DNA of 63,682 nucleotides from a virus (taxonomy: Duplodnaviria; Caudoviricetes). The stretch lies in the IMG/VR virus record IMGVR_UViG_3300020121_000104, positions 1 to 63,682 of that record. One strand, 5' to 3'. Each line of letters begins with the position of its first letter. Position 1 is the first letter of the stretch. Under the pieces are notes generated by a model that saw nothing but the letters and a program-made list of their open reading frames with translations, did not search any database and was not told the DNA's origin. The position numbers were made by a program, and so were the translations under genes. Shown piece after piece: positions 1 through 63,682 of this stretch.

Positions 1-11
1 GCCCCGTTGGA
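1..11. repeat. 11-bp terminal direct repeat (gccccgttgga), identical to 63672-63682; circular closure
   Basis: First and last 11 nt identical; a minus-strand ORF continues in frame across the join. Confidence 0.85.
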
Positions 12-166
12 CCGAAATTCTTCTGAGTCGGGTCACATCGCTCGAACATTGCGCCACAGCCAATTCTCAAGGCCCGCCATAATGTTTGCCCACACCACGC
101 ACAGGAATGACGGCGCAGCCAACGCTCGCTGCGCCCGGTTAACTCCTTGGCTTGTTTTGGTGTCAT
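1..166 (-). CDS. 71-aa Cys-containing protein spanning the circular junction (continues 63671-63622)
   Basis: ATG overlaps nusG-like stop (ATGA); MTPKQAKELTGRSERWLRRHSCAWCG...PPCNPSK* when the ends are joined. Confidence 0.6.
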   Translation of the reverse strand, partial: MTPKQAKELTGRSERWLRRHSCAWCGQTLWRALRIGCGAMFERCDPTQKNFGPTG

Positions 167-654
167 GCGTTGACCATCTCCAAACTATCCACCGAAATCG
201 TCAGCTTGTGGACGAAATCGATCAGAAGACTGACGCGCTTTTTCACTTTGGCGCTGCGCACCTTGGCGATCAAACCCGCATAGGGGCCGCCTACGATCCT
301 TACGGTGTCGCCCTCGTGAAATACGGCGTCGGCCCGATCGAAAACGCCACAGCCTTCCGCCCGTTGAAACGCATCGATGAGCACCGCGGGAATCCGAGAT
401 ACCTTGCCGCGACCACACCGCAGGACAGTCTCGACGCCATCGATCTCCAGCAACCGATCAATGCGGCCCGCATCGCATTCAGCGAAAACGTAGCGCTCGA
501 ATAGCGGCCGGATGATCACATATCGATCGCCGTTTCTTTGGGCGACCCGTGTGCGCACCCACGGGCAGAATACGGGGATTCTCGCAGCTTTGATCCCCAG
601 CTCGGCGCGACCTTCCGCCTGGGGTTTGGTGTAGACGCCGAGCCAATAATTCAT
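163..654 (-). CDS. NusG/RfaH-family transcription antiterminator (NGN + KOW)
   Basis: WLGVYTKPQAE, PLFERYVF, GDTVRIVGGPYAGLIAKV KOW motif; last large early gene before the late arm. Confidence 0.9.
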   Translation of the reverse strand: MNYWLGVYTKPQAEGRAELGIKAARIPVFCPWVRTRVAQRNGDRYVIIRPLFERYVFAECDAGRIDRLLEIDGVETVLRCGRGKVSRIPAVLIDAFQRAEGCGVFDRADAVFHEGDTVRIVGGPYAGLIAKVRSAKVKKRVSLLIDFVHKLTISVDSLEMVNA

Positions 655-657
655 GGG

Positions 658-1644
658 TCAAATCCCGCGTGCGAGTTCCGCTTCGTCGGCTTCCGTCATC
701 AGGGAACTAGCAGGGGGGCCGGTGGATTCTCGCTTCGGAAGCGCAGGAGGCCACTCGCTTGGCGCATACCATGGCTTGCCCGTCGCGAAGCAGTTTCGCA
801 TGTAGGCCGTGGGCTCGCCCATGGCCTCTCGATATTCGAGCCATCGGAAAGCTTGGGGGGTGCCGCCCTTGGTGGAAAAGGCTGCAGCGGGCGATGCACT
901 TGCCAGTCTTTCCCAGCGTTTCTCGCGCAAATACGTCGTCAGGTCTCCGAGCTTCCATCCGCGGGATCGAATATCCGCGATGTAGGCCGGCGCCCGATCG
1001 ATGGCCGCCCATTGCTCGACTTCGGGCAGACGCAGGAACTTGCGTTCCGCCGCTGTGGCGCTGAGGATGTGATCGGGAGGCCAGTTGAGCTTGAGGACTG
1101 AGAATTTAGGCTTGCCTTGATCGGGAAAGATCGCCCCCTGGCTTGCTTCCTCGGCAGCCTGTGGCGGTTCAGTTGGCTTGGACGCTTGGGGGGTAGGGGG
1201 GATATTTATTATACTATCATTATTTATTACCGCGTGCCTATTTTCAGCATCTTGATAATCGGCATCTGGTTCAAGCTCTTTTTCATTCACTTGCTGATTT
1301 TCGGCATGTTGTTGCGGAGTCACAGGTGTTGCAATGTCGGTCGCATCGTAGATCATGAACTGGACGCGGACCACGGTGCCATCTTCCGCGCGGATGACTT
1401 CCCGCTTGCAATAGCCGGTTTCGCACAGCGTCTTGGTGATCCGGTAGAACGAATGCCGACCGATATTGAGGATGCGTTGGCAGGCTGTGGGGATGACTTC
1501 CCAATCATTCGGGCGGCTCAACAGCCAGCACAGGAAGCCTTTCTCGTCGAGCGATAGGCGCGCGTCATTGAGCACCGCGTTCGGAAGCACGGTGAAGTTG
1601 TGCGTATGGACGCGCCGGAAGATGGTTTGGGGGCGGGATGTCAT
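658..1644 (-). CDS. Phage replication initiator (N-terminal winged HTH)
   Basis: NFTVLPNAVLNDARLSLDEKGFLCWLLSRPNDW typical initiator N-terminus; internal iterons. Confidence 0.75.
   Translation of the reverse strand: MTSRPQTIFRRVHTHNFTVLPNAVLNDARLSLDEKGFLCWLLSRPNDWEVIPTACQRILNIGRHSFYRITKTLCETGYCKREVIRAEDGTVVRVQFMIYDATDIATPVTPQQHAENQQVNEKELEPDADYQDAENRHAVINNDSIINIPPTPQASKPTEPPQAAEEASQGAIFPDQGKPKFSVLKLNWPPDHILSATAAERKFLRLPEVEQWAAIDRAPAYIADIRSRGWKLGDLTTYLREKRWERLASASPAAAFSTKGGTPQAFRWLEYREAMGEPTAYMRNCFATGKPWYAPSEWPPALPKRESTGPPASSLMTEADEAELARGI
1201..1311. promoter_or_regulatory. Putative replication origin within the initiator gene
   Basis: Three imperfect ~17-bp repeats (1238-1254, 1253-1269, 1295-1311) beside an AT-rich tract (1201-1230), as in lambda O. 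Confidence 0.5.
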
Positions 1645-2051
1645 CTGTAGGATGCCGCCAGTCTCGGAAAATTGGAATGCAAGAGGCCGCGTTCACGGGC
1701 CTTCGAATATACACATAGCCAATCGCGGTATGGCTCCGGCATTTCACGAGGGAAGGTAAAGGACGGATTCCTTTTCTCAAGGCCAAGCCGAAGCCTAAAT
1801 TCGCCGATCGTCAGACGCCCCTTACGTATATTGCAACGCTGGCATGATGGCACCAAATTGCTGGGGCAATCCGTTCCGCCGCGATATTTCGGGATCGAGT
1901 GTTCTGTGACCGGCTTTTGCTGGTATCCAATGATAAGCCAATCCTTGGATGGGGTCTCGCAATGCCGGCGGCTAATTAACCGCCCACAATAGAAGCACCT
2001 GCCAAAGGTGGCCTCGCAAAGATCATCGGTCGTAAGATTCGGGTATGCCAT
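1641..2051 (-). CDS. HNH endonuclease
   Basis: CFYCG...EHSIPKYRGG...NLVPSCQRCNIRKG. Confidence 0.85.
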   Translation of the reverse strand: MAYPNLTTDDLCEATFGRCFYCGRLISRRHCETPSKDWLIIGYQQKPVTEHSIPKYRGGTDCPSNLVPSCQRCNIRKGRLTIGEFRLRLGLEKRNPSFTFPREMPEPYRDWLCVYSKARERGLLHSNFPRLAASYR

Positions 2052-2205
2052 ATCTACACTTTCCCCACTGGTCGAGTCAGCACTTCTCTCGCCTTATTCC
2101 AATCCATGATCGGCGGCTTTCGTCTTTGCGAGTATGCCCGCGCATCGGCGTCATACTGCGCATAGAGTTCATTGATTCGGCAGAGGGGGCAGAGGCAGGG
2201 GAGAG

Positions 2206-2484
2206 TCATGACCGCCGATCCAATGCCGACCTGCCCGGCAATGGGTCTCCGAACGCAGCAGCCGTAATGTCACGCGGACCGGCGGCCATCGCGAAACGGG
2301 CCTCCTCGATGACGTGATCCGGAGGCGCTCGCGAATAGGATGGGGCCAATGCTCCGGATGCGCGCAGGGCAGCGTTGGCCTCTTTGTCTGCAAGACGCTG
2401 GGCACGCTCTTTGCGGCGGGCCATGGCTTCCGGGCTGCGGGTGAGGCCAATGGCGCAGCGGGTGCCACAAGAGAGATTTGTCAT
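2206..2484 (-). CDS. Hypothetical protein
   Basis: ATGA-coupled to neighbours; GDPLPGRSALD end. Confidence 0.6.
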   Translation of the reverse strand: MTNLSCGTRCAIGLTRSPEAMARRKERAQRLADKEANAALRASGALAPSYSRAPPDHVIEEARFAMAAGPRDITAAAFGDPLPGRSALDRRS

Positions 2485-3284
2485 GATGGAAGTCCGTTGT
2501 GTTCGATGCCGTCGAGAAGGCGGCCGGCGGCACGCTTGCCGACGCGAACCATCGCTGTTCGATTGGCGGCTGGATCGTCAGGCCTGTGCTCGCCCCATTG
2601 CTTAAAATGGAAGGGAACGCCGGCCGCCGCGCACTGATCGCGCAAGTTGCGTACCCACTCGATCCTCATCGGGCGAGCGTGGTGGCCGGATTCGCCGCCG
2701 CAGATCACCCAATCGATGCGCGCCCCAGGACCATTGAACCACCACAAATGAATAGGCCCCAACAGCGGCTCCAGGCTCACGAACCGCACGGCCGCTGGCA
2801 CACTCAGAAGGATCGGGATGTTGCGGTCAGCGACCTCTTGGTTCTCGCACGTGGTGCCGAGCCAGACGTGAGACCAGCCATCGCCCCATTTGAAGGGCAG
2901 CATCTTCGCAATGTTCTGTGGCCGCTTAGTCAGGATCAGCCAATCCAGATGGCGTGTCTTGTCGATGACGTGCCACGCATCGGCGCGCCATTCCGCAGGA
3001 ACCTGATTGTCAAAGAAATCGGCGAGGCTATTTGTGAAGATGCGGGGCCGATGGTTGTCCCATGCCGGCCTCGCACCGGGGCGAGCGCGGTCATTCCATT
3101 TATATGGCTGCAGCCAGTTCTCCCGTGTCGTTCGGCGGCGCTCACCCGTCCAGAGTTCTGGATTCCCAGCGCGTTTCGCCCAGGACTCGGCGTAGCAGTA
3201 GTCACACGCTGGCGAAACCTTGGTGCAGCCCACCCAAAAATTCATGGTATGGTCCGTCCATTCGATCTTGGAGTTCTCGCCCAT
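2481..3284 (-). CDS. Phage Gp37/Gp68 (DUF5131) radical-SAM-like protein
   Basis: SKIEWTDHT, Cx6Cx2C (CTKVSPACDYCYA), SLEPLLG, WVICGGESG, FHFKQWG. Confidence 0.92.
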   Translation of the reverse strand: MGENSKIEWTDHTMNFWVGCTKVSPACDYCYAESWAKRAGNPELWTGERRRTTRENWLQPYKWNDRARPGARPAWDNHRPRIFTNSLADFFDNQVPAEWRADAWHVIDKTRHLDWLILTKRPQNIAKMLPFKWGDGWSHVWLGTTCENQEVADRNIPILLSVPAAVRFVSLEPLLGPIHLWWFNGPGARIDWVICGGESGHHARPMRIEWVRNLRDQCAAAGVPFHFKQWGEHRPDDPAANRTAMVRVGKRAAGRLLDGIEHNGLPS

Positions 3285-3287
3285 GAG

Positions 3288-4472
3288 CTATTCCGCCGCC
3301 TCCATCTTCGGAGCGTCTAGCCCCCACGAATCCCAATTCGGACGCACTCGGCGCGCGTTCAATTCGATCTTCGGCAGATGCGGGAAATACGTTTCGATCA
3401 TTGCGTAAAAGCAGGACGGCTTGACCGAATGCTCTCCGATCACGGCCTCCAGCATGGAGCCCCATTGATCGCCTGGAGCGGGCGCCGGGATGTTGCCCTT
3501 GATGCCGAGCAGCAGCAATTCATGGCTGTTGCGGAACCAATAGCCGGTGCCGATGGCGGGCTTGGTGGTAGCAACGCCATTGTCATTGGCGTCGCGACGC
3601 TTTGACCACACCACATGGGATCGATAGTCGAAGCCCCACGCCGCCATCACACAAAGCGCTTGTGGCAGCATCGGCACCGTCGCCCAAAGGAACAGGGCGC
3701 AATCCTTGGCAGCAATGTCCGGCACGGGGCGCGCGGCGATGACATCGGTGACCGAGGTAGGGTAATGGTTGTCCGGCGAGCGATCGAGGCCGGTTTCGCG
3801 CGACCAGGGTTCGAATCTCCATTCTGGGTCGGCCAAGATCACCCCGTATTTCTTGTCGGGGAGTTTGAGATTTGCGGCGGCCTGCATTTCGCCGAGATGG
3901 GCCTCGCGGGCGGCGCGGCGGGTCGCTTTGACGGCCGTTGCGATGTCGCGACGCTCCATGTCCGGGCGGATCGTGCCGTCTGTGATTCGGTGCTGGAACG
4001 TAGCATCATCAAGCTTTGTCAACTCATAAAGCGTTCCCCAAGAGGGGGGCAAATGTTGCACCGTGTTCCGGTTTTGCAGGCGCTCATCCGCGGCTATTTT
4101 CATCAACCGCGCAGCAGTTGATGGTCCGAACGGCAAGCCTTCATTGATCATCGGTGTAAATTCGCCGTGTTCCAATGCCTCCTTTGCAGCGTTCAATAAA
4201 CGCCCGGTCTCAAAGATCGCCTCAACGCTCTGCTGCCATGACATCGAGATGGCTGCAGCATAATCAGCCGCGGTTTTCAGGAATGCTGGCGCTCTCATAC
4301 GCGCTAGCGGCTGGACAGCAGAGAACGATGTGTTGATTGCATCTTCCAGTTTTAGCTTTTTGAGCAGCCGCAGCGCGGCATCCTTCCCGATGCCGAGTTC
4401 GGCACCGATCTGGCGGCAGCCCCAGCCCTTCTCGTCGCGGAGCCGGCGGACGGCGGGGAGATGGTCGGTCAT
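3288..4472 (-). CDS. MT-A70 family adenine methyltransferase with N-terminal HTH/helical region
   Basis: ILADPEW, LFLWAT, WGFDY, GTGYWFRNSHE, HSVKP, IELNAR, WDSWG; start set at the ATGA overlap. Confidence 0.9.
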   Translation of the reverse strand: MTDHLPAVRRLRDEKGWGCRQIGAELGIGKDAALRLLKKLKLEDAINTSFSAVQPLARMRAPAFLKTAADYAAAISMSWQQSVEAIFETGRLLNAAKEALEHGEFTPMINEGLPFGPSTAARLMKIAADERLQNRNTVQHLPPSWGTLYELTKLDDATFQHRITDGTIRPDMERRDIATAVKATRRAAREAHLGEMQAAANLKLPDKKYGVILADPEWRFEPWSRETGLDRSPDNHYPTSVTDVIAARPVPDIAAKDCALFLWATVPMLPQALCVMAAWGFDYRSHVVWSKRRDANDNGVATTKPAIGTGYWFRNSHELLLLGIKGNIPAPAPGDQWGSMLEAVIGEHSVKPSCFYAMIETYFPHLPKIELNARRVRPNWDSWGLDAPKMEAAE

Positions 4473-4918
4473 GGATCGCACCCCTTGCCAATATCGCCCG
4501 CATGTTGCTGCGACACAAATTCCCTCCACGGACGCCAGCCCTTCTCGCAGTGGAATCCCCATTCTCGAATGATCGGGCCGGTGATAAAAAGCGACCAACA
4601 CGCCTGATCAATCTCAATGCGATGAGCCGTGCGCGCTCCACGAAAGCGCAGATCGCCAGCGATATACTTCGTTGCCGTGCGCACGCCGCCGGCTAGAATC
4701 ATGTGCTCGACGTATTCGCCGGCCAGCAAATAGGAAACATTGAGCCAGGGGTGATCATGAAGTGCTCTGTCATCGTCCGATCGCAGGAACTTGTGCAAAT
4801 AGATATTGAAAAACCTGTTGCGTGGGATCAGCCACCATCGTTTCAGGTAAGGATGATCAATGCCGCCGATGATAAAATCGGGCGGCCGATCGGCTTCGAT
4901 GCGCTTGAACCACTTCAC
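4469..4918 (-). CDS. Cupin-like conserved phage protein
   Basis: YLHKFLRSDDDRALHDHPW...HRIE...WSLFITGP...WGF; GTG start overlaps upstream stop. Confidence 0.7.
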   Translation of the reverse strand: MKWFKRIEADRPPDFIIGGIDHPYLKRWWLIPRNRFFNIYLHKFLRSDDDRALHDHPWLNVSYLLAGEYVEHMILAGGVRTATKYIAGDLRFRGARTAHRIEIDQACWSLFITGPIIREWGFHCEKGWRPWREFVSQQHAGDIGKGCDP

Positions 4919-5190
4919 GCCGCCCGCTCCGAATGCGCCCGCCGATAGGAGTCCCGCGCACCAAACATGCAATGTGCGGCCATCACACTCTCGATGCAGA
5001 CGGTTTTGCGGCCGTCTTTCCCAACCGTTTCGAGACCATTCGCCTCGTAAAGCATGCCAATGGCCTCGGACATGAGGTCCGCGAGTTTTGCGGAATCGCT
5101 CCCGGCGAGATTCACGCGCGCAAGAAATTCATCGCGACGCTCTATCGCGGCGGGAATAGCCTCAAGTCTTTGCCGACCGCTGCGACTCAC
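4915..5190 (-). CDS. Hypothetical protein, repeat-flanked insert
   Basis: Ends RRAHSERAA, the same as the upstream gene. Confidence 0.65.
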   Translation of the reverse strand: MSRSGRQRLEAIPAAIERRDEFLARVNLAGSDSAKLADLMSEAIGMLYEANGLETVGKDGRKTVCIESVMAAHCMFGARDSYRRAHSERAA

Positions 5191-5218
5191 GCCGCCCGCT
5201 CCGAATGCGCCCGCCGAT
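4915..5218. repeat. 32-bp perfect direct repeat pair (4915-4946 / 5187-5218)
   Basis: tcacgccgcccgctccgaatgcgcccgccgat twice. Confidence 0.95.
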
Positions 5219-5363
5219 CATCCTCGATGATCGCCCGCAGCAGCGAGCGGATTAGGGCGGAACGGCTCGGATAGCCCCCCTCGTCGGCCATATTGTCCAA
5301 ATAGGCAGCATCGTCAGGCGCAAGCCACGTCGAGCTTTTTATGAGTGCGCGCGGTGCTTTCAT
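5187..5363 (-). CDS. Ribbon-helix-helix protein (58 aa; not in ORF track)
   Basis: MKAPRALIKSSTWLAPDDAAYLDNMADEGGYPSRSALIRSLLRAIIEDDRRAHSERAA. Confidence 0.65.
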   Translation of the reverse strand: MKAPRALIKSSTWLAPDDAAYLDNMADEGGYPSRSALIRSLLRAIIEDDRRAHSERAA

Positions 5364-5375
5364 GATGTCTCCCCA

Positions 5376-5564
5376 TCAGAAACAGCGTCTTCGGTGCTGG
5401 GCCACGTATTCCTTGTAAAAGGCGCGCCGATATTGCTCGGTCTCCCTGCGGTGTGCGCGGTAGAGGGCGGTGACGGCATGGCGGCGCCGGTCGCGCGTGC
5501 CATTCGACCATTCCGTCAGGGCGGCAAAGAAACGGGTGATGGCGGCGAGGATGGCGGTCATCAC
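5376..5564 (-). CDS. Hypothetical protein
   Basis: GTGA-coupled ORF in the early operon. Confidence 0.5.
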   Translation of the reverse strand: MMTAILAAITRFFAALTEWSNGTRDRRRHAVTALYRAHRRETEQYRRAFYKEYVAQHRRRCF

Positions 5565-5920
5565 AGTGCCTCCATTCGCTTGCGGATTTGCTCGATCTCG
5601 CGCTCGTAGCGCTCTTTCTGGATTCCCTTTTGCAGAGAGGCCCACCACTCGGGACGGGCGTCGCCCATCAGCGCCTCAAGGACGCGAAGCCCCTCTTTGC
5701 TCCGCAGCAGCGTGACGATGGCGTCGCCCGATAGCGAAGTCTTGCGGGACAAAAAATATTCGCAGGCACGGAGCCTCAAACCGGAAATATCGCTGAGATG
5801 CCAAGCGGTTTTGCTAGGAAAGATTTCTCGGACGGCTTTTGCGAGCCGCCCCCAATGGTCGAAGGACGGTTGGTTGCCGCAACGCTTTGCGGCACCCTGA
5901 TTTGCAAAAGCGAGGCTCAT
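5561..5920 (-). CDS. Putative regulator at the cII position
   Basis: HTH-like KTAWHLSDISGLRLRACEYFLS; downstream of cro. Confidence 0.55.
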   Translation of the reverse strand: MSLAFANQGAAKRCGNQPSFDHWGRLAKAVREIFPSKTAWHLSDISGLRLRACEYFLSRKTSLSGDAIVTLLRSKEGLRVLEALMGDARPEWWASLQKGIQKERYEREIEQIRKRMEAL

Positions 5921-6236
5921 GATTCACGCTCCCCCACCGCTGGCTGGCAGCGATCTGGTTGCGAGTGCGCCTGCCGACTGCGGAGTGTCCCGGCCGGGAC
6001 CGGAATTTTGAGAGAGTCAACCCCTCCAAATAGGGGGAATGAGTGGGTGGATGCTGTTGCTACTAAAGAGTGTTGACAGTTTGTCGCATGTCCGTCACAA
6101 TTTTCCGGCGGCCGATAAGAAACACGCAGAAACGGCCGCACGACATGCCCCGATATCAACGGGGAACATCCATGACGTTGACCAGCATCACGACCGGCGT
6201 GGCCGGTTATGCCATTCTCCGCATTTACAAAATCGA

Positions 6237-6428
6237 TCAAGCTACCTTCTCCCCATCGGACGCTTCCAGGGCCTCCAACGACACGCGCCCCTGCGTGTGG
6301 CGGAAGATTGGGACGCGCCATTTGTGCGGCACCCTGCCGCGCGACTTCCACTGGGCAAAGTTCCCAGAACTGACGCCGAGGGCGCCCGCCGCTTCCTTGA
6401 TCAATTGCCAGTCCAACGAATCTGTCAT
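6237..6428 (-). CDS. cro: Cro-like repressor
   Basis: Small HTH (AAGALGVSSGNFAQWKSRGRVP) divergent from cI-like gene. Confidence 0.75.
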   Translation of the reverse strand: MTDSLDWQLIKEAAGALGVSSGNFAQWKSRGRVPHKWRVPIFRHTQGRVSLEALEASDGEKVA

Positions 6429-6435
6429 GGTTCCC

Positions 6436-6515
6436 ATGAATATTGACGATTTGTCAAGCGCGCAAGAACAATTTGTCAAGCGACCGGCGAAGTCCACAGT
6501 CTTACAATTTGTCAT
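6436..6515. promoter_or_regulatory. Operators (6443-6457, 6465-6479, 6501-6515) and leftward promoter TTGCGC-17-TATTCA
   Basis: ttgacgatttgtcaa palindrome plus two variants; a further copy at 6073-6087. Confidence 0.8.
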
Positions 6516-6834
6516 GTTCTCGGATGATGACAATAGCTCGGAACGGGCCTTCGATGAGCGGGCGGCGGCGATGATCGTCCGTTATCAGAAGGCCAAGGAC
6601 TTGACGCACAACGAGATGGCAACGTTTCTGGGCGGCGATATAGACGCAAACAATTACATTTCCTACGTGCGCCGCAAGAAATTTCCGGCTTATCTTATTT
6701 GGCGGTTTTGCAAATTCACCGGGCTTGCACTCGATGGAGTGCCCGCGGAAGGAAAGACGCCGGCCAATCGAACAGAAAAACGGCGCAAGCTCATTGCGCT
6801 CACGCCCCTGCGAACAGGCGGTGAACGAAAATAA
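6514..6834 (+). CDS. cI-like repressor (HTH only, no peptidase domain)
   Basis: DLTHNEMATFLG...NNYISYVRR XRE-like; flanked by operators on both sides. Confidence 0.7.
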   Translation: MFSDDDNSSERAFDERAAAMIVRYQKAKDLTHNEMATFLGGDIDANNYISYVRRKKFPAYLIWRFCKFTGLALDGVPAEGKTPANRTEKRRKLIALTPLRTGGERK

Positions 6835-6843
6835 TTGCCAAGA

Positions 6844-6886
6844 CTGACAAATCGTCATTGACTGCTTGACGAATTGTCAATATGGT
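6844..6886 (+). promoter_or_regulatory. Operators (6844-6858, 6866-6880) and rightward promoter TTGACT-17-TATGGT
   Basis: ttgacgaattgtcaa lies in the -35/-10 spacer, mirroring the leftward promoter. Confidence 0.8.
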
Positions 6887-6915
6887 CCTCCCCAGATCAA
6901 AGGGGAGTTGACTAA

Positions 6916-7119
6916 ATGACCGACCGCATCGCGTTCAAGTCTGCCGGGGCCAAATCCAAAGCCCGCCAGCTTTACGATCTCTTCGAATTTGGCGTGAGTT
7001 TTGAAGACGCCATTGATGGCTTGGGACTTGCCGAACGCGCCAAAGAATTCCGCGACAGTTGGGACCGGTGGACGTGCGACAGAACACATCAGCGCCTTGA
7101 AGCGGCGCTCAGGCGCTGA
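6916..7119 (+). CDS. Hypothetical protein
   Basis: RBS ggggag; first gene after the promoter. Confidence 0.65.
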   Translation: MTDRIAFKSAGAKSKARQLYDLFEFGVSFEDAIDGLGLAERAKEFRDSWDRWTCDRTHQRLEAALRR

Positions 7120-7124
7120 TCCCC

Positions 7125-7310
7125 GTGCCCAAGATCACCCCCGGCGAAGCCGAGCCCACCGAGGCCATGCGCTACGCCGCCATGGTCGATCAAGACGAGG
7201 CTTTTATGAAAGCCATGCGCATCGCCCATCCCAACATTCATGAGGGCGTTCACACCGCGCCCTGCACCGACAATCCCCAACCCATAGCGCCCGTCGTGAC
7301 GGTGCGGTAA
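7125..7310 (+). CDS. Hypothetical protein
   Basis: Operon position. Confidence 0.5.
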   Translation: MPKITPGEAEPTEAMRYAAMVDQDEAFMKAMRIAHPNIHEGVHTAPCTDNPQPIAPVVTVR

Positions 7311-7566
7311 TGCCAGGGGTTCGATTGGCCCAAAGGTGATTGAGATGACCAAACGCTGCCCGATGTGTGATCTGGAGATGGAACACGAGCCGGACGATCC
7401 AAGTGTCGGAATTGTCGGCGGTTGGTACTGCAATCATTGTGATTATTTAGCCGAGCATGACTTTGATGAATTTGACCACTCAGACGATTGGGAGTGGCGA
7501 TGACCCATCCAATCCGTCGTGACGGTGCGGTCATGCCAGGGGTTTGATTGGCCCAAAGGTGATTGA
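7291..7566. repeat. 53-bp direct repeat pair (7291-7343 / 7514-7566, 2 mismatches)
   Basis: ccgtcgtgacggtgcggt(a/c)atgccaggggtt(c/t)gattggcccaaaggtgattga. Confidence 0.95.
7345..7503 (+). CDS. 52-aa Zn-ribbon protein, repeat-flanked (not in ORF track)
   Basis: MTKRCPMCDLEME...WYCNHCDY, acidic tail. Confidence 0.7.
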   Translation: MTKRCPMCDLEMEHEPDDPSVGIVGGWYCNHCDYLAEHDFDEFDHSDDWEWR

Positions 7567-7754
7567 TGCCCCATCCCACTCCCCTCTCCTTCGATATCTG
7601 GCGGATCGACCTCGCGCTTTGTGTCGGTGAATTCCGGCGAGGGGGATTGTCGGAAGCGGGTTTTCGACATCACCTGGCCCGGCTCGGCTACCTACCCGAT
7701 GAGATCGAGGCAGAGGTTGCACACCATCGGACCGAGAAAGCGGAGGCCGCATGA
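7563..7754 (+). CDS. Hypothetical protein
   Basis: Ends EAA with ATGA coupling. Confidence 0.6.
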   Translation: MMPHPTPLSFDIWRIDLALCVGEFRRGGLSEAGFRHHLARLGYLPDEIEAEVAHHRTEKAEAA

Positions 7755-8302
7755 AATTTGTTGAGGTAACATGCCCACAATGCGGCGACCTTGTTGAAAA
7801 GTCCGCCAGCGCCGTCAACCGCGCATGCCGGATAGGAGCCCCTATCTATTGCACCCGTGAATGTGCTGGCATTGCAAAGCGAACCCACAAGACGCGAGCG
7901 CAGAGGAAAGAGGAAAAACGGCTGTACGATATAGCATATCGACGAAGACATCTCGCACTTCTGAAAGCAAAAAAGGCTGAACGCCATCGACATACATATG
8001 ATCCCGTAAAGGCAGCGCGCGAGCGCAAGAAACGAATGTCACGCCATGTCGAATACTGCAGGCAACCACAATACAAGCGCTGGAAATCGCAGTATGACCG
8101 TAAATATCGCGCGCTCAAATCGTTCGGTCCATTTGCGGAAGCGTTCCTCGTTCTCACCGAGTTGGATAAACAGATTAACGCAAGGATCACCGATTATGAA
8201 ACCCGTAAGGAAAATGGCACACTCAACAAAATCAAGTCACGCCGTCGCCAAGACCACGCGGACACAGGCCGTCACCGTTATAAGGTCGCTGACGGCCAAT
8301 AG
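7751..8302 (+). CDS. Basic Zn-finger protein
   Basis: CPQC...YCTREC, K/R-rich. Confidence 0.7.
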   Translation: MKFVEVTCPQCGDLVEKSASAVNRACRIGAPIYCTRECAGIAKRTHKTRAQRKEEKRLYDIAYRRRHLALLKAKKAERHRHTYDPVKAARERKKRMSRHVEYCRQPQYKRWKSQYDRKYRALKSFGPFAEAFLVLTELDKQINARITDYETRKENGTLNKIKSRRRQDHADTGRHRYKVADGQ

Positions 8303-8489
8303 CCTTAAGGATGTTCTATGGGAAACGCTAAATGACATCAAAACCGAGCAAATGCTGCCGAGTCGCGGCGATGCTATCGCCGGCCAGGCCCGCGAAATAT
8401 TGCGCACCGTCAAGACGCAGATGCAGATCGCCAGCCAGAGCAGGCGCCAGATTCCAACGGAAATCATCGAATTCTCGGAAAAGCGATGA
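8214..8489 (+). CDS. Hypothetical protein
   Basis: LKDVLWETL...AIAGQAREIL; start uncertain. Confidence 0.55.
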   Translation: MAHSTKSSHAVAKTTRTQAVTVIRSLTANSLKDVLWETLNDIKTEQMLPSRGDAIAGQAREILRTVKTQMQIASQSRRQIPTEIIEFSEKR

Positions 8490-8716
8490 AACGCATCATC
8501 CCCGACGCTCCACAGTACCAGCGCAGCGATCGGAGCCGCGTCCCCTCTGAACTTGAACGGGCGCGGGCGCATCTGCTGGACTGTCAGAACGACTTAATAT
8601 GGTGCCGCAAATACGGATATCTTATCGAATACGAACCAACCTATGAGAAACATTTCCTCGCCGCTTTATCGTGGGTTTGGGAAGAACAAAATCGCGTCGA
8701 TCTTGAATGCGAATGA
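8486..8716 (+). CDS. Hypothetical protein
   Basis: ATGA coupling. Confidence 0.55.
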   Translation: MKRIIPDAPQYQRSDRSRVPSELERARAHLLDCQNDLIWCRKYGYLIEYEPTYEKHFLAALSWVWEEQNRVDLECE

Positions 8717-8729
8717 TGGGACTCGTAAA

Positions 8730-8924
8730 ATGACAGCCAATTACTTCATTGAAGGCGCCACATGGCGTGGCCCCCGCCCCCGCCGAATGGCCATCGTTCC
8801 CGTTCGGATTACGACCGCTCTGCTCACCCACATCCGAGCCCGCGGAATTCCCGTCAGCAAATTTCTGCGCGAGGCAGGAGAGAAGGCGGCGAGCGAGGCC
8901 CAAACAGAGAGGGAGGTCGACTGA
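8730..8924 (+). CDS. RHH-like small protein
   Basis: IVPVRITTALLTHIRARGIPVSKFLREA. Confidence 0.5.
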   Translation: MTANYFIEGATWRGPRPRRMAIVPVRITTALLTHIRARGIPVSKFLREAGEKAASEAQTEREVD

Positions 8925-9229
8925 TGTTAACTTTTATCGGCGGTGTTGTATTTGGTCAACTTACGATGTTTTTCGTGCTTGTGTTCCTGCACGCCGCTCG
9001 CGATAGCGAGGATATAACGTCATGAGGATGGTCACCGTCTATTTGCCCGACAGCCCTGCTGCGCCTCGGTTTATTGTGTGGATGATAGGAGTAATCCTAA
9101 TCTTCTATTGGATCAGGCAGCGCTAAGCTTGCCCGATCCCTCGCTTCCCGTCGGCGACGCCCACAAAACAGGAGGACACGGACATGGCCGCAAGCAAAAA
9201 ACCCAGGACATAGAGGGAAAGGGCGCCCG

Positions 9230-9490
9230 ATGGTAGAAGATTGGATGACGTTAGCAGATTTGGCCGAGCAAGTTTCTAAATTGCTGGAGCAGACTAAACG
9301 TGACGCCGAGGAAATCGCGCGGCTGCGGGAGGCGCTGAAACCGTTTGCGGCTATACAAACTGACCCAGGGACAATTTCCGGCCCAACTAGAGTTTGGGGA
9401 TACATAGAGAACTCTATGAGGTTGCATGAAGCGTGTGAAGCAGCCCGCGCCGCCCTTGCTGCCCGTCCAGCAGAGGGAAAGGGCGAGTGA
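9230..9490 (+). CDS. Hypothetical protein flanked by 14-bp repeat agagggaaagggcg (9212-9225 / 9472-9485)
   Basis: EIARLREALKPFA...AARAALA, common phage motif. Confidence 0.65.
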   Translation: MVEDWMTLADLAEQVSKLLEQTKRDAEEIARLREALKPFAAIQTDPGTISGPTRVWGYIENSMRLHEACEAARAALAARPAEGKGE

Positions 9491-10081
9491 ATGGACCGCG
9501 TAAGCTTTGCCCTCCCGATCGCCGCCGAGCGCCTTGGCGTCACCCGCCGCCAGCTCGTGGAATGGCTCCGCACCCATCCCTTCGATGCCTATGGACAGCC
9601 CTTTTTTGGCTTGCTGGGTCGGTCTAAGCTATTCACGGAGGATGACCTGCGCCGGATCACCCAGGCCATCCGGGAGGGTCGCGAGTGGGAGAAAAAGACG
9701 AACCTCCATAAAAAGAGAGAATATCTCAAAGCGCTAGAACTTGTGCGGACAGTACAGTCGCAGAAGCTGAAGACTAAGGATTCGCCTTTTGTGATTGGCC
9801 CCGGCTTTATTTATTTCATTGAGGCTGGAGACTATATTAAAATTGGATTTTCCACTTCAATCGAAAAACGTCTTCCCAAATTGAGGACCGGAATCGCAAC
9901 CGCACTCGTCATTCTGCATGTTGAGCCTGGCACCATCGCAGATGAAAAAGAGTTGCACCAACGCTTTGCTCAGTACAGGGCTAAACGCGAGTGGTTTTAC
10001 AAGGGGGCATTACTTCTTGAATACATTGAAGAACGCAAATGCAATCAGCGCGCCGCAATGAAGGCGGACATAGGCGTATGA
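9491..10081 (+). CDS. HTH fused to GIY-YIG (T5orf172/MUG113-like) nuclease
   Basis: GFIYFIEAGDYIKIGFS...RL..L...EKELHQRF...REWF. Confidence 0.8.
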   Translation: MDRVSFALPIAAERLGVTRRQLVEWLRTHPFDAYGQPFFGLLGRSKLFTEDDLRRITQAIREGREWEKKTNLHKKREYLKALELVRTVQSQKLKTKDSPFVIGPGFIYFIEAGDYIKIGFSTSIEKRLPKLRTGIATALVILHVEPGTIADEKELHQRFAQYRAKREWFYKGALLLEYIEERKCNQRAAMKADIGV

Positions 10082-10338
10082 CTCGGCTACCCTACCCGCC
10101 CCCTTTCCAAGACCTCGCCACACTGGCGCAGCACATCTGCGCGGGCGAGTCCACAATCGAGAATTGGGTACGAATGGGCATCTTTCCCAAGCCAAAGCTC
10201 CAGGGCGGCAAGCGCATGTGGAAGTGGAAGGACGTGGAAAGACACTTTGACGGCGACTCAGCGAGCGAGCATAGTGAATCGGTCGACCTCGTGGGGAGGA
10301 TCAAGCATGGCACCAGGAAGGCGCTGGAAAGGTCATAA
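10078..10338 (+). CDS. xis: Excisionase / recombination directionality factor
   Basis: TIENWVRMGIFPKP...RMWKWKDVE; overlaps integrase start. Confidence 0.75.
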   Translation: MTRLPYPPPFQDLATLAQHICAGESTIENWVRMGIFPKPKLQGGKRMWKWKDVERHFDGDSASEHSESVDLVGRIKHGTRKALERS

Positions 10339-11242
10339 CATCGCGTCCGACAGCTTCGCATCTGTCATCCGGAAATACATTGCATCGCAAAAGTTTAGCG
10401 AATTGTCGCCAGCTTCCAAGGACGCCTATCGCCGCTATCTGCTCATTGCCGAACACCCCGAAAGCTTAGGCTCGATTCCCGTGGAGGAAATGCGCCCGGC
10501 GCTCGTGCAGGCTTTTCTCGACGCCCTAGCCGATCGCCCCAGCGTCCAGGCCGTTGCCCGCACCGCCATCAAGGCCGTGGAGCGTTGGGCGATCGTGCGG
10601 GATTTGCTGCCTCGCCAGATCACGCTCGGCACCGAGATCGGCGCTAGCGATGGCGGCCATATCCCGTGGACCGATGAACAGGTAGCCTTTGGCGAGCAGT
10701 ATGCACGGCCGCACATCGCCCGCGTCATCACGCTTGCGGCCAACACCGGCCAGCGCGGTTCTGATTTGGTGCGGATGCGTTGGTCAGACTTGGAGGACTT
10801 CGACGGCCATCCTGGGATCAACGTCATCCAGCAGAAGACGGGCCTGAAGCTATGGCTTCCTCTCACGGCCGCGATGCAGGCAGCCATGGCGACTTGGGGG
10901 CGTCGGCCCGGCTTCATCCTCATCAAAGAGGATGGTCACCCCTTCAGCCGCACGCAACTCTCAAACCAATGGCTTCGCGAGCGCGATACAAGCGCCGCCC
11001 TTGCGCCTCTTAAGCAAGCGGGTCTCGTGCTCCACGGACTTCGCGGAACGGCTGTGGTGAGGCTGCGCCGAGCTGGGGCCACCATCCCGCAAATCTGCGA
11101 CATGGTTGGGATGTCGGACAAGATGGCAACCCGATATTGCCGGTATTCGGTGCAGCGGGAGAACGCCCTAGCTGCCGTCTACCGTCTCGATAGAACGGCG
11201 GCGGAACGCGCGAAAGAGAAGAAGCGTTTTTTCGACCCATAA
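10307..11242 (+). CDS. int: Tyrosine integrase
   Basis: TGQRGSDL, QQKTG, HGLRG, ATRY catalytic set. Confidence 0.92.
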   Translation: MAPGRRWKGHNIASDSFASVIRKYIASQKFSELSPASKDAYRRYLLIAEHPESLGSIPVEEMRPALVQAFLDALADRPSVQAVARTAIKAVERWAIVRDLLPRQITLGTEIGASDGGHIPWTDEQVAFGEQYARPHIARVITLAANTGQRGSDLVRMRWSDLEDFDGHPGINVIQQKTGLKLWLPLTAAMQAAMATWGRRPGFILIKEDGHPFSRTQLSNQWLRERDTSAALAPLKQAGLVLHGLRGTAVVRLRRAGATIPQICDMVGMSDKMATRYCRYSVQRENALAAVYRLDRTAAERAKEKKRFFDP

Positions 11243-11350
11243 AGCATTGAATTTATTGAAACTGATTTATTGTCCGATTGTGACGTTTGCAAGTAGTTTC
11301 AATAGGTTGTGACCTTGACGTGAGCCCGGATCGGCCCAAATCAAGCTTAA
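11240..11350. promoter_or_regulatory. Putative attP
   Basis: AT-rich non-coding tract after int; inverted repeat tattgaaact (11254-11263) / agtttcaata (11295-11304) with IHF-like TCAA-N4-TTR sites. Confidence 0.55.
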
Positions 11351-11500
11351 TACCCCACAAAAAAGGAGGCCGCATGAGCAAGCCCATCCGGCCCCAAGTC
11401 CAGGGAGGAAACGACCATTGCTGGCCACCATCCGGTCATGAGAGTAACCGGAGGGTTGAGGACGACGGCATGGGGCCGCCGGATTCTATAGGGAGGATGA

Positions 11501-11740
11501 ATGATGGACACCGAACACCTGCTGGCCCTCATCGCGCGGGCTTACCCGCAGATGGAAATCCCGCGAGATGCGGACACCAATGACCTGCTGGGTATCATTG
11601 CGCACGCTCACGCGAAGATGATGGCGGCGGGGCAATGGGACTGGGTTGTCAGGGCCGACGCGGCTCTTGCGCTGACTCCGCGATCGAGAACGGCGCATCC
11701 TGAGTCTCCTCCATCGGCCACCAGCTCTGGATCGGGTTAG
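11501..11740 (+). CDS. Hypothetical protein
   Basis: RBS gggagg. Confidence 0.45.
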   Translation: MMDTEHLLALIARAYPQMEIPRDADTNDLLGIIAHAHAKMMAAGQWDWVVRADAALALTPRSRTAHPESPPSATSSGSG

Positions 11741-12110
11741 ACCACCGCTTGAAGTCCTTTCGGAACACCAACTTCGTTCCGGGAGGAGCGTCCGGGGCAA
11801 TCCACGGGGTGTGGAACCTATTGACCGACCCCACCGGCCCATGCCGGACAGTGCGCGCCACCGGGAAGACCCAAACGTCAGTGCCGTTCAGGTCAATGAA
11901 TTTCCGACTGAGCATCCCCTCGCAGTCGCGCAATGTCTTGTCGGTCCACACGGCCGAGAACTTCTGTCCAGGCCTAACGACATCGGGCTCCATGTGGAAA
12001 TCTGTCGTCTCGATGCACGGATCGCGCGGCACGACGAGCATGTAGATCGGGATCGCGAAGATCAGTAGCCCAACCAAAAATCCGATAAGATATGGCCTGT
12101 TACGCAACAT
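11649..12110 (-). CDS. Membrane-anchored protein
   Basis: N-terminal TM, two Cys; end of the late arm. Confidence 0.65.
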   Translation of the reverse strand: MLRNRPYLIGFLVGLLIFAIPIYMLVVPRDPCIETTDFHMEPDVVRPGQKFSAVWTDKTLRDCEGMLSRKFIDLNGTDVWVFPVARTVRHGPVGSVNRFHTPWIAPDAPPGTKLVFRKDFKRWSNPIQSWWPMEETQDAPFSIAESAQEPRRP

Positions 12111-12391
12111 CACTGCCCCCGAATCCATTCGAGGAATTTTGACCAAATTTGCCACATCGCCGTGAGGGCGGGGGCCGCCAACAAAAACATCCCTAGCGAC
12201 TTGAGCAGCCATTTTACCCGGCGCTGTCCCTCCATCATATCCCGAAGCTTCGGCAGCATTTCCCTGATTTCGGATACCTCATGTGGTCTCAACTCGTCAG
12301 AAAGAGCCTTTTGATTGAACTCGTCGATCAGAGCCCTTAGTTGCTCTTGTGGAGATTTGCTTCCGAGCTGCCCGTCTTCATGTTTTGTCAC
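12110..12391 (-). CDS. Coiled-coil protein with C-terminal TM
   Basis: Lysis-region topology. Confidence 0.6.
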   Translation of the reverse strand: MTKHEDGQLGSKSPQEQLRALIDEFNQKALSDELRPHEVSEIREMLPKLRDMMEGQRRVKWLLKSLGMFLLAAPALTAMWQIWSKFLEWIRGQ

Positions 12392-12436
12392 GGCCTTTTT
12401 CTGCTGTCTAGGTCGCTCTTGTTTTTCTCTCGGCGT

Positions 12437-13021
12437 TTAGTGCTTCACCAGTCCCATAATTACGACGGCGGCCAGCGCGACAAGGGCAACGGCTATACTG
12501 ATGGCAGACATGGTGTTGCGACTATCTTCGCGACTATCCCGCCTGACCTCAACGGTCGTCCCACCGCGGGCCTCAAGCGCGATCAAGCGCTCCTTTAGAT
12601 CACTGATATTTCCTTCAATGTTCCTCGTCTTGGTGTTGATGATCTCCGTCATCGCATCAATCTGCTTGGTGAATCCGGTCTCTATCTTTGCGGTTGCCTC
12701 TTTGGCGGCGGCAAACGCCGCATCAACGGCAAGCTTGGTATCTCCCGCCCGCTGATCGGTGCGTGTGTCCCGTTCACTGAACTGGGCGGCCACGCCGATG
12801 AATTTTTCATTGGCGACGGCATCTGATGTCGCGATCTTTTGATCGACCAGCTCCTGGCTGGCGTTGATCCTCGATTCCATGAGTTCCTTGAGGGACGCAA
12901 CTTCTCTCAAGAGGTTTTGTGTCGTCAGTAAAGTCGGATCAGGCACGGGGACTAGGCCGCCACCGGGCTGATAGCCGCGTGGTGGACTTTCCAGCCGCTC
13001 TGAACCGATACCCTCAGTCAT
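12437..13021 (-). CDS. Coiled-coil protein with C-terminal TM
   Basis: PDPTLLTT...KLAVDAAFAAAKEA...ISDLKERL + TM. Confidence 0.7.
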   Translation of the reverse strand: MTEGIGSERLESPPRGYQPGGGLVPVPDPTLLTTQNLLREVASLKELMESRINASQELVDQKIATSDAVANEKFIGVAAQFSERDTRTDQRAGDTKLAVDAAFAAAKEATAKIETGFTKQIDAMTEIINTKTRNIEGNISDLKERLIALEARGGTTVEVRRDSREDSRNTMSAISIAVALVALAAVVIMGLVKH

Positions 13022-13180
13022 AGATTATTTTTCCGCAAATTCATTTCCCGATTGAACGCCATCACGGCATTCATCGCAGCCGCCCATGCGATCGTGTATT
13101 GCAAGGGCACGCTCATATCCTTTCCGGCCGCCTCCTGGAAAGCGGCAAGCGCTGCCTGCCAGGCTCTGAGATTGGGTATG

Positions 13181-13345
13181 TCATCCAGGGGGCAGGTTCC
13201 CAAAGAATGTAAACACCAGCCAGAATGCGAGCATGATTGCAAACACGGCCCCGAACACGATCAGGAACCGGCGCGGCGCACCCCGCGCATCCTGCGGCCA
13301 GCGGTGGCGCTTGGTCAGCAGCCGCTGGTATTCGCTGCGCCTCAC
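13181..13345 (-). CDS. Small membrane protein
   Basis: GTGA coupling; FLIVFGAVFAIMLAFWLVF. Confidence 0.45.
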   Translation of the reverse strand: MRRSEYQRLLTKRHRWPQDARGAPRRFLIVFGAVFAIMLAFWLVFTFFGNLPPG

Positions 13346-13497
13346 AGTCGGCCCATCACCAAGAGGATGATGACCACCACGAGAACCACGCCCAGGACTC
13401 CGTTGAGGCCATGACCGTAGCCGTAGCCTCCGGTGTAGAGCCCTCCACCGAAGCCGCCGAGCAACAGAATGATGACGATGATGAGAAGGAGGGACAT
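13342..13497 (-). CDS. DUF3309-like small membrane protein (not in ORF track)
   Basis: MSLLLIIVIILLLGGFGGG..GYGYG..GVLGVVLVVVIILLVMGRL. Confidence 0.75.
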   Translation of the reverse strand: MSLLLIIVIILLLGGFGGGLYTGGYGYGHGLNGVLGVVLVVVIILLVMGRL

Positions 13498-13499
13498 GG

Positions 13500-13664
13500 C
13501 TAATGAACCACAAAGCCGAAGTCATGCCATCCGAGCAGGAACAGCAGCACAAACAGGAGGATATTCGGAGCCCAACCAAAGGCAGCGCCGCCGCCCCAAT
13601 GCGTCCAGCCCCAGAACACAAACCATAGGATCATCAACATCCAAAAGACCATTCCCATAGGCAT
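13500..13664 (-). CDS. 54-aa two-TM membrane protein (not in ORF track)
   Basis: RBS aaggag; MPMGMVFWMLMILWFVFWG...NILLFVLLFLLGWHDFG. Confidence 0.7.
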   Translation of the reverse strand: MPMGMVFWMLMILWFVFWGWTHWGGGAAFGWAPNILLFVLLFLLGWHDFGFVVH

Positions 13665-13841
13665 TGTCGTTCTCCTTTAGAGTTAAGGCAGCCCCGGAGT
13701 GGCGTGGCACGTCAAACCGGGGCCGCTCACGCCCTGACGGTGTGCGGGCATGGGGGTGCTGGGGGTTGCACTTCGCGTCATGGCGTTTCGGAAAGGGGCG
13801 TCAGTCGAATCCAGGCGAGAAACCGGGAGATGACGCCCCGG

Positions 13842-14192
13842 CTAAGGGGTCGGCAATGCCGCATCCAGCGTCGAGACGTGCTGATCTACTGTCGACGATA
13901 GACCACCAACACGGGTATGGATGCCTTGCAGCGCAGTAACCGCGGCCGGAACGTCCGGATTGCCCTTTTGTAGGAGCGCAATGACCTTGGCAATCTCGGT
14001 GGTTTCGGTATCCAGTTTCGTGCCAAGGGTATCGAGATCGGCGGAAACCGATGTGACGATATCTGATAGATCGGACATTTGTTTCTCCAGTTGATTGACG
14101 TTTGTTGCGATCGATGTGACGTTCTTGTCGATGCGGGAGATCGCGGCCAGCACCCAGTTCCATGTGGCTGAATCAACAAGAATCCAACTCAC
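13842..14192 (-). CDS. Coiled-coil hypothetical protein
   Basis: GTG start after ggagg; heptad pattern. Confidence 0.6.
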   Translation of the reverse strand: MSWILVDSATWNWVLAAISRIDKNVTSIATNVNQLEKQMSDLSDIVTSVSADLDTLGTKLDTETTEIAKVIALLQKGNPDVPAAVTALQGIHTRVGGLSSTVDQHVSTLDAALPTP

Positions 14193-14346
14193 TTGCTTGG
14201 TTCCTCCAATGAGGCTCGGCGTCGCTTCTGTTCCGCCTCCCACATCTTCTCGCGCTCCAGTTCTCCGGATTTGCGTATCGCCGTGAAATATGCCTTGGCG
14301 TTTGCGGCCCAGGATTTGGCCTTTTCGGAGAGCATCAGCGGTGTTT

Positions 14347-14655
14347 TCATTTGATGTGGAGTTGTTCGAGCACTTTCTTATGCAAAAACTCGTTCATCTT
14401 CGCCGACCCGTCAAACGGTCCCGGATAGTGCAGTTCTTTGGCAAGGTGCTCTCGTGCCTTGAGGTCGTGCGCCTCGGGTCTACCGAGTACCTCAAGCAGA
14501 TCGACGATCGAATGGCGCCAGTCGAGCTTGGGTTTGTGGGCCGCAGCCCTTTGATCGAGCAACGCCTTTTCTTTCTTGTCGAGCACCGCCGCTGCATCCT
14601 CATGATGCTGCGCCGGAGTGCCGTAGATTGCGCCGATGATCTCCTGCATGGTCAT
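14347..14655 (-). CDS. DUF3597-domain protein
   Basis: LDWRHSIVDLL...AREHLAKELHYPG...SAKMNEFLHKKV. Confidence 0.8.
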   Translation of the reverse strand: MTMQEIIGAIYGTPAQHHEDAAAVLDKKEKALLDQRAAAHKPKLDWRHSIVDLLEVLGRPEAHDLKAREHLAKELHYPGPFDGSAKMNEFLHKKVLEQLHIK

Positions 14656-14871
14656 TTTGGTGTTCTCCTGTTGTGTGATTTGCCTCTTACACTTTACCTC
14701 TGACTACCCTTGTCTCGTGCCCAGTCCTCATGGACGAACAATTTCTGCCGAACTTCTTTGCTAGCCTGTTCGACAAGTTTTCCAATATCATCCCGCTCCA
14801 AGCCCATCCCGCACCACGGACAAACTGTTTTGATGTCCTTCAGATTTTTAGTGGTTTTCTTTTTTGACTTT

Positions 14872-16092
14872 TCATCTGACCCTCGCAGCTTGGAAGTGCA
14901 TGGCGTCTACACTCCCCACTGACCATCGACCGCCCCAAATCCACCCCTCGGTTTCAAACGCCTGGGTAATCAAACTATCAGGCTTGAACTTGGTGTTGGT
15001 AGCATGTTGTGGGTTGGCGGCGGCGTTAAAGTCGATTGCGGCAGCGTACGAATGAACAGAGGGTTTATTCGTACCAGCGATGAATCGCCAATTGAAGCTA
15101 CCATCAAAAATGTCATACCCGAATTTGTGGATTTGCTCTTGGCTCTTGCCACATTGTTCCCAAATGAAATTCACGACCCTGTTTAGGCTCTCCGCACATT
15201 TCTTGTGAATTTCGATCGTTTGTGTCTTGCCATTCATCAGCCACGGAACATGCACCGAAACCAACTGCGCTCGGATCGCCGCTTCGCTGCTGCCATAGAA
15301 ACTCGGGCATTCCGCCTGCGTCGGCCAGACGTTGTGCTGGAGAACTGTGCCGCCTACCGACGGCTGCGTTGGTCCGACGGGGGGTAAGGGAACCGGAGAC
15401 GTGTTGAGGTAGTCCACCCAGTCCCAATCAATGAAGTCTTTGGCGTTTTCTGGGTCCGGGTGACCGAGTGCGCGCCATGCTCCCGGCGTGAGGTCGATTG
15501 CCGCATGATTGGTGCGGTTGTCCGCCTCGGCGCGCGGACGTGTTGCGGCTTCCCAATAGGGGTCTTCTGGACCTTTGGCGCTCGGATACCAGGGGCCGAC
15601 ATCGATCGGGGGGCCGTCAACTGTCTTTCCATTCCAGAAGCCACGGATTGTTCTGTGCTGGTCCGTTGCGGATAGATGCTTGGGGAGGGCGAATCCAGGC
15701 TTGCTGCTGTCAATGATCTTGCCGGTATAGGCCGATGTCTTGGAAGATATGCTATCGTTTGTGCCGGCGAAGGAGGTTGCGACGATATGGGTATTTCGTG
15801 GGGTCCGGGCGGGAGCGGGAGGAACGGGCGGGGTGACCGGAGGAGTGATGGGGGGAACGATGGGGGGCTTGATGGGACCGACAGGACCGGGATCAGGAAC
15901 AGGAACGGGACCAGGAGCAGGAGGCACGACAACAGGAGCGGGAGGGATCGGAAAGCTCGGGCCACGCTGATTCCCGACAAGGGCATTGATCAGCCCCCAC
16001 ACATGAACATCGGTGATGATTCCTTTGATCGCATCCAGAATGAGGATGATAACGAGAACGACTATCAGGATTTGCGTGGGGTCAAGGGTCAT
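14872..16092 (-). CDS. Endolysin: TM anchor, Pro linker, RlpA/DPBB-like domain, M15 peptidase
   Basis: DVGPW...IDLTP; R..SVHSYAAAIDFN...WIWGGRW...DAMHFQ. Confidence 0.85.
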   Translation of the reverse strand: MTLDPTQILIVVLVIILILDAIKGIITDVHVWGLINALVGNQRGPSFPIPPAPVVVPPAPGPVPVPDPGPVGPIKPPIVPPITPPVTPPVPPAPARTPRNTHIVATSFAGTNDSISSKTSAYTGKIIDSSKPGFALPKHLSATDQHRTIRGFWNGKTVDGPPIDVGPWYPSAKGPEDPYWEAATRPRAEADNRTNHAAIDLTPGAWRALGHPDPENAKDFIDWDWVDYLNTSPVPLPPVGPTQPSVGGTVLQHNVWPTQAECPSFYGSSEAAIRAQLVSVHVPWLMNGKTQTIEIHKKCAESLNRVVNFIWEQCGKSQEQIHKFGYDIFDGSFNWRFIAGTNKPSVHSYAAAIDFNAAANPQHATNTKFKPDSLITQAFETEGWIWGGRWSVGSVDAMHFQAARVR

Positions 16093-16379
16093 GACGTGTA
16101 TGTCCCTGCCCCGGGCGGCGGTGTCGGCAATCCTGTCGGTAGCGGCAGGTTCTTCAGGAACGCCTGAAAGTCCGTCACCGGATTGCCCGTCAGGTGCAGC
16201 ATCGCTGCCGCGCCGAGCAACCCCGTGGCTTGTTGACTCGCCGTGGTCGGCGGCACGCCGGCATTGAGCTTCGCGGCGAGGTTCGCTTCAATCTGTTTGA
16301 TCACCTTCTGGAATGCCGGGTCATTGAGCAATTGGAGCACCAGCGGGAGGATAGTCGATAGAATGCTTGCAAAATTCAC
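16089..16379 (-). CDS. Lysis-module hypothetical protein
   Basis: Coupled to endolysin. Confidence 0.6.
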   Translation of the reverse strand: MNFASILSTILPLVLQLLNDPAFQKVIKQIEANLAAKLNAGVPPTTASQQATGLLGAAAMLHLTGNPVTDFQAFLKNLPLPTGLPTPPPGAGTYTS

Positions 16380-16777
16380 GAGCGGTACCCTTTTGTTGTG
16401 GGGGTGAAAACGGGCTGCGTCGCTGGCTGGACGCCAGGAACCCTGTCGTCATGGGCCAGAGCCGCGATTGCCGGCTCGGCTGTGGGTAGCGTCAAGATTG
16501 GCTCGATTTGTCGGGCTGGGCCATTGGCGAGTTCAGAGGCTGCCTTGAGTTTGCCGGCGTCGGAGTGGATGACCCGATCGATTAGCGCTGTGATGACCGC
16601 CATTCCAATCCCAGCGTAGACTTGAACGGCCTCCGGGCCTGCGAATGCGGCCCATAGCTGGGGGCTAACTGCGATGCCGTATCCTGCCAGCGCGCCCCCA
16701 ACCCACTTTATTCCCGTCCTGATATAGCTCGTCATCTGATCCCTTGTTGGAACCAGCAAAGAGAGAAAACTTAGCAT
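16376..16777 (-). CDS. Putative holin
   Basis: Two hydrophobic segments, upstream of endolysin. Confidence 0.5.
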   Translation of the reverse strand: MLSFLSLLVPTRDQMTSYIRTGIKWVGGALAGYGIAVSPQLWAAFAGPEAVQVYAGIGMAVITALIDRVIHSDAGKLKAASELANGPARQIEPILTLPTAEPAIAALAHDDRVPGVQPATQPVFTPTTKGYRS

Positions 16778-16956
16778 TTCGGTTTGTCTCCTTTGGCATT
16801 GTCTGCGTTATTGAGTTCATTGTGACCACGCATCGTCAACTTATCGTTTTCGTCGATATAATACTCCGATTTCAGCCAAAATCGTTCGGCTCGTGTGAGA
16901 TGTCCACCGTCTCGTACAGCGCGAAGGGCTAAAATCATGTTGGCGGCGAGGGTCAT
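16771..16956 (-). CDS. Hypothetical protein
   Basis: Fills operon gap. Confidence 0.5.
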   Translation of the reverse strand: MTLAANMILALRAVRDGGHLTRAERFWLKSEYYIDENDKLTMRGHNELNNADNAKGDKPKC

Positions 16957-16958
16957 GA

Positions 16959-17438
16959 TCAGGCCCCTGACGGCAGGAAATAGCAACGTGGATCGCCAGC
17001 GCCATTATTCAGGAATAAAACACCATGACCCGTTGGATTCGGCGGCATGTGCACAATCAAGCTTTCGGGCACAAAATAGTTAAGCTGCTCCGGCACTTTG
17101 CGCCGACACGTTGTACCCCTAGTGTCGCTGTCCTCATCGTACCATTCCCAGCACGGCGGATCATTGTTGTTGTCTGTAATGTGGGCGATAACTCCCCCTT
17201 CGGTGTGGCCGCCTTCCCCAGGTCGCACACGATCATATTCGTCAGCCAGGAAGCCATCGGCCATTGCACAGCATGAATGCACCGGGGCCGACTGAAACCA
17301 CTCCTGAACCTTCGGGTTCTCAGACCATCCGCCGGCATGCGCTCGCATCCCAAGCGTCAGCAGAAGCACGGCAATCGCCACCGCAAGGATGACAAGCAGG
17401 CCGGCGAGCGTTCCCGGATCGGGATATGTTTTTCTCAT
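16959..17438 (-). CDS. Exported Cys-rich protein
   Basis: Signal ending AHA; WFQS..SCCAMAD...NPTGHGVLF...RCYFLP. Confidence 0.7.
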   Translation of the reverse strand: MRKTYPDPGTLAGLLVILAVAIAVLLLTLGMRAHAGGWSENPKVQEWFQSAPVHSCCAMADGFLADEYDRVRPGEGGHTEGGVIAHITDNNNDPPCWEWYDEDSDTRGTTCRRKVPEQLNYFVPESLIVHMPPNPTGHGVLFLNNGAGDPRCYFLPSGA

Positions 17439-17443
17439 TGTTG

Positions 17444-17683
17444 TTATCCGCCTATGGTTCGTGTGAGACACCCGTGTTCATCGATCGACCAGGGAGAGAT
17501 TCTGCTACTCCCGTTGGTTTGAGAGTGTAGTTGCGCCAACACCTTCTGATAGGCGATGCGCTGCGCCTCTAGGTAAGGATGATGAACGGGGTCGAACGCC
17601 TGTCTTTCCCCTCGCTTCACCCGATAGGCGATGCGCTGGGCAGGCGTGACGATGCGTGCGTTGGGGATGCCGGGAGGAGGCAT
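17444..17683 (-). CDS. Hypothetical protein
   Basis: RBS aggagg. Confidence 0.5.
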   Translation of the reverse strand: MPPPGIPNARIVTPAQRIAYRVKRGERQAFDPVHHPYLEAQRIAYQKVLAQLHSQTNGSSRISPWSIDEHGCLTRTIGG

Positions 17684-17705
17684 GGGGCCTCCTGTGAGGT
17701 TGAGA

Positions 17706-17867
17706 CTAGCGTTTGCCCTTGAGGGCTTGATCGACCAGGCGGCGGATGGCTTGGCGCAATTGGTGGGTTAGCTGAAGGGGCCAACGCCTCCACCATACAA
17801 GCGGCTCATGATAAATCATGCAGCCTTCACACCGGAATCGCCAGCCAGGATAGGGAATGAGCGTCAT
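17706..17867 (-). CDS. Insert ORF sharing C-terminus AIRRLVDQALK with the upstream RHH gene
   Basis: 34-bp repeat 17717-17750 / 17875-17908. Confidence 0.5.
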   Translation of the reverse strand: MTLIPYPGWRFRCEGCMIYHEPLVWWRRWPLQLTHQLRQAIRRLVDQALKGKR

Positions 17868-18040
17868 TTCCGCACCTTGAGGGCTTGATCGACCAGGCGG
17901 CGAATGGCCTCTGTCCGCGAAGGAATGTCTGCCTGTTTGCGGCGCCAATCGTCCACAGCCTGCAGAAATTCCTTCGAAAATCTCATCTGCGCCCGTTCGG
18001 TGTTCACGACCGGGCGAGGCGGCCGAACTTTTTTTGCCAT
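17864..18040 (-). CDS. Arc/CopG-like RHH repressor
   Basis: QMRFSKEFLQAVDDWRRKQADIPSRTEAIRRLV. Confidence 0.85.
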   Translation of the reverse strand: MAKKVRPPRPVVNTERAQMRFSKEFLQAVDDWRRKQADIPSRTEAIRRLVDQALKVRK

Positions 18041-18046
18041 TGGGGC

Positions 18047-18075
18047 TTGACTGCCATGCGTGTACATGGCATAGT
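18047..18075 (+). promoter_or_regulatory. Promoter TTGACT-17-CATAGT with operator palindrome tgccatg-N6-catggca
   Basis: Divergent from the RHH gene; palindrome 18052-18071. Confidence 0.7.
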
Positions 18076-18115
18076 CATATCACTGGACGGCAAATAAAGC
18101 AAGAGGGACACGGAC

Positions 18116-18247
18116 ATGACCACGGTCAACTACAAGAACTCTCGCGGACAGAACAAGACACGGGAATTCAAGACAAACCAAGCGATGCAGGACTGGCTCA
18201 GTACGGTGGGCGACGAGATCGAAGTGCTCATGATCACCCGCACTTGA
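18116..18247 (+). CDS. 43-aa protein (not in ORF track)
   Basis: RBS gaggg; MTTVNYKNSRGQNKTREFKTNQAMQDWL. Confidence 0.55.
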   Translation: MTTVNYKNSRGQNKTREFKTNQAMQDWLSTVGDEIEVLMITRT

Positions 18248-18339
18248 AGCCTACCATAGGTCAAAAACGGTGCCGATTGCGCTCACGATAACACACGCGA
18301 CAACCGCACCCGTCACCATGCCTATGAGAAAAGCTGCCA

Positions 18340-18579
18340 TCATGATGGGGCGTTGGCGGGAGGCGTTTGGCGCGACTGCACCACCCGGCCCTCCGCCCAA
18401 TCGATGGCATCGCCCCAGCGGTACAAAGAGCGCGTTCCAAACCGGCGGAAGGGTGGCCCACCGCCGCGCGTGGCCTTGGTGCCAAGCGTTGCCGACCGGA
18501 TAGGATAGCCAGCCGCGGTCAGTGCCACCGCGGTTTCGTCCCGGGTCAACAAGGCATCGCGATCAGGGAGTTGTTTCAT
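18340..18579 (-). CDS. Second excisionase-like HTH protein
   Basis: LLTRDETA..L...TL...ATRGGGPPFRRFG...LY. Confidence 0.75.
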   Translation of the reverse strand: MKQLPDRDALLTRDETAVALTAAGYPIRSATLGTKATRGGGPPFRRFGTRSLYRWGDAIDWAEGRVVQSRQTPPANAPS

Positions 18580-18793
18580 TTATCACCTTTGAAGCGTCGC
18601 GCGGATTGCGCCTGCGTTTCATCGATGGTGATTGATCTAGTCTGCTTTTGACGGTTTGGGCGAAATTGCCCATTTGCCCGCCCAACTGCCTATTTGCCCA
18701 AGTGCCGCTCGGCGAGGAGGCGGCCGGATGGCATGGCGACTACAAAAGCTGCCATCATGATCTCCACTTAGACGAAGCAAGAGGGACACGGAC

Positions 18794-18997
18794 ATGACAT
18801 TAGATGAGATCAAGTCAGCGGTGGAAAGCGGCAAAACCGTTCATTGGGTCAACACACTTTACCGTGTCGTAAAAGTAAAAGGCAAGAACAGCCAATGGCT
18901 TATCAAATGTGACGCTAATCAATCTTGCATAGGATTGACCTGGACGGATGACACAACACTAAACGGCAAGCCCGATGAGTTCTTTATCGGCAAATAA
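18794..18997 (+). CDS. Hypothetical protein
   Basis: MTLDEIKSAVESGKTVHW; same RBS block as 18116. Confidence 0.7.
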   Translation: MTLDEIKSAVESGKTVHWVNTLYRVVKVKGKNSQWLIKCDANQSCIGLTWTDDTTLNGKPDEFFIGK

Positions 18998-19126
18998 GCA
19001 TTCACAATGGCCGCAATACCATGAGTCTGCGGGACCCATGTCTATTGTGTTTGTGAGTTCCTTTGGCTCTCTTTGGATGTACTCCATTTCTAGATCACAA
19101 TGGGGGCATCGGTTATTCTGAGGCAT
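18959..19126 (-). CDS. Zn-ribbon protein, paralogue of 7345-7503
   Basis: RCPHCDLEME...WYCGHC. Confidence 0.6.
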   Translation of the reverse strand: MPQNNRCPHCDLEMEYIQREPKELTNTIDMGPADSWYCGHCECLFADKELIGLAV

Positions 19127-19234
19127 TGATTGTTCATCCCTCTCGCGGTGGACAGTCGGGGCATCAGCCCAAGACGACCCGGACAGTGTTACCCGCACCG
19201 TCCGGGTCTTAACCCGAACCACGAGGACCAGCTC

Positions 19235-19591
19235 ATGGCCCAGGTCATCACATTACCGCGAACCATTACGTTCACGCGCGAGTTCGAAGAACTTCCCTTA
19301 TACAGCGAACGCACCAGGTCTGGCGAGTGCTTCTTTGCCGGGCTTGTGGATGGCTCGATCGAAGTATCCTTTGACGCCTCGGGCGATTGGAGCATCTCGG
19401 ACATCCATCTGAAGGTGCAGAACTACAAGATGGGCGACGCCGGCCGCGCCAAGACGGTGCGCATCGAGGCCGACGAGAACCCGAGCCTCTATTGGCACCT
19501 TCTGGACACCCTCACCGACAAATACGCCGACACGATCCAGGAATGGATCGCGATGGAAGCCGAGGAGTGCGGCCTGCGGATTGCGGCGTGA
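19235..19591 (+). CDS. Hypothetical protein
   Basis: RBS gagga; GC3-rich codons. Confidence 0.7.
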   Translation: MAQVITLPRTITFTREFEELPLYSERTRSGECFFAGLVDGSIEVSFDASGDWSISDIHLKVQNYKMGDAGRAKTVRIEADENPSLYWHLLDTLTDKYADTIQEWIAMEAEECGLRIAA

Positions 19592-19656
19592 TCGCCGTGG
19601 TGCCCTTTTCTCATCTGTGGGTCGCCTCGCGCGCCCGCAATATCATGGAGCGAACC

Positions 19657-19827
19657 ATGCCCCGCAAGATCATCACATCCTATTGGGCGAAGCCCATTCC
19701 CACCCGCGCCTTCGACTGGTCAGCCCACTGGGAGAGCCGCGAAGAAGGCCCTTATGGCTATGGCACAACCGAAGCCGACGCCATCCGTGATCTCACAGAA
19801 AACTACGATCATCCAGATCAGGAGTAG
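19657..19827 (+). CDS. Hypothetical protein
   Basis: PIPTRAFDWSA...GYGTTEADAIRDL. Confidence 0.65.
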   Translation: MPRKIITSYWAKPIPTRAFDWSAHWESREEGPYGYGTTEADAIRDLTENYDHPDQE

Positions 19828-19834
19828 AGCCACC

Positions 19835-20620
19835 ATGAAGATTTTCGCCGCCTTCCCTTCGAAGTACCTCAAAGCCGCCGACCTGCATGACAAGCACGTG
19901 AGCGCCATCATGAGCCACGTTCTGCTTGAAGAGATCGCCAACAAGGACGGCGCCGAACTGCTTCCGATCCTCTACTTCAACGGCGTTCCCAAGGGGATGG
20001 TGCTCAACAAGACCAACGCCAAGGTCATTTCCGCGGCCTATACGGACGAGACCGATGCGTGGCAGGGCATGCCGATCGTGCTGTTCCCGGCAATGGTTGC
20101 GTTCGGAGCGGAGACCGTCGAGGCCATCCGCGTCAAGGCTCCATCAGCGGCCGAGCGCATCAAGGCGATCAATGAGTCTCAGCACAAGGAAACGCTCGGC
20201 CAACACATGGTGGAGCATTTCCATGACCGCCCGATCAACACGGCATGGGTTCCGCCCGCCACAAGCGAGGCTGATATGGCGCGGGCGCGAGAAGTATTCG
20301 CAACAAAGAAGCCAACGCCGCGGCCGAAGGTAGCGCCTATCCAAGACGTGATGCATGACGCCGATGGCGTAATTTGGGACGAAATAGCAGAACGCCAGAT
20401 GACGCCAGCCGAACGCACCGAGCAACTGACCACACAACTCAAGGAGTCCCTTGCCCGCGCCAATGCGGCCTTGGAGGAGCGCCGGCAGGAACGTGGGGCG
20501 ACGAGCCCGGACGACGGTCTTGACATCCCGGCCTACTTGCGCCGCAACAAGACGGAGCCCATGCCCGCCGCCAAGGAAGACCCTTACGCCTGGATTGAAC
20601 TCATGCAGGCAGCGGAGTAA
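19835..20620 (+). CDS. Putative ssDNA-binding / recombination protein
   Basis: FPSKYLKAADL...LNKTNA...ETDAWQG..I.L. Confidence 0.65.
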   Translation: MKIFAAFPSKYLKAADLHDKHVSAIMSHVLLEEIANKDGAELLPILYFNGVPKGMVLNKTNAKVISAAYTDETDAWQGMPIVLFPAMVAFGAETVEAIRVKAPSAAERIKAINESQHKETLGQHMVEHFHDRPINTAWVPPATSEADMARAREVFATKKPTPRPKVAPIQDVMHDADGVIWDEIAERQMTPAERTEQLTTQLKESLARANAALEERRQERGATSPDDGLDIPAYLRRNKTEPMPAAKEDPYAWIELMQAAE

Positions 20621-20625
20621 CCCAA

Positions 20626-20646
20626 GGCCCCGAGTGCGACGGGGCC
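20626..20646 (+). terminator. Hairpin ggcccc-N9-ggggcc
   Basis: GC stem just after stop; no U tract. Confidence 0.35.
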
Positions 20647-21038
20647 AACCGGTCAAAGGAGGGAGCTTATGACAGTATTTGTGTTGCTGCTGCTTTTCAC
20701 AATGCTGGTGATCGGCGTCGTTTGGCTGAATGTAACGAACAGCCGCCGCCGATCCGGGATGACAGAATCCGAGCGCATCGCGGAGGATGAGGAAATCAAA
20801 ACCGAAATGCGGATATGGTGAAATCTGTGTTGCAGTGATCTAACGATCTTCAGACAGGAGATATGCATGTTCACAATCGAGCACAGGAAAGACGAATCCA
20901 ATGAATGGTCAAAAGTCTCGTCAGCGTCAGGCGAAGACATGGCGAAGCGAGCGGCATTCTATTACGCCTTGTATCGACATGGACAAGTCCGCATCATTGA
21001 TGCCGCGGGAAAGACCATCGATATTCTTAAATAATCCT

Positions 21039-22673
21039 CTAATCATTGACCCAACCTGTTCCATTTACGCAGAGCACACGCGCCGTCACAGCGCCACCGC
21101 TCGTGTACGCGTTCCGGTATGTCGGAGCCGTGCTGTCGCTTACGATCGCAGACACTCCATCAAGACCGGCATTGCATGTCGGAAGTGGCGTTCCAGCAGC
21201 GCTATATTTGGTTAACGGTTTCGTTAACATTGTGCTGCTGACGCATCCAGCCGATGGCGAAGTGAAGCCCGCTCCATTGATCAAGGGGCCGGCAGAGCCA
21301 TTTGCAGAATGCACTCTTTCGAGCCCCTTAATATCCAGGCAAGCACCGGCTAATGCACTAAATGCCGCGTTGTTATTGGTATATTGACTATATGTCACAA
21401 CCTCGTTGATGTCCGCGGAGAAGTAAGGAGGAATAGTCCCAGGGCTCCCCCCGCCGAGGCTGACTATAGTCTGGGCATCAAGAACGTCCAGATTTGCAAT
21501 CTTGACGTTCACATTGTCGCTGTTCAGTCCGAATGCGATCGGGGTTTTGCCCCCGCATTGAGTGGCAGTGCTGGTCGAAGGATCGACACTCAATACGACG
21601 TTAGCCAAGTTTGCGTCAAAATGGGTCGTCGCATTTTGGAGAACTATAGCCTCACACACTTGGGAGAATGTAATGTCGGTCCAATTGGCAGACTGGACAG
21701 CGAAAGTAAGCGTTCCAACGCCATTCGTCACAGTCTGATCATAAGCAAATACCGCGAGGCATGGTTCAAAGAACTCAATCGCGTTAGCATGAAATGCGGC
21801 TACATACCCAAGCACCCAATCAGTGCGATTGCACGCGTGCGTTCCATCCCCCTGCATCCACCCGAGAACGTCAGACGAAAAGGTGTACCAAAGCACATGA
21901 TAATGAACATCATGAAAAATAGGCGTATTGTCGACACGTGACATATTGGTTCCGACTGTAAAACACCCCATATAAGCGTGTTCTACATACTGATTAAAAA
22001 TGGCTTGACCGTTCGTAGGTCCTACGAAATCGAGACAATGGGTTGCATTAACAATGTTAATGTTTCTGATATGATTAAATGTCCCGGAATTGAACTGCAC
22101 CGTATCGCCACGCACAGCGATCGTGTACGGATAGGTCGTTGGCGTCCAGCTAAAAGTTAGGGGGCTACACGGATTGCTGGTGCACGGGCCGCCCGCTGGT
22201 ACGCCGCCAGTACCGGAAGGTGGCGTCGTTTGGGTGTACCAAAAATTGATGTTCTCTATGTCGTTCCCCGCTCCTCCTACCGTAATGCACGGGTTGACGA
22301 CATCAGTGCAGTGTAACCATGTGCCCTTCTGTGTCCAATCGGCTTCGACGTTATTATAAGGACCAGGCCAATACATCCCGGAATTGCCAATCAGGCTGCA
22401 CCCGCTCCGAGTGCTGTCGCTGAGTATTAACCCGGTATTGATCAGGTAGGCTTTGCCAATCGCAGGAAGGATGACGCGACCGCCACCGGCAGCAGAGCAC
22501 GTATTTATAGCATTTTGGATGATAGTGCTATCAGATGATGTCCCGTTGGCGCCAAGGGCATGAGCATCAATGTCGGCCGGAAATGCAGGAGGACCAGGAT
22601 ATGTTTGCGTATAGACGGAAAGCACGCCGATCCCTATTACAAAGAGAAATACGCTTAGAAATAGTCTTATCAT
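21039..22673 (-). CDS. Tailspike, pectate-lyase-like beta-helix, with signal-peptide-like N-terminus
   Basis: DAHALGANG..DSTIIQNAIN...GGGRVILPA..YLI; Cys-rich. Confidence 0.75.
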   Translation of the reverse strand: MIRLFLSVFLFVIGIGVLSVYTQTYPGPPAFPADIDAHALGANGTSSDSTIIQNAINTCSAAGGGRVILPAIGKAYLINTGLILSDSTRSGCSLIGNSGMYWPGPYNNVEADWTQKGTWLHCTDVVNPCITVGGAGNDIENINFWYTQTTPPSGTGGVPAGGPCTSNPCSPLTFSWTPTTYPYTIAVRGDTVQFNSGTFNHIRNINIVNATHCLDFVGPTNGQAIFNQYVEHAYMGCFTVGTNMSRVDNTPIFHDVHYHVLWYTFSSDVLGWMQGDGTHACNRTDWVLGYVAAFHANAIEFFEPCLAVFAYDQTVTNGVGTLTFAVQSANWTDITFSQVCEAIVLQNATTHFDANLANVVLSVDPSTSTATQCGGKTPIAFGLNSDNVNVKIANLDVLDAQTIVSLGGGSPGTIPPYFSADINEVVTYSQYTNNNAAFSALAGACLDIKGLERVHSANGSAGPLINGAGFTSPSAGCVSSTMLTKPLTKYSAAGTPLPTCNAGLDGVSAIVSDSTAPTYRNAYTSGGAVTARVLCVNGTGWVND

Positions 22674-23221
22674 TGCACGCTCCATCCCGTATTAACGCCA
22701 TCATTGAAGGGAACAAGTGTAACACCTTGATAATTTCGGTTTATCGTATAAGTAGCCAAACCGTCGATTGTATCGCCTCCAGATGCGGTAATGACGATAT
22801 TGTTCGCTAACGCCTGTCCCATGTCCTTGAAGGTGACCGCTTGCCCGATCCTGGAACTCGCCAGGGGCAGCGTGCAGGTCGCAGCCGTTGTGATCTTGCA
22901 ATTCAAAATCTGATCAGTTGGATTGACGGTAATTGGCGTCGCCACGACAGAACGCTGATTTCGCGCCCCTTGGGTGCTCGTGATGGATGTGATCAGATTG
23001 GTGATCGAGACCTTGAAAAACGTTTTGTTAACATCATCCCATCCCATCAAATAATCAGTTGGATAACTTGGAACGGCGGGAACAACACTCCCGAATGCGG
23101 CGATCGAAAAGCCGACCGTCCAGATGCCATTCTGCTTGGCGATGGTGATCGGGCCAGAGCCGTACACCAAGGAAGGGAATGGAAGTTGGGCGTTGACGCG
23201 GATGTTGGCCGGGAGGGTCAT
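22670..23221 (-). CDS. Tail fibre-associated protein
   Basis: MTLPANIRVN; TLP...FKD...NNIVI...DTIDG beta-sandwich motif. Confidence 0.65.
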   Translation of the reverse strand: MTLPANIRVNAQLPFPSLVYGSGPITIAKQNGIWTVGFSIAAFGSVVPAVPSYPTDYLMGWDDVNKTFFKVSITNLITSITSTQGARNQRSVVATPITVNPTDQILNCKITTAATCTLPLASSRIGQAVTFKDMGQALANNIVITASGGDTIDGLATYTINRNYQGVTLVPFNDGVNTGWSVQ

Positions 23222-23949
23222 CAGGCAAATCCTCCGCTAAATCCCGCGCTGAACGCTCCCGCTGCCGCATTCACCGGCCCCTTGGTCACGGCGCCCCACT
23301 GCACCGGCAATTGCCCCACGAACATCTGCCGCGTGTTGACGGAATCCGTCACCACGAGCGCCGCCGAATAGGTGCCCGTGCGAAGTTTCTGGATGGCCGC
23401 GGCCGGAATCATGATTTGGATTATCCCGATATCGATGATCTGAATGCCGGTGCCCAACGTCGCCTGGAGAAGCGGGCCATGCTCGTCTGAGATGCCCCAA
23501 TCATACCAGGGGATGTATCCTGATCCGTCCCAGCGCGCCCCGGTGCGGCGAATCTCGAAAAGGAAGCTGCACCCAATCTGCACCACGAGGAACCCGGTCG
23601 AGACCCCATAGGACACCACATAACCGGCCATCTTGTTGAGTCCGGTCGCGGTATCCGCGATCGTGACGAAATCACCGGGGGCAATGGCGAGATTTTTGCC
23701 GACCACCAATGCCAGGGCCGTCAGTTGATTGGCGATCGGATAGACCGGAATTGTGATGCCCGTGGTCGACGTGGTGACGATCGCCCCATCGGTGACGGTC
23801 CAGGCTGCGGATGTGAAAGGCTGCGGCGATGCCGTCTGCGTGCCGTCCCAGCGAATAGGATCGCCAGTGTAGTCATCGACTAGGCTGACCGTGAGGAGAA
23901 AATCCTCTCGGTTGCTGATCTGGGGCAGGTAGACCGGATATTGGTAAAT
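23221..23949 (-). CDS. Tail adaptor-like protein; probable ATT start
   Basis: Frame open 80 codons upstream of the track start; GGGAGG 5 nt before ATT-TAC-CAA. Confidence 0.6.
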   Translation of the reverse strand: MYQYPVYLPQISNREDFLLTVSLVDDYTGDPIRWDGTQTASPQPFTSAAWTVTDGAIVTTSTTGITIPVYPIANQLTALALVVGKNLAIAPGDFVTIADTATGLNKMAGYVVSYGVSTGFLVVQIGCSFLFEIRRTGARWDGSGYIPWYDWGISDEHGPLLQATLGTGIQIIDIGIIQIMIPAAAIQKLRTGTYSAALVVTDSVNTRQMFVGQLPVQWGAVTKGPVNAAAGAFSAGFSGGFA

Positions 23950-23961
23950 CTCAGCCTCCCG

Positions 23962-24219
23962 TCACAATTGCGAATGCTCAATCACCGCATGGGCAGCACG
24001 GGCTGCTGCGCGAGCGCGTTCTTTGAGCCGTTCCGGCAAAGCGCCCCATTCCATGGGAGTACATGAACCGAGGAACACTTCGAGGATGGCCCGTGCGGCA
24101 GCTTCAGTCTTCGCTTCGTTCATCGCGGCGACGTTCTTGGGATGGACTGGAACGACAATAAAGTCACCAAACTCGTCAAGTCGTTTCCCCTCTATATTGT
24201 AAACGGCTATTCGACTCAT
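23962..24219 (-). CDS. Hypothetical inserted gene
   Basis: EAAARAI...WGALPE...ARAAARAA. Confidence 0.6.
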   Translation of the reverse strand: MSRIAVYNIEGKRLDEFGDFIVVPVHPKNVAAMNEAKTEAAARAILEVFLGSCTPMEWGALPERLKERARAAARAAHAVIEHSQL

Positions 24220-24226
24220 TATAACC

Positions 24227-25279
24227 TCACAACTTAATATAGAAGCTGCCCAGAACGAATGGGCTCATATTGTTATGCGCCGCTCCTCCACCTGTATTCT
24301 GAATATTAGCCACACCGTTTTGCGTGGTGACGGTGGTTGTTCCTCCCGAGGTTTGAATTTGGGCGACAGATGACATGGCGCCCGGCCCAGGATTATCGCT
24401 TGAGTAAGTGAATCTATGATTATGTCCGGAATCAATGTGATTATGTGCGGCCAATTCGGCGACGCTCAGTACGTGATTGGCTTCGCCTCCGGTCGCGTTC
24501 GGGGTGGTAGGGCCATCCCCGCCGCCCGAGGTCACATTGCTCGCCAGCAGTCTTCCTGCGGCCGTGGCGCCCATGTCGTCGAGACCGACGGGGATGGATG
24601 CACGAAAATCGAAGACGGCGAGCTGCTTGTTCGCAGCAAAATCTGCCGCAGCGGATGCCCCGAGGCCGCCAGAGACGGGGCAATGGCGGGTGCCAGTCGG
24701 CTGGGAGCAATTTTGCCAAAGATAGGTGTAGAGCGCGGATGTGTCGGCATTGGCACGTCCTGTTGCTCCTGAGACTGCGGAACCGATCGTCAAGCCGTTT
24801 GCCTTGACCCAGCCAATCAGGGTTTCCCCTGTGGCGCGAAATTTGATATCTCCGGTCGCGGCAACCGTCGTCGGATCGACTGAGCCGCCCCCGCCGCCTC
24901 CCCCGCCCGCGGGGCCGATGACGAGGGAAGTCGTGTCGATCTGGACGACGCCGCCGCTGTCGGTGAGGCGGACGTGAACGGAGCCGGAGGCTAGATAGAA
25001 CACCGGGACTCGCCCGCTACTGTCGAGCACCAGGGGCCACGGATTGGGGATGGTGAGGCCCACATCCTGAAAAGAATTTTGTGGCGTTGCCACAGTGCCG
25101 ACTTGATAGAAGTAGAGGAGGCCCCCGATCAGAGGGACACCGCATACGCCGCCGGAGTTCGCACATGTGGTGAACGCGAATTGTTGCGTGAGCGCAAGGC
25201 TTAGTGTACCCTGCGCGACCGCGAATTGTGACCAGAGGAGGGCAAGGGCGGCGATGATCATTTTCGTCGGATTGATCAT
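24227..25279 (-). CDS. Tail-collar-domain fibre protein with signal peptide
   Basis: TGDIKF...GWVKANG, DFRASIPVGLD, GGEANHVLSVAELAAHNH, GGGAAHNNMSP. Confidence 0.8.
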   Translation of the reverse strand: MINPTKMIIAALALLWSQFAVAQGTLSLALTQQFAFTTCANSGGVCGVPLIGGLLYFYQVGTVATPQNSFQDVGLTIPNPWPLVLDSSGRVPVFYLASGSVHVRLTDSGGVVQIDTTSLVIGPAGGGGGGGGSVDPTTVAATGDIKFRATGETLIGWVKANGLTIGSAVSGATGRANADTSALYTYLWQNCSQPTGTRHCPVSGGLGASAAADFAANKQLAVFDFRASIPVGLDDMGATAAGRLLASNVTSGGGDGPTTPNATGGEANHVLSVAELAAHNHIDSGHNHRFTYSSDNPGPGAMSSVAQIQTSGGTTTVTTQNGVANIQNTGGGAAHNNMSPFVLGSFYIKL

Positions 25280-25337
25280 TATTGCGATCTTGTTTGGGGG
25301 GGCCAATGTTCTAGGCTTCATTCTTGCCGCCTTGAAA

Positions 25338-27701
25338 TTATTGATTGACTGGCTGGGAAACGGCATTTGGATCATCGCCGCGTTGGTGGTGGGTGTCCTC
25401 TTCCGCCAATACATGCTCAATCAGCGCAGCAGCAGCAGCGGCGGTCCGGTTGCCCCCGACATCATGGGCGATGATCCGCGCCCCGGCCGCGGTCCCGAGT
25501 TCCGTGCCCTTCCGCATGGCGTCAAAAAGTTGAGGGGACCGGGCGACGGCTTTGACCCCCCGGCTCAAAACGGCAGGGTCCTCCGAGGCGAGCATTTCGC
25601 CGATGTGACGGAAGACCCGGACATCGACCTTATGCGCCCCACGCTTCATGGCGCCGAGCAGAAGAGCGCCCCCCAGGATGCTCTTGAAGTCATATTGTCC
25701 ATCCTTAATGAATTCGAAGGCCCCGACCGCACCGGCGCCAGCCAAGCCGTGACCGGTGCCGCTGGCACTAACCCCAGCCTTGAGGGCACGCATGAGTTCC
25801 TGTTGCCTGGTAGTGGTGCTATTTCCGAGGGCGGCCTTGGTTTTGTCCGCGACCAGCTCGGCGCGCAAGGTGACTTCCAATTCCTTGGCGCGGGCGGGAC
25901 CGAGCGCAGTTTCGATCTTCTGTCGGGCGAGTGGAGCCGTAAAGGCGCGCTTGATGGTGCCCATCGAGCCATTCCGCAAGACGGCTTGCCCAAGATCGTC
26001 GGCAAAGCCACGCGCGAATAGCTCGCGTTCGGGTGGGCTCATCTTGGCAAGGGCGCGGCTGGCCTCGCGCGGGTCGGCATTCATCATTACGAATTTGCGT
26101 CCAGCTTCGCTTGCATCCTCCGCGCCGAAGAACTGGGCTGCGCCCTGGCGTGCGGCTTTGAATTCCGGCACTTGGCGATCGAGTTCGGCCTTGAGATCGT
26201 GCAAAACACCCTTGAGGGTCGCCGCCTCTTCGTTGCGGCCCGCACGGGCTGCGGCATTGGCTGCGTCGCTCAGTTCTCGCTGGGTATAATCCCAGAATCG
26301 CAGATCGGGATAAGTCGGAATCCCCTTTGGTCCCGATGGAAACTCGATCCGTCCGTCAGGCGTAACCCGCACGCCGGGCCGGAAGCCCCCGAAGCCTTCG
26401 GCCACGGCACGGTCCTTGCCGCGGGTGATCGCGCCCTTGATAGCGCCCCTGACCGCATCGCTCGATGTCAAACGCTCCAATTCTGGAGACCATATTGGAC
26501 GGCTTCCGGCGGCATAGGCGCGGCCATAATTGACCCGATTCGCTTTTCGCGCGGCCTGTTCCAGCTTTATTTGGTCGGCACCAGCATCGAGGGTGCCCCC
26601 AAACATCCGATCGATGACGGCGCGAAGCCTCTCGGGACGCCCTTCGGCCCGTTCCGTCGTGACCTTTTCCAGCGCATCCCATGCCTGGGGCGAGATGTTG
26701 GCCGCGGCACGTCCGAGGTCGCGCGTTCCTTGGCCGCCGTAATCCACCATATAAAGCGGCATTCCGGATCGTTGCGCAGCCTCATATGTAGGCCGGTCGA
26801 GTCCCATCCCGCGACCAGCGGCATCGCTGCGCATGGTGTCGCGGATCGTGCGGGCGGCGACGGCTTCGGGATTGATTACACCCTGGCCCACATTCCGGGC
26901 GCGATTGATAACCTTGGCACCGCCCTCGATGGCGCCAGCGCCGGCCGTGCCGAAGAGTGCGCCTGTCGCGGCCCCCTTCGCGCCGCTCAACGCCACGTCG
27001 CCGGGCGACTGCCCCTCGCTGATGGCCTCGCCAGTGCCGTATAGCCCTCCGGCAGCGGCCCCGCCGCGGGCGGCCTTGCCTATGCGCCCCGCTGCGGTCG
27101 CAGCCCTGGCACCCGACAAGCCGGGCGTGACGAGGGCTCCCCCGACCTGGCCGGCGATGTAGCTCTTGGGGTTTTGCCCGAATGCGGATTCCTGCGTTTG
27201 CCGCAGTTCGTCACGGGCTTTGCGGTACGCCTCCGTTGCCTTACCTTCCGGGGATAGAAAATGGTCAAGGCCCACCCGGACGAGGCCGGCGATTGCATCC
27301 TGGACGCCAGATTCAGGATTGACGGCGACACCGGATTCCGGATCTATGTATGTTGTTCTCGTCGTCTTACCTGCCGCGGCGAGCCCGGAGAGTGCCGGCG
27401 CTGTGCCGAAGGTTAGGCTTTCGATCGCGCCACGTGCTGCGGATTCGCCGGGACCGATGTCACGGCTTGGCCTTTTCTCGGGCGGCGCGTCGGAATATGC
27501 GGCATAGGGATCGCCAGATTGTTGCGGAGGGGCCGCAGGTGTATCGGAATAGGCCGCGTATGGATCGGTCCGGTCTGGCCTCACTTCGATATTCAGCCGC
27601 TTCCGTGGCGGCGGCGCTTCGCCCTTTGGCAGATCAACCGGCGGCACTCCCGGCGGATTTCCCTGCCCTGGCTGGACGGTATAGAGATCGCCGAAACTCA
27701 T
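25338..27701 (-). CDS. DNA ejection (internal virion) protein
   Basis: Large Ala/Gly-rich helical ORF at the P22 gp16 position. Confidence 0.65.
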   Translation of the reverse strand: MSFGDLYTVQPGQGNPPGVPPVDLPKGEAPPPRKRLNIEVRPDRTDPYAAYSDTPAAPPQQSGDPYAAYSDAPPEKRPSRDIGPGESAARGAIESLTFGTAPALSGLAAAGKTTRTTYIDPESGVAVNPESGVQDAIAGLVRVGLDHFLSPEGKATEAYRKARDELRQTQESAFGQNPKSYIAGQVGGALVTPGLSGARAATAAGRIGKAARGGAAAGGLYGTGEAISEGQSPGDVALSGAKGAATGALFGTAGAGAIEGGAKVINRARNVGQGVINPEAVAARTIRDTMRSDAAGRGMGLDRPTYEAAQRSGMPLYMVDYGGQGTRDLGRAAANISPQAWDALEKVTTERAEGRPERLRAVIDRMFGGTLDAGADQIKLEQAARKANRVNYGRAYAAGSRPIWSPELERLTSSDAVRGAIKGAITRGKDRAVAEGFGGFRPGVRVTPDGRIEFPSGPKGIPTYPDLRFWDYTQRELSDAANAAARAGRNEEAATLKGVLHDLKAELDRQVPEFKAARQGAAQFFGAEDASEAGRKFVMMNADPREASRALAKMSPPERELFARGFADDLGQAVLRNGSMGTIKRAFTAPLARQKIETALGPARAKELEVTLRAELVADKTKAALGNSTTTRQQELMRALKAGVSASGTGHGLAGAGAVGAFEFIKDGQYDFKSILGGALLLGAMKRGAHKVDVRVFRHIGEMLASEDPAVLSRGVKAVARSPQLFDAMRKGTELGTAAGARIIAHDVGGNRTAAAAAALIEHVLAEEDTHHQRGDDPNAVSQPVNQ

Positions 27702-29497
27702 TCGAGACTCTTTTGCGTCGCAAAAATGATCGGGCGGCGGGGATCATTCGTCTTAATGGGGTCGCCGACCTTGATGCCCTGGTTACGTACCCATTGTTTA
27801 TGCCTGGCGGGGTCGGAAGCAATGGCGGCAGGCAAGTATGGCGGTGCGATCAAGCGCGGATCGGCGACCTCTTCTTTCGAGAAGAGGGGATGCGTGGCAT
27901 AGTATCGATCTCGTATAGTCTCCCACCCGGAATCGAGATATTGATGTTGCGCTCGGTATTGGCGTGCGAGGTCGGCAAGATCGACGTTCGCCTTGTGAAT
28001 GCGATACATCTCCTCGGCCAGATAACGATTCGACGCGGGGCTGATCCCGAGGGATGCAATCGACTCCTTCATGTTTCGGATTTCCGCCAATTGAATGCGG
28101 CTCACACCGGCACCAGCCATCGCCCTGATCTGTTCGTTCAGAAGGTCGATTGCAGTCTTGTGGAACTCTTCCATGGGTTCCGCAGCACGCGGATTTCCGC
28201 CGAGCGACACGCTCCATTGCTGGAATTTCTTGACCAGATCGCTGCCTGCCCCAGAGAAGAAATTAGGATCGGACATCTGTGTGCGGATCACGTCGAGCTT
28301 TTCATTTCCGAGCCGTCCCGCGACGCCTGCTTCCTGGAGACCCTTGAATGTCTTTTCGCCGGTCGCGATGTCGCCCTTGCGAACCTCATCCTCGATCTTC
28401 TGGGCCTGCACCGGCACATCACGCGCGTTTTTCTGTTCGTTCGTAAATGCCGCCCGCTCCTTTATCGCATCGCGAATCTTCTGCGCCATTGTAAAGGCAT
28501 GATCGGCCTCCGATTTTGCTTGTTCCGCAAGAGCCTTATTGCCGGTGACCGCCGCAGTGTTGCCGATAGCGGCTTTTTGACCGGCATATTTGTACCAGTT
28601 GGCGGCCGTTTTTTCCGTGTATCCAGGAGGAAGACCAGTCGCCTGATCCGGAGGCATCGCTCGTTGCCGTGCTTCCCACTGCCGGGCGGCGGTTACGGGA
28701 CCGCCAGCAGTCCCCGCCGCGTCCACATTCGCCGTTCCCCCACCAGCCTGTGCAAGTGCAGTGGGAGCCGTTCCGCCGACCGGTGCCGGCCCTCCCGATG
28801 GCGCGCCGCCCGCAAGAGCAGGCCCCGCGCCGCCAACATTGTTGCCAACCTCTGCTGCGCTTGTCGCCTCTGCGGGACGCGATACCTCAGATGGAGCCGG
28901 GGCCGCTCCCGTGGTTGCGGCCGAATTCCGCATCCATTTTTCGGCCTGCTGTTCTTGTGCGGGCGTCAGCGGGTCAGATGGATCGATGCCCAACGCTTTG
29001 GCATAGCGATCGATCAGCGGGGAGACATCGCGTTCCCCAAATACCTTGGTGGCAACATTGGCGAGAAACGTCTGATCGCCTGAATTGTCGGCGCCGGAGG
29101 ACGAATATCGCGGCTGTGACTGCGCAGGTTGTGCTGCCGCGCGGGCGAAGGGCGCAAGCGTCGGTCCGGGCTCGTTTCCCTCCATCGAAGGCGGCTGCAA
29201 TCCGGCATTCTGCCGCATCAGTTTGTTGCCGTAGATGAACGGAAGCATCTGCGCCGAGTATTCGCCTCCCCCACGCTTCATCAGTTCATTGATGATCGTA
29301 TCGGGGTCTTGTGATGGTTCTCCGGTTTGCGGATCGAGAATAGGCGTTTGCATGGCGCGCTTTCGCGCCATCTCCCGGCCCTGCATATAGGCTCCCGGGA
29401 GATTGGAAATCTGCTGGCCCAGCGCCAATCCGAAATTGGGATTGGCATACGCCGCAAAGTTCGGCGGCTGAACGACCGTGTAGTCGGATGCGCCCAA
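27698..29497 (-). CDS. DNA ejection protein (gp20 position)
   Basis: Ala/Gln/Pro-rich; synteny. Confidence 0.6.
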   Translation of the reverse strand: MGASDYTVVQPPNFAAYANPNFGLALGQQISNLPGAYMQGREMARKRAMQTPILDPQTGEPSQDPDTIINELMKRGGGEYSAQMLPFIYGNKLMRQNAGLQPPSMEGNEPGPTLAPFARAAAQPAQSQPRYSSSGADNSGDQTFLANVATKVFGERDVSPLIDRYAKALGIDPSDPLTPAQEQQAEKWMRNSAATTGAAPAPSEVSRPAEATSAAEVGNNVGGAGPALAGGAPSGGPAPVGGTAPTALAQAGGGTANVDAAGTAGGPVTAARQWEARQRAMPPDQATGLPPGYTEKTAANWYKYAGQKAAIGNTAAVTGNKALAEQAKSEADHAFTMAQKIRDAIKERAAFTNEQKNARDVPVQAQKIEDEVRKGDIATGEKTFKGLQEAGVAGRLGNEKLDVIRTQMSDPNFFSGAGSDLVKKFQQWSVSLGGNPRAAEPMEEFHKTAIDLLNEQIRAMAGAGVSRIQLAEIRNMKESIASLGISPASNRYLAEEMYRIHKANVDLADLARQYRAQHQYLDSGWETIRDRYYATHPLFSKEEVADPRLIAPPYLPAAIASDPARHKQWVRNQGIKVGDPIKTNDPRRPIIFATQKSLE

Positions 29498-29498
29498 A

Positions 29499-30869
29499 TC
29501 AGTTCCCCTTGTCCTGGTAATGATAGGCGTTCATGGTGGGGAGGGCTCCTATGCCGGCGATGCCGTATTTTTTGAGGATGTCGATCAATCGATCATCGAA
29601 GACAACATAATTGCTGGTCTTGTTCTTGGCGTCGTATTCGGCGGCAGCCTGGGCATCAACCTCAGACTTCTTAGACCTTGCATCATCCATGCGCTGGAAT
29701 GGACCATGTTGCCGCTTGCCTGCCTGATCGGCAACATACCACTGACCGGACTTGTCGGAGACGAGTTGGGTTTGCGGCCCGAAGGGTGCCCGCGATCCCT
29801 GGTCCAGATACTTGATGCCGGGGATGCCGGCTTCGCGGAGATCCTTGGAAGCGCGCACATCACTTGTCGGGAGGGACATACCTGTTTTCGGATCGCGCGC
29901 TGCCTGTGTCAGGTCGATATATGCCTTCCCCGCCGGCATATCCTTAATCTGGTCCCAACGTCCAGGCATCGCCTTTTCAAAAGCATCCCTGACCTTCGGA
30001 TTGGCTTGCTCACTCAGCGGCTTGTCCCAGTCCAGGAAGTGTTCGGGAGGGGCTTTGATGGCGACTTGATACATGTGGCCAAGCTTGCTTTCCGATCTAT
30101 CCTTAAGATGTTTAATGGTCTGCTCTTCAATGGCCGCACTTTTCGCAGGAAGATTCTTTGGTGCCTCCCGAAGATACTTTAGCGCCGCTTCCCGGTCCCC
30201 CTTGAATTCGTCAAGCCAGAAAGCAGCAGCGTCGGCTGGGCTGTCATTATTGATCGTTTTCAGCCCAAGAGTTCTGCGATAGTCCTTCGCCACCCCCTCA
30301 TTCTCAGCAAAATAAAACCCATGCCCATAAGCCTGTGCCCCTTCTCCGGTTCCTATCTTGGAGAGGTCGAAGCGATCGAAGTCATGCGGGCTGCCGTGAT
30401 ATGCGGTAATGAAGTCGGAGAGGGTGCCGGTTTTGGGTTCCACTGCTGCCGGTTGCGCAAGTTTTCCCCCCGCCATTCCCGCCGCTCCCGGCCTCGCCCC
30501 GAGCATTCCCCATCCAAGTGTACCTGAAGCCACATCGGTTGCCCGTCGAATTCCCTCCGGGCTGTTCGGATCGATAGCCCCCTCGGCCACCTGGCCCATA
30601 AGCGTAGGCCCGGCCATCAGGGTATTGACCAGCTTATTGCCGAGCACCGTACCGACATCCGGCAAGCCGCTCACGCGCTCGTTGGCCTTGGCATACGGTG
30701 CCCGGAGACGCCGCGCCGCCGCTTCTGCTGCCGCCTGGGCTTGCTCCGGATCAGTGAGATACGGCGCAAGCAGTTCCGCAGGCGATTTCCCCATCACCCG
30801 CGGAGGCGGCTGTGGAGGCGCTTGCGCGAGCCATTGGTTCAATGGACCGGCATAGGAGACGTCGGACAT
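29499..30869 (-). CDS. Ejection-cluster protein with ADP-ribosyltransferase-like (ART-PolyVal) domain
   Basis: AYHGSPHDFDRFD..KIGTGEGAQAYGHGFYFAEN...GIPGIKYLD...NYVVFD. Confidence 0.7.
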   Translation of the reverse strand: MSDVSYAGPLNQWLAQAPPQPPPRVMGKSPAELLAPYLTDPEQAQAAAEAAARRLRAPYAKANERVSGLPDVGTVLGNKLVNTLMAGPTLMGQVAEGAIDPNSPEGIRRATDVASGTLGWGMLGARPGAAGMAGGKLAQPAAVEPKTGTLSDFITAYHGSPHDFDRFDLSKIGTGEGAQAYGHGFYFAENEGVAKDYRRTLGLKTINNDSPADAAAFWLDEFKGDREAALKYLREAPKNLPAKSAAIEEQTIKHLKDRSESKLGHMYQVAIKAPPEHFLDWDKPLSEQANPKVRDAFEKAMPGRWDQIKDMPAGKAYIDLTQAARDPKTGMSLPTSDVRASKDLREAGIPGIKYLDQGSRAPFGPQTQLVSDKSGQWYVADQAGKRQHGPFQRMDDARSKKSEVDAQAAAEYDAKNKTSNYVVFDDRLIDILKKYGIAGIGALPTMNAYHYQDKGN

Positions 30870-30876
30870 GGGAAGG

Positions 30877-31341
30877 TCAATAGAGGCCCTGTGGTCCACG
30901 CGGATCGGTGGGGGTTGGAGGATACCCACTCCGTTCATTGATCGCATCAAATCCTTGCCTCACTCGATCATTCGGGTTGATGCCGAATGCGCCCTTAGCC
31001 AAGGCCCCAACACCCATAGGATAAGCATTCATTTGAGGAAACGACGCAGAACCCGGCAAGCCCCGCTGATTGAGCCAGTCCTGTAAGCGCTGGCCCCATC
31101 CAGATGGGCCATTGACGTTATTCGTCGGCTGGCCTTGCTGAGGCATTCCCTGCATCTGGGCCGGCGGGCGGATGTTCATAGGACCAGCGGCCTGGCCCGG
31201 CTGTTGCCCGGGTTGCTGTGGCCGTTGCGTCAGGTTGTTTCCGATGTTGTTCGCGATGCCCTGCCAGTCCATGAGACCGCCGGCATAATTCGGCGTTCCG
31301 CCGACCATGTAAGGATTATCAGGCACTCTTGAACCCTCCAT
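30877..31341 (-). CDS. Gln/Gly/Pro-rich hypothetical protein
   Basis: Ejection cluster; start probably near 31325. Confidence 0.55.
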   Translation of the reverse strand: MEGSRVPDNPYMVGGTPNYAGGLMDWQGIANNIGNNLTQRPQQPGQQPGQAAGPMNIRPPAQMQGMPQQGQPTNNVNGPSGWGQRLQDWLNQRGLPGSASFPQMNAYPMGVGALAKGAFGINPNDRVRQGFDAINERSGYPPTPTDPRGPQGLY

Positions 31342-31987
31342 AAAGCTTTGCGCCGAGCCCTAAGCCGCCGGCAATCGCACCGAGGGCGTTCTGAGATGCT
31401 GTCAAGCCGGCAAGGTCTGCATTGGCGTTCGCATTCCCGATAGAGGTTTGCGCGCCGTATTGTGCGTTGCCCAGATTGGCATAGTTTTGATTGAGTTGAT
31501 TTCCCAGCCCCGAATAGAGCCCGCCGATCCCACTCGCTGCCTGGTTCTCTTGATTGAGGTAGGGCTGCAGGTTTTGAATATATTGATTCCAGCCCTGATT
31601 GGCGAGGCCCTGGGAATACTTGTCGATATCGAGATTGGTCGCGCCAGAGGCAAGCTGTCCCGTCCTTGCCTGATTGGCGAGGACATCGTTGATACCCTGC
31701 TGGAGCTGGAACTGATATCCTGGATTGTTCTGGAACGCGGCGACAGCCGCTTGATTGCCCGCCGCGCCGTTGAGCCCGAGCGCATTGCCGAGTGCAGTCC
31801 CGCCCTGCTGGGCTTGGCCGTAGTTCTGAAGGAATGGTTGCAGCCCGGCGGTATAGTTGGTCTGAAGCGCGCCGCGCCCCTGGCCGAACGATTTGGTGAG
31901 GTCGCCGAGGCCCGCATTGATGCCGGCGATCTGGGCGTTGGCGGCGTTGCGCTGGTCGCCCGTCCCGAAGATGTCGAATAGGCCCAT
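31319..31987 (-). CDS. P22 gp7-like DNA transfer protein
   Basis: MGLFDIFG; FQNNPGYQFQLQQG...SGAT...YSQGLANQ. Confidence 0.75.
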   Translation of the reverse strand: MGLFDIFGTGDQRNAANAQIAGINAGLGDLTKSFGQGRGALQTNYTAGLQPFLQNYGQAQQGGTALGNALGLNGAAGNQAAVAAFQNNPGYQFQLQQGINDVLANQARTGQLASGATNLDIDKYSQGLANQGWNQYIQNLQPYLNQENQAASGIGGLYSGLGNQLNQNYANLGNAQYGAQTSIGNANANADLAGLTASQNALGAIAGGLGLGAKLYGGFKSA

Positions 31988-32238
31988 TATGTCACCCTAA
32001 CCATTAAAACAGACCCGTTGCGATAAGCTTGCCCGATCTGCACACCCGCCGCCGCCGCCGCCCCGTCATTCGCCGCATTGACAAGTTGAACCGGAGACCC
32101 GAACAGCCCTCCCGCCAACGCTCGCACACACGCATCAAGCTTCGCCATGTACTGTGCAAATGGCTGTGTCGGCTTATTTCCGTGAGTGACCCAATCGAAA
32201 CTCGGTTGGGGCAACGGTATGTCGGGAGGGGAGGCCAT
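31987..32238 (-). CDS. Small tail protein
   Basis: ANDGAAAAAGVQIGQAYRNGS. Confidence 0.65.
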   Translation of the reverse strand: MASPPDIPLPQPSFDWVTHGNKPTQPFAQYMAKLDACVRALAGGLFGSPVQLVNAANDGAAAAAGVQIGQAYRNGSVLMVRVT

Positions 32239-32241
32239 CGC

Positions 32242-32568
32242 CTATGCTCCCACATCCCTCGGATCAGTCGCCTGCGTGGCAGCATCGCTTGAAGGCGCTT
32301 CCGGCATCTTATCAGGTCCCATAATTGTGATGCCGCCCCATCTCATTATGAACTGATTTTTACTAGGATAATAGGCTCCGTTGGCTTGCCAAAACTGTTC
32401 CGTAAATGCTTTTTTCATTTTTTCTCTAACGGCGTTATCTGGAATAATAATGACGACATTAGTCGGGTCGATGCGCATCTTGCGAAGAGTTCTCCTTAAA
32501 AGATTTAATGCATCAGAAACTTTGGCATCACTCAATACTAAAGTGTTTGATGTTTCCATGTTTTCCAT
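32242..32568 (-). CDS. AT-rich insert gene carrying a copy of the gp10 C-terminus
   Basis: Ends ATQATDPRDVGA; 35-bp repeat 32243-32277 / 32587-32621. Confidence 0.7.
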   Translation of the reverse strand: MENMETSNTLVLSDAKVSDALNLLRRTLRKMRIDPTNVVIIIPDNAVREKMKKAFTEQFWQANGAYYPSKNQFIMRWGGITIMGPDKMPEAPSSDAATQATDPRDVGA

Positions 32569-32585
32569 GTTTGCGGCACCTTCTG

Positions 32586-34343
32586 TTATGCTCCCACATC
32601 CCTCGGATCAGTCGCCTGCGTCGCCTCTAGGAATCCGCAATAGACGGGATCGCTCACATCGATCCGCCAGCGGCACCCCATCGGCCCGGACAGTCCCATC
32701 GACTTGACGGAGGCCCGTGGCCGCTGCGTCTGCCCTTGCTTGCCGAGATACCTGATCAGCGGATTGCCCCAACGATTGCCGCCATCCTTCGACAGCGAGA
32801 TCGCGACGGCAGGATTGATTTCGTTGGGTGGGCTCGTCACATCGACCAGCGTCCCACCGGAGACATAGGCATGAACGAACACGCTTCCGATCAATTCCAC
32901 ATGCGTCTGATAGATAATACGCAACGGCCATGTGCCGTTGGCTTCCGTAGTGCCGATGACGCCTGACACGATGCCGGTATCATTGGTCGCCATCCGTGCG
33001 GTATTGCTCACCGTCAGACGCACGACGCCGCCGGTTCCCGCCGCTGCGCCGGAGACATTCGTGAGGACATTCGCAACGGCGATGCCGACGCCCTTGTCAA
33101 ACTGGAAATCAGCGCGCGCGATGCGCAACAGATTAGGGAAGTCAGCGACGGGACCGGATTCCATCCTGAATAAAAGAACCGCGCCGTTCTCAGTGAAGTT
33201 TGTGACATCGATCCACAAGATGTTGCCACCCGCCTGGTCGCCGCCGAGCCATTTATTGAAGGCGGGATGTCCGCAGGTAAACCGCCAGCGGCCGAATGCC
33301 CCCGTGGCAACAGAGAGCGACCAACGCTCGTTCCACTTGTTGGTCGACAGGTTGAATTCCCATGTCCATGCCGGCGAGGACAGCGCCCAGAATTTCTTGC
33401 CGCCGAAGGCATAGACGCCGGCTTCAAGAAGATTTCCGGCTCTCACCTGGGCCTCGATCAGGCGATCGAGATCAGGCGGAGAAATCTTCGTGGGTTGGAA
33501 TTGTCCGGGCATACAGAGATACACGCCGAAGTCTTGCGCAACCCAAATCAGCACCGAAAAGCCGGTTTCCCATCCCGCGATGGCATTGGCCTGCACCAAC
33601 CCGTATTCGATGACGGAGAGTCGCCCGTAAGGAAACGCAGGCGCGACGCCCGCCACGTCCTGCCATATCTCGCATGATCCCGTGGTGAACAGCCACAGCA
33701 TGCCGGAGAAGGCGATCCCACGCAGCAGCACGACATCGGACTTGGCTTGGGCTGTAATGAATGTCTGGGAATTCCAATTCGCAGCGGTGATGTCATTGAG
33801 TGGTGATGCGAAGCAACGGCCATCAGCAATTGTTATAAACAAATATCCATCCTGGAAACATACCGAATTGCCTTGGGGAACCCTGCCAGACGTGTTTAGA
33901 AGAACAGGAGATGACGGCGTGCCGTTTACCGTTAGCGCCCAAATCCCATTATCTATGTCAGCCGCCAGCACATCCGGCCCGGCTCCACTGTTCTTATTCT
34001 GATTGTGGGCGATAGAGACTTTCTTGTTTCCAGGCAGCGCGCCCAACAGCGTCACGACGCCATTGGCATCGACCGTATAGACGTTTGTCCATACCTCGAA
34101 ACTGAGATTGTTGACGATCAGGCCGCCGCGATACGCTGCGGTCTCCGATGTGATCGCGAACAAAGAGAAACCGGGCTGACGACGCCAGACCTGCGGAGCC
34201 GGTGCCGATGATTTGCCTGCCGATGGATCGCCAAGAGGCTCGGCAGAACAATTGATGAGCCTGCCCGCGCTCTCCTGGGAATTAGCACCAGGGAAAGACG
34301 ATAGCGGCCATGGGATTTGAGTGGGGGATCCGGGTTCAGCCAC
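32586..34343 (-). CDS. P22 gp10-like tail hub / packaged DNA stabilisation protein
   Basis: RLINCSAEP, RGGL, TKISPPDLDRLI, SKDGGNRWGNP; GTG start. Confidence 0.8.
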   Translation of the reverse strand: MAEPGSPTQIPWPLSSFPGANSQESAGRLINCSAEPLGDPSAGKSSAPAPQVWRRQPGFSLFAITSETAAYRGGLIVNNLSFEVWTNVYTVDANGVVTLLGALPGNKKVSIAHNQNKNSGAGPDVLAADIDNGIWALTVNGTPSSPVLLNTSGRVPQGNSVCFQDGYLFITIADGRCFASPLNDITAANWNSQTFITAQAKSDVVLLRGIAFSGMLWLFTTGSCEIWQDVAGVAPAFPYGRLSVIEYGLVQANAIAGWETGFSVLIWVAQDFGVYLCMPGQFQPTKISPPDLDRLIEAQVRAGNLLEAGVYAFGGKKFWALSSPAWTWEFNLSTNKWNERWSLSVATGAFGRWRFTCGHPAFNKWLGGDQAGGNILWIDVTNFTENGAVLLFRMESGPVADFPNLLRIARADFQFDKGVGIAVANVLTNVSGAAAGTGGVVRLTVSNTARMATNDTGIVSGVIGTTEANGTWPLRIIYQTHVELIGSVFVHAYVSGGTLVDVTSPPNEINPAVAISLSKDGGNRWGNPLIRYLGKQGQTQRPRASVKSMGLSGPMGCRWRIDVSDPVYCGFLEATQATDPRDVGA

Positions 34344-34536
34344 CTTGGCGTCCTTTAGCCAACTTAGGCACCGGAAAGAAATATGGCCGCGTCGGTTGCG
34401 TCCGTCTCCTACGCCATGCAAACATGCTTAATTTTAGAAACGCATCGAAGGACTGAGAATGTAAACCAAAACCACTTGCTTCTTTTCTTGCCACTTCAAG
34501 CAATTCAAGCGCATCGCTATATGAAATCATCATCAA
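34336..34536 (-). CDS. Hypothetical inserted gene
   Basis: AT-rich ORF between gp4- and gp10-like genes. Confidence 0.45.
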   Translation of the reverse strand: MMMISYSDALELLEVARKEASGFGLHSQSFDAFLKLSMFAWRRRRTQPTRPYFFPVPKLAKGRQGG

Positions 34537-34934
34537 AAATACTCCACCCGCAGCACTTCCTGCGTGGGACGCGCACGGGATATCTGCTTGAGCGACTTCG
34601 CCGCCGCACCACTGCCAACCTCAGTTCCGGCAGCACCGCCGAGCCCCCTGTTGAGAAGATCGGTAAGCGCTTGCCCCGTCGTTCCGAACTTGGTTGCGAC
34701 TTCTCCCGCCACGATATCGGCGAGGTCGGAAAAGAACACGCCGGGGATGGTATTGCTGTCCGCAATGTAGACGATTTCCAGGCCCGCCAGTTTGCGTAGA
34801 ATGGCGTCAAGTTTTTCCTGGACGTAATTATAGTCCTCCGGGTCAATCGGCTGGCCGGCCGAGAGCACGCCGATATTGGCGAGCGTTTCGGTGATGAGGT
34901 CGGCTTTGGTGCGGTAGGGAGAAGTGGGAGGCAT
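34533..34934 (-). CDS. P22 gp4-like head-tail adaptor
   Basis: TKADLITETLANIGVLSAGQ; C-terminal EYF. Confidence 0.75.
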   Translation of the reverse strand: MPPTSPYRTKADLITETLANIGVLSAGQPIDPEDYNYVQEKLDAILRKLAGLEIVYIADSNTIPGVFFSDLADIVAGEVATKFGTTGQALTDLLNRGLGGAAGTEVGSGAAAKSLKQISRARPTQEVLRVEYF

Positions 34935-34937
34935 GCG

Positions 34938-35477
34938 TTATGCCACTTCCTTCAACTGATCCCGCTTCGCATCAAGGAACGGCCGGAGATAGTTTTCGTC
35001 CTTTTGCTCGCAGCCGCATTTTTCACGAAGGTTTGCCTCACCCTCCCAGCGCTGTTCGAGCTGCCGTGGCGTGTTGGTTTCCCTGATCCAACCCATGGCA
35101 TAGCCGCGATATTGGTCTGCATCGGTCGGAAGCCGCTGCGAGCCCAGCCTGCGTTCTGCACGCACGCCGTCGACCATGAAGCCGGAATTGCCGCGGGCAA
35201 GCTCGACCACAGAAATACGCCCAGGCACGCCGCGGGAGCGGATTTCGCCCTCGGGGCCGACGCTTTCCTTCCGCGTCAGACATTCCACCGTCGCACTGAG
35301 CGGAACCTGCACGGGTACATTGAGCTTAAAGTCGATGCCCCAGCATTTCGTTTTCGAGGGGCCGTCTTCGTCAACGTAAACGATCTCCGCCGTCGCCTTG
35401 AGCGTATCCATTAGACCTCTGATCTCTTTGTCACTGGCCTTCGCAATCTCGCCGGACTTGATGTCGTCTTTTGCCAT
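34938..35477 (-). CDS. Hypothetical protein
   Basis: RBS aagga; operon position. Confidence 0.7.
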   Translation of the reverse strand: MAKDDIKSGEIAKASDKEIRGLMDTLKATAEIVYVDEDGPSKTKCWGIDFKLNVPVQVPLSATVECLTRKESVGPEGEIRSRGVPGRISVVELARGNSGFMVDGVRAERRLGSQRLPTDADQYRGYAMGWIRETNTPRQLEQRWEGEANLREKCGCEQKDENYLRPFLDAKRDQLKEVA

Positions 35478-35721
35478 GGTGAGTCCTTATGAGTTTGAAT
35501 GGAAAAGGATGGGACCGTTTTCCCGTTCAATTTCGGCTCTCGTGGTCCGTCGTCATAACGGGAGCGTATTCCATCCATACACCGTTGAACCGCCCTGGTC
35601 TGCCAGGAGCGCCCAGATGCGTCCGGATGTCCAACGATGTTATTTGAGGGCGGTAGCCCTTCCGGGGAGGACGAGGGCCACCGCCCAACGGTTTCCGGCG
35701 GTGCCGCCCGCCGGTCGCCGA

Positions 35722-36330
35722 TTACTGCGGGGGCGGCGCTGCGGGCGGTTCATGCGTCGGCGGGGGCAATTCTGGCGGTGGCGGCGAAGCCATGGGACCA
35801 CCTGGAGGGCCGCCCTCGGGACCGACTGGAGGCCGCCTATCGGGGAAGCGATCTTCTCGGATACGTCCATCCGGCAACAATTCATCCGGCTTGCGCGTCA
35901 CCGGAGAGAGTTTGCGATCTTCTGCCACCGCATCGGCGACTGCTGTCGTTGCCACGCCGGCATCGCCGCCGCTATCGATAACGGCAAGCAAAGACCGCTC
36001 GGCCACCACCCAATGGGGGCGATCCCTTACGTCTGCCGGAAGCGTCTTTATGTAATCAACGGCATCCTCCGCAGTCTCGGCCGCAGTCACGGTGCCATCC
36101 GGTTTTCTGATCAGCACGGTCCTGGTCAGGTCATGCTTGGGCACCACCACTGTTCCGGTACTGGCCGCCACGATGGCCTCGAGTTCCGCAATGTCCCCCG
36201 GCGCGATCGGCGCGTTGTGCCTGGCGTTGGTCTTTATGCTATTCACAACAGCACGCAGACGATCCGGCACGGGGGTCTCCTGCGGAGGCTCCGGAGCATA
36301 TACTTCATTGACCGGCACATCATCGACCAT
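35722..36330 (-). CDS. Hypothetical protein, Pro-rich C-terminus
   Basis: RBS gaggg. Confidence 0.6.
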   Translation of the reverse strand: MVDDVPVNEVYAPEPPQETPVPDRLRAVVNSIKTNARHNAPIAPGDIAELEAIVAASTGTVVVPKHDLTRTVLIRKPDGTVTAAETAEDAVDYIKTLPADVRDRPHWVVAERSLLAVIDSGGDAGVATTAVADAVAEDRKLSPVTRKPDELLPDGRIREDRFPDRRPPVGPEGGPPGGPMASPPPPELPPPTHEPPAAPPPQ

Positions 36331-36386
36331 GTTACTACCCTCTCTTTGAGTTGATCCCGAGTAGGGCCGGGAGCGTGCCCGTTAAA

Positions 36387-36776
36387 TCAAGGAATGAGCG
36401 CGGCCCGCCAATCTACGGAAGACGCGCCCTTCGCCAAGTGCGCTGTGGGGATAGCGATGAAAATTCCGCTTGTTCCCGTCGTGATCTGGAATGCTGCGTT
36501 TGCCACTCCATTCATGGTTTCGCCGACCGTAGGATAGACATTAATGGTCTGGGCCGAGTCGTTCACAACGAACACCAATGGTGGTGCCTCATTGCTGATG
36601 AGGCTCTTGAGGATGAAACTGCCTGTGCTCACCGCCTTGGTAACGCGGTGGAGTTCCCCGACCAGCGCGATCGCGCCGGTCTGCGTCGCAGTGGCCACGG
36701 TGGAACTGAGATTATCAATCACCGGGAACGCCAGCAGACCAAGATTGTAGAGAAGGGCGGTATTGGCGACGCTCAT
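36387..36776 (-). CDS. Capsid decoration-like beta protein
   Basis: VVND...INVYP..GETMNG. Confidence 0.6.
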   Translation of the reverse strand: MSVANTALLYNLGLLAFPVIDNLSSTVATATQTGAIALVGELHRVTKAVSTGSFILKSLISNEAPPLVFVVNDSAQTINVYPTVGETMNGVANAAFQITTGTSGIFIAIPTAHLAKGASSVDWRAALIP

Positions 36777-36788
36777 GGCGATGACCTT

Positions 36789-37178
36789 TCAGTTAAACAC
36801 GACGATTGAGATAACCAGAGTTCCATTGAATGCGGCGGCGGCAGCATCATTGAATATGACGACAGTCGCCACAGCATTTCCAGGCGTCACCGTACCCAAT
36901 GTCGGAATTCCGGTCGTGTTGGTCCCATTTCCGACCGACGCCATCACGAGACTCGTCGGAGTGACCGCAGAGCAGTTGATGGTGAATGTCACTGCCGTCA
37001 CAGCCGCCGTCGTAAGTGATTGCGTCGTTACTATTCCGGCATCGGTATAGAACGTCGCGACGTTGGATGCGTTCGCGGTAACATAGGAGGCTTCAGGAAA
37101 CAGATTGATGGCAGATACTGGGCCTGCAATGCCAAGCGCGAGGACGATCGCGCTCAAGGTGCGAAAGATATTGCGCAT
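36789..37178 (-). CDS. Thr/Val-rich structural protein with signal peptide
   Basis: MRNIFRTLSAIVLALGIAGPVSA; GIVTTQSLTTAA. Confidence 0.7.
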   Translation of the reverse strand: MRNIFRTLSAIVLALGIAGPVSAINLFPEASYVTANASNVATFYTDAGIVTTQSLTTAAVTAVTFTINCSAVTPTSLVMASVGNGTNTTGIPTLGTVTPGNAVATVVIFNDAAAAAFNGTLVISIVVFN

Positions 37179-37241
37179 GGCGCTGTCCTTGTTGTTTGAG
37201 GAAGACGGCCGGGAATTCCGGCCGCCCTTACGCAGGACTGA

Positions 37242-37838
37242 TCAGCAGCCAGTCGCCGTGGAGCCAAGTGGAACCGGAGCGCAACTTCCATCATTCGGAG
37301 CTGCGTATTCGAGCACAAAGGCAGCCAATCCAGCCGTCGGCGTCGCGCCAGTAAACGTCATGGTGGCGTATACGTCGAACCCTCCCAGAGTGCCACTTTG
37401 AGCAATACCGTTGCCGGTCAAGACGACGCCAAGGTTGCCAGCCACAAGTGTGCCTTGAACTGGTGCCAGAGTCGCCTGAAACCCGGTCACTGCGGCCATG
37501 ATATTAACGGCCGTAGTCGAAGTCGTGCCAAGCGAAATCAAGTTCGTCGTGCTGCCAAACGCGACTTCGCCCTGATAGTAGACGCGCAGAAGGAACGCGT
37601 TGTAGGGCAACGCGCCGACTTTGACCGTGCAATTCCCAGCAGGAGTGCAGGAATTGAATGCCACACTGAACCGCAAATAGTGTGTCTGCTGCGTTTGAAA
37701 CATTCGCGGCGAGAAGCTGCGTTGCCCGCCGGGAACAGCCTGCGAATACGCAGGCACAACCATGGTCGTCGCGAGCGCGGCGAACAGGAAAAGACCGGCA
37801 GCCACCGCGCCGATCGCATTGCGGAAGATGTTGCGCAT
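37242..37838 (-). CDS. Capsid cement/decoration-like protein with signal peptide
   Basis: First gene after the capsid; VGALPYNA..AF, TGATPTAG.A; 4 Cys. Confidence 0.7.
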   Translation of the reverse strand: MRNIFRNAIGAVAAGLFLFAALATTMVVPAYSQAVPGGQRSFSPRMFQTQQTHYLRFSVAFNSCTPAGNCTVKVGALPYNAFLLRVYYQGEVAFGSTTNLISLGTTSTTAVNIMAAVTGFQATLAPVQGTLVAGNLGVVLTGNGIAQSGTLGGFDVYATMTFTGATPTAGLAAFVLEYAAPNDGSCAPVPLGSTATGC

Positions 37839-37865
37839 GATGTTGACCTTTCGATGAATGGGGGA

Positions 37866-37995
37866 TGGTTCTCGCGGGCCGGGCGCTACTCCGACCTGAG
37901 CCCGAATGAGGAACCTTGTGGCTCCTCGGCGCTCACTCCAGGCGTCCTATGGACGCGCGAGGCGTGTCTTCTAGCTCCCCACGCCGCCGCGAGAA
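37866..37995 (-). ncRNA. tRNA-like structured RNA ending in CCA
   Basis: Acceptor-like stem, D-like arm, two central arms, T-like arm, 3-prime ACCA. Confidence 0.55.
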
Positions 37996-38009
37996 TTCAC
38001 GATTTGGTT

Positions 38010-38038
38010 GGCCGGCTGAGGGAGATTATCAGCCGGCC
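38010..38038 (-). terminator. 10-bp hairpin after the capsid gene
   Basis: ggccggctga / tcagccggcc. Confidence 0.5.
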
Positions 38039-38066
38039 CTTCTGCTCAGACAGCTACGCCCAGAGT

Positions 38067-39215
38067 TTAGGTGTCATTCGCAGAAGCGAAGAAACCAGTG
38101 AAAACCCCCCATTCCTTGTAGTTTCCTGCGGGGTTGAGCTTCGCGATCTTCTTCATGCCGTAGGCCATCATCACGCCGACGCCCCGGAAGAATTGGTAAT
38201 CATCTTCCTTGAGGAAGGTCGGCTGGGGCATTCTTCCCCATGCCCACGCCATGGCGGCCTGGCCGCACATGAACACCGGGGCAACCTGGATCGATCCAGA
38301 ACCGGCCGTCTGGTAGAACACCGGCAACCTAATATCCATCTCCGGGATTTCCCGGATGATGATGCCGTTGTAAAGCAGATCACCGTCTTGAAAGAGCGGA
38401 TTCTTGTCGAGGCCATCGCCTTCGCGCGGTCTCGCTTGCGTGTTGGCGTTGATGATCGTGGTGTCGGATTGCAGGTCGCGGAAGCAATTCGACCCCGCGA
38501 ACACCACAAAATACTCCCGGCCGTTTTTTAATTTGTACGGCCGGATGCGCGGATTTGCCCGCTTTGCAAGCCGCTTCATCTTGAGGAGCGCCGCAGCGCT
38601 CAACGTCATCGCCGTCGTGATATTGCCGGCGCTGGTTGCGAAGTTGCCTGCGGAGAGATTCCCCTGAGAGCCACCGAAAAGGATTCGATCAGCATTGTCG
38701 GTGGTCCAGGTATTACGCTGCGCGGCAGTAGCGGCGTCAAATAGGGCTCCATTGACGCGCTGCCCATAAGTCGTTCCCAGTCCTGCCGGGGCAGTCGATG
38801 CAATAGGGATTGCATAAAATGCATCGATGATCTCGTCGCGCTGGAGTTCCTTGCCCCAGTCCTCCAGCAGAGGTCGCGCCTGACCGAACAGGTCGATCGA
38901 GCTTTTCTGCTCTTCGGACTTCGGGATTTTGACGGCATTTCGTGCCCAGTCGATCCAGGCGCGGTCGCCATAGTTGTCGATGGCCTCTTCGTTCCCGACG
39001 AGGGTGCCGGTGGCGATGGCCTGGCCCTTGAGGCGGGCGATCAATGGGATGTTGATCTGCTCGCCGCCGTTCTTGAGGTCGTTGATGACGCGGATGATCG
39101 CCGTCATCTCGGTCCCGATATACGGACTATAGAGATTCTGGCGGACGTATTCGCGGAAGACTTCCTTTCGGAAAACGATAAGTTTGTTGTTTACGGCAAC
39201 AGTGGTGAGTGCCAT
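38067..39215 (-). CDS. Major capsid protein (N4-gp56/DUF4043 type)
   Basis: DLKNGGEQI, LVGNEE, NPLFQDG.L.YNGIII.E, CGQAAMAWAW. Confidence 0.9.
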   Translation of the reverse strand: MALTTVAVNNKLIVFRKEVFREYVRQNLYSPYIGTEMTAIIRVINDLKNGGEQINIPLIARLKGQAIATGTLVGNEEAIDNYGDRAWIDWARNAVKIPKSEEQKSSIDLFGQARPLLEDWGKELQRDEIIDAFYAIPIASTAPAGLGTTYGQRVNGALFDAATAAQRNTWTTDNADRILFGGSQGNLSAGNFATSAGNITTAMTLSAAALLKMKRLAKRANPRIRPYKLKNGREYFVVFAGSNCFRDLQSDTTIINANTQARPREGDGLDKNPLFQDGDLLYNGIIIREIPEMDIRLPVFYQTAGSGSIQVAPVFMCGQAAMAWAWGRMPQPTFLKEDDYQFFRGVGVMMAYGMKKIAKLNPAGNYKEWGVFTGFFASANDT

Positions 39216-39276
39216 GTCCCTGTCCTTTCGGGGGCATGGCTGATCGCGTCTTTAGCGGCAGTCGGAAGCGTCAGCC

Positions 39277-40362
39277 CTAGCGACGGGTGCCGAAGCGGAA
39301 GATTGCTTCGTCAGAGCCGTCGAGCATTTCGGGATCGTTGATGCGCTGCGAGTTCGAGCCTGTCGCAGAGTTCAGCGAGGGGAGGCGTTGTCCGGGCCGT
39401 ATCACATGGCGGGGTTGCTGCTGTTGTCCTTGGGGCTGCCGCATGCCGTTTCCGGCACGTTGCTGCACCCGAGGGGCGACTTGTTGATAGACTTGTTCGC
39501 GATATTCAGGACCGCCGTTGCGCTCCCACCAATCCCACATAGCCGTTTCAGGATCGGCCGCATTGTAAATGCGGGCGACCGTGGCGCGGTTATCGGATTT
39601 GCGGGGATCAAGCGACGTGAGGGCGGTATAGGCCGCATTGAATTCGAAAGCGCGCTCGCCTCTCGCAGCCCTGGCAAGCGACTCATCGACCCGTTGGGCC
39701 TCTCTCGCCTGCTGTCGCTGCTCGAACTGAGTAAACCTTTGATCGAATTTGCTTTCGGCTCGACGTTCCGCCTGTTCCAGAACCCAGCGCTCGTACCCAT
39801 CCGGATCGGTGAACATATCCGGTTTTGGCGCGGGCGGTTCGGCCTGTTGCTGGCGGGGCGGCGGGGCATTGGCGCGGGCTGAGAGTTCGGCAAGACGCCC
39901 GTTCATTTCGGCGACTTGGCGTTCGAGCGCTTGTGCCCGCTCCTCCGCAGCGGTCGCGCGTTGGGTCTGCTCTCTCAGTCGTCCGGGAGGAACGGCAGGC
40001 TCGCGCTCGCGGAACTGGCCGCGCTGATCGCGTGGCAGTTCTTGCGGTTGCTCGCCTTCCTCTGGCTCGCCTTCGGCGGCTTCGGCTTCCTCGCCTTTGC
40101 CTTCCTTTGGTTCGCCCTGTTCTCCCTCGCCCTCGGCTTCCTCTTCGGCGTCGTCTTCGACTTCACCTTCAAGGCCCTCGCCCATGTCTTCAAGCGAGGT
40201 ATCCGCATCATTGTCGAGTTCGTCCTCGCCCAACGCATCCGCAAAGATTTCCTGTTCGGTATCCTCGACGGCGCGATTGAGCGTAGCCTGATATTCGCGT
40301 TCGGAAACTTCCCCATCGGCCTGAGTCGAAGACGCGGCCGCGGGGGCTCTGTTGACTGCCAT
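39277..40362 (-). CDS. Scaffolding protein
   Basis: Acidic N-terminus, VPPGRLRE coiled coil, PDMFTDPDGY, LPSL; precedes capsid. Confidence 0.8.
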   Translation of the reverse strand: MAVNRAPAAASSTQADGEVSEREYQATLNRAVEDTEQEIFADALGEDELDNDADTSLEDMGEGLEGEVEDDAEEEAEGEGEQGEPKEGKGEEAEAAEGEPEEGEQPQELPRDQRGQFREREPAVPPGRLREQTQRATAAEERAQALERQVAEMNGRLAELSARANAPPPRQQQAEPPAPKPDMFTDPDGYERWVLEQAERRAESKFDQRFTQFEQRQQAREAQRVDESLARAARGERAFEFNAAYTALTSLDPRKSDNRATVARIYNAADPETAMWDWWERNGGPEYREQVYQQVAPRVQQRAGNGMRQPQGQQQQPRHVIRPGQRLPSLNSATGSNSQRINDPEMLDGSDEAIFRFGTRR

Positions 40363-40385
40363 GTGTGACCCTTGATTGCTGTATC

Positions 40386-40491
40386 CCGGTATCGTCCGAG
40401 AGAGACGTGTGCGCCCAGAGTGCGCGGGCGGATGCGCTGCATCGATGTCGTTCGAGGCCGACGTGGCGGCGATATCGTTCGCTGCGGACGT
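40386..40491 (-). repeat. Three 23-nt ACGTC-N4-hairpin(ACGAYA loop) units in the scaffold leader
   Basis: 40386-40408, 40442-40464, 40469-40491. Confidence 0.75.
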
Positions 40492-40492
40492 A

Positions 40493-41095
40493 TTAGAGTT
40501 GGATCGGAACGCCCATGGTGATGATCAACGTCGTGGGGGCGAGGGCTCTACCGATGAGCGTGACGACCTGACCGGGCGTTGATGGCGCGGTTGCGGTCAG
40601 CTTCCCGGCGGCCACCGGATCGAGAAAATAGAGCGTTCCCGCAGTCAGCCCGCCGGATTCCCCAGTGACAACTGCATCCCATTGCGCCGTCTTGAGCACC
40701 AGCGGGCCGGTGACCACGACGCCGCCGGTTCCTGCCGGGGCGACTAAGCCGTTCGTGACGCCCAGCACGCCGGATGTGCCGAGCGCGTTGGCCTGCGCTG
40801 CGGAGACCGTGCCGCTGCCGGTGATGTAGACCGGGGCACCCGCGACGATTGGGGAAACGGAACCATTGGAGATTTGAACAACCGTGCTTCCGGACGTGCC
40901 CCCATTGGTCATGGAGGCGATGACATCCAGAAGCATCTGCCGTGCGTTGTACGGCGTGATCAGATGGATGGTGTTGTCGGGAAAGAGACTGAAGACTTCG
41001 CTGTTGAGGTCGGCCGGGGATTTGCTCGATCCCGTCTGGGCCGCGGCTATCCCGCACGTCAAAAGAAGGATTGCAAGGATTGATCGAACGGTCAT
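40493..41095 (-). CDS. Structural protein (cement-like C-terminus) with signal peptide
   Basis: GAPVYI...AQANA...GLTAGTLYFL...GKLTATAP. Confidence 0.65.
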   Translation of the reverse strand: MTVRSILAILLLTCGIAAAQTGSSKSPADLNSEVFSLFPDNTIHLITPYNARQMLLDVIASMTNGGTSGSTVVQISNGSVSPIVAGAPVYITGSGTVSAAQANALGTSGVLGVTNGLVAPAGTGGVVVTGPLVLKTAQWDAVVTGESGGLTAGTLYFLDPVAAGKLTATAPSTPGQVVTLIGRALAPTTLIITMGVPIQL

Positions 41096-41110
41096 GTGCG
41101 TTTCCGACAG

Positions 41111-44100
41111 CTAAATACCCGTGCTGGTCAGATAGGCCGGCGATGTGCAGTCGACCTGCGTGATCGGGTTCCCAGAATATGCCGGGTCCATATACCAGCC
41201 GACCGCCGGAGTGGTGAATATGCCCATATCGGTCTCGACGCTGACATAGACATGCGCATAGGCAATTGCGTTCTGCCCGCCGCCGCCCACGGTCGTTGAG
41301 AAGGTCATCAACTGAGCGATCGAGTCGCCATAGCTTGGCAAACTGTCTATGCCGCCGATGCTGACCGGAGCGCCAGGAGAAACGATCCGTTTACCGACCA
41401 GACTGAGATCGACCGTCGCGACGAGATTAGAGACTGCACCTGTTGCGTTGACGAACCCATTTGCAGTGATGACCAGCTTCCCACCCGCGCCTGAAGTATC
41501 GGCCTTCCGCACGTCCACGATCATCTGCTTAAGAGGACCGTATGCGGCGATCGATTGGGACAGAAGCGAGGGATTTAGCGGCATCTGACCGGACATTGTG
41601 CGCGAGCCAAACGTCTGGAACGGTTTCCCCTGCTGCGGCGCGTTGCGGGCGTCCATCACGTAGGGATGCCCGGTGGTCCCCATGACAGTCAGGCTCGGGC
41701 ATATATTCGGAGCGAACTTCAGGGGGTTGGTGAGGACCGTGTGCGTGCCTGTACCGGCCTGGGCCACATTCACATTGGTGGCGCCATTATCACCCGATAT
41801 CTTAAATTGATTCGCCCCTCCCACTCCAGCGGCAGTAACCGTATAAACGGCAGTCAATGACAATAGGTCATTAGCCGTCATCGCAGCGGTAAGCGATGAG
41901 CCCGGGGTGGGGCTGATGAAGTAAGTTCCGGCCCCAGCATTTTTTGGTCCGGTAACGATCGTTCCGGCGGGAGCGCCGACAAGAGCCAACGGATAAAAAA
42001 TCATGCCGCCGATGGGGCCGCCGCTCAGCGTATTGCTCCCTGACGTGATGGTGCCGGTGAAACTGTGCCGCACCAAGGTGGTCGCCGGCAGCGTACCATC
42101 CGTCTTGAGCACGAGAGGCGTACCGTTGGCGATGCCTGTGCCGCCAGTGATGGTGGCGGCTCCTGCTCCCGCAGGTCCTGCCAAGATAACCGTTTTGCCG
42201 GTTGCGTCGGGCGGCAGTGAAGAGATGTTCCAAGTTCCGTTCAGGCTCGCAAAAGCGCCGGTGCCAGTCAGGGATGACAACGTGACCGCTCTGCCTGGAG
42301 TATAATTCGGTGGTGCAGCCGCAGTAAGGACGAGCGTGATGAGACCCGTACCGCTGTTATAATTGTTACTTCCAGAGTTAGAAATTGTCACCGTTCCCGG
42401 CGCGGGATTACCCCAATCGAAAATCGCCGGACTCGCCACGGAAATCGTCGAGGTATGTGAGACGGAAGCGCCAGCCGGCAGTGATGCAAGGGTTGTGGTT
42501 ACGTTGATAGTCGGCTTCTGAATGACGGTGCAAGTAACCGGACCCCCCGAGACCGCCACCGGGTCGCCGTTCAGGTAGAGAGATAGCTTGAAGTCGTCCG
42601 CCCCCGACTTCTGCACGGCATAGTAGGGCTGGCTCTCCATCAACCCCGTCAGCACTGTGCCCTTGAGATTAATGAGATCATCGTTGGCGACCGGCGTGCC
42701 GACCCAATGGACGCCGGCGCCTCCCGATACGGTGGAAAGATTGTTGGTGACGGTGCTGCTAGCGGCTTGACCCGCGGCCACAGCTTTGATTCCAAAGTAT
42801 CCGAACATGGGACCGGCGAACTGCTGGGCCATGTCATTTATGAAACCTGACTTTCCTGGGAGCATCCAAGAGTTGGTCGCTAAATTGATGTCCCTGGGCA
42901 GCGGCGCAGTGATTACACCAAGGCTAAACGACCAGTTATGGAGCGCATTTCCAAACGATGCTGGTGAAGTATTGTCCCCGCGATTGGCGGGCTGAATATT
43001 TCCTATTCTGTTTCCACCATTCAAAACAACCGTTTCTGCGGCGCCGCCACCGAGCAGCGGACCTAGAAAGATTTGTCCAAAGTCGCAACCCTCGATAATC
43101 GTGTTCTTGGCGGTCCCGCCCAGACTGGCTCCCTTGCACCGCCTCAAAAGAAGCTGTTCAGGCCCGCTACCCTCACATTGAATCGTATCGACTTGCGACC
43201 CAATTACCTCTCCTACGATGACGGCCTTGTCGAACAAGATCGCTGACTCCGGTTCCGAACTGTACCCAGTAGAACCGGAATCGGCATTTTCGAAAATAAT
43301 ATGGTCTATCTCCGTTGCTAGGATTGCCTGCCCCTTTATCTGTGCATTAATGAGCTTTGTATACCTGCCCGTCGCCCGCGTTTGAAACGTGTAATATGTT
43401 GAGAGATCATAAACCTCACATTCACCATTCCATTCCGGCGGCATCACATAGACGTGCGCAGGGCCGATCGGGGCATATGCGCCGCTGGCCTGACTGATGT
43501 ACTGTGGATAATTGTCGAGATACGAATTGCGCAGGAAGTCAGTATAGCCGGCAAAGCCGCCCGCCCCCAGGTTTGGATATCCCAGGCTTCCAACGCCCGT
43601 GATGAGGTTTACGGCCCTGATTGGTCTGAACTCGTTGATTCCGGTGCTCAGTGGGGTTGATAGGCGCTGCCCCCATACATCCTGGCAATCGATTGCCCCG
43701 AAGTAAACCCAACCGCCAACGGTAATATTGGCAGCGTCGGCAACATTTTTCAGTTTGAATGTTTGAGATCCAGCGGACACGCTATCAATTGGATAGCCAG
43801 TATACGGATAAAATCCACCAGTCAGCCCGATCCCGCCTGCACCTATAGAGACACCACCGCCGCTAGGCGTGCCGTCCTCCCTGGTTCCGACTATGGTCAA
43901 GCCGGCAGCGTATAATCTTGCCCGGCGCAAACCTGCAAAGACGAACGTCGTCGTAGTGTAGTAGCTTCCGGTCAATACAAAGTTCTTCCAGTCCGCGTTC
44001 ACTGTTGCCATGTACACGTTGACCGGACTGCCCCCAAACGTGATGGTGGGATTCGGCGTCGACCCTCCGATGTCGCCGCTCTGGAATATGGCCCAAGGGT

Positions 44101-45103
44101 CTAAGACGGTGACCTTGAAAGAACTTGCCAGCATGCTGTCGGTTGCAGCGTACACAGGCATAAAGGCTGCGAGCGTCGCGCCAGCAGGGGCGGGCGTTGT
44201 TGGCAGCGCTCCACCCGAGCCAGCAAAAAACACAACAGGATCGTGCGCGCGCAGCATGTGCGCAGCCGGTATGGTGCGGGCGGCATCGGCGAACGTGCTG
44301 ACGACGCCCGTCGACGTGTTGATGGTGACCGGAACCGGAGTTCCGTAAACAGGATCGACGATCTTAATGCCACGAATGGAGCCCGCCGGGGGATTATTCA
44401 CCCCCATCATATTAAGAAAGCCCTGGCGATTATCGGTCGCTTGGCTGGACGGCAGATAGCCGTCAGCGACAAGGCCATAGGTAGCCGCGAGATCGGTAAC
44501 ACCAACCGCACCGCCCCCGCCACCAGCCGGTGTTGCCCATGTTGCATCGCCGCGCCAAAACGTCGATGATGATGCCCCTGTGCCGCTGTTGAGATTTGTA
44601 ACCGGAAGGTTGCTGACGCCGCTCAGAGTTGTAGCGCCGGTCCATATTCCAATCTGACCGTTCGTCGGCGTTGCGACATTGGAAACATTCCCGCCACCAG
44701 CAGGCGTCACCCAAGTCCCATCCCCACGCCAGAATGTCGATGATGTAGCCCCCGTGCCGCTATTGAGACGGTAAACCGGCAGATTTCCAGTCACGCCCCC
44801 TGCGGTGGACGACGCAAGGTTGATGACCGGAATATCAGCGGATACGAGAGTCCGAAATGTCGGCGTAGCAGAACCGCCGGAATTCGGGCCAGCCAATACG
44901 ACATTCGGAGCCTGTGCCGCCAACGTGACCGCAAACGTCCCGGCGGTCGTAATCGTGGATGGACTCACATTGAGGAACGACGGCAACGTCAAGGTGATAC
45001 TGGTCACCGTCCCGCTTCCGGCTACTCCGGAAAGCGTATCCCCCGGCTGTAATTGCTCCGGAAGACCGGTCGGTCCGAGGACGAGCGGGAGACGGGCAAC
45101 CAT
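41111..45103 (-). CDS. 1330-aa fibre/spike protein
   Basis: G/T/S-rich; two NLPV..LNSGTGA.SSTFWRGD.TW repeats; beta-helix-like centre. Confidence 0.75.
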   Translation of the reverse strand: MVARLPLVLGPTGLPEQLQPGDTLSGVAGSGTVTSITLTLPSFLNVSPSTITTAGTFAVTLAAQAPNVVLAGPNSGGSATPTFRTLVSADIPVINLASSTAGGVTGNLPVYRLNSGTGATSSTFWRGDGTWVTPAGGGNVSNVATPTNGQIGIWTGATTLSGVSNLPVTNLNSGTGASSSTFWRGDATWATPAGGGGGAVGVTDLAATYGLVADGYLPSSQATDNRQGFLNMMGVNNPPAGSIRGIKIVDPVYGTPVPVTINTSTGVVSTFADAARTIPAAHMLRAHDPVVFFAGSGGALPTTPAPAGATLAAFMPVYAATDSMLASSFKVTVLDPWAIFQSGDIGGSTPNPTITFGGSPVNVYMATVNADWKNFVLTGSYYTTTTFVFAGLRRARLYAAGLTIVGTREDGTPSGGGVSIGAGGIGLTGGFYPYTGYPIDSVSAGSQTFKLKNVADAANITVGGWVYFGAIDCQDVWGQRLSTPLSTGINEFRPIRAVNLITGVGSLGYPNLGAGGFAGYTDFLRNSYLDNYPQYISQASGAYAPIGPAHVYVMPPEWNGECEVYDLSTYYTFQTRATGRYTKLINAQIKGQAILATEIDHIIFENADSGSTGYSSEPESAILFDKAVIVGEVIGSQVDTIQCEGSGPEQLLLRRCKGASLGGTAKNTIIEGCDFGQIFLGPLLGGGAAETVVLNGGNRIGNIQPANRGDNTSPASFGNALHNWSFSLGVITAPLPRDINLATNSWMLPGKSGFINDMAQQFAGPMFGYFGIKAVAAGQAASSTVTNNLSTVSGGAGVHWVGTPVANDDLINLKGTVLTGLMESQPYYAVQKSGADDFKLSLYLNGDPVAVSGGPVTCTVIQKPTINVTTTLASLPAGASVSHTSTISVASPAIFDWGNPAPGTVTISNSGSNNYNSGTGLITLVLTAAAPPNYTPGRAVTLSSLTGTGAFASLNGTWNISSLPPDATGKTVILAGPAGAGAATITGGTGIANGTPLVLKTDGTLPATTLVRHSFTGTITSGSNTLSGGPIGGMIFYPLALVGAPAGTIVTGPKNAGAGTYFISPTPGSSLTAAMTANDLLSLTAVYTVTAAGVGGANQFKISGDNGATNVNVAQAGTGTHTVLTNPLKFAPNICPSLTVMGTTGHPYVMDARNAPQQGKPFQTFGSRTMSGQMPLNPSLLSQSIAAYGPLKQMIVDVRKADTSGAGGKLVITANGFVNATGAVSNLVATVDLSLVGKRIVSPGAPVSIGGIDSLPSYGDSIAQLMTFSTTVGGGGQNAIAYAHVYVSVETDMGIFTTPAVGWYMDPAYSGNPITQVDCTSPAYLTSTGI

Positions 45104-45636
45104 TAGAACTGAAATCCCCAGGCGTTGATCTGGGTTGCGGTATTGCCGGCCGCGCCGGGCACCGTCACCGTGATCGCAGCCGCCGCAGCACTAGCCGGAA
45201 TGCAGGGCGAATATTCCTTGCCAATCGATGTGGCGACGACAGCCGCGCCAGCCGGGAACACATAACTGTAACTAAGCGTCGTGCTCCCAACCAATGTGGC
45301 TACGGTCACGATAACGGTAGTTGCGCCGGTAGCCCCAAGTCCCGAGACGGTGAAGCCGCAAATATATGTCGTTTTTCCCGAGGCCAATGCGAGCGTCGCG
45401 GCTTGCGTTGTCGTATCTGCCCCAGAAAATGCACCACCAATCGGCGTTGCGCCCGCGGGATAACCAGCGGCCCCCGTTGTCCCGGTGCATGCAATCGCCT
45501 GACCGGACGAATTCAGGCACATCTGGACGGAACCGCCGACCGTCTGATTGCCGGGCGTCGGCCACGCATTTTGCGCGCGCGCATGCCACGATGCCGCGAG
45601 CATCATCAGGAGAATTGACCAAGCGATTTTCTTCAT
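45103..45636 (-). CDS. Beta-rich structural protein with signal peptide
   Basis: MKKIAWSILLMMLAASWHARA-Q; 4 Cys. Confidence 0.7.
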   Translation of the reverse strand: MKKIAWSILLMMLAASWHARAQNAWPTPGNQTVGGSVQMCLNSSGQAIACTGTTGAAGYPAGATPIGGAFSGADTTTQAATLALASGKTTYICGFTVSGLGATGATTVIVTVATLVGSTTLSYSYVFPAGAAVVATSIGKEYSPCIPASAAAAAITVTVPGAAGNTATQINAWGFQF

Positions 45637-45640
45637 CTCT

Positions 45641-47524
45641 TTACCTTCTGCCGCGGCGCCGTGCGCGGATGAGCCATTCGGCTCCCGGTGTCGTTGGCGG
45701 CGGCGCGATCCCGAATGCGGTTGATGCCATTCCGCCCCAAGATTGATTTTCCCGCGGCTGTTCCTGCCTCGTGATAAAGGCACGCAAGACTTCGGTCCGC
45801 GGCCCCGTGAATGTTCGGCTTGAAATAACAAATGTGCTGCTTGGATGTGTCGGCTGCTCTTGAACGGTGATCGCGCGGCCCACCACCGGACCGGGCACCG
45901 TGACGCTTATGTTCGAGCGCAGGAACGGCGCCGGGTGACCTAGAACATCCTCTTGCTTCGATAGGAGCGGCGCGATGCCGACCCATGTTGCCGTCAGGAA
46001 CGTGCCGCGGACGGTCGCGGTCGGATGGTATGGCTGCTCCTGGACCGTCGTTGCTTGTTTGACCGGCGGAACCGGCGTGACGGCGGGCTGTGTGAAGACG
46101 CCAGGCGCCGCCGAAGGACCGGGGTGGGACGGCTGTTCCTGGACAGTCGTCGCCTGGTGTGTTCCGGCCGGGACCGGCGTCGCCGCAAGTGGTAGCGCAG
46201 TGACCGTGCCGACCGGATGGAACGGCTGCTCCTGCGTCGATAGAACAACGTCCGAGATCGACGGCGCGTTGACGTTCGGGCCTTGAACGCCAGCATCAAC
46301 GATCGAACCTGGATGCCAGGGTAATTCCTGAACTGTGACCGCCTGGGAGTTGGTCGGCGGCCTCGGCGTGACGGTTAGGGGCGCCGGAACTCCCGGCCAT
46401 GTCAAGGACGGCGATGGATGCCAAGGTATTTCCTGGGCGTTGGTGGCCCGATTGGAAATAGGCGGCGCAACGTTTGGGCCTGCGATGGCTGACCGAACGT
46501 GCGGACCTGGATGGTAGGGCGCCTCCTGAACGCTCGTTGCTATGTCAGATGTGGCCGAGAGAACATTCGGGCCTTGAACGCCAGGGCGAACCGTGCCTAC
46601 GGGATGCCAAGCCTGCTCTTGCACACTGACAGCACGGTCGGACGTTCCCGACCGGACGTTCGGCCCTTGGACGCCAGCACGTACGGTGGCAACCGGATGC
46701 CACGGAATCTCCTGGGTGCTCGCAGCGCGGTCGCTTGTTCCTGCGCGGACGTTGGGGCCTTGTACTCCAGATTGAGCCTGTGGCCCCGGATGGTATGGCG
46801 CCTCCTGCGTGCTTAGGGCGTGATCACTAACCGGCGTTCGGACATTCTGACCCGAAACGCCAGCCTTGACTATCGGCCCTGGATGCCAAGGCTGTTCTTG
46901 CGTCGTCAGGGCCGGCGGAACGCTCGGCTTTACCTGGATGGCTGACGGATGCGTGACCTGGGATACCAGGGCACGTCCGGCGAGGTCCTGAGCTAGAGCG
47001 TCCGAATGCCGCGCGAAGGCGTATGATGCTGCCTGCGATGGGTCTTCGGCGACGAACGATGGAAGGCCGACAGGTTGGTTTACAAAGCCCGGGGGCTGGT
47101 ACGGCGCCTCCTGCGCCGTCGTGGCTTGGTGGGTGGTTGCCGGAACCGGGGTGGCCGCAAGCGGCAGAGCCGTGACCGTGCCGATCGGATGGAACGGCTG
47201 CTCCTGAACCGTAAATATCTGGTCTTCTATCGACGGAGCGCCGACGTTCGGACCTTGAACGCCAGCTCTGAGAACCGAACCGGGATGCCATGGCGCCTCC
47301 TGCGCCGTCGTCATTTGTCCGGGCTGGGCGACTGGCGCTACCGCAGCGACGCCGCCCCAAGTGAACGTGTATCCGTCAAGGTCCTGCGCGAGCGCGGCCG
47401 AATGGCCCGCCGATGCATAGGTTAGGGTGATCCACGTCGGATCGGGCGTCCCAGGCCCGGAAGCCGATGGTGTGGTATAGAATTTGCCCGGTTTTAGAAC
47501 GCCGGAGGGGCCGATCGAGCGCAT
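45641..47524 (-). CDS. QExPxHP tandem-repeat protein
   Basis: About 16 repeats, roughly 29-aa period. Confidence 0.8.
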   Translation of the reverse strand: MRSIGPSGVLKPGKFYTTPSASGPGTPDPTWITLTYASAGHSAALAQDLDGYTFTWGGVAAVAPVAQPGQMTTAQEAPWHPGSVLRAGVQGPNVGAPSIEDQIFTVQEQPFHPIGTVTALPLAATPVPATTHQATTAQEAPYQPPGFVNQPVGLPSFVAEDPSQAASYAFARHSDALAQDLAGRALVSQVTHPSAIQVKPSVPPALTTQEQPWHPGPIVKAGVSGQNVRTPVSDHALSTQEAPYHPGPQAQSGVQGPNVRAGTSDRAASTQEIPWHPVATVRAGVQGPNVRSGTSDRAVSVQEQAWHPVGTVRPGVQGPNVLSATSDIATSVQEAPYHPGPHVRSAIAGPNVAPPISNRATNAQEIPWHPSPSLTWPGVPAPLTVTPRPPTNSQAVTVQELPWHPGSIVDAGVQGPNVNAPSISDVVLSTQEQPFHPVGTVTALPLAATPVPAGTHQATTVQEQPSHPGPSAAPGVFTQPAVTPVPPVKQATTVQEQPYHPTATVRGTFLTATWVGIAPLLSKQEDVLGHPAPFLRSNISVTVPGPVVGRAITVQEQPTHPSSTFVISSRTFTGPRTEVLRAFITRQEQPRENQSWGGMASTAFGIAPPPTTPGAEWLIRARRRGRR

Positions 47525-47548
47525 GTCGGCCTCTCGTTATGACGGGCC

Positions 47549-48109
47549 TCAGTTCAGCGATTGAATGAACGCGCCCTGCGTGGTGATCGAACCCGCGGTG
47601 GTGCCCCAGATGATCGAGACGCCGATGCCTTGCTGCACACCGAAGTCGATCGTCGCCGCGCTGGTGCCACCGAGCGTCAGCATCATATTTGCGCCGCCGG
47701 TCGTCAGTACGCCTTGCGTCGTCCAGAAGCCCCACCCAATACAAGTATCGCTCGCGCCGGCCGTGGCGGCCTGAGCCCGGCACAACACGGTGAATTCCAT
47801 GTACCAGGGACGGTTAGTCGTCGCGCCAGACGAGAACTGAGCGCCAGAAGCGCCAAGAGAAACGTTCGTCGCAACCGTCGTCGATGCACCGATCCTCGGG
47901 GTGAGTGTGATCGAGCCCGTCGCCGCCGGAAGCGTGATGATGCCTCCAGCAGTCAACTTGTATGCCTTGCCCGGCCGCATGTCGTTCGCCGGGATCGGCG
48001 TGTTGATGGCAATCGGCCATAGCAGCGCCTCGGTCGTGACCGTCGAGTACGTCAGGAGGTCCGCAAGGATTGGTTCCTGGATGAGGTCCATGAAATATTG
48101 GCGCGAGAT
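47549..48109 (-). CDS. Beta-sandwich structural protein; probable ATC start
   Basis: AGGAGG 5 nt before ATC-TCG-CGC-CAA-TAT-TTC, in frame with ATG at 48091. Confidence 0.65.
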   Translation of the reverse strand: MSRQYFMDLIQEPILADLLTYSTVTTEALLWPIAINTPIPANDMRPGKAYKLTAGGIITLPAATGSITLTPRIGASTTVATNVSLGASGAQFSSGATTNRPWYMEFTVLCRAQAATAGASDTCIGWGFWTTQGVLTTGGANMMLTLGGTSAATIDFGVQQGIGVSIIWGTTAGSITTQGAFIQSLN

Positions 48110-48118
48110 TTTAGCCTC

Positions 48119-48934
48119 CTATGGGAAAACGTTGATGCCATAGACCCCGAACGGAAACGGGGTGGGTGCACTAGATGGGGCACCCTCTGCGATATTAATG
48201 ATCGGCGCCGGATGCCAGAATTCCCAGGGATTACCAGCCCATGCTATGAGTTGCGGAAGCGATAAAAAAGTATTTGACCACATCGCCCTGGCGATATAGC
48301 CGTTCGTCGCCTGATTTGATCCCGCAATGTTCTGGCCGACCTGCTGTGTTGCTGTAGTGGCCACGACAGTAGCCGAACCAGCCGCTACAGATGCAGTAAC
48401 AAGTGTTCCAGTGTTCAAATTTAAAAGTACAAAATTACCCACGCCTCCTGGTAGATAACTGCCGGCAATGAAATATGGAATATTCGCAGCAAGAGCAAGG
48501 TTACTAGATGTTTCGGTATCCGTATAAAAACATAGAAACCCGATGGAGTCGACGTACATTCCGGGGCTTTGTCCACCCCCATTATTCATTGAGACCATAG
48601 TCTGAAATGTTGCTGTATTAACCGCCGAAAACTGAACTATTGCGCCTGTCGTAAAAGCATTTAAGTTAAATACCTTTTGCCCGTTTATCGCACAGCCTGA
48701 CGACCCTGCCGTCAAGAAACCGGCCGCAGGTCCGAGAAACCCAAGAGTCTTCGTCGTGACGGCCGTGGGAGTGAACGGCTGACCAGTCAGCAAATTTATA
48801 GTATTATCCCCAACAGCAATCGCAGAAAACCCAATCCCCGGAACCATTGTACTGGCCGCAGGATGTGATTCGTTAAATCCTGGCGGTGATCCTGGGTAGC
48901 TTAGCCCACCACGCCTAAGAATAAGTTTACGCAT
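48119..48934 (-). CDS. LamG/ConA-like protein
   Basis: NGYIARAMWSNTFLS..L..NPWEF. Confidence 0.6.
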   Translation of the reverse strand: MRKLILRRGGLSYPGSPPGFNESHPAASTMVPGIGFSAIAVGDNTINLLTGQPFTPTAVTTKTLGFLGPAAGFLTAGSSGCAINGQKVFNLNAFTTGAIVQFSAVNTATFQTMVSMNNGGGQSPGMYVDSIGFLCFYTDTETSSNLALAANIPYFIAGSYLPGGVGNFVLLNLNTGTLVTASVAAGSATVVATTATQQVGQNIAGSNQATNGYIARAMWSNTFLSLPQLIAWAGNPWEFWHPAPIINIAEGAPSSAPTPFPFGVYGINVFP

Positions 48935-48937
48935 GGG

Positions 48938-49423
48938 TTAACTATTTAGATTGGTGTTATACGTCCTATATTTGATTGTCTGCGTCCCGGATGTGAGGGC
49001 AAAACCAGAATTGTTTTGCATCGCCCAGCGAAATGTTCCCGGAGGGATTATCAAACCACTTGCATTACCAATGAGAGAAGTCTGACTCGCCGCGGCAAAT
49101 AACGGTATAACCGCGATAGGGGAGTAGGAAGGCGTGACTGACGACGCGCTGGTTGTCACATGGTTATCACCGTACGTAGTACCATCCTGGTTAAGCATAG
49201 CAAGAAATATGGCGATATTGGCACCAGCCCCGATCGTGCTAGATGAAATCGCTAAACTGATCGAGATGTCCGCATAAATATCCAATGCGGTCTGGTTGGT
49301 GACATCAGTACTATCCATAACCGATTGACCATTGGTCATGGATGCCATGTTTGCACTGGCAATGGCGGTGCCCCAGGTGAGGCCCTGGCCTAGCCCGGCA
49401 ACCCATGCGGTGCGATTGGCCAC
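48938..49423 (-). CDS. Beta-sandwich structural protein
   Basis: IPPGTF...NNSG.AL...IKYRTYN. Confidence 0.65.
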   Translation of the reverse strand: MANRTAWVAGLGQGLTWGTAIASANMASMTNGQSVMDSTDVTNQTALDIYADISISLAISSSTIGAGANIAIFLAMLNQDGTTYGDNHVTTSASSVTPSYSPIAVIPLFAAASQTSLIGNASGLIIPPGTFRWAMQNNSGFALTSGTQTIKYRTYNTNLNS

Positions 49424-49426
49424 GGA

Positions 49427-49807
49427 TTATCCGCCCACAGCCGCATTCAAGATGGCTCGGGCACCGGCTTGCGTCGATACCGCTTGCCCCCCAACATAAT
49501 TGACGATCCCATTATCCAATATTGTCTTCAACTGACCGATCTGAGTTGAAGACAACAGATGTGACAATGCCGGATATTTTGTCGGGTCAAGCGGATGAGC
49601 GGTGTTTGGGGAGCCATCAGCCGAACCGCTCGTGCCATCAGAATTCAGTGCCACCGTGCCCATCGCGGCGAGGGTCGTGGCTACAGCTTGATCTGTCCAT
49701 GCCGCGTCAAGCGCGACCATTGTCTGATAGAGTTGTATCAACTGTTGTGATACAGCTATCAGACTGTTAGCGGCCTGGATTGCCTGTGTTTGCGGACTTG
49801 CCACCAT
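49427..49807 (-). CDS. Hypothetical protein
   Basis: RBS ggaggg. Confidence 0.65.
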   Translation of the reverse strand: MVASPQTQAIQAANSLIAVSQQLIQLYQTMVALDAAWTDQAVATTLAAMGTVALNSDGTSGSADGSPNTAHPLDPTKYPALSHLLSSTQIGQLKTILDNGIVNYVGGQAVSTQAGARAILNAAVGG

Positions 49808-49837
49808 TGCTGTCACCCTCCAATCTTCGTCTTCGGC

Positions 49838-50062
49838 TTAATCTGTTTTTTCCCACTCAAGACGAGCCGGTTCCATGGCCGGCGCGGCGTGAACGGCGCC
49901 GTCGTTCCAACCTTGCCGCTTGCGGCGATACCAAGTCGCCTGAGAGATGCCGGCCTTCTCCCATGGAGTTGGGACGCCCCCAGGCTCGGACGGGGGCTTG
50001 AGCCGTCGATAGTAGGTCGTTCTGCTGATACCTTGTGCGATCCAAGGTTCGGTCCGAGCCAT
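49838..50062 (-). CDS. Small protein with two PW..GIS..T(W/Y)YRR DNA-binding repeats
   Basis: EPWIAQGISRTTYYRR and TPWEKAGISQATWYRR. Confidence 0.65.
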   Translation of the reverse strand: MARTEPWIAQGISRTTYYRRLKPPSEPGGVPTPWEKAGISQATWYRRKRQGWNDGAVHAAPAMEPARLEWEKTD

Positions 50063-50346
50063 TATGCGGCACCTTGCACGTCATCGCGTCCCAGCGTCAG
50101 GGCGACAAGATCGGTCGGTTCATCCGTGTCCGGATCAAAGTAGACCATCTCGAAGCCCACCATCCGGTCGAAGCCGTGCGCCTTGTGCTCGCGGACGAAC
50201 GCTTCGACTTCGGCCGACTTCGCCCATGCCCACGGGACCGCACCGTCAGGGCACACCATGCGGGCGCCGCAGAACTGACAATTTGCCTTCATACGGCGCT
50301 CGATCTTGACGCGCCGGCCGCCGCGAACGACACTCTCAACCTTCAT
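50062..50346 (-). CDS. Hypothetical Zn-binding protein
   Basis: CQFC...HKAH. Confidence 0.5.
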   Translation of the reverse strand: MKVESVVRGGRRVKIERRMKANCQFCGARMVCPDGAVPWAWAKSAEVEAFVREHKAHGFDRMVGFEMVYFDPDTDEPTDLVALTLGRDDVQGAA

Positions 50347-50350
50347 CGGC

Positions 50351-50620
50351 TCACGCGCTTTTGGGCGCGGCAGGCTTCGCTTCTGGTGCCACCGCCGCCT
50401 TTGTGTCCGGCGTTGCTGCCTGGGCGCGCTTGATTTTGACCGATGCCTCGCCACCTTCCTTGTCGAAGTGGCCGCTTGCATCGACATCGAACGTGCCGTC
50501 TTCCATTGCCATGATCGTGTTTTGCAGGAGCATTTTGACGCCGCCTGGCGCGGTCGCGCTGTGGATCGCCTGATCGGCTTCGCCGTGGTCCTTGGCGCTG
50601 AACTTGACGCTGAAAGACAT
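50351..50620 (-). CDS. Hypothetical protein
   Basis: RBS aggagg; MSFSVKF...VDASGH. Confidence 0.65.
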   Translation of the reverse strand: MSFSVKFSAKDHGEADQAIHSATAPGGVKMLLQNTIMAMEDGTFDVDASGHFDKEGGEASVKIKRAQAATPDTKAAVAPEAKPAAPKSA

Positions 50621-50665
50621 CGTGCCCTCCTGTTTGAGGTGTTGAGTCCTAAAGTCGATCGATTA

Positions 50666-50911
50666 CTACGACAAGTTGGTAGATGTTACGTAATTCGGCT
50701 TTCTTGTGATAACGCGTACTTTGCTCGCATCTACTAAACGATAGGGTCGGCGAGGAGGGTCTCCATCCGGGTCCCAGTGGTATTTGACCAGCACGGCATG
50801 AATGCCACGATCCAAGGCGAGCCTCTCTATAACCTCGCCATAGCAAACGATACCATTGAATTGCGAGAACTCAATGAAAGTACCGTTTGCAAGTCGTTCC
50901 GTCTCATCCAT
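50666..50911 (-). CDS. Hypothetical inserted gene
   Basis: RBS ggggag; SH3-like pattern. Confidence 0.55.
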   Translation of the reverse strand: MDETERLANGTFIEFSQFNGIVCYGEVIERLALDRGIHAVLVKYHWDPDGDPPRRPYRLVDASKVRVITRKPNYVTSTNLS

Positions 50912-50940
50912 ACCGTTCTCCCCTTTGAAAGATTATTCGT

Positions 50941-51396
50941 TTACTCCTCAACCGTAACCTCGAAACTGCTGGTTGCGTCGGTGCCCGTCACGCCCCGGCA
51001 ACTGATCTGCCCCGTGAGCACGCCGTTGACGATCCACCAAGGATTAGCCAGAGGATGGATCAAGAGCCCGAGGCCACCTTGCGAGTTCCACGACACAGCA
51101 AATAAGTTGCCGCCGGGATCGGCCGTTGCCATCAGCGGGTTCGTCGCAAAGGTGCCGACGCGCGATCCGACAGTGACATAGTTAGGCTGATGATACGCAT
51201 TAGTCAGTGCCGTGAAGGTCGACGAACCGATTGTCGTCGGCCGGTTCCAGCGGGTGCGTAGACCGGTAGAAGTCGTCTGCTGACCGCCCCAAGCGATTGA
51301 GATGACTTTGCCGAATACGCCGGCAGTTTGGCTGTCCAACGTCCACATATCCGTTGCGGTGACCTGCCCGATTGCGCCGGAGGTATAGCTAGGCAT
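50941..51396 (-). CDS. Beta-sandwich structural protein
   Basis: Ends FEVTVEE; RBS aaggag. Confidence 0.65.
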   Translation of the reverse strand: MPSYTSGAIGQVTATDMWTLDSQTAGVFGKVISIAWGGQQTTSTGLRTRWNRPTTIGSSTFTALTNAYHQPNYVTVGSRVGTFATNPLMATADPGGNLFAVSWNSQGGLGLLIHPLANPWWIVNGVLTGQISCRGVTGTDATSSFEVTVEE

Positions 51397-51423
51397 TGTA
51401 ATTCTCCTTTGTTTCCGTTTGTC

Positions 51424-51717
51424 TCACAAGCCGAGGATTTTCGCGTTCTGCTGTTCGCGAGCGCGCTCCTCGACAGCGCGTTCGACAAATTTCTTAAAGT
51501 TCTCACAGCCGTGCGTCGGGATGCGGAAAGCGCACACGCTGCAGACAGGCTCATCGCATGAGGAGCACTTGTGCTCGCCGTAGGCGCGCCAGTTTGCTTT
51601 TCCGATCGAGCACTGACAGTGGCCGCAGCCAAGAACATCGTCTTCTTTCAGACGACCGCCGCTCGCACGGTTGTCGTTCATCACGTAGCCGTGTCCGGTG
51701 TAGACTGATCTTTTCAT
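51424..51717 (-). CDS. Cys-rich Zn-finger protein
   Basis: CGHC, CSSC, CSVC, GCENF. Confidence 0.65.
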   Translation of the reverse strand: MKRSVYTGHGYVMNDNRASGGRLKEDDVLGCGHCQCSIGKANWRAYGEHKCSSCDEPVCSVCAFRIPTHGCENFKKFVERAVEERAREQQNAKILGL

Positions 51718-52364
51718 GGAATCGTGATCAGGTTTGAGATCGAAGGGACGGGAAAGATAGGGTCTGGCGCAAACCCGGTTCCAGTAAGAACGCCATTATT
51801 GCCAAATCCGGACATATCCGGCTCCGGCGATGCCGTTCCGCCCAAAGGCCACCAGCCGATCGTGGAGGCCGGACGACCGCCTCGGGACAATTGCGAGAAG
51901 TCTCCAGCAGATAGCGCAGCGTTCCAGATCGCCGCGTCATACAGGTAACCCAGGAATGGATAAATGCTAAATGCATCGCCTAGCAGCACGGATGCCGTAA
52001 CCGCCGAAGCCGTCCCACTGGCCGTTCCTGTAGTGACATCTTGCACACCATTAATGTAAACGCGCAATCCGTTGACAGAATCATAACTAAACCCGAAATG
52101 GGTCCACACATTCAATGAGTAAGTCGCCGTAGTCGTAACCTGGATTAGCCCCCCCGTCGTAACGACTTGTGCAAGTAAGGTTCCGGACTGATGAAGGGCA
52201 AGCGTCCAAAAATTTGTTCCGTCATATCTGCTAACTGTCCCTAGATATGTATTTCCGGTCAATCCCGTGCAATAAAACCAAGAAGCCACCGATATGGCAG
52301 CGGGATTGCCTACCCCGCTGCCACAATTTATCTGGTCAGTCGTGCCGTTGAAGCTGCGAGCCAT
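51714..52364 (-). CDS. LamG/ConA-like lectin-fold protein
   Basis: WTHFGFSYD...VYINGV...DAAIWNAALS. Confidence 0.8.
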   Translation of the reverse strand: MARSFNGTTDQINCGSGVGNPAAISVASWFYCTGLTGNTYLGTVSRYDGTNFWTLALHQSGTLLAQVVTTGGLIQVTTTATYSLNVWTHFGFSYDSVNGLRVYINGVQDVTTGTASGTASAVTASVLLGDAFSIYPFLGYLYDAAIWNAALSAGDFSQLSRGGRPASTIGWWPLGGTASPEPDMSGFGNNGVLTGTGFAPDPIFPVPSISNLITIP

Positions 52365-52891
52365 CAGCGCCCCAACCGCCCCAGCGCTTCGGCGATCACG
52401 TTCTTGACCTGATCATGCTCAGAGCGCCTTGCTGCAATCTGATTCATCAGTGCCGCATGATCGCTCTTGGCCTGATCGATCTTGGCCTGCCATTCCGCAG
52501 CCTGTTTTTTCAATTCATGCACCCGGTCCGTCGCAGTCGCAATCTGCGCTGTCGCCTGTGCGATGGACTGTTTGTTCTGCTGCTCGACCTTTTCGGTCGC
52601 CCGGCGCGAAGCCTCTTTTTATTGATTGATCTTGTGGGAAAGAGCGTCAAGTTCGCTCCGAAACCGCTCAACATCCCGTTTGGCGGCCGCATCACGCTCC
52701 AGCTTTGCCTGGGCTTCCGCCGACTTCGCCGCTGCAAGCCGCCGCTCGGATTCGGTGACCTGACGATCGGCCACATCTTGAATACTGCCGATCTGTGCCC
52801 ATTCCTGCAAGGTCTCCAGCAATCCAGGAAACAACTCGCCAAATTTCTTCGCGGACTCGAAAGCCTGAATCTTCTGTTGCGCTGTCGTCAT
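52364..52891 (-). pseudogene. Coiled-coil gene with in-frame TAA at 52619-52621
   Basis: Frame continues 84 codons (KEASRR...EALGRLGR) to a TGA overlapping the next start. Confidence 0.65.
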
Positions 52892-52900
52892 GGCTTAATC

Positions 52901-53083
52901 CTACGGTTCCGCAAGCCGCTTTACCCAAAGGGTAAACTCGCGCATAAGGTGTTCGCTCTTTGGTTTTACAATCTTGTCATAACAAGGGGTGCAAGTCGTA
53001 GGCAGTTCATCTTTAGGAAAATTCGGATTCACAACCAGTGTGTGTCCACAATATTTGCAAACAAACTCACGAATTGTCGTCAT
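52901..53083 (-). CDS. Zn-ribbon insert flanked by 14-bp repeat (52883-52896 / 53075-53088)
   Basis: CKYC...CTPC; starts MTT like the downstream gene. Confidence 0.6.
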   Translation of the reverse strand: MTTIREFVCKYCGHTLVVNPNFPKDELPTTCTPCYDKIVKPKSEHLMREFTLWVKRLAEP

Positions 53084-53111
53084 GGCTTGGTCCTTATGCT
53101 GGGCATTCCCA

Positions 53112-53342
53112 TCATGTGGTGGGCCAATCCGCCGGGTCATTCTCGTCGCCGGGGTTCGCCCGCAGCGTGATGCCGGCATTGATGACGTAGATCGTTTCCC
53201 CCGATCCATCGGGACGGCGCCCGAACACGCTCCTCGCCGAGGCGTCGCAGTGTCCGTTGTCTGGGTATAGCTCCATCAGCCTGACGGGGATCAGGAGTAG
53301 GTCTCCGGCCTTCAACTCACGGCCTTTGGCGTCGCGCATCAT
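53112..53342 (-). CDS. Hypothetical protein
   Basis: MRDAKGRELKAGD. Confidence 0.65.
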   Translation of the reverse strand: MMRDAKGRELKAGDLLLIPVRLMELYPDNGHCDASARSVFGRRPDGSGETIYVINAGITLRANPGDENDPADWPTT

Positions 53343-53557
53343 CGCGATACTCTCTCCTCAAAGGGTGCCAGATATTTAGGGGGCCGATCAATTGAATTGT
53401 TTTGGTTTAATTACCTGCCAGAACGGCCCATCATCGAAACTATAGCGAATGGTATCCTCGGCACGCGCAAACTCCAACGCCTCTTCCAATGAAGAAAATA
53501 TATGTGTTCCTTCAGGTATATTACTTGGGATGATCATCGCGCGGTCCGTCCTGTCAC

Positions 53558-53932
53558 TCATGGCTTGGTCCTGCGATAAAGGGCGGTGACGGTTATCGCA
53601 GTCGTCCCATCACCACCGGTCACGCGCGGGCGGGCGAAGACGACGACTTGCAGCACTTCATAAATATCGGCCACGGTGATGTTCAGAAGATTGTTGAAGG
53701 GATCGCGCAGCGTATGAAAATTGACGCCATCATTCGAGCCTTCCCAAGAGAGGCTGAACCCGGCGCCGAATGTCCCGTCAACCTGAACGCTGCGATCGGC
53801 AAACCCAACGAAAGTCGCCTGCTTCGTCAGCGTCAGCCCGGTATCGCCGTTTGCCATCGCCCACGACACAATCCACCCATCCTCGTCATTGTCGCCATTG
53901 GCGAACGCTATGGTCGGGATGATGATGCTCAT
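53558..53932 (-). CDS. Beta-rich structural protein
   Basis: SVQVDGTFG...EGSNDG.NF..L. Confidence 0.7.
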   Translation of the reverse strand: MSIIIPTIAFANGDNDEDGWIVSWAMANGDTGLTLTKQATFVGFADRSVQVDGTFGAGFSLSWEGSNDGVNFHTLRDPFNNLLNITVADIYEVLQVVVFARPRVTGGDGTTAITVTALYRRTKP

Positions 53933-56010
53933 CGTGCTGCCGCCGCCGCCGGCCGTCGCCGCGCCTGCATCGCAGCCGCCTTGCGCTTCGCCGCATGTTC
54001 GGCCTGCTTCGTCTGATGCTGCCGCGCCAATTCGGCCATGGCGAATTCATGCTCCTGGCGGGCTTGCTCGATCTGCATCCTGATCTTCTCGCGCTCCGCT
54101 TCCACGCGCATCATTTCCATGCGGAGGTCTTGCGCATGCTGTTCGCGGGCGGCTTGCTGATCCTGTTGCCGCGCGAGAGCGTCCTGTTGCGCATTGAATT
54201 TCTCGGCTTCCGCCTGCACGTTCGCGCGCTGGACTTCGGCCGCGCCCTTCTGCTGATCGACCTGCGCTTTGAGTTGGGCCGCCTGAATGTCAAGCTGGCC
54301 CTTCTGCTGGTCAGTCTGAGCCTTCAACTGGGCCGCTTGGAGCTTCGGATCTGGCGGCTGTTGCTGCTGAGCCTGAGCCAACTTCTGCTCGACGGCTTTC
54401 TTCATCGAAGCCGGGAGCGGCATGAATTCGAGCTTGATCTGCCACGGGATGGTCGGATCGTCTTTTATGACTTCATACGCATCCTGCATCATGTTGGCGA
54501 CATCCGGACCCTCGTCCATCGATATCTCGACGTTCAATTGACCGATCGCATTGATGATGAGGGGCTGGCCCCATTCGTCCATTTCGAGGCCATTGATCTG
54601 GATGAACTGCGCAAGGCCTTGATTGTCGGTGACGCGAATCCAGCGCTCGGCTTGCCATGTCCGCGACACGATATTCCAAATCGCCTTGTAGACCCGCAGT
54701 TTCCAGGCGCAGTAGTTGCGGAGGAACGATCCCAGCTCGGCAGTGCCCGCCTTCTGCAAGTAGTTGATCGCAACGCCGGAATGCTGATCCTCCTGCGCCA
54801 TCAGCGCGGGATTGATGTTGATGTAGGACTGGATTTGCTGCCGGGCGTCCTGCATCAGCGCCAGTTGATTGGCAAGGTCCGCGGCCTTGTTTGGATCGGG
54901 CGCGGGCGGTTCGAATCCCATGTTGTATTCGATGTATCCATCCGGACGCGCATTCTCTCGGCGCGCGACTTCGACGCTATCGACCGCGCCCTTTTGCCCG
55001 GTCAACTTGGTCACGTTCGACAGAAACAGCGCCTTGCTGCGCCGCTGATTCACTTCGTCCTGCATGCCCTTGAGCGTGCGGACGAGACCATAGGCATCGC
55101 CGTCGTGATCGACGTTCGCGCGGAACATGACGAACCGGGACATCGGCTTGCCGCGCTCATCGATGAAGGGCGAGACGCCCTGCGCCAGCAAAAGCATCGA
55201 GCAATAGAAGGCCCAATACCACTTCCCATCATGGATGTACCAATGCTCGACGAGGCGCAGCCGCTTTTCGTTGACATAAATCCATTTGTACTCGCGATCG
55301 GCGTGCGTCGTTAGGTCAAATCCAGTTTCAACCATCAGCGTCCGCAGCTCTTCCTCCTTATCGGGGAAAAGCTCGATCGCCTCTTCTACGTCTAGCCACT
55401 TCGCGAGCCCATGGAATCGCCCAAGCACCTGCGGTTTGATATCGCGAGGATCGTGAAAGAAATCGTCCCCATAAACTATTTCCATTCCAACATCAGGGTC
55501 ATCGTGATCGCCTTCGATCAGCTTCAACTCGATCCCGGCAATGCCCTCGATGCCGGCTTGCGTCGCACATGCGCCGTCGAGAAATTTCCATTGATTGGCT
55601 TCAAGCACCGAGCGCACCGCTTGCGTGGCGATCTCGGCACCGTCCGCATTCTTGGGATTGCGCGGAAAGGCTTTGGGGTCTTGGCGCAATCTTGTTATAA
55701 GGCCGGCGACGCTATCAATCTTTCGGTTGATCTGGTTGTCGGTGATGATGGGCTGGTGGCGCTTGCAGAGGATTTTGATTTCCTCGGGAGTCCACTGAGC
55801 GCTATGATAATAGTGACGGCTTTGCTTCTGTTCCTCATACTCTTGAACACACGCAACCAGATAATCGACGTATTGTTGCCTAAGCCTGCTGACCGGCCAG
55901 AACCCGTCGTCACCCCCGGAGAAATCAAAATCATCCGGCGCATTCGTCGACCAGTAGCCTAGCGTCCCGTCACGCGAAACGAAATTGGAGCCTTGAGACG
56001 GGAGGGGCAT
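53929..56010 (-). CDS. P22-like portal protein
   Basis: YYHSAQWT, NQINRKID, YGLVRTLKGMQDEVNQRRSK, Gln-rich coiled-coil C-terminus. Confidence 0.9.
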   Translation of the reverse strand: MPLPSQGSNFVSRDGTLGYWSTNAPDDFDFSGGDDGFWPVSRLRQQYVDYLVACVQEYEEQKQSRHYYHSAQWTPEEIKILCKRHQPIITDNQINRKIDSVAGLITRLRQDPKAFPRNPKNADGAEIATQAVRSVLEANQWKFLDGACATQAGIEGIAGIELKLIEGDHDDPDVGMEIVYGDDFFHDPRDIKPQVLGRFHGLAKWLDVEEAIELFPDKEEELRTLMVETGFDLTTHADREYKWIYVNEKRLRLVEHWYIHDGKWYWAFYCSMLLLAQGVSPFIDERGKPMSRFVMFRANVDHDGDAYGLVRTLKGMQDEVNQRRSKALFLSNVTKLTGQKGAVDSVEVARRENARPDGYIEYNMGFEPPAPDPNKAADLANQLALMQDARQQIQSYININPALMAQEDQHSGVAINYLQKAGTAELGSFLRNYCAWKLRVYKAIWNIVSRTWQAERWIRVTDNQGLAQFIQINGLEMDEWGQPLIINAIGQLNVEISMDEGPDVANMMQDAYEVIKDDPTIPWQIKLEFMPLPASMKKAVEQKLAQAQQQQPPDPKLQAAQLKAQTDQQKGQLDIQAAQLKAQVDQQKGAAEVQRANVQAEAEKFNAQQDALARQQDQQAAREQHAQDLRMEMMRVEAEREKIRMQIEQARQEHEFAMAELARQHQTKQAEHAAKRKAAAMQARRRPAAAAAR

Positions 56011-56045
56011 TTTATAGGAACGCCTCTTGCTTCGCCGGCTTAGCG

Positions 56046-56303
56046 TCAATCATCACAAAGTTCGTACAAATAGAATTGCCCAAAAATTTTACCATTTTCC
56101 TCCGTTTTTGACCGAAACCATTCCAATCCGGAACGGCTTAACGGAAGAACTTTTGGGGAATTATCGCAACGCAATTCCGCCACATGAGTCCCCATCTGGG
56201 TTACATGAGTATCTGGATCAAAACCCGTAAGCCGACGCAATAGCTCTCTAGGAGACCATTGAAATGGAATCACCATTTCGATCAATGCATCTTTTTTTAT
56301 CAT
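56046..56303 (-). CDS. AT-rich hypothetical insert
   Basis: RBS aaggag; ATGA coupling. Confidence 0.5.
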   Translation of the reverse strand: MIKKDALIEMVIPFQWSPRELLRRLTGFDPDTHVTQMGTHVAELRCDNSPKVLPLSRSGLEWFRSKTEENGKIFGQFYLYELCDD

Positions 56304-56527
56304 GTATTTAACTCCTTGCGCCGAATCAAATAATCCGTCCGCAGCCACTCCTCCTGCCGCCGCTCGCGCCAGCCTTCCAATACTGTCCGCAGCTCATCCG
56401 GGTCCGAGTATCCATCCGCCATCATCTTGTCGACGATGACGGCGCCGAACTCATGGACGAGCGCGCGGAAGCCTGGGGGCATGCGATCGATGGCGGACAT
56501 GACGCGGAGGGAGTTGGGATCAGGCAT
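56300..56527 (-). CDS. Hypothetical protein
   Basis: IDRMPPGFRALVHEFG. Confidence 0.65.
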   Translation of the reverse strand: MPDPNSLRVMSAIDRMPPGFRALVHEFGAVIVDKMMADGYSDPDELRTVLEGWRERRQEEWLRTDYLIRRKELNT

Positions 56528-56702
56528 CGCGCTTGCCTACCCATTGATGCAAAAATGGCTGCTTTACATCAGAAAACACATACAGTGTGCCGTCCGGCCT
56601 TTCCCACACTCGATGCTTGCTCGTCTCCAAGTCCTTTCGACGGAGCCAACCGAACGAATCAGGTTTTCCTGATCTTACTTTTGGTTTTAGATCATCGCTC
56701 AT
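56520..56702 (-). CDS. Hypothetical insert
   Basis: Ends DA like the upstream gene. Confidence 0.5.
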   Translation of the reverse strand: MSDDLKPKVRSGKPDSFGWLRRKDLETSKHRVWERPDGTLYVFSDVKQPFLHQWVGKRDA

Positions 56703-56703
56703 T

Positions 56704-56961
56704 TCAAGCATCGACGCGAGAAAGGTTTGCCAAGGCTTCCGTCATGGCAGGCGTTTGGTGAACGAGACCGCCTTCAATTTCAACACCACGCTCGCGCATC
56801 ATGACGATCTCTCGGGCGCGGCGGCGGGCAACGATGTCGTTGACTTTTACCCTAAGCATGGATGGGAGCGCAATGATCTCGCGATATCCTTCCCACGACT
56901 TTATGATCGGGCCCACAGCTTCCATGCCGCGTCCATGGTGTCCTGCAAGTTTCGGCATCAC
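56704..56961 (-). CDS. Hypothetical protein
   Basis: Coupled ORF. Confidence 0.5.
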   Translation of the reverse strand: MMPKLAGHHGRGMEAVGPIIKSWEGYREIIALPSMLRVKVNDIVARRRAREIVMMRERGVEIEGGLVHQTPAMTEALANLSRVDA

Positions 56962-57266
56962 TGCCGCCCCGCCACCACTTCCGTAAAGTATGCATTGATC
57001 TCGTGCATGATCGCATCGACGCGATCGACATCACGCTCAGTCGCATAAGTCGGATCGTCTTCGTCGAGCATGTCGGAATAGAGAAACGAATCGAGCAGCG
57101 CCTTGGCTCCCGCAAAAAAGAACCGCTTGTAAGTCTTGACCCAATCGGGATGGGTCTCAGGCGGGATGGTCTGTTCGAGGATGGAGCGCCAAGCGGCATC
57201 GATCACCCGGCTCGTGGTGAGGGTGCGGGGCGTCTCTTCCTTGCGCTTGGTGGCGGATTTTCTCAT
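56958..57266 (-). CDS. Hypothetical protein
   Basis: KRFFFAGA motif. Confidence 0.65.
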   Translation of the reverse strand: MRKSATKRKEETPRTLTTSRVIDAAWRSILEQTIPPETHPDWVKTYKRFFFAGAKALLDSFLYSDMLDEDDPTYATERDVDRVDAIMHEINAYFTEVVAGRQ

Positions 57267-57381
57267 CTCGGAAATGCCTGTATGACGCCGAGCCGCAGCC
57301 CGGCTCTGAGCCTTAACTCGGGCAACACGTTGCGCAGCGTGATACCGGAGACGGTGGATAGGGCGATGGCGCGGAGGCGCG

Positions 57382-57567
57382 TCATACGAGCTTCAGTCCC
57401 TTGTCCGCAAATACCTTCTTGAGCGCTGCCGCCCACTCTTCATCACTATGGATGAATGGTCCGACCTTCGCGGCTTTCATCTCGTCAAGCATTCCGGGCG
57501 GCAGCGTGGTGGGATCGCGCGTGCATTTGGCAATGTGATCCAATTCTGCTGGACTCAGTTTTATCAT
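57382..57567 (-). CDS. Hypothetical protein
   Basis: ATGA coupling. Confidence 0.5.
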   Translation of the reverse strand: MIKLSPAELDHIAKCTRDPTTLPPGMLDEMKAAKVGPFIHSDEEWAAALKKVFADKGLKLV

Positions 57568-57854
57568 GCCGCCTCATTGGGATCAGTCGTCCATTTCGAT
57601 TCCGGCCGCAGCTCCCCGACCCAGGCATTCACATTTGCCACAATCTCGTCTGCATCGGCCTCGCCGAGTGGGGTTTGAGTGACCACGTTCGCGCGCCTGG
57701 CGCCGCAGGAAAAGATGATCCCGGTATCAATGCTCTGATCGGGATGCTCAATGCGATAGAAATTGACGGAGGCGCCGATGTTGGCGAGGCGAGGATTGAT
57801 CAGGCGGGCGAGGGATTGGAGGGAGGCGTCGGGAGGACGGGGGATGGGCTTCAC
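57564..57854 (-). CDS. Hypothetical protein
   Basis: GTGA coupling. Confidence 0.6.
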   Translation of the reverse strand: MKPIPRPPDASLQSLARLINPRLANIGASVNFYRIEHPDQSIDTGIIFSCGARRANVVTQTPLGEADADEIVANVNAWVGELRPESKWTTDPNEAA

Positions 57855-58219
57855 AGCGCTGGCGTCTCATAGAAGCGCTGGCGCAGTGCAAAGCCCATGA
57901 GGGGCCATAGCTGACGGATTGCATCTTCATAAGCGAGCTTTGCACCGAGGGCAGCATTAAAATTCTCAGGAGAGGCTGGGGCACTCTTACCTATCACAAT
58001 AAATCCGTTCCTCATTATGAGGACGCAAACTGTCATGTGTTTTAGCAAGTCAGTTGCGCAAAATTTGGGTCGGCTGCCATTCTCGTTTGTCGGTCCCACC
58101 AATTGATCTGCGGTACCCCAGTATTTGCCCGCGATCGCCGCCTCGATATCCGATAGGCTCACCCGCGGCGCAATGGCGACGGCAGCACATTCCTTTTCAG
58201 TCGCTTCCAATGTCATCAC
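57851..58219 (-). CDS. N4 Gp49 / Sf6 Gp66 family protein
   Basis: TVCVLIMRNGFIVIGKSAPASPENFNAALG..LAYEDAIRQLWPLMGF. Confidence 0.85.
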   Translation of the reverse strand: MMTLEATEKECAAVAIAPRVSLSDIEAAIAGKYWGTADQLVGPTNENGSRPKFCATDLLKHMTVCVLIMRNGFIVIGKSAPASPENFNAALGAKLAYEDAIRQLWPLMGFALRQRFYETPAL

Positions 58220-58231
58220 ATGACCTCACAT

Positions 58232-58450
58232 TCATGATTTCGGTTTCACTTCGCGAAAAAGATGTGACCCGCCGAAGATCACTTTGACACCTTTTCCGCT
58301 GGACGATACTCGGTAGAATGTTTTCGTCTTTCGGTCTATTGCACCGGCATGTCTCAACTCATTCACAAGACTGCGGTGACTCTCCCGCAAAACAGCCGTC
58401 GAGGCGCTGTTTAGAAAACTCAATAATTCAATGGCCTGTGGCGACATCAC
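58232..58450 (-). CDS. Hypothetical insert
   Basis: Starts at the duplicated terL end. Confidence 0.5.
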   Translation of the reverse strand: MMSPQAIELLSFLNSASTAVLRESHRSLVNELRHAGAIDRKTKTFYRVSSSGKGVKVIFGGSHLFREVKPKS

Positions 58451-58511
58451 ATCGTCTTAAAACTATCCATCGGAATCATTTCGCTCGGCGGCCGATAGCT
58501 GGCTTTGGCAT

Positions 58512-58742
58512 TCATTGGCCCGTTTTCTTGTTTAAATGTCTTTCATATACCCAAGCAGGATAAAATGATTTTAACACATCCTCCAGTTCAAAGTGGCACT
58601 TTTCACACAAATCAGCATCCCGAGTGCAGTGCACATTCGTATTCCCACGTTGGTCATTATATACCAAACTGTATCTTCGAATCGGAATTTCACTCAGCGC
58701 ATTACACCGGTCGCAGTAATGTTTGGTTATTGTTGCCATCAC
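58512..58742 (-). CDS. Zn-finger insert flanked by 54-bp repeat (58445-58498 / 58737-58790)
   Basis: YCDRC...DLCEKC. Confidence 0.7.
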   Translation of the reverse strand: MMATITKHYCDRCNALSEIPIRRYSLVYNDQRGNTNVHCTRDADLCEKCHFELEDVLKSFYPAWVYERHLNKKTGQ

Positions 58743-60355
58743 ATCGTCTTAAAGCTGTCCATCGGGATCATCTCGCTCGGCGTCCGATAGGCATCTCTTG
58801 GCGCTTCCGGAACGAGTTTTGTCTTAGTGTACGGCCGGCTCATCGCCGCATATCGCCAATCGTCACCGCAATGATCCTCGGCGTTGGTGTCCAAGTCTTC
58901 GGCGCGATGCGGATCGTGCTGCAACACAGGGATTGTGCGGATAGAATCAACGCACGTCGAAAAGCAGAATATCATCGGTTCGGGATCGGTCGCCGTGCCC
59001 GATCCGATCATGCGCGCCCGGAGCTGATCCCAGCCGCCCATCGGCCCGGCCTTGCCAGAGCCACCCATTCGCGTGACACGGGCGTTATCGGCAGGGCGGA
59101 AAGCCGGGATGCCTTTCTTGACCAGCTTGGCGTTGATGCGCTCGGCGATGGAGGGGCCGCCGTCTTCCTTGAATGCGCTGGGATCGAGGACGCCGTAAGA
59201 CAGCTTCGGGTCTTTTGCCTCCCGCTCTATGATGCGGTCCGCGACTTGCTCGGCGGTGAGCTTCAAACCCTTGTTGGGGCCTGAGGAAATATAGTCTTCA
59301 CGATAACGTATCAAGGATCCACGACGCAGCACGATACCGGCCTGTGCCGTGGCGCTGTCTTTGCCCCCTTCTCCAATTGTATCCAGGCATCTATCGGATT
59401 CGTAGTCATGATGTAATCGCCGCTTTCGAGGTCGATCACCCACAGCGGTGATTTCGAAATCATCCTGGACGACGGCCCACCATCCAATGCTGGCGGGAGA
59501 AGCCGAGCCCCAGTCACCGCTGCGAAAGCGCAGCCAATCCGATGGAATAGCGAACGGCGCGATAACGTGCCGGTCATTGCGCCAGCAGTCAAAGAATGCG
59601 CCGTCGACAACATCCCAGTCGCCGTACCGCATCGCCTTGACGAGAGCTTCCGAACCCAAACCTTCAAGGCGCTGTTCATAGCCGGGATCGTCCTGCATCA
59701 TGCTCGGATTGTCTTCCAACCGAGCGGGAATGAACTGGCGGATCATGCCACCTTCGGAGGCGGGCATCAAACGGGCGACCAAGGGCTGCACGCCTGCGAT
59801 GAATGTTTCCTTGACCCAAAGATGTCCGATGTTTCCTGGGTTTGCGCTCGCAAAGATGCGAGGAAACCGACCGGCATATTGAGGCGGTAGATCAATTCCG
59901 ACCATGCGGACGCGGTTGCGGAGGAATCGATACATCGTGGCCGAAAAATGCGTAAGCTCATCCATCAAGAGAACGTGAATCTCGGCACCCTGATAGCGAT
60001 AGATGTCCTTCTCATCTTTACAGTGGCAGAGATAAATCTTGCTCCCGTTCCAGAAACGAATCTCATCCTCGATGACCGAACAGAAGCCGCCGTTGGCCCA
60101 TCCTGCCAACAGCGCACGAAATCCGTTGGGGCCTTCCATGTGATTCTTGATCAGATCGAGGCGGCTGCGGCGGAACAGATAGATTTGCAGGCCGGGAATT
60201 GCAGCACCCCAGACGATGGCAGCAATACGCATGCACATAGATTTTCCGCCGCCGGCCGCGCCGCCGAATAGAACCTCTGTCGCTTTGGTCTCGAATGCGA
60301 TCCACTGCTTGGGATGCATATGCAAGTCAAGCGCGAGAGGGCGGCGGTTGCTCAT
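58739..60355 (-). CDS. terL: Terminase large subunit
   Basis: FGGAAGGGKS Walker A, LLMDELTHF Walker B, ANPG, SGDWG, EDHCGDDWRY. Confidence 0.95.
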   Translation of the reverse strand: MSNRRPLALDLHMHPKQWIAFETKATEVLFGGAAGGGKSMCMRIAAIVWGAAIPGLQIYLFRRSRLDLIKNHMEGPNGFRALLAGWANGGFCSVIEDEIRFWNGSKIYLCHCKDEKDIYRYQGAEIHVLLMDELTHFSATMYRFLRNRVRMVGIDLPPQYAGRFPRIFASANPGNIGHLWVKETFIAGVQPLVARLMPASEGGMIRQFIPARLEDNPSMMQDDPGYEQRLEGLGSEALVKAMRYGDWDVVDGAFFDCWRNDRHVIAPFAIPSDWLRFRSGDWGSASPASIGWWAVVQDDFEITAVGDRPRKRRLHHDYESDRCLDTIGEGGKDSATAQAGIVLRRGSLIRYREDYISSGPNKGLKLTAEQVADRIIEREAKDPKLSYGVLDPSAFKEDGGPSIAERINAKLVKKGIPAFRPADNARVTRMGGSGKAGPMGGWDQLRARMIGSGTATDPEPMIFCFSTCVDSIRTIPVLQHDPHRAEDLDTNAEDHCGDDWRYAAMSRPYTKTKLVPEAPRDAYRTPSEMIPMDSFKTM

Positions 60356-60540
60356 TTGCAGCCGTACTGTTTTGCCAAAAGATTTGCCAGATCGGCCAAG
60401 GCTCCATAAGGAGCACCGTACTTCAAGGGAACATCTTTCGTGTCGAGATTTTTATTTGTTTCGTCCACAACTTTTTGCGCCGCAGCTTGTAGCGCTTTCA
60501 ACTCTGCCAGCAACAGGTTATGTCTTCTTTCCCAATTCAT
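60352..60540 (-). CDS. Hypothetical protein
   Basis: Coupled to terL. Confidence 0.55.
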   Translation of the reverse strand: MNWERRHNLLLAELKALQAAAQKVVDETNKNLDTKDVPLKYGAPYGALADLANLLAKQYGCK

Positions 60541-60543
60541 CGG

Positions 60544-60789
60544 TTACGCTGTGGCTGCGTCCACATCCCGCTCACCGTCGAGCCCCGCGCTGTGCTTGGC
60601 GTGCGCCTTGTCCGAGATGCGGCCACGCTTGCGCATGCTGGCGACTCGTTTGTTCGCGACCGCGATGGCCATGCCTTCGTCGCCGCTGCGCTTCAAGATC
60701 GCATTCGCAATGGAGGCAGCCTTGGCGGCTCCGGCGCCGGAAAGCGAATGGTTGTGCCTTGCGCCAAACGTCTTCCCGGACCATGGCAT
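60544..60789 (-). CDS. Conserved small basic protein
   Basis: MPWSG..HNH...IANAILK..DEGMAIA. Confidence 0.65.
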   Translation of the reverse strand: MPWSGKTFGARHNHSLSGAGAAKAASIANAILKRSGDEGMAIAVANKRVASMRKRGRISDKAHAKHSAGLDGERDVDAATA

Positions 60790-60845
60790 TGGTGAATCCT
60801 CGCCGTTCGATTGCCTCAGAGGGGCGACGCCGAAGCCTGACATGC

Positions 60846-61244
60846 TTACCCATACTTCCGCGATGACGGCCCGCCATACTCCGGTCCCGAGCTGCGCAAG
60901 CCTGGCGATGTTCCGCCCAATCCCTGACGACCTACCGGCCTAGCGTTTTTTTTTACGCGGGCACCCGAGGGGAATTTCGGGTTCTGATCTTCCTCGATAT
61001 GGCCAGCGCTCGGCTGTCCGCCCTTGTTCACGCGGGCGCCCCTGGAGGGCATCGCCCCTGTGCGCTGCAAGGCGGGATCGTTAATGTGGGTTTTGATGCT
61101 CGGCACGTGCCCGCTTTGCGCCATTCGGGACGACTGCGCTCTCGTCTTGTTGAGAATGGCCGGCCTGCCGCCGCCAGCCATCTTGCCCATCTGCTTGCCG
61201 GAGATTGCGCCGCGACGGTAAAGCGACGTCATTGACTCGCCCAT
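60846..61244 (-). CDS. Basic disordered protein
   Basis: RRGAISGK motif resembles KRGRISDK in 60544-60789. Confidence 0.55.
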   Translation of the reverse strand: MGESMTSLYRRGAISGKQMGKMAGGGRPAILNKTRAQSSRMAQSGHVPSIKTHINDPALQRTGAMPSRGARVNKGGQPSAGHIEEDQNPKFPSGARVKKNARPVGRQGLGGTSPGLRSSGPEYGGPSSRKYG

Positions 61245-61256
61245 GTTAAGCTCCTG

Positions 61257-61541
61257 TTATTGAACGGCCGAGTAGTCCGCTTGTCCGAGCGAGGTCATCG
61301 CTGATGTCGCATTGAAGACGGAGACGGCTGGCGGCGATGCGGTGTTGCATGTCCAAGTCGGCCATGAGGGATAGTGCGGCGGCCAGTACCGATCGACGAA
61401 CACCGGATAGGTGGTGATCGCGCCGTCGATTTCCTTCACCCGCGCTTGGATGCGCGCCCATTGCAGTTTGGTCGGCGGTGCCTCGCCCATGTTTTCGGTG
61501 AAGCCATCGAACCAAGCCTTGAACTCTTGTAATGTCATCAT
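61257..61541 (-). CDS. Hypothetical protein
   Basis: MTLQEFKAWFDGF...PTKLQWARI. Confidence 0.7.
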   Translation of the reverse strand: MMTLQEFKAWFDGFTENMGEAPPTKLQWARIQARVKEIDGAITTYPVFVDRYWPPHYPSWPTWTCNTASPPAVSVFNATSAMTSLGQADYSAVQ

Positions 61542-61783
61542 CAGGCTCCTGTCCATTCGCGACCATCCTTGGCCGCATCATGATCAAGTTGAGTCTCGTC
61601 CTGCAACTGCTGCTGGATCGGATCGGGATAGTGTTCGAAGGGCCTCATGGCAGCGTCGAGCGTATCAAGCAGGACAATCCGCTTGTCATCGTCAAGTTCA
61701 TGTGTGAGCAGCGCTTTTACTGTCCGCGCCAGCGTTAGCAGCAGCGCAATATCCGGGGAATGGTCGTCGCGGTAGTCTGTCAT
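61541..61783 (-). CDS. Hypothetical protein
   Basis: ATGA coupling. Confidence 0.55.
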   Translation of the reverse strand: MTDYRDDHSPDIALLLTLARTVKALLTHELDDDKRIVLLDTLDAAMRPFEHYPDPIQQQLQDETQLDHDAAKDGREWTGA

Positions 61784-62463
61784 TCCGTCCACCATTTGCA
61801 ATGACGATTCGCCCTCACGAGCCCGCACACCTTCTCGCATGACGCCAGCTCGCCGCCGCCAAAATATCGGCAATCCTTGCATTCCCGCTCGCCGATTCCA
61901 TAACCCGCGGTGATCTTCGAAGCCTTAAAGGCGTCGAGCACACCCTTGGCGCGGAATATGCGCAGCAGTTCCCTGTCCCGTGGCGTCGGATCGTCGAGAT
62001 AGGGGCCGCACCACAGGTCGCGGGGCGGGTTCTCTGGATCACGCTTGACGCAGCGTTCCAGCGCCGGGCGGATGGCGGCTTCGTAGCGTTCGGGATTGAC
62101 GCCGAGCTGCTTGACGAATCTTTCCTCTTTTGCTGTCGCGAAGGCGTGGGCTGCGGGATAGGTATCGACCGGATTATCACCTGCGTCGATCGCCCATTCG
62201 GTGTGTTCGTGTTCAATAAAGGCTTGAAAGACCTGACGGCTGGTCATGCCGCGAATCGGACTGAGCCTCAGTTCTCGACAAAGCATCTGATCGATGTAGA
62301 CAGTTTTGCCGTCGACGCTCACGCCACCTGCGTAGGGAATATCATGCGATGTGTCGAGCTTGACCCTGGTTGCGTAAAGTTTCGCCGTGTCGGCTTCCCC
62401 GAGCATCTGGTAAAGCTCGGCATCGGATTTTTTCTCGTCGCCGTGAAGATGGCCGGTGCTCAT
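61780..62463 (-). CDS. Hypothetical protein with HExxE motif and C-terminal Cys cluster
   Basis: HDIPYAGG...VYID...EHEHTE...AHAFATAKE; CKDC..C....C. Confidence 0.7.
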   Translation of the reverse strand: MSTGHLHGDEKKSDAELYQMLGEADTAKLYATRVKLDTSHDIPYAGGVSVDGKTVYIDQMLCRELRLSPIRGMTSRQVFQAFIEHEHTEWAIDAGDNPVDTYPAAHAFATAKEERFVKQLGVNPERYEAAIRPALERCVKRDPENPPRDLWCGPYLDDPTPRDRELLRIFRAKGVLDAFKASKITAGYGIGERECKDCRYFGGGELASCEKVCGLVRANRHCKWWTE

Positions 62464-62539
62464 TTTGCCCTTTGTAACATCTGATGATCGAGCACAACAT
62501 CAAGCCGGATGATGTGGACTAAACAAGGGGAGACGAAAC

Positions 62540-62701
62540 ATGACAGAGATTCATCAACGCGCGCTGCGAATTTTGGTCTCTATGCAAGTAGCGGTGATCG
62601 AACATTGCGACGAAGACATTACAGTAACCGTAGCCATAAAAGCGCTTGAGGACTGCAACAGGGCTTGGCAGAAGATCGTCAAGGAACTCAGCAAGCTATA
62701 A
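62540..62701 (+). CDS. 53-aa counter-oriented moron (not in ORF track)
   Basis: RBS aaggggag; MTEIHQRALRILVSMQ...KELSKL. Confidence 0.55.
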   Translation: MTEIHQRALRILVSMQVAVIEHCDEDITVTVAIKALEDCNRAWQKIVKELSKL

Positions 62702-62711
62702 ATCAGTGTCC

Positions 62712-63248
62712 CTAAGCCGCCTCCGGCCGCCCGCTCAGATTGATCACCGGAGCCAATGGGGCTGCGTGATCGCCACTCGGATCGGTCTGGGCAATTTTGG
62801 CGGGAGCATCCCCGCCGAGCATCTTGCGCAGTTCGATGTGGGCGGCGAGGCGGGAAGTGACCCGAAGGTTCGGCTTGCCCTTTTCCGTAAACATGAGACC
62901 TTCGATCAGGGTGCGATCATCGGGGTCAATCTCGGCCCAGTCACGGAGCCGTGAACCATCCCAAAAAATCATGGGATCGTAGCGCAAAGCGCGCCATAGA
63001 TAGGCTTCAAGTTCCATCCGCTTTTCCGCAATGGTTTCCTCCGGCTGTCGCGTCAGCCAAGCAATGCGCGCCTGCACGTCACGACGCCTTTCGACCTTGG
63101 AACTTGCGCCGCTCGTTTCGGAAAAACCAGCAATTCGCGCCGCTTCTATCGGCTTGTGCATAAGAGCGCGAGCCCGCGCGTACCGCTCATGCGAGGCATA
63201 AGGAAGTGGATTGCTACCTTTGGTTTCTACAACCTCTGATTCCGACAC
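62712..63248 (-). CDS. terS: Terminase small subunit
   Basis: HERYARA...AARIAGFS...VQARIAWL HTH; first late gene. Confidence 0.75.
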   Translation of the reverse strand: MSESEVVETKGSNPLPYASHERYARARALMHKPIEAARIAGFSETSGASSKVERRRDVQARIAWLTRQPEETIAEKRMELEAYLWRALRYDPMIFWDGSRLRDWAEIDPDDRTLIEGLMFTEKGKPNLRVTSRLAAHIELRKMLGGDAPAKIAQTDPSGDHAAPLAPVINLSGRPEAA

Positions 63249-63605
63249 GAAATTATTCCCGACGATTCCGAATTGTGGCGACTTTGGTGCGCCCCCGATC
63301 GGGCCATCACATCCGACCGCTTGTTGGCGGAGGCCAGGGCGAACGTCCCGGCCGGTGCGCGGAAACGATGAGGGTTCCTTCCCGAGGCGTCACCCACAAC
63401 CAGCGTCCCCTGTGCGCCCAGGGGCAGAGCCTACTAACGGTCTCCGCTAAGAGATGGGCTCTTTCACATCAACGGCCGCGTTCGCCTGGCATTGGTGGAT
63501 TCCTTTTCAGCCCCTCGGCCAATTAAGGCCGCACAGGGCTTTGCGATCCTAGTCATGACCGCGGCGCATTTTGACCGACCCAATGGCACGGACCAAGAAT
63601 GCGCT
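63249..63605 (-). ncRNA. Highly structured late-operon leader RNA
   Basis: At least six stems including long-range 63333-63345 / 63479-63490. Confidence 0.55.
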
Positions 63606-63612
63606 GAGTCCG

Positions 63613-63640
63613 TCTTTACGCCTATTTGGACGGATTGCAA
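63613..63640 (-). promoter_or_regulatory. Putative late promoter TTGCAA-16-TAAAGA
   Basis: Upstream of the structured leader; overlapped by inverted repeat tccgtc / gacgga. Confidence 0.45.
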
Positions 63641-63682
63641 GGGGGAAGCGCAGCAGACTTGTGTGTATCATGCCCCGTTGGA

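Follow-up and report, generated by a model that had tools for sequence, protein, structure and literature searches.

Specialized paralogues of NusG have been described on chromosomes and plasmids; they turn on operons that are long and costly, by way of a signal in the operon's leader. In the RfaH-ops/JUMPStart system of E. coli and its relatives, a long untranslated leader heads a very long operon, and the ops element, a 12-nt sequence (GGCGGTAGnnTG), is located on the non-template strand of that leader. The rfaH gene itself stands alone, apart from its target, according to a published review (PMC7819879). In Bacillus velezensis, the gene for LoaP adjoins its target operon (dfn or mln), the leader contains a small conserved hairpin, and one study reports that LoaP needs a leader RNA hairpin for antitermination (PMC12691694). 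The LoaP system is further marked by a UNCG tetraloop in the hairpin and by a NusA-dependent intrinsic terminator in the dfn leader. For the UpxY proteins of Bacteroides capsule operons, non-template DNA, upstream duplex DNA and nascent leader RNA hairpins or pause hairpins are all described as taking part in recognition (PMC11685472).

Several phage-type systems share parts of this arrangement. In the Q/qut/PR'/tR' late-gene switch of lambda, the Q gene is immediately upstream of the late promoter and of a leader with a defined terminator, tR', and late transcription continues into the packaging genes. In HK022, the put stem-loops arise directly after the promoter and act on the polymerase that makes them, with no need for a phage protein. 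In BaGTA, where the antiterminator is BrrG, a long attenuating leader is found downstream of the capsid-operon promoter, according to a recent report (10.1101/2024.11.20.624540). Here, we describe a leader in front of the packaging genes of a soil phage that encodes its own NusG paralogue, and we compare it to these systems.

The window analyzed comprises the whole of an IMG/VR virus record (63,682 nt). Its map was taken to be circular because the record ends share an 11-nt direct overlap (63672-63682, identical to bases 1-11; 424 nt upstream of terS) and because the related genome G002 is a colinear circular permutation, in which an unbroken run leads from the NusG-paralogue gene to terS across the junction equivalent to the record ends. 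Reading along the minus strand, one meets a replication-initiator-like gene (658-1644), the NusG-paralogue gene (163-654), a variable slot, the leader of about 390 nt (63249-63640) and terS, all on one strand, which makes the paralogue gene the last conserved gene before the leader. The putative small terminase subunit gene, terS (62712-63248), was assigned by its matches to phrog_11494 (8.6e-06) and phrog_51 (1.5e-03) and had no Pfam or NCBIfam match; TerL (58739-60355) lies further along. The variable slot consists of about 184 nt unique to the window phage and contains a small ORF of about 75 codons that spans the record junction (2-166 on the minus strand, continuing to about 63622). This ORF's start overlaps the nusG stop codon (ATGA), its end falls within the promoter-like site described below, and its N-terminus looks HTH-like by eye; its first 55 residues had no Pfam or NCBIfam match. 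In the relatives, the same slot is occupied by DNA methylase genes that differ from one relative to the other, encoding 368 aa (L004 1530-2636) and 236 aa (L006 1892-2602), both of which match Pfam N6_N4_Mtase.

The preliminary description of this locus had named a NusG paralogue, and the gene is genuine. Its product matches Pfam NusG (1.3e-07) and KOW (2e-06) as well as phrog_6386, annotated 'transcription antiterminator' (5e-14), and the leader sits between this gene and terS. The best NCBIfam model was UpxY (NF033644), at 62.9 bits and below the cut-off of 100. Both RfaH models scored under their cut-offs (TIGR01955, 61.3 bits vs 144.5; NF006534, 51.6 vs 124), so RfaH equivalog status was rejected, and the LoaP model gave 24 bits against a cut-off of 125. 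Amino-acid identity to the paralogues of the relatives is 94-98%. In an AF2 model built on a 6-sequence alignment, residues 108-163 (the KOW region) were drawn as two helices and not as a beta-barrel. The drawing recalls autoinhibited RfaH, but only at pLDDT 41-55, and because of this low pLDDT the modeled C-terminal domain is uninformative on RfaH-likeness. A more distant phage, the Microcystis phage vB_MweS-yong2 (OM681334.1), has a NusG-like gene 30% identical to that of the window. This gene (43606-44271) is last in its record and terS (70-702) is first, the same order as in the window, and the non-coding DNA that separates them is about 330 nt long; the structure of that spacer was not above chance (z +0.62).

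Relatives were sought by several routes, and all searches of viral contigs converged on the same five contigs. The terS protein search gave eight loci, five of them true relatives and three with an unrelated terS and no leader; the search with leader DNA patterns returned the same five contigs, and the searches with the NusG paralogue, whether as a single sequence or as a 6-sequence alignment, returned the same four. Five NusG-paralogue relatives were found in a search of 5.8 billion proteins. No match was obtained with the terS alignment or with the leader DNA patterns against genome contigs and metagenome contigs, nor among cultured phages, by DNA or by terS protein. Seven extra loci picked up with a 17-mer from the leader's 3' conserved block were set aside as chance matches within coding sequence. 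Logan unitigs from four soil runs yielded no new leader variants, since they matched the window exactly wherever they overlapped it and did not cover 63340-63560; of the 24 listed soil runs holding the phage, none is on record as RNA. The collections searched therefore contain three distinct versions of the leader: that of the window, that of L006 (record G003) and the L004 type, which is shared by L002-L005 and is identical within the leader. All leader comparisons below rest on these three sequences, because the five contigs give only two versions in addition to the window's.

Homology with the relatives resumes at CCCCTTGCAATCC (about 63645), 5 nt upstream of a promoter-like site, at the site's -35-like hexamer. 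The 5' conserved block that begins there (block A, 63645-63498) occurs in each of the three versions; it is 94.6% identical to the G003 sequence in an alignment of 92 nt and 91.0% identical to that of G002 in one of 111 nt. It is followed by a variable central segment of 132 nt (63497-63366), which is absent from the L004 type and 29 nt shorter in L006; a 29-nt insert found only in the window (about 63469-63441) lies within it. The 3' conserved block (block B, 63365-63284) is flanked by copies of GCGCACC at 63360-63354 and 63292-63286 and shares 93.5% identity with the L004 type over 77 nt. For comparison, identity in the flanking genes is 87-88% for nusG and 75-77% for terS, so both leader blocks are better conserved than the protein-coding genes on either side. 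The last part of the leader is the terS translation initiation region (63283-63249), where GGAAT motifs stand in tandem and an SD-like GGGA lies 8 nt ahead of the GTG start codon. The L004-type leader has an insert of its own after block B, of about 80-100 nt (L004 2885-2985), which has no equivalent in the window or L006 and in which a perfect C(UUCG)G tetraloop hairpin precedes UAAAAUUG. The leader occurs once per genome: a covariance model (R1) found a single copy in each across 101,175 bases, and a blastn-short search of the window, G002 and G003 with each block found no further copies.

The promoter-like site, TTGCAA-16 nt-TAAAGA (63640-63613, minus strand), reads TAGAGA at the -10 position in the relatives and differs at only one or two of 33 nt among the three versions, and the pattern has a single match in the window. 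The plausible promoter that had been noted before the leader is therefore conserved, but its -10 hexamer is weak and a consensus scan did not call the site, and we regard it as a putative promoter. A sigma-70-like match, TTGACC-18-AAGAAT, is also found on the opposite strand (63571-63600, plus strand) within the first hairpin; the match, which L006 shares, is probably a side effect of the conservation of that hairpin.

We asked whether the leader carries a gene or a known RNA. No coding signal was seen, with substitutions distributed 13/20/16 over the three phases and stop codons in every frame on both strands, and the short ORFs of the leader had no Pfam or PHROG match. The lack of codon periodicity, the stops and indels of 1 and 29 nt between versions led us to reject a protein-coding gene, which disposes of a conserved ORF as the explanation of the region. 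Rfam release 15 recognized no known family: three matches in 62000-63682 (E 1.6-4.2) are with eukaryotic or viral families that are unrelated, and all score far under the respective gathering thresholds; nothing at E <= 10 supported an ops/JUMPStart leader, and a tRNA was likewise rejected. No intrinsic terminator was found in the leader (minus strand, 63249-63640), and terminator-like sites in the late region occur at chance frequency (24 vs 20.9 expected, and 13 vs 18.9). Rho loading was considered as well; the leader has no C-rich, G-poor stretch, and since it is G-rich rather than C-rich it offers no obvious Rho loading site.

Three hairpins are located in the 5' conserved block. H1 (63604-63564) is a 17-bp hairpin with three single-base bulges on its 5' side and the loop AUUG, the outer part of which had been recorded as the stem 63598-63604/63564-63570. 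Fifteen of its 17 pairs are invariant, one changes from G-U to U-G and one from G-C to G-U, and a single cell is U-U in L006; the loop and bulges are nearly invariant too. H2 (63562-63543), which the preliminary description had missed while every stem that it did name occurs in the window sequence, has six base pairs, an invariant stem and an 8-nt loop that differs at three positions in L006. H3 (63540-63507) is a two-part, G+C-rich hairpin, made up of the earlier stem 63536-63540/63509-63513 and its inner stem 63527-63531/63516-63520; all cells of its 12 pairs are paired, two pairs have changed on both sides (C-G to A-U and U-A to G-C), and the apical loop has 6, 4 and 4 nt in the three versions. 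Thus the loops of H2 and H3 drift in sequence and length. The block ends with a purine-rich tail after H3 (63508-63498).

Folding of the 5' 109 nt is well above chance in all three versions, with sense-strand z-scores of -3.49, -2.81 and -3.16 and 0, 3 and 0 of 200 shuffles as stable; in the window, the MFE structure of H1-H3 accounts for 47% of the ensemble. In the three-sequence alignment, 102 of 103 cells in 35 pairs are paired (99%), compared to 28-53% in slid controls. Variable columns make up 10 of 70 stem positions and 11 of 28 loop and linker positions (p = 0.012). The covariation statistics are weak because there are only three distinct sequences: three pairs of H1-H3 change on both sides, as do three in hairpin H5 (see below), and 37 of 500 column shuffles reach the observed values for H1-H3, as do 62 of 500 shuffles in the further test that took in H5. 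Covariation, proposed earlier as a check, is visible as individual compensatory changes. Among the pair cells of H1-H3, 13 are G-U and A-C does not occur. Folding of the antisense strand is weaker by 9-11 kcal/mol, yet its z-scores (-3.0, -2.7 and -2.3) are nearly as low as those of the sense strand. The pairing therefore points, not decisively, to an RNA in the sense of terS. The mostly invariant pairs of H1 would suit a DNA site as well as an RNA one.

The remainder of the leader behaves differently from the 5' third. The whole 392 nt is marginal (z -1.61; 7 of 100 shuffles as stable), and neither the central segment (z +0.44; 131 of 200) nor block B (z +0.26; 118 of 200) folds better than its shuffles. 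The large domain previously proposed here, closed by the helix 63479-63490/63333-63345, can form in the window, where 12 of 12 pairs are present and belong to the MFE structure, as does the cggccg/cggccg helix with 6 of 6 pairs. The closing helix is not conserved: L006 retains 7 of its 12 pairs without compensatory change, the L004 type lacks its 5' arm, and its 3' arm corresponds in the relatives to the variable loop of a local hairpin, H7. The enclosed stem 63457-63461/63427-63431 is likewise present in the window, but its 5' arm lies within the window-only insert. Because the closing helix, the insert-borne stem and the central and 3' folding all fail in this way, and with the middle 132 nt missing from one lineage, there is no conserved large domain, and the single multi-domain RNA first envisaged gives way to a 5' module that is conserved and, downstream of it, a series of local hairpins that changes between versions.

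Among these local hairpins, H5 (63424-63407; the earlier stem 63419-63424/63407-63412) is in the central segment, has the loop GGCGCA, and has changed compensatorily on both sides in three of six pairs between the window and L006. In block B, the candidate hairpin H7 (63353-63332) has a variable loop; in L006, read by eye from the alignment rows, its stem is kept through the loss of 1 nt from each arm while the loop is rewritten. The candidate hairpin H8 (63319-63296) shows two wobble-preserving changes, and block B may instead form an alternative long hairpin. In a control free of hand-picking, we took the pairs of the window MFE structure with a span of at most 60 nt that had changed in L006; 10 of 17 were still paired in L006 in the leader, compared to 52 of 176 in nusG and terS coding sequence (p = 0.026).

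Two short motifs recur in the leader. GANTC, the CcrM-type methylation motif, occurs three to four times per leader as compared to 2.4 times per kb genome-wide (window sites 63606-63610, 63498-63502 and 63264-63268); the site in the tail after H3 is kept in all three versions as GAATC or GATTC, and the relatives encode CcrM-like methylase genes next to the leader. GGCGCAC is under-represented genome-wide (10 vs 19.1 expected), yet two copies are found in the leader (63287-63293 and 63412-63418), the related CGCGCACC supplies a third GCGCAC core, and GCGCACC at 63354-63360 is a near copy. Copies of this type mark the borders of the blocks whose presence differs through gain or loss among lineages, and the loop of H5 consists of one of them; they may be a protein site or a recombination hotspot.

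We tentatively favor a reading of the region as an untranslated 5' leader to the late operon that carries a loading or pause region for the phage's NusG paralogue, a role suggested by context and possible rather than probable. It is ranked first because of the promoter-like site, the adjacent paralogue, the precedent of published paralogues that use leaders and the shared gene order in yong2. Transcription would start at the promoter-like site (63640-63613), and H1-H3 (63604-63507) would come at once, H1 within a few bases of the transcript start if that site is the late promoter; the lineage-variable hairpins and then the terS ribosome-binding region would follow. The adjacent paralogue, given its conservation, appears to be the obvious trans factor. 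An RfaH/UpxY-like protein of this kind could engage RNA polymerase at the conserved 5' module, where the hairpins would pause the polymerase and specificity would come from near-invariant H1 or from the non-template DNA beside it. Thus modified, the polymerase could then read the roughly 40-kb late operon of packaging and morphogenesis genes without premature termination.

The known systems share some of these features. As with RfaH, there is a specialized paralogue and a very long operon that begins with a long untranslated leader, and the factor would be expected to be recruited within the leader; unlike rfaH, the window gene is phage-borne and adjoins its presumed target. None of the three versions contains an ops string within 63249-63650. 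The nearest string in the window leader, GGCGTA(A/G)AGA, overlaps the putative -10 and lacks one base of the ops core. The LoaP arrangement is matched by the adjoining paralogue gene and by H1, the almost invariant hairpin that would be the counterpart of the LoaP hairpin, but the window leader has neither an intrinsic terminator nor a UNCG tetraloop: its hairpin loops are AUUG, AUGACUAG, UUAAUU and GGCGCA, and the C(UUCG)G hairpin is found only in the L004-type insert. The mixed recognition of UpxY would fit the hairpin module with its conserved purine-rich tail, whereas the setting differs, a phage late operon here and a capsule locus there, and the model score is below its cut-off. The position of the paralogue gene resembles that of lambda Q, but Q and BrrG belong to another protein family, and no counterpart of tR' was seen in the window leader. 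Counted against a paralogue-controlled leader are the missing ops element, the lack of a terminator to overcome or a C-rich Rho entry site, the poor -10, the low antisense z-scores, the unstructured yong2 spacer and the invariance of H1.

The best-surviving alternative, which we consider unlikely, is that the leader acts independently of the paralogue, in mRNA stability or processing (5'-end decay, or an RNase III-type site in H1) or in tuning terS translation. The structural evidence cited for the leader with a paralogue site suits this explanation equally. H1 is a long, bulged duplex and would lie within a few bases of the 5' end if the -10 is read correctly, and the weak SD of terS (GGGA) lies inside the conserved GGAAT-repeat region. 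A stability or translation element gives no account, however, of why the loop and bulges of H1 are invariant when the loops of H2 and H3 drift, and it leaves unexplained the fixed position of the leader by the NusG-paralogue gene, which holds in all lineages and, as gene order, in the distant phage. The hairpins closest to terS are also the least conserved.

A DNA-level packaging site, pac or cosB-like, bound by the small terminase, is rather unlikely. Under this explanation the hairpins would be by-products of inverted repeats. Such sites are usually located directly upstream of terS, as are lambda cos and SPP1 pac, and the leader has this position. The record ends 27 nt upstream of the conserved block, and its 11-nt terminal overlap is what would be expected from filled-in 5' cohesive ends; the layout, with terS first and the antiterminator gene last, is like that of a virion-form cos genome. 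The nearly invariant H1 sequence and the presence in the leader of two copies of the otherwise rare GGCGCAC, with a third core in CGCGCACC, also fit a protein-binding DNA site. At 11 nt the overlap falls short of what an assembler's k-mers would leave, and chance is far too improbable an explanation for it; it could reflect either filled-in cohesive ends or a circularization artifact. A duplex DNA site, however, would not select for strand-asymmetric pairing of the kind seen in H1-H3, with its 13 G-U and no A-C cells and its stronger sense fold, and compensatory changes with variable loops are found in H5 and H3. The 11-mer and window bases 1-165 have no counterpart in G001-G003, and the absence of the window's end sequence from relatives whose TerL gene is 89.7% identical argues against this explanation, as do the relatives' contigs, which are not cut at the leader, and two soil unitigs that run through the record end, past 63682.

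We regard it as quite unlikely that the region has no specific function beyond promoter and ribosome-binding site, with a G+C-rich spacer that folds by chance and conservation that reflects recent descent. The modest whole-region z-score, the central and 3' z-scores near 0, the gain and loss of whole hairpins between lineages and the small number of sequences, three, would all be in keeping with such a spacer. This explanation is opposed by the z-scores of H1-H3, between -2.8 and -3.5 in every version, by changes that are depleted in stems and mostly preserve pairing when set against coding controls, and by the 5' and 3' blocks being more conserved than the flanking coding genes. Least probable, to a degree that we think very small, is an antiterminator RNA that like put would need no factor, or else a small RNA gene of its own running from the promoter-like site to just after H3: the module is compact, stable, conserved and about 100 nt long, directly after the promoter-like site and apparently similar in position and size to HK022 put, its MFE structure accounts for the share of the ensemble given above and the 5' block stops about 10 nt after H3, but no U-tract or terminator follows H3, Rfam gives no match, a second conserved block lies further downstream before terS, and a protein-free mechanism is unnecessary because the phage encodes its own elongation factor immediately upstream.

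The structured leader first proposed thus holds for its 5' third, which has conserved hairpins whose pairing favors the sense strand, while the rest folds no better than shuffled sequence. For annotation, the term 'structured' should be kept for the 5' 100 nt and perhaps some local hairpins, and not be extended to the whole 390 nt.

In the literature surveyed, some of it accessible in part, no phage-encoded NusG paralogue acting before terS was found described; PHROGs already names such proteins 'transcription antiterminator'. What may be new here, judging from gene context and three sequences, is a leader in a phage late operon under the control of a NusG paralogue. Gene order suggests that phages use such a protein as a late antiterminator, and the distant cyanophage yong2 has the same order. 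If they do, the paralogue and its leader would make up a compact natural factor-and-site pair, for which the key question is whether the factor finds the operon via RNA, non-template DNA or both. A more specific proposal, and a doubtful one, is a late-gene switch in which the paralogue is recruited by the near-invariant RNA module H1-H3 at the head of the packaging operon. If true, it would represent LoaP-style RNA recognition in a paralogue of the proteobacterial type, taking the place of Q- or N-type antiterminators in this phage.
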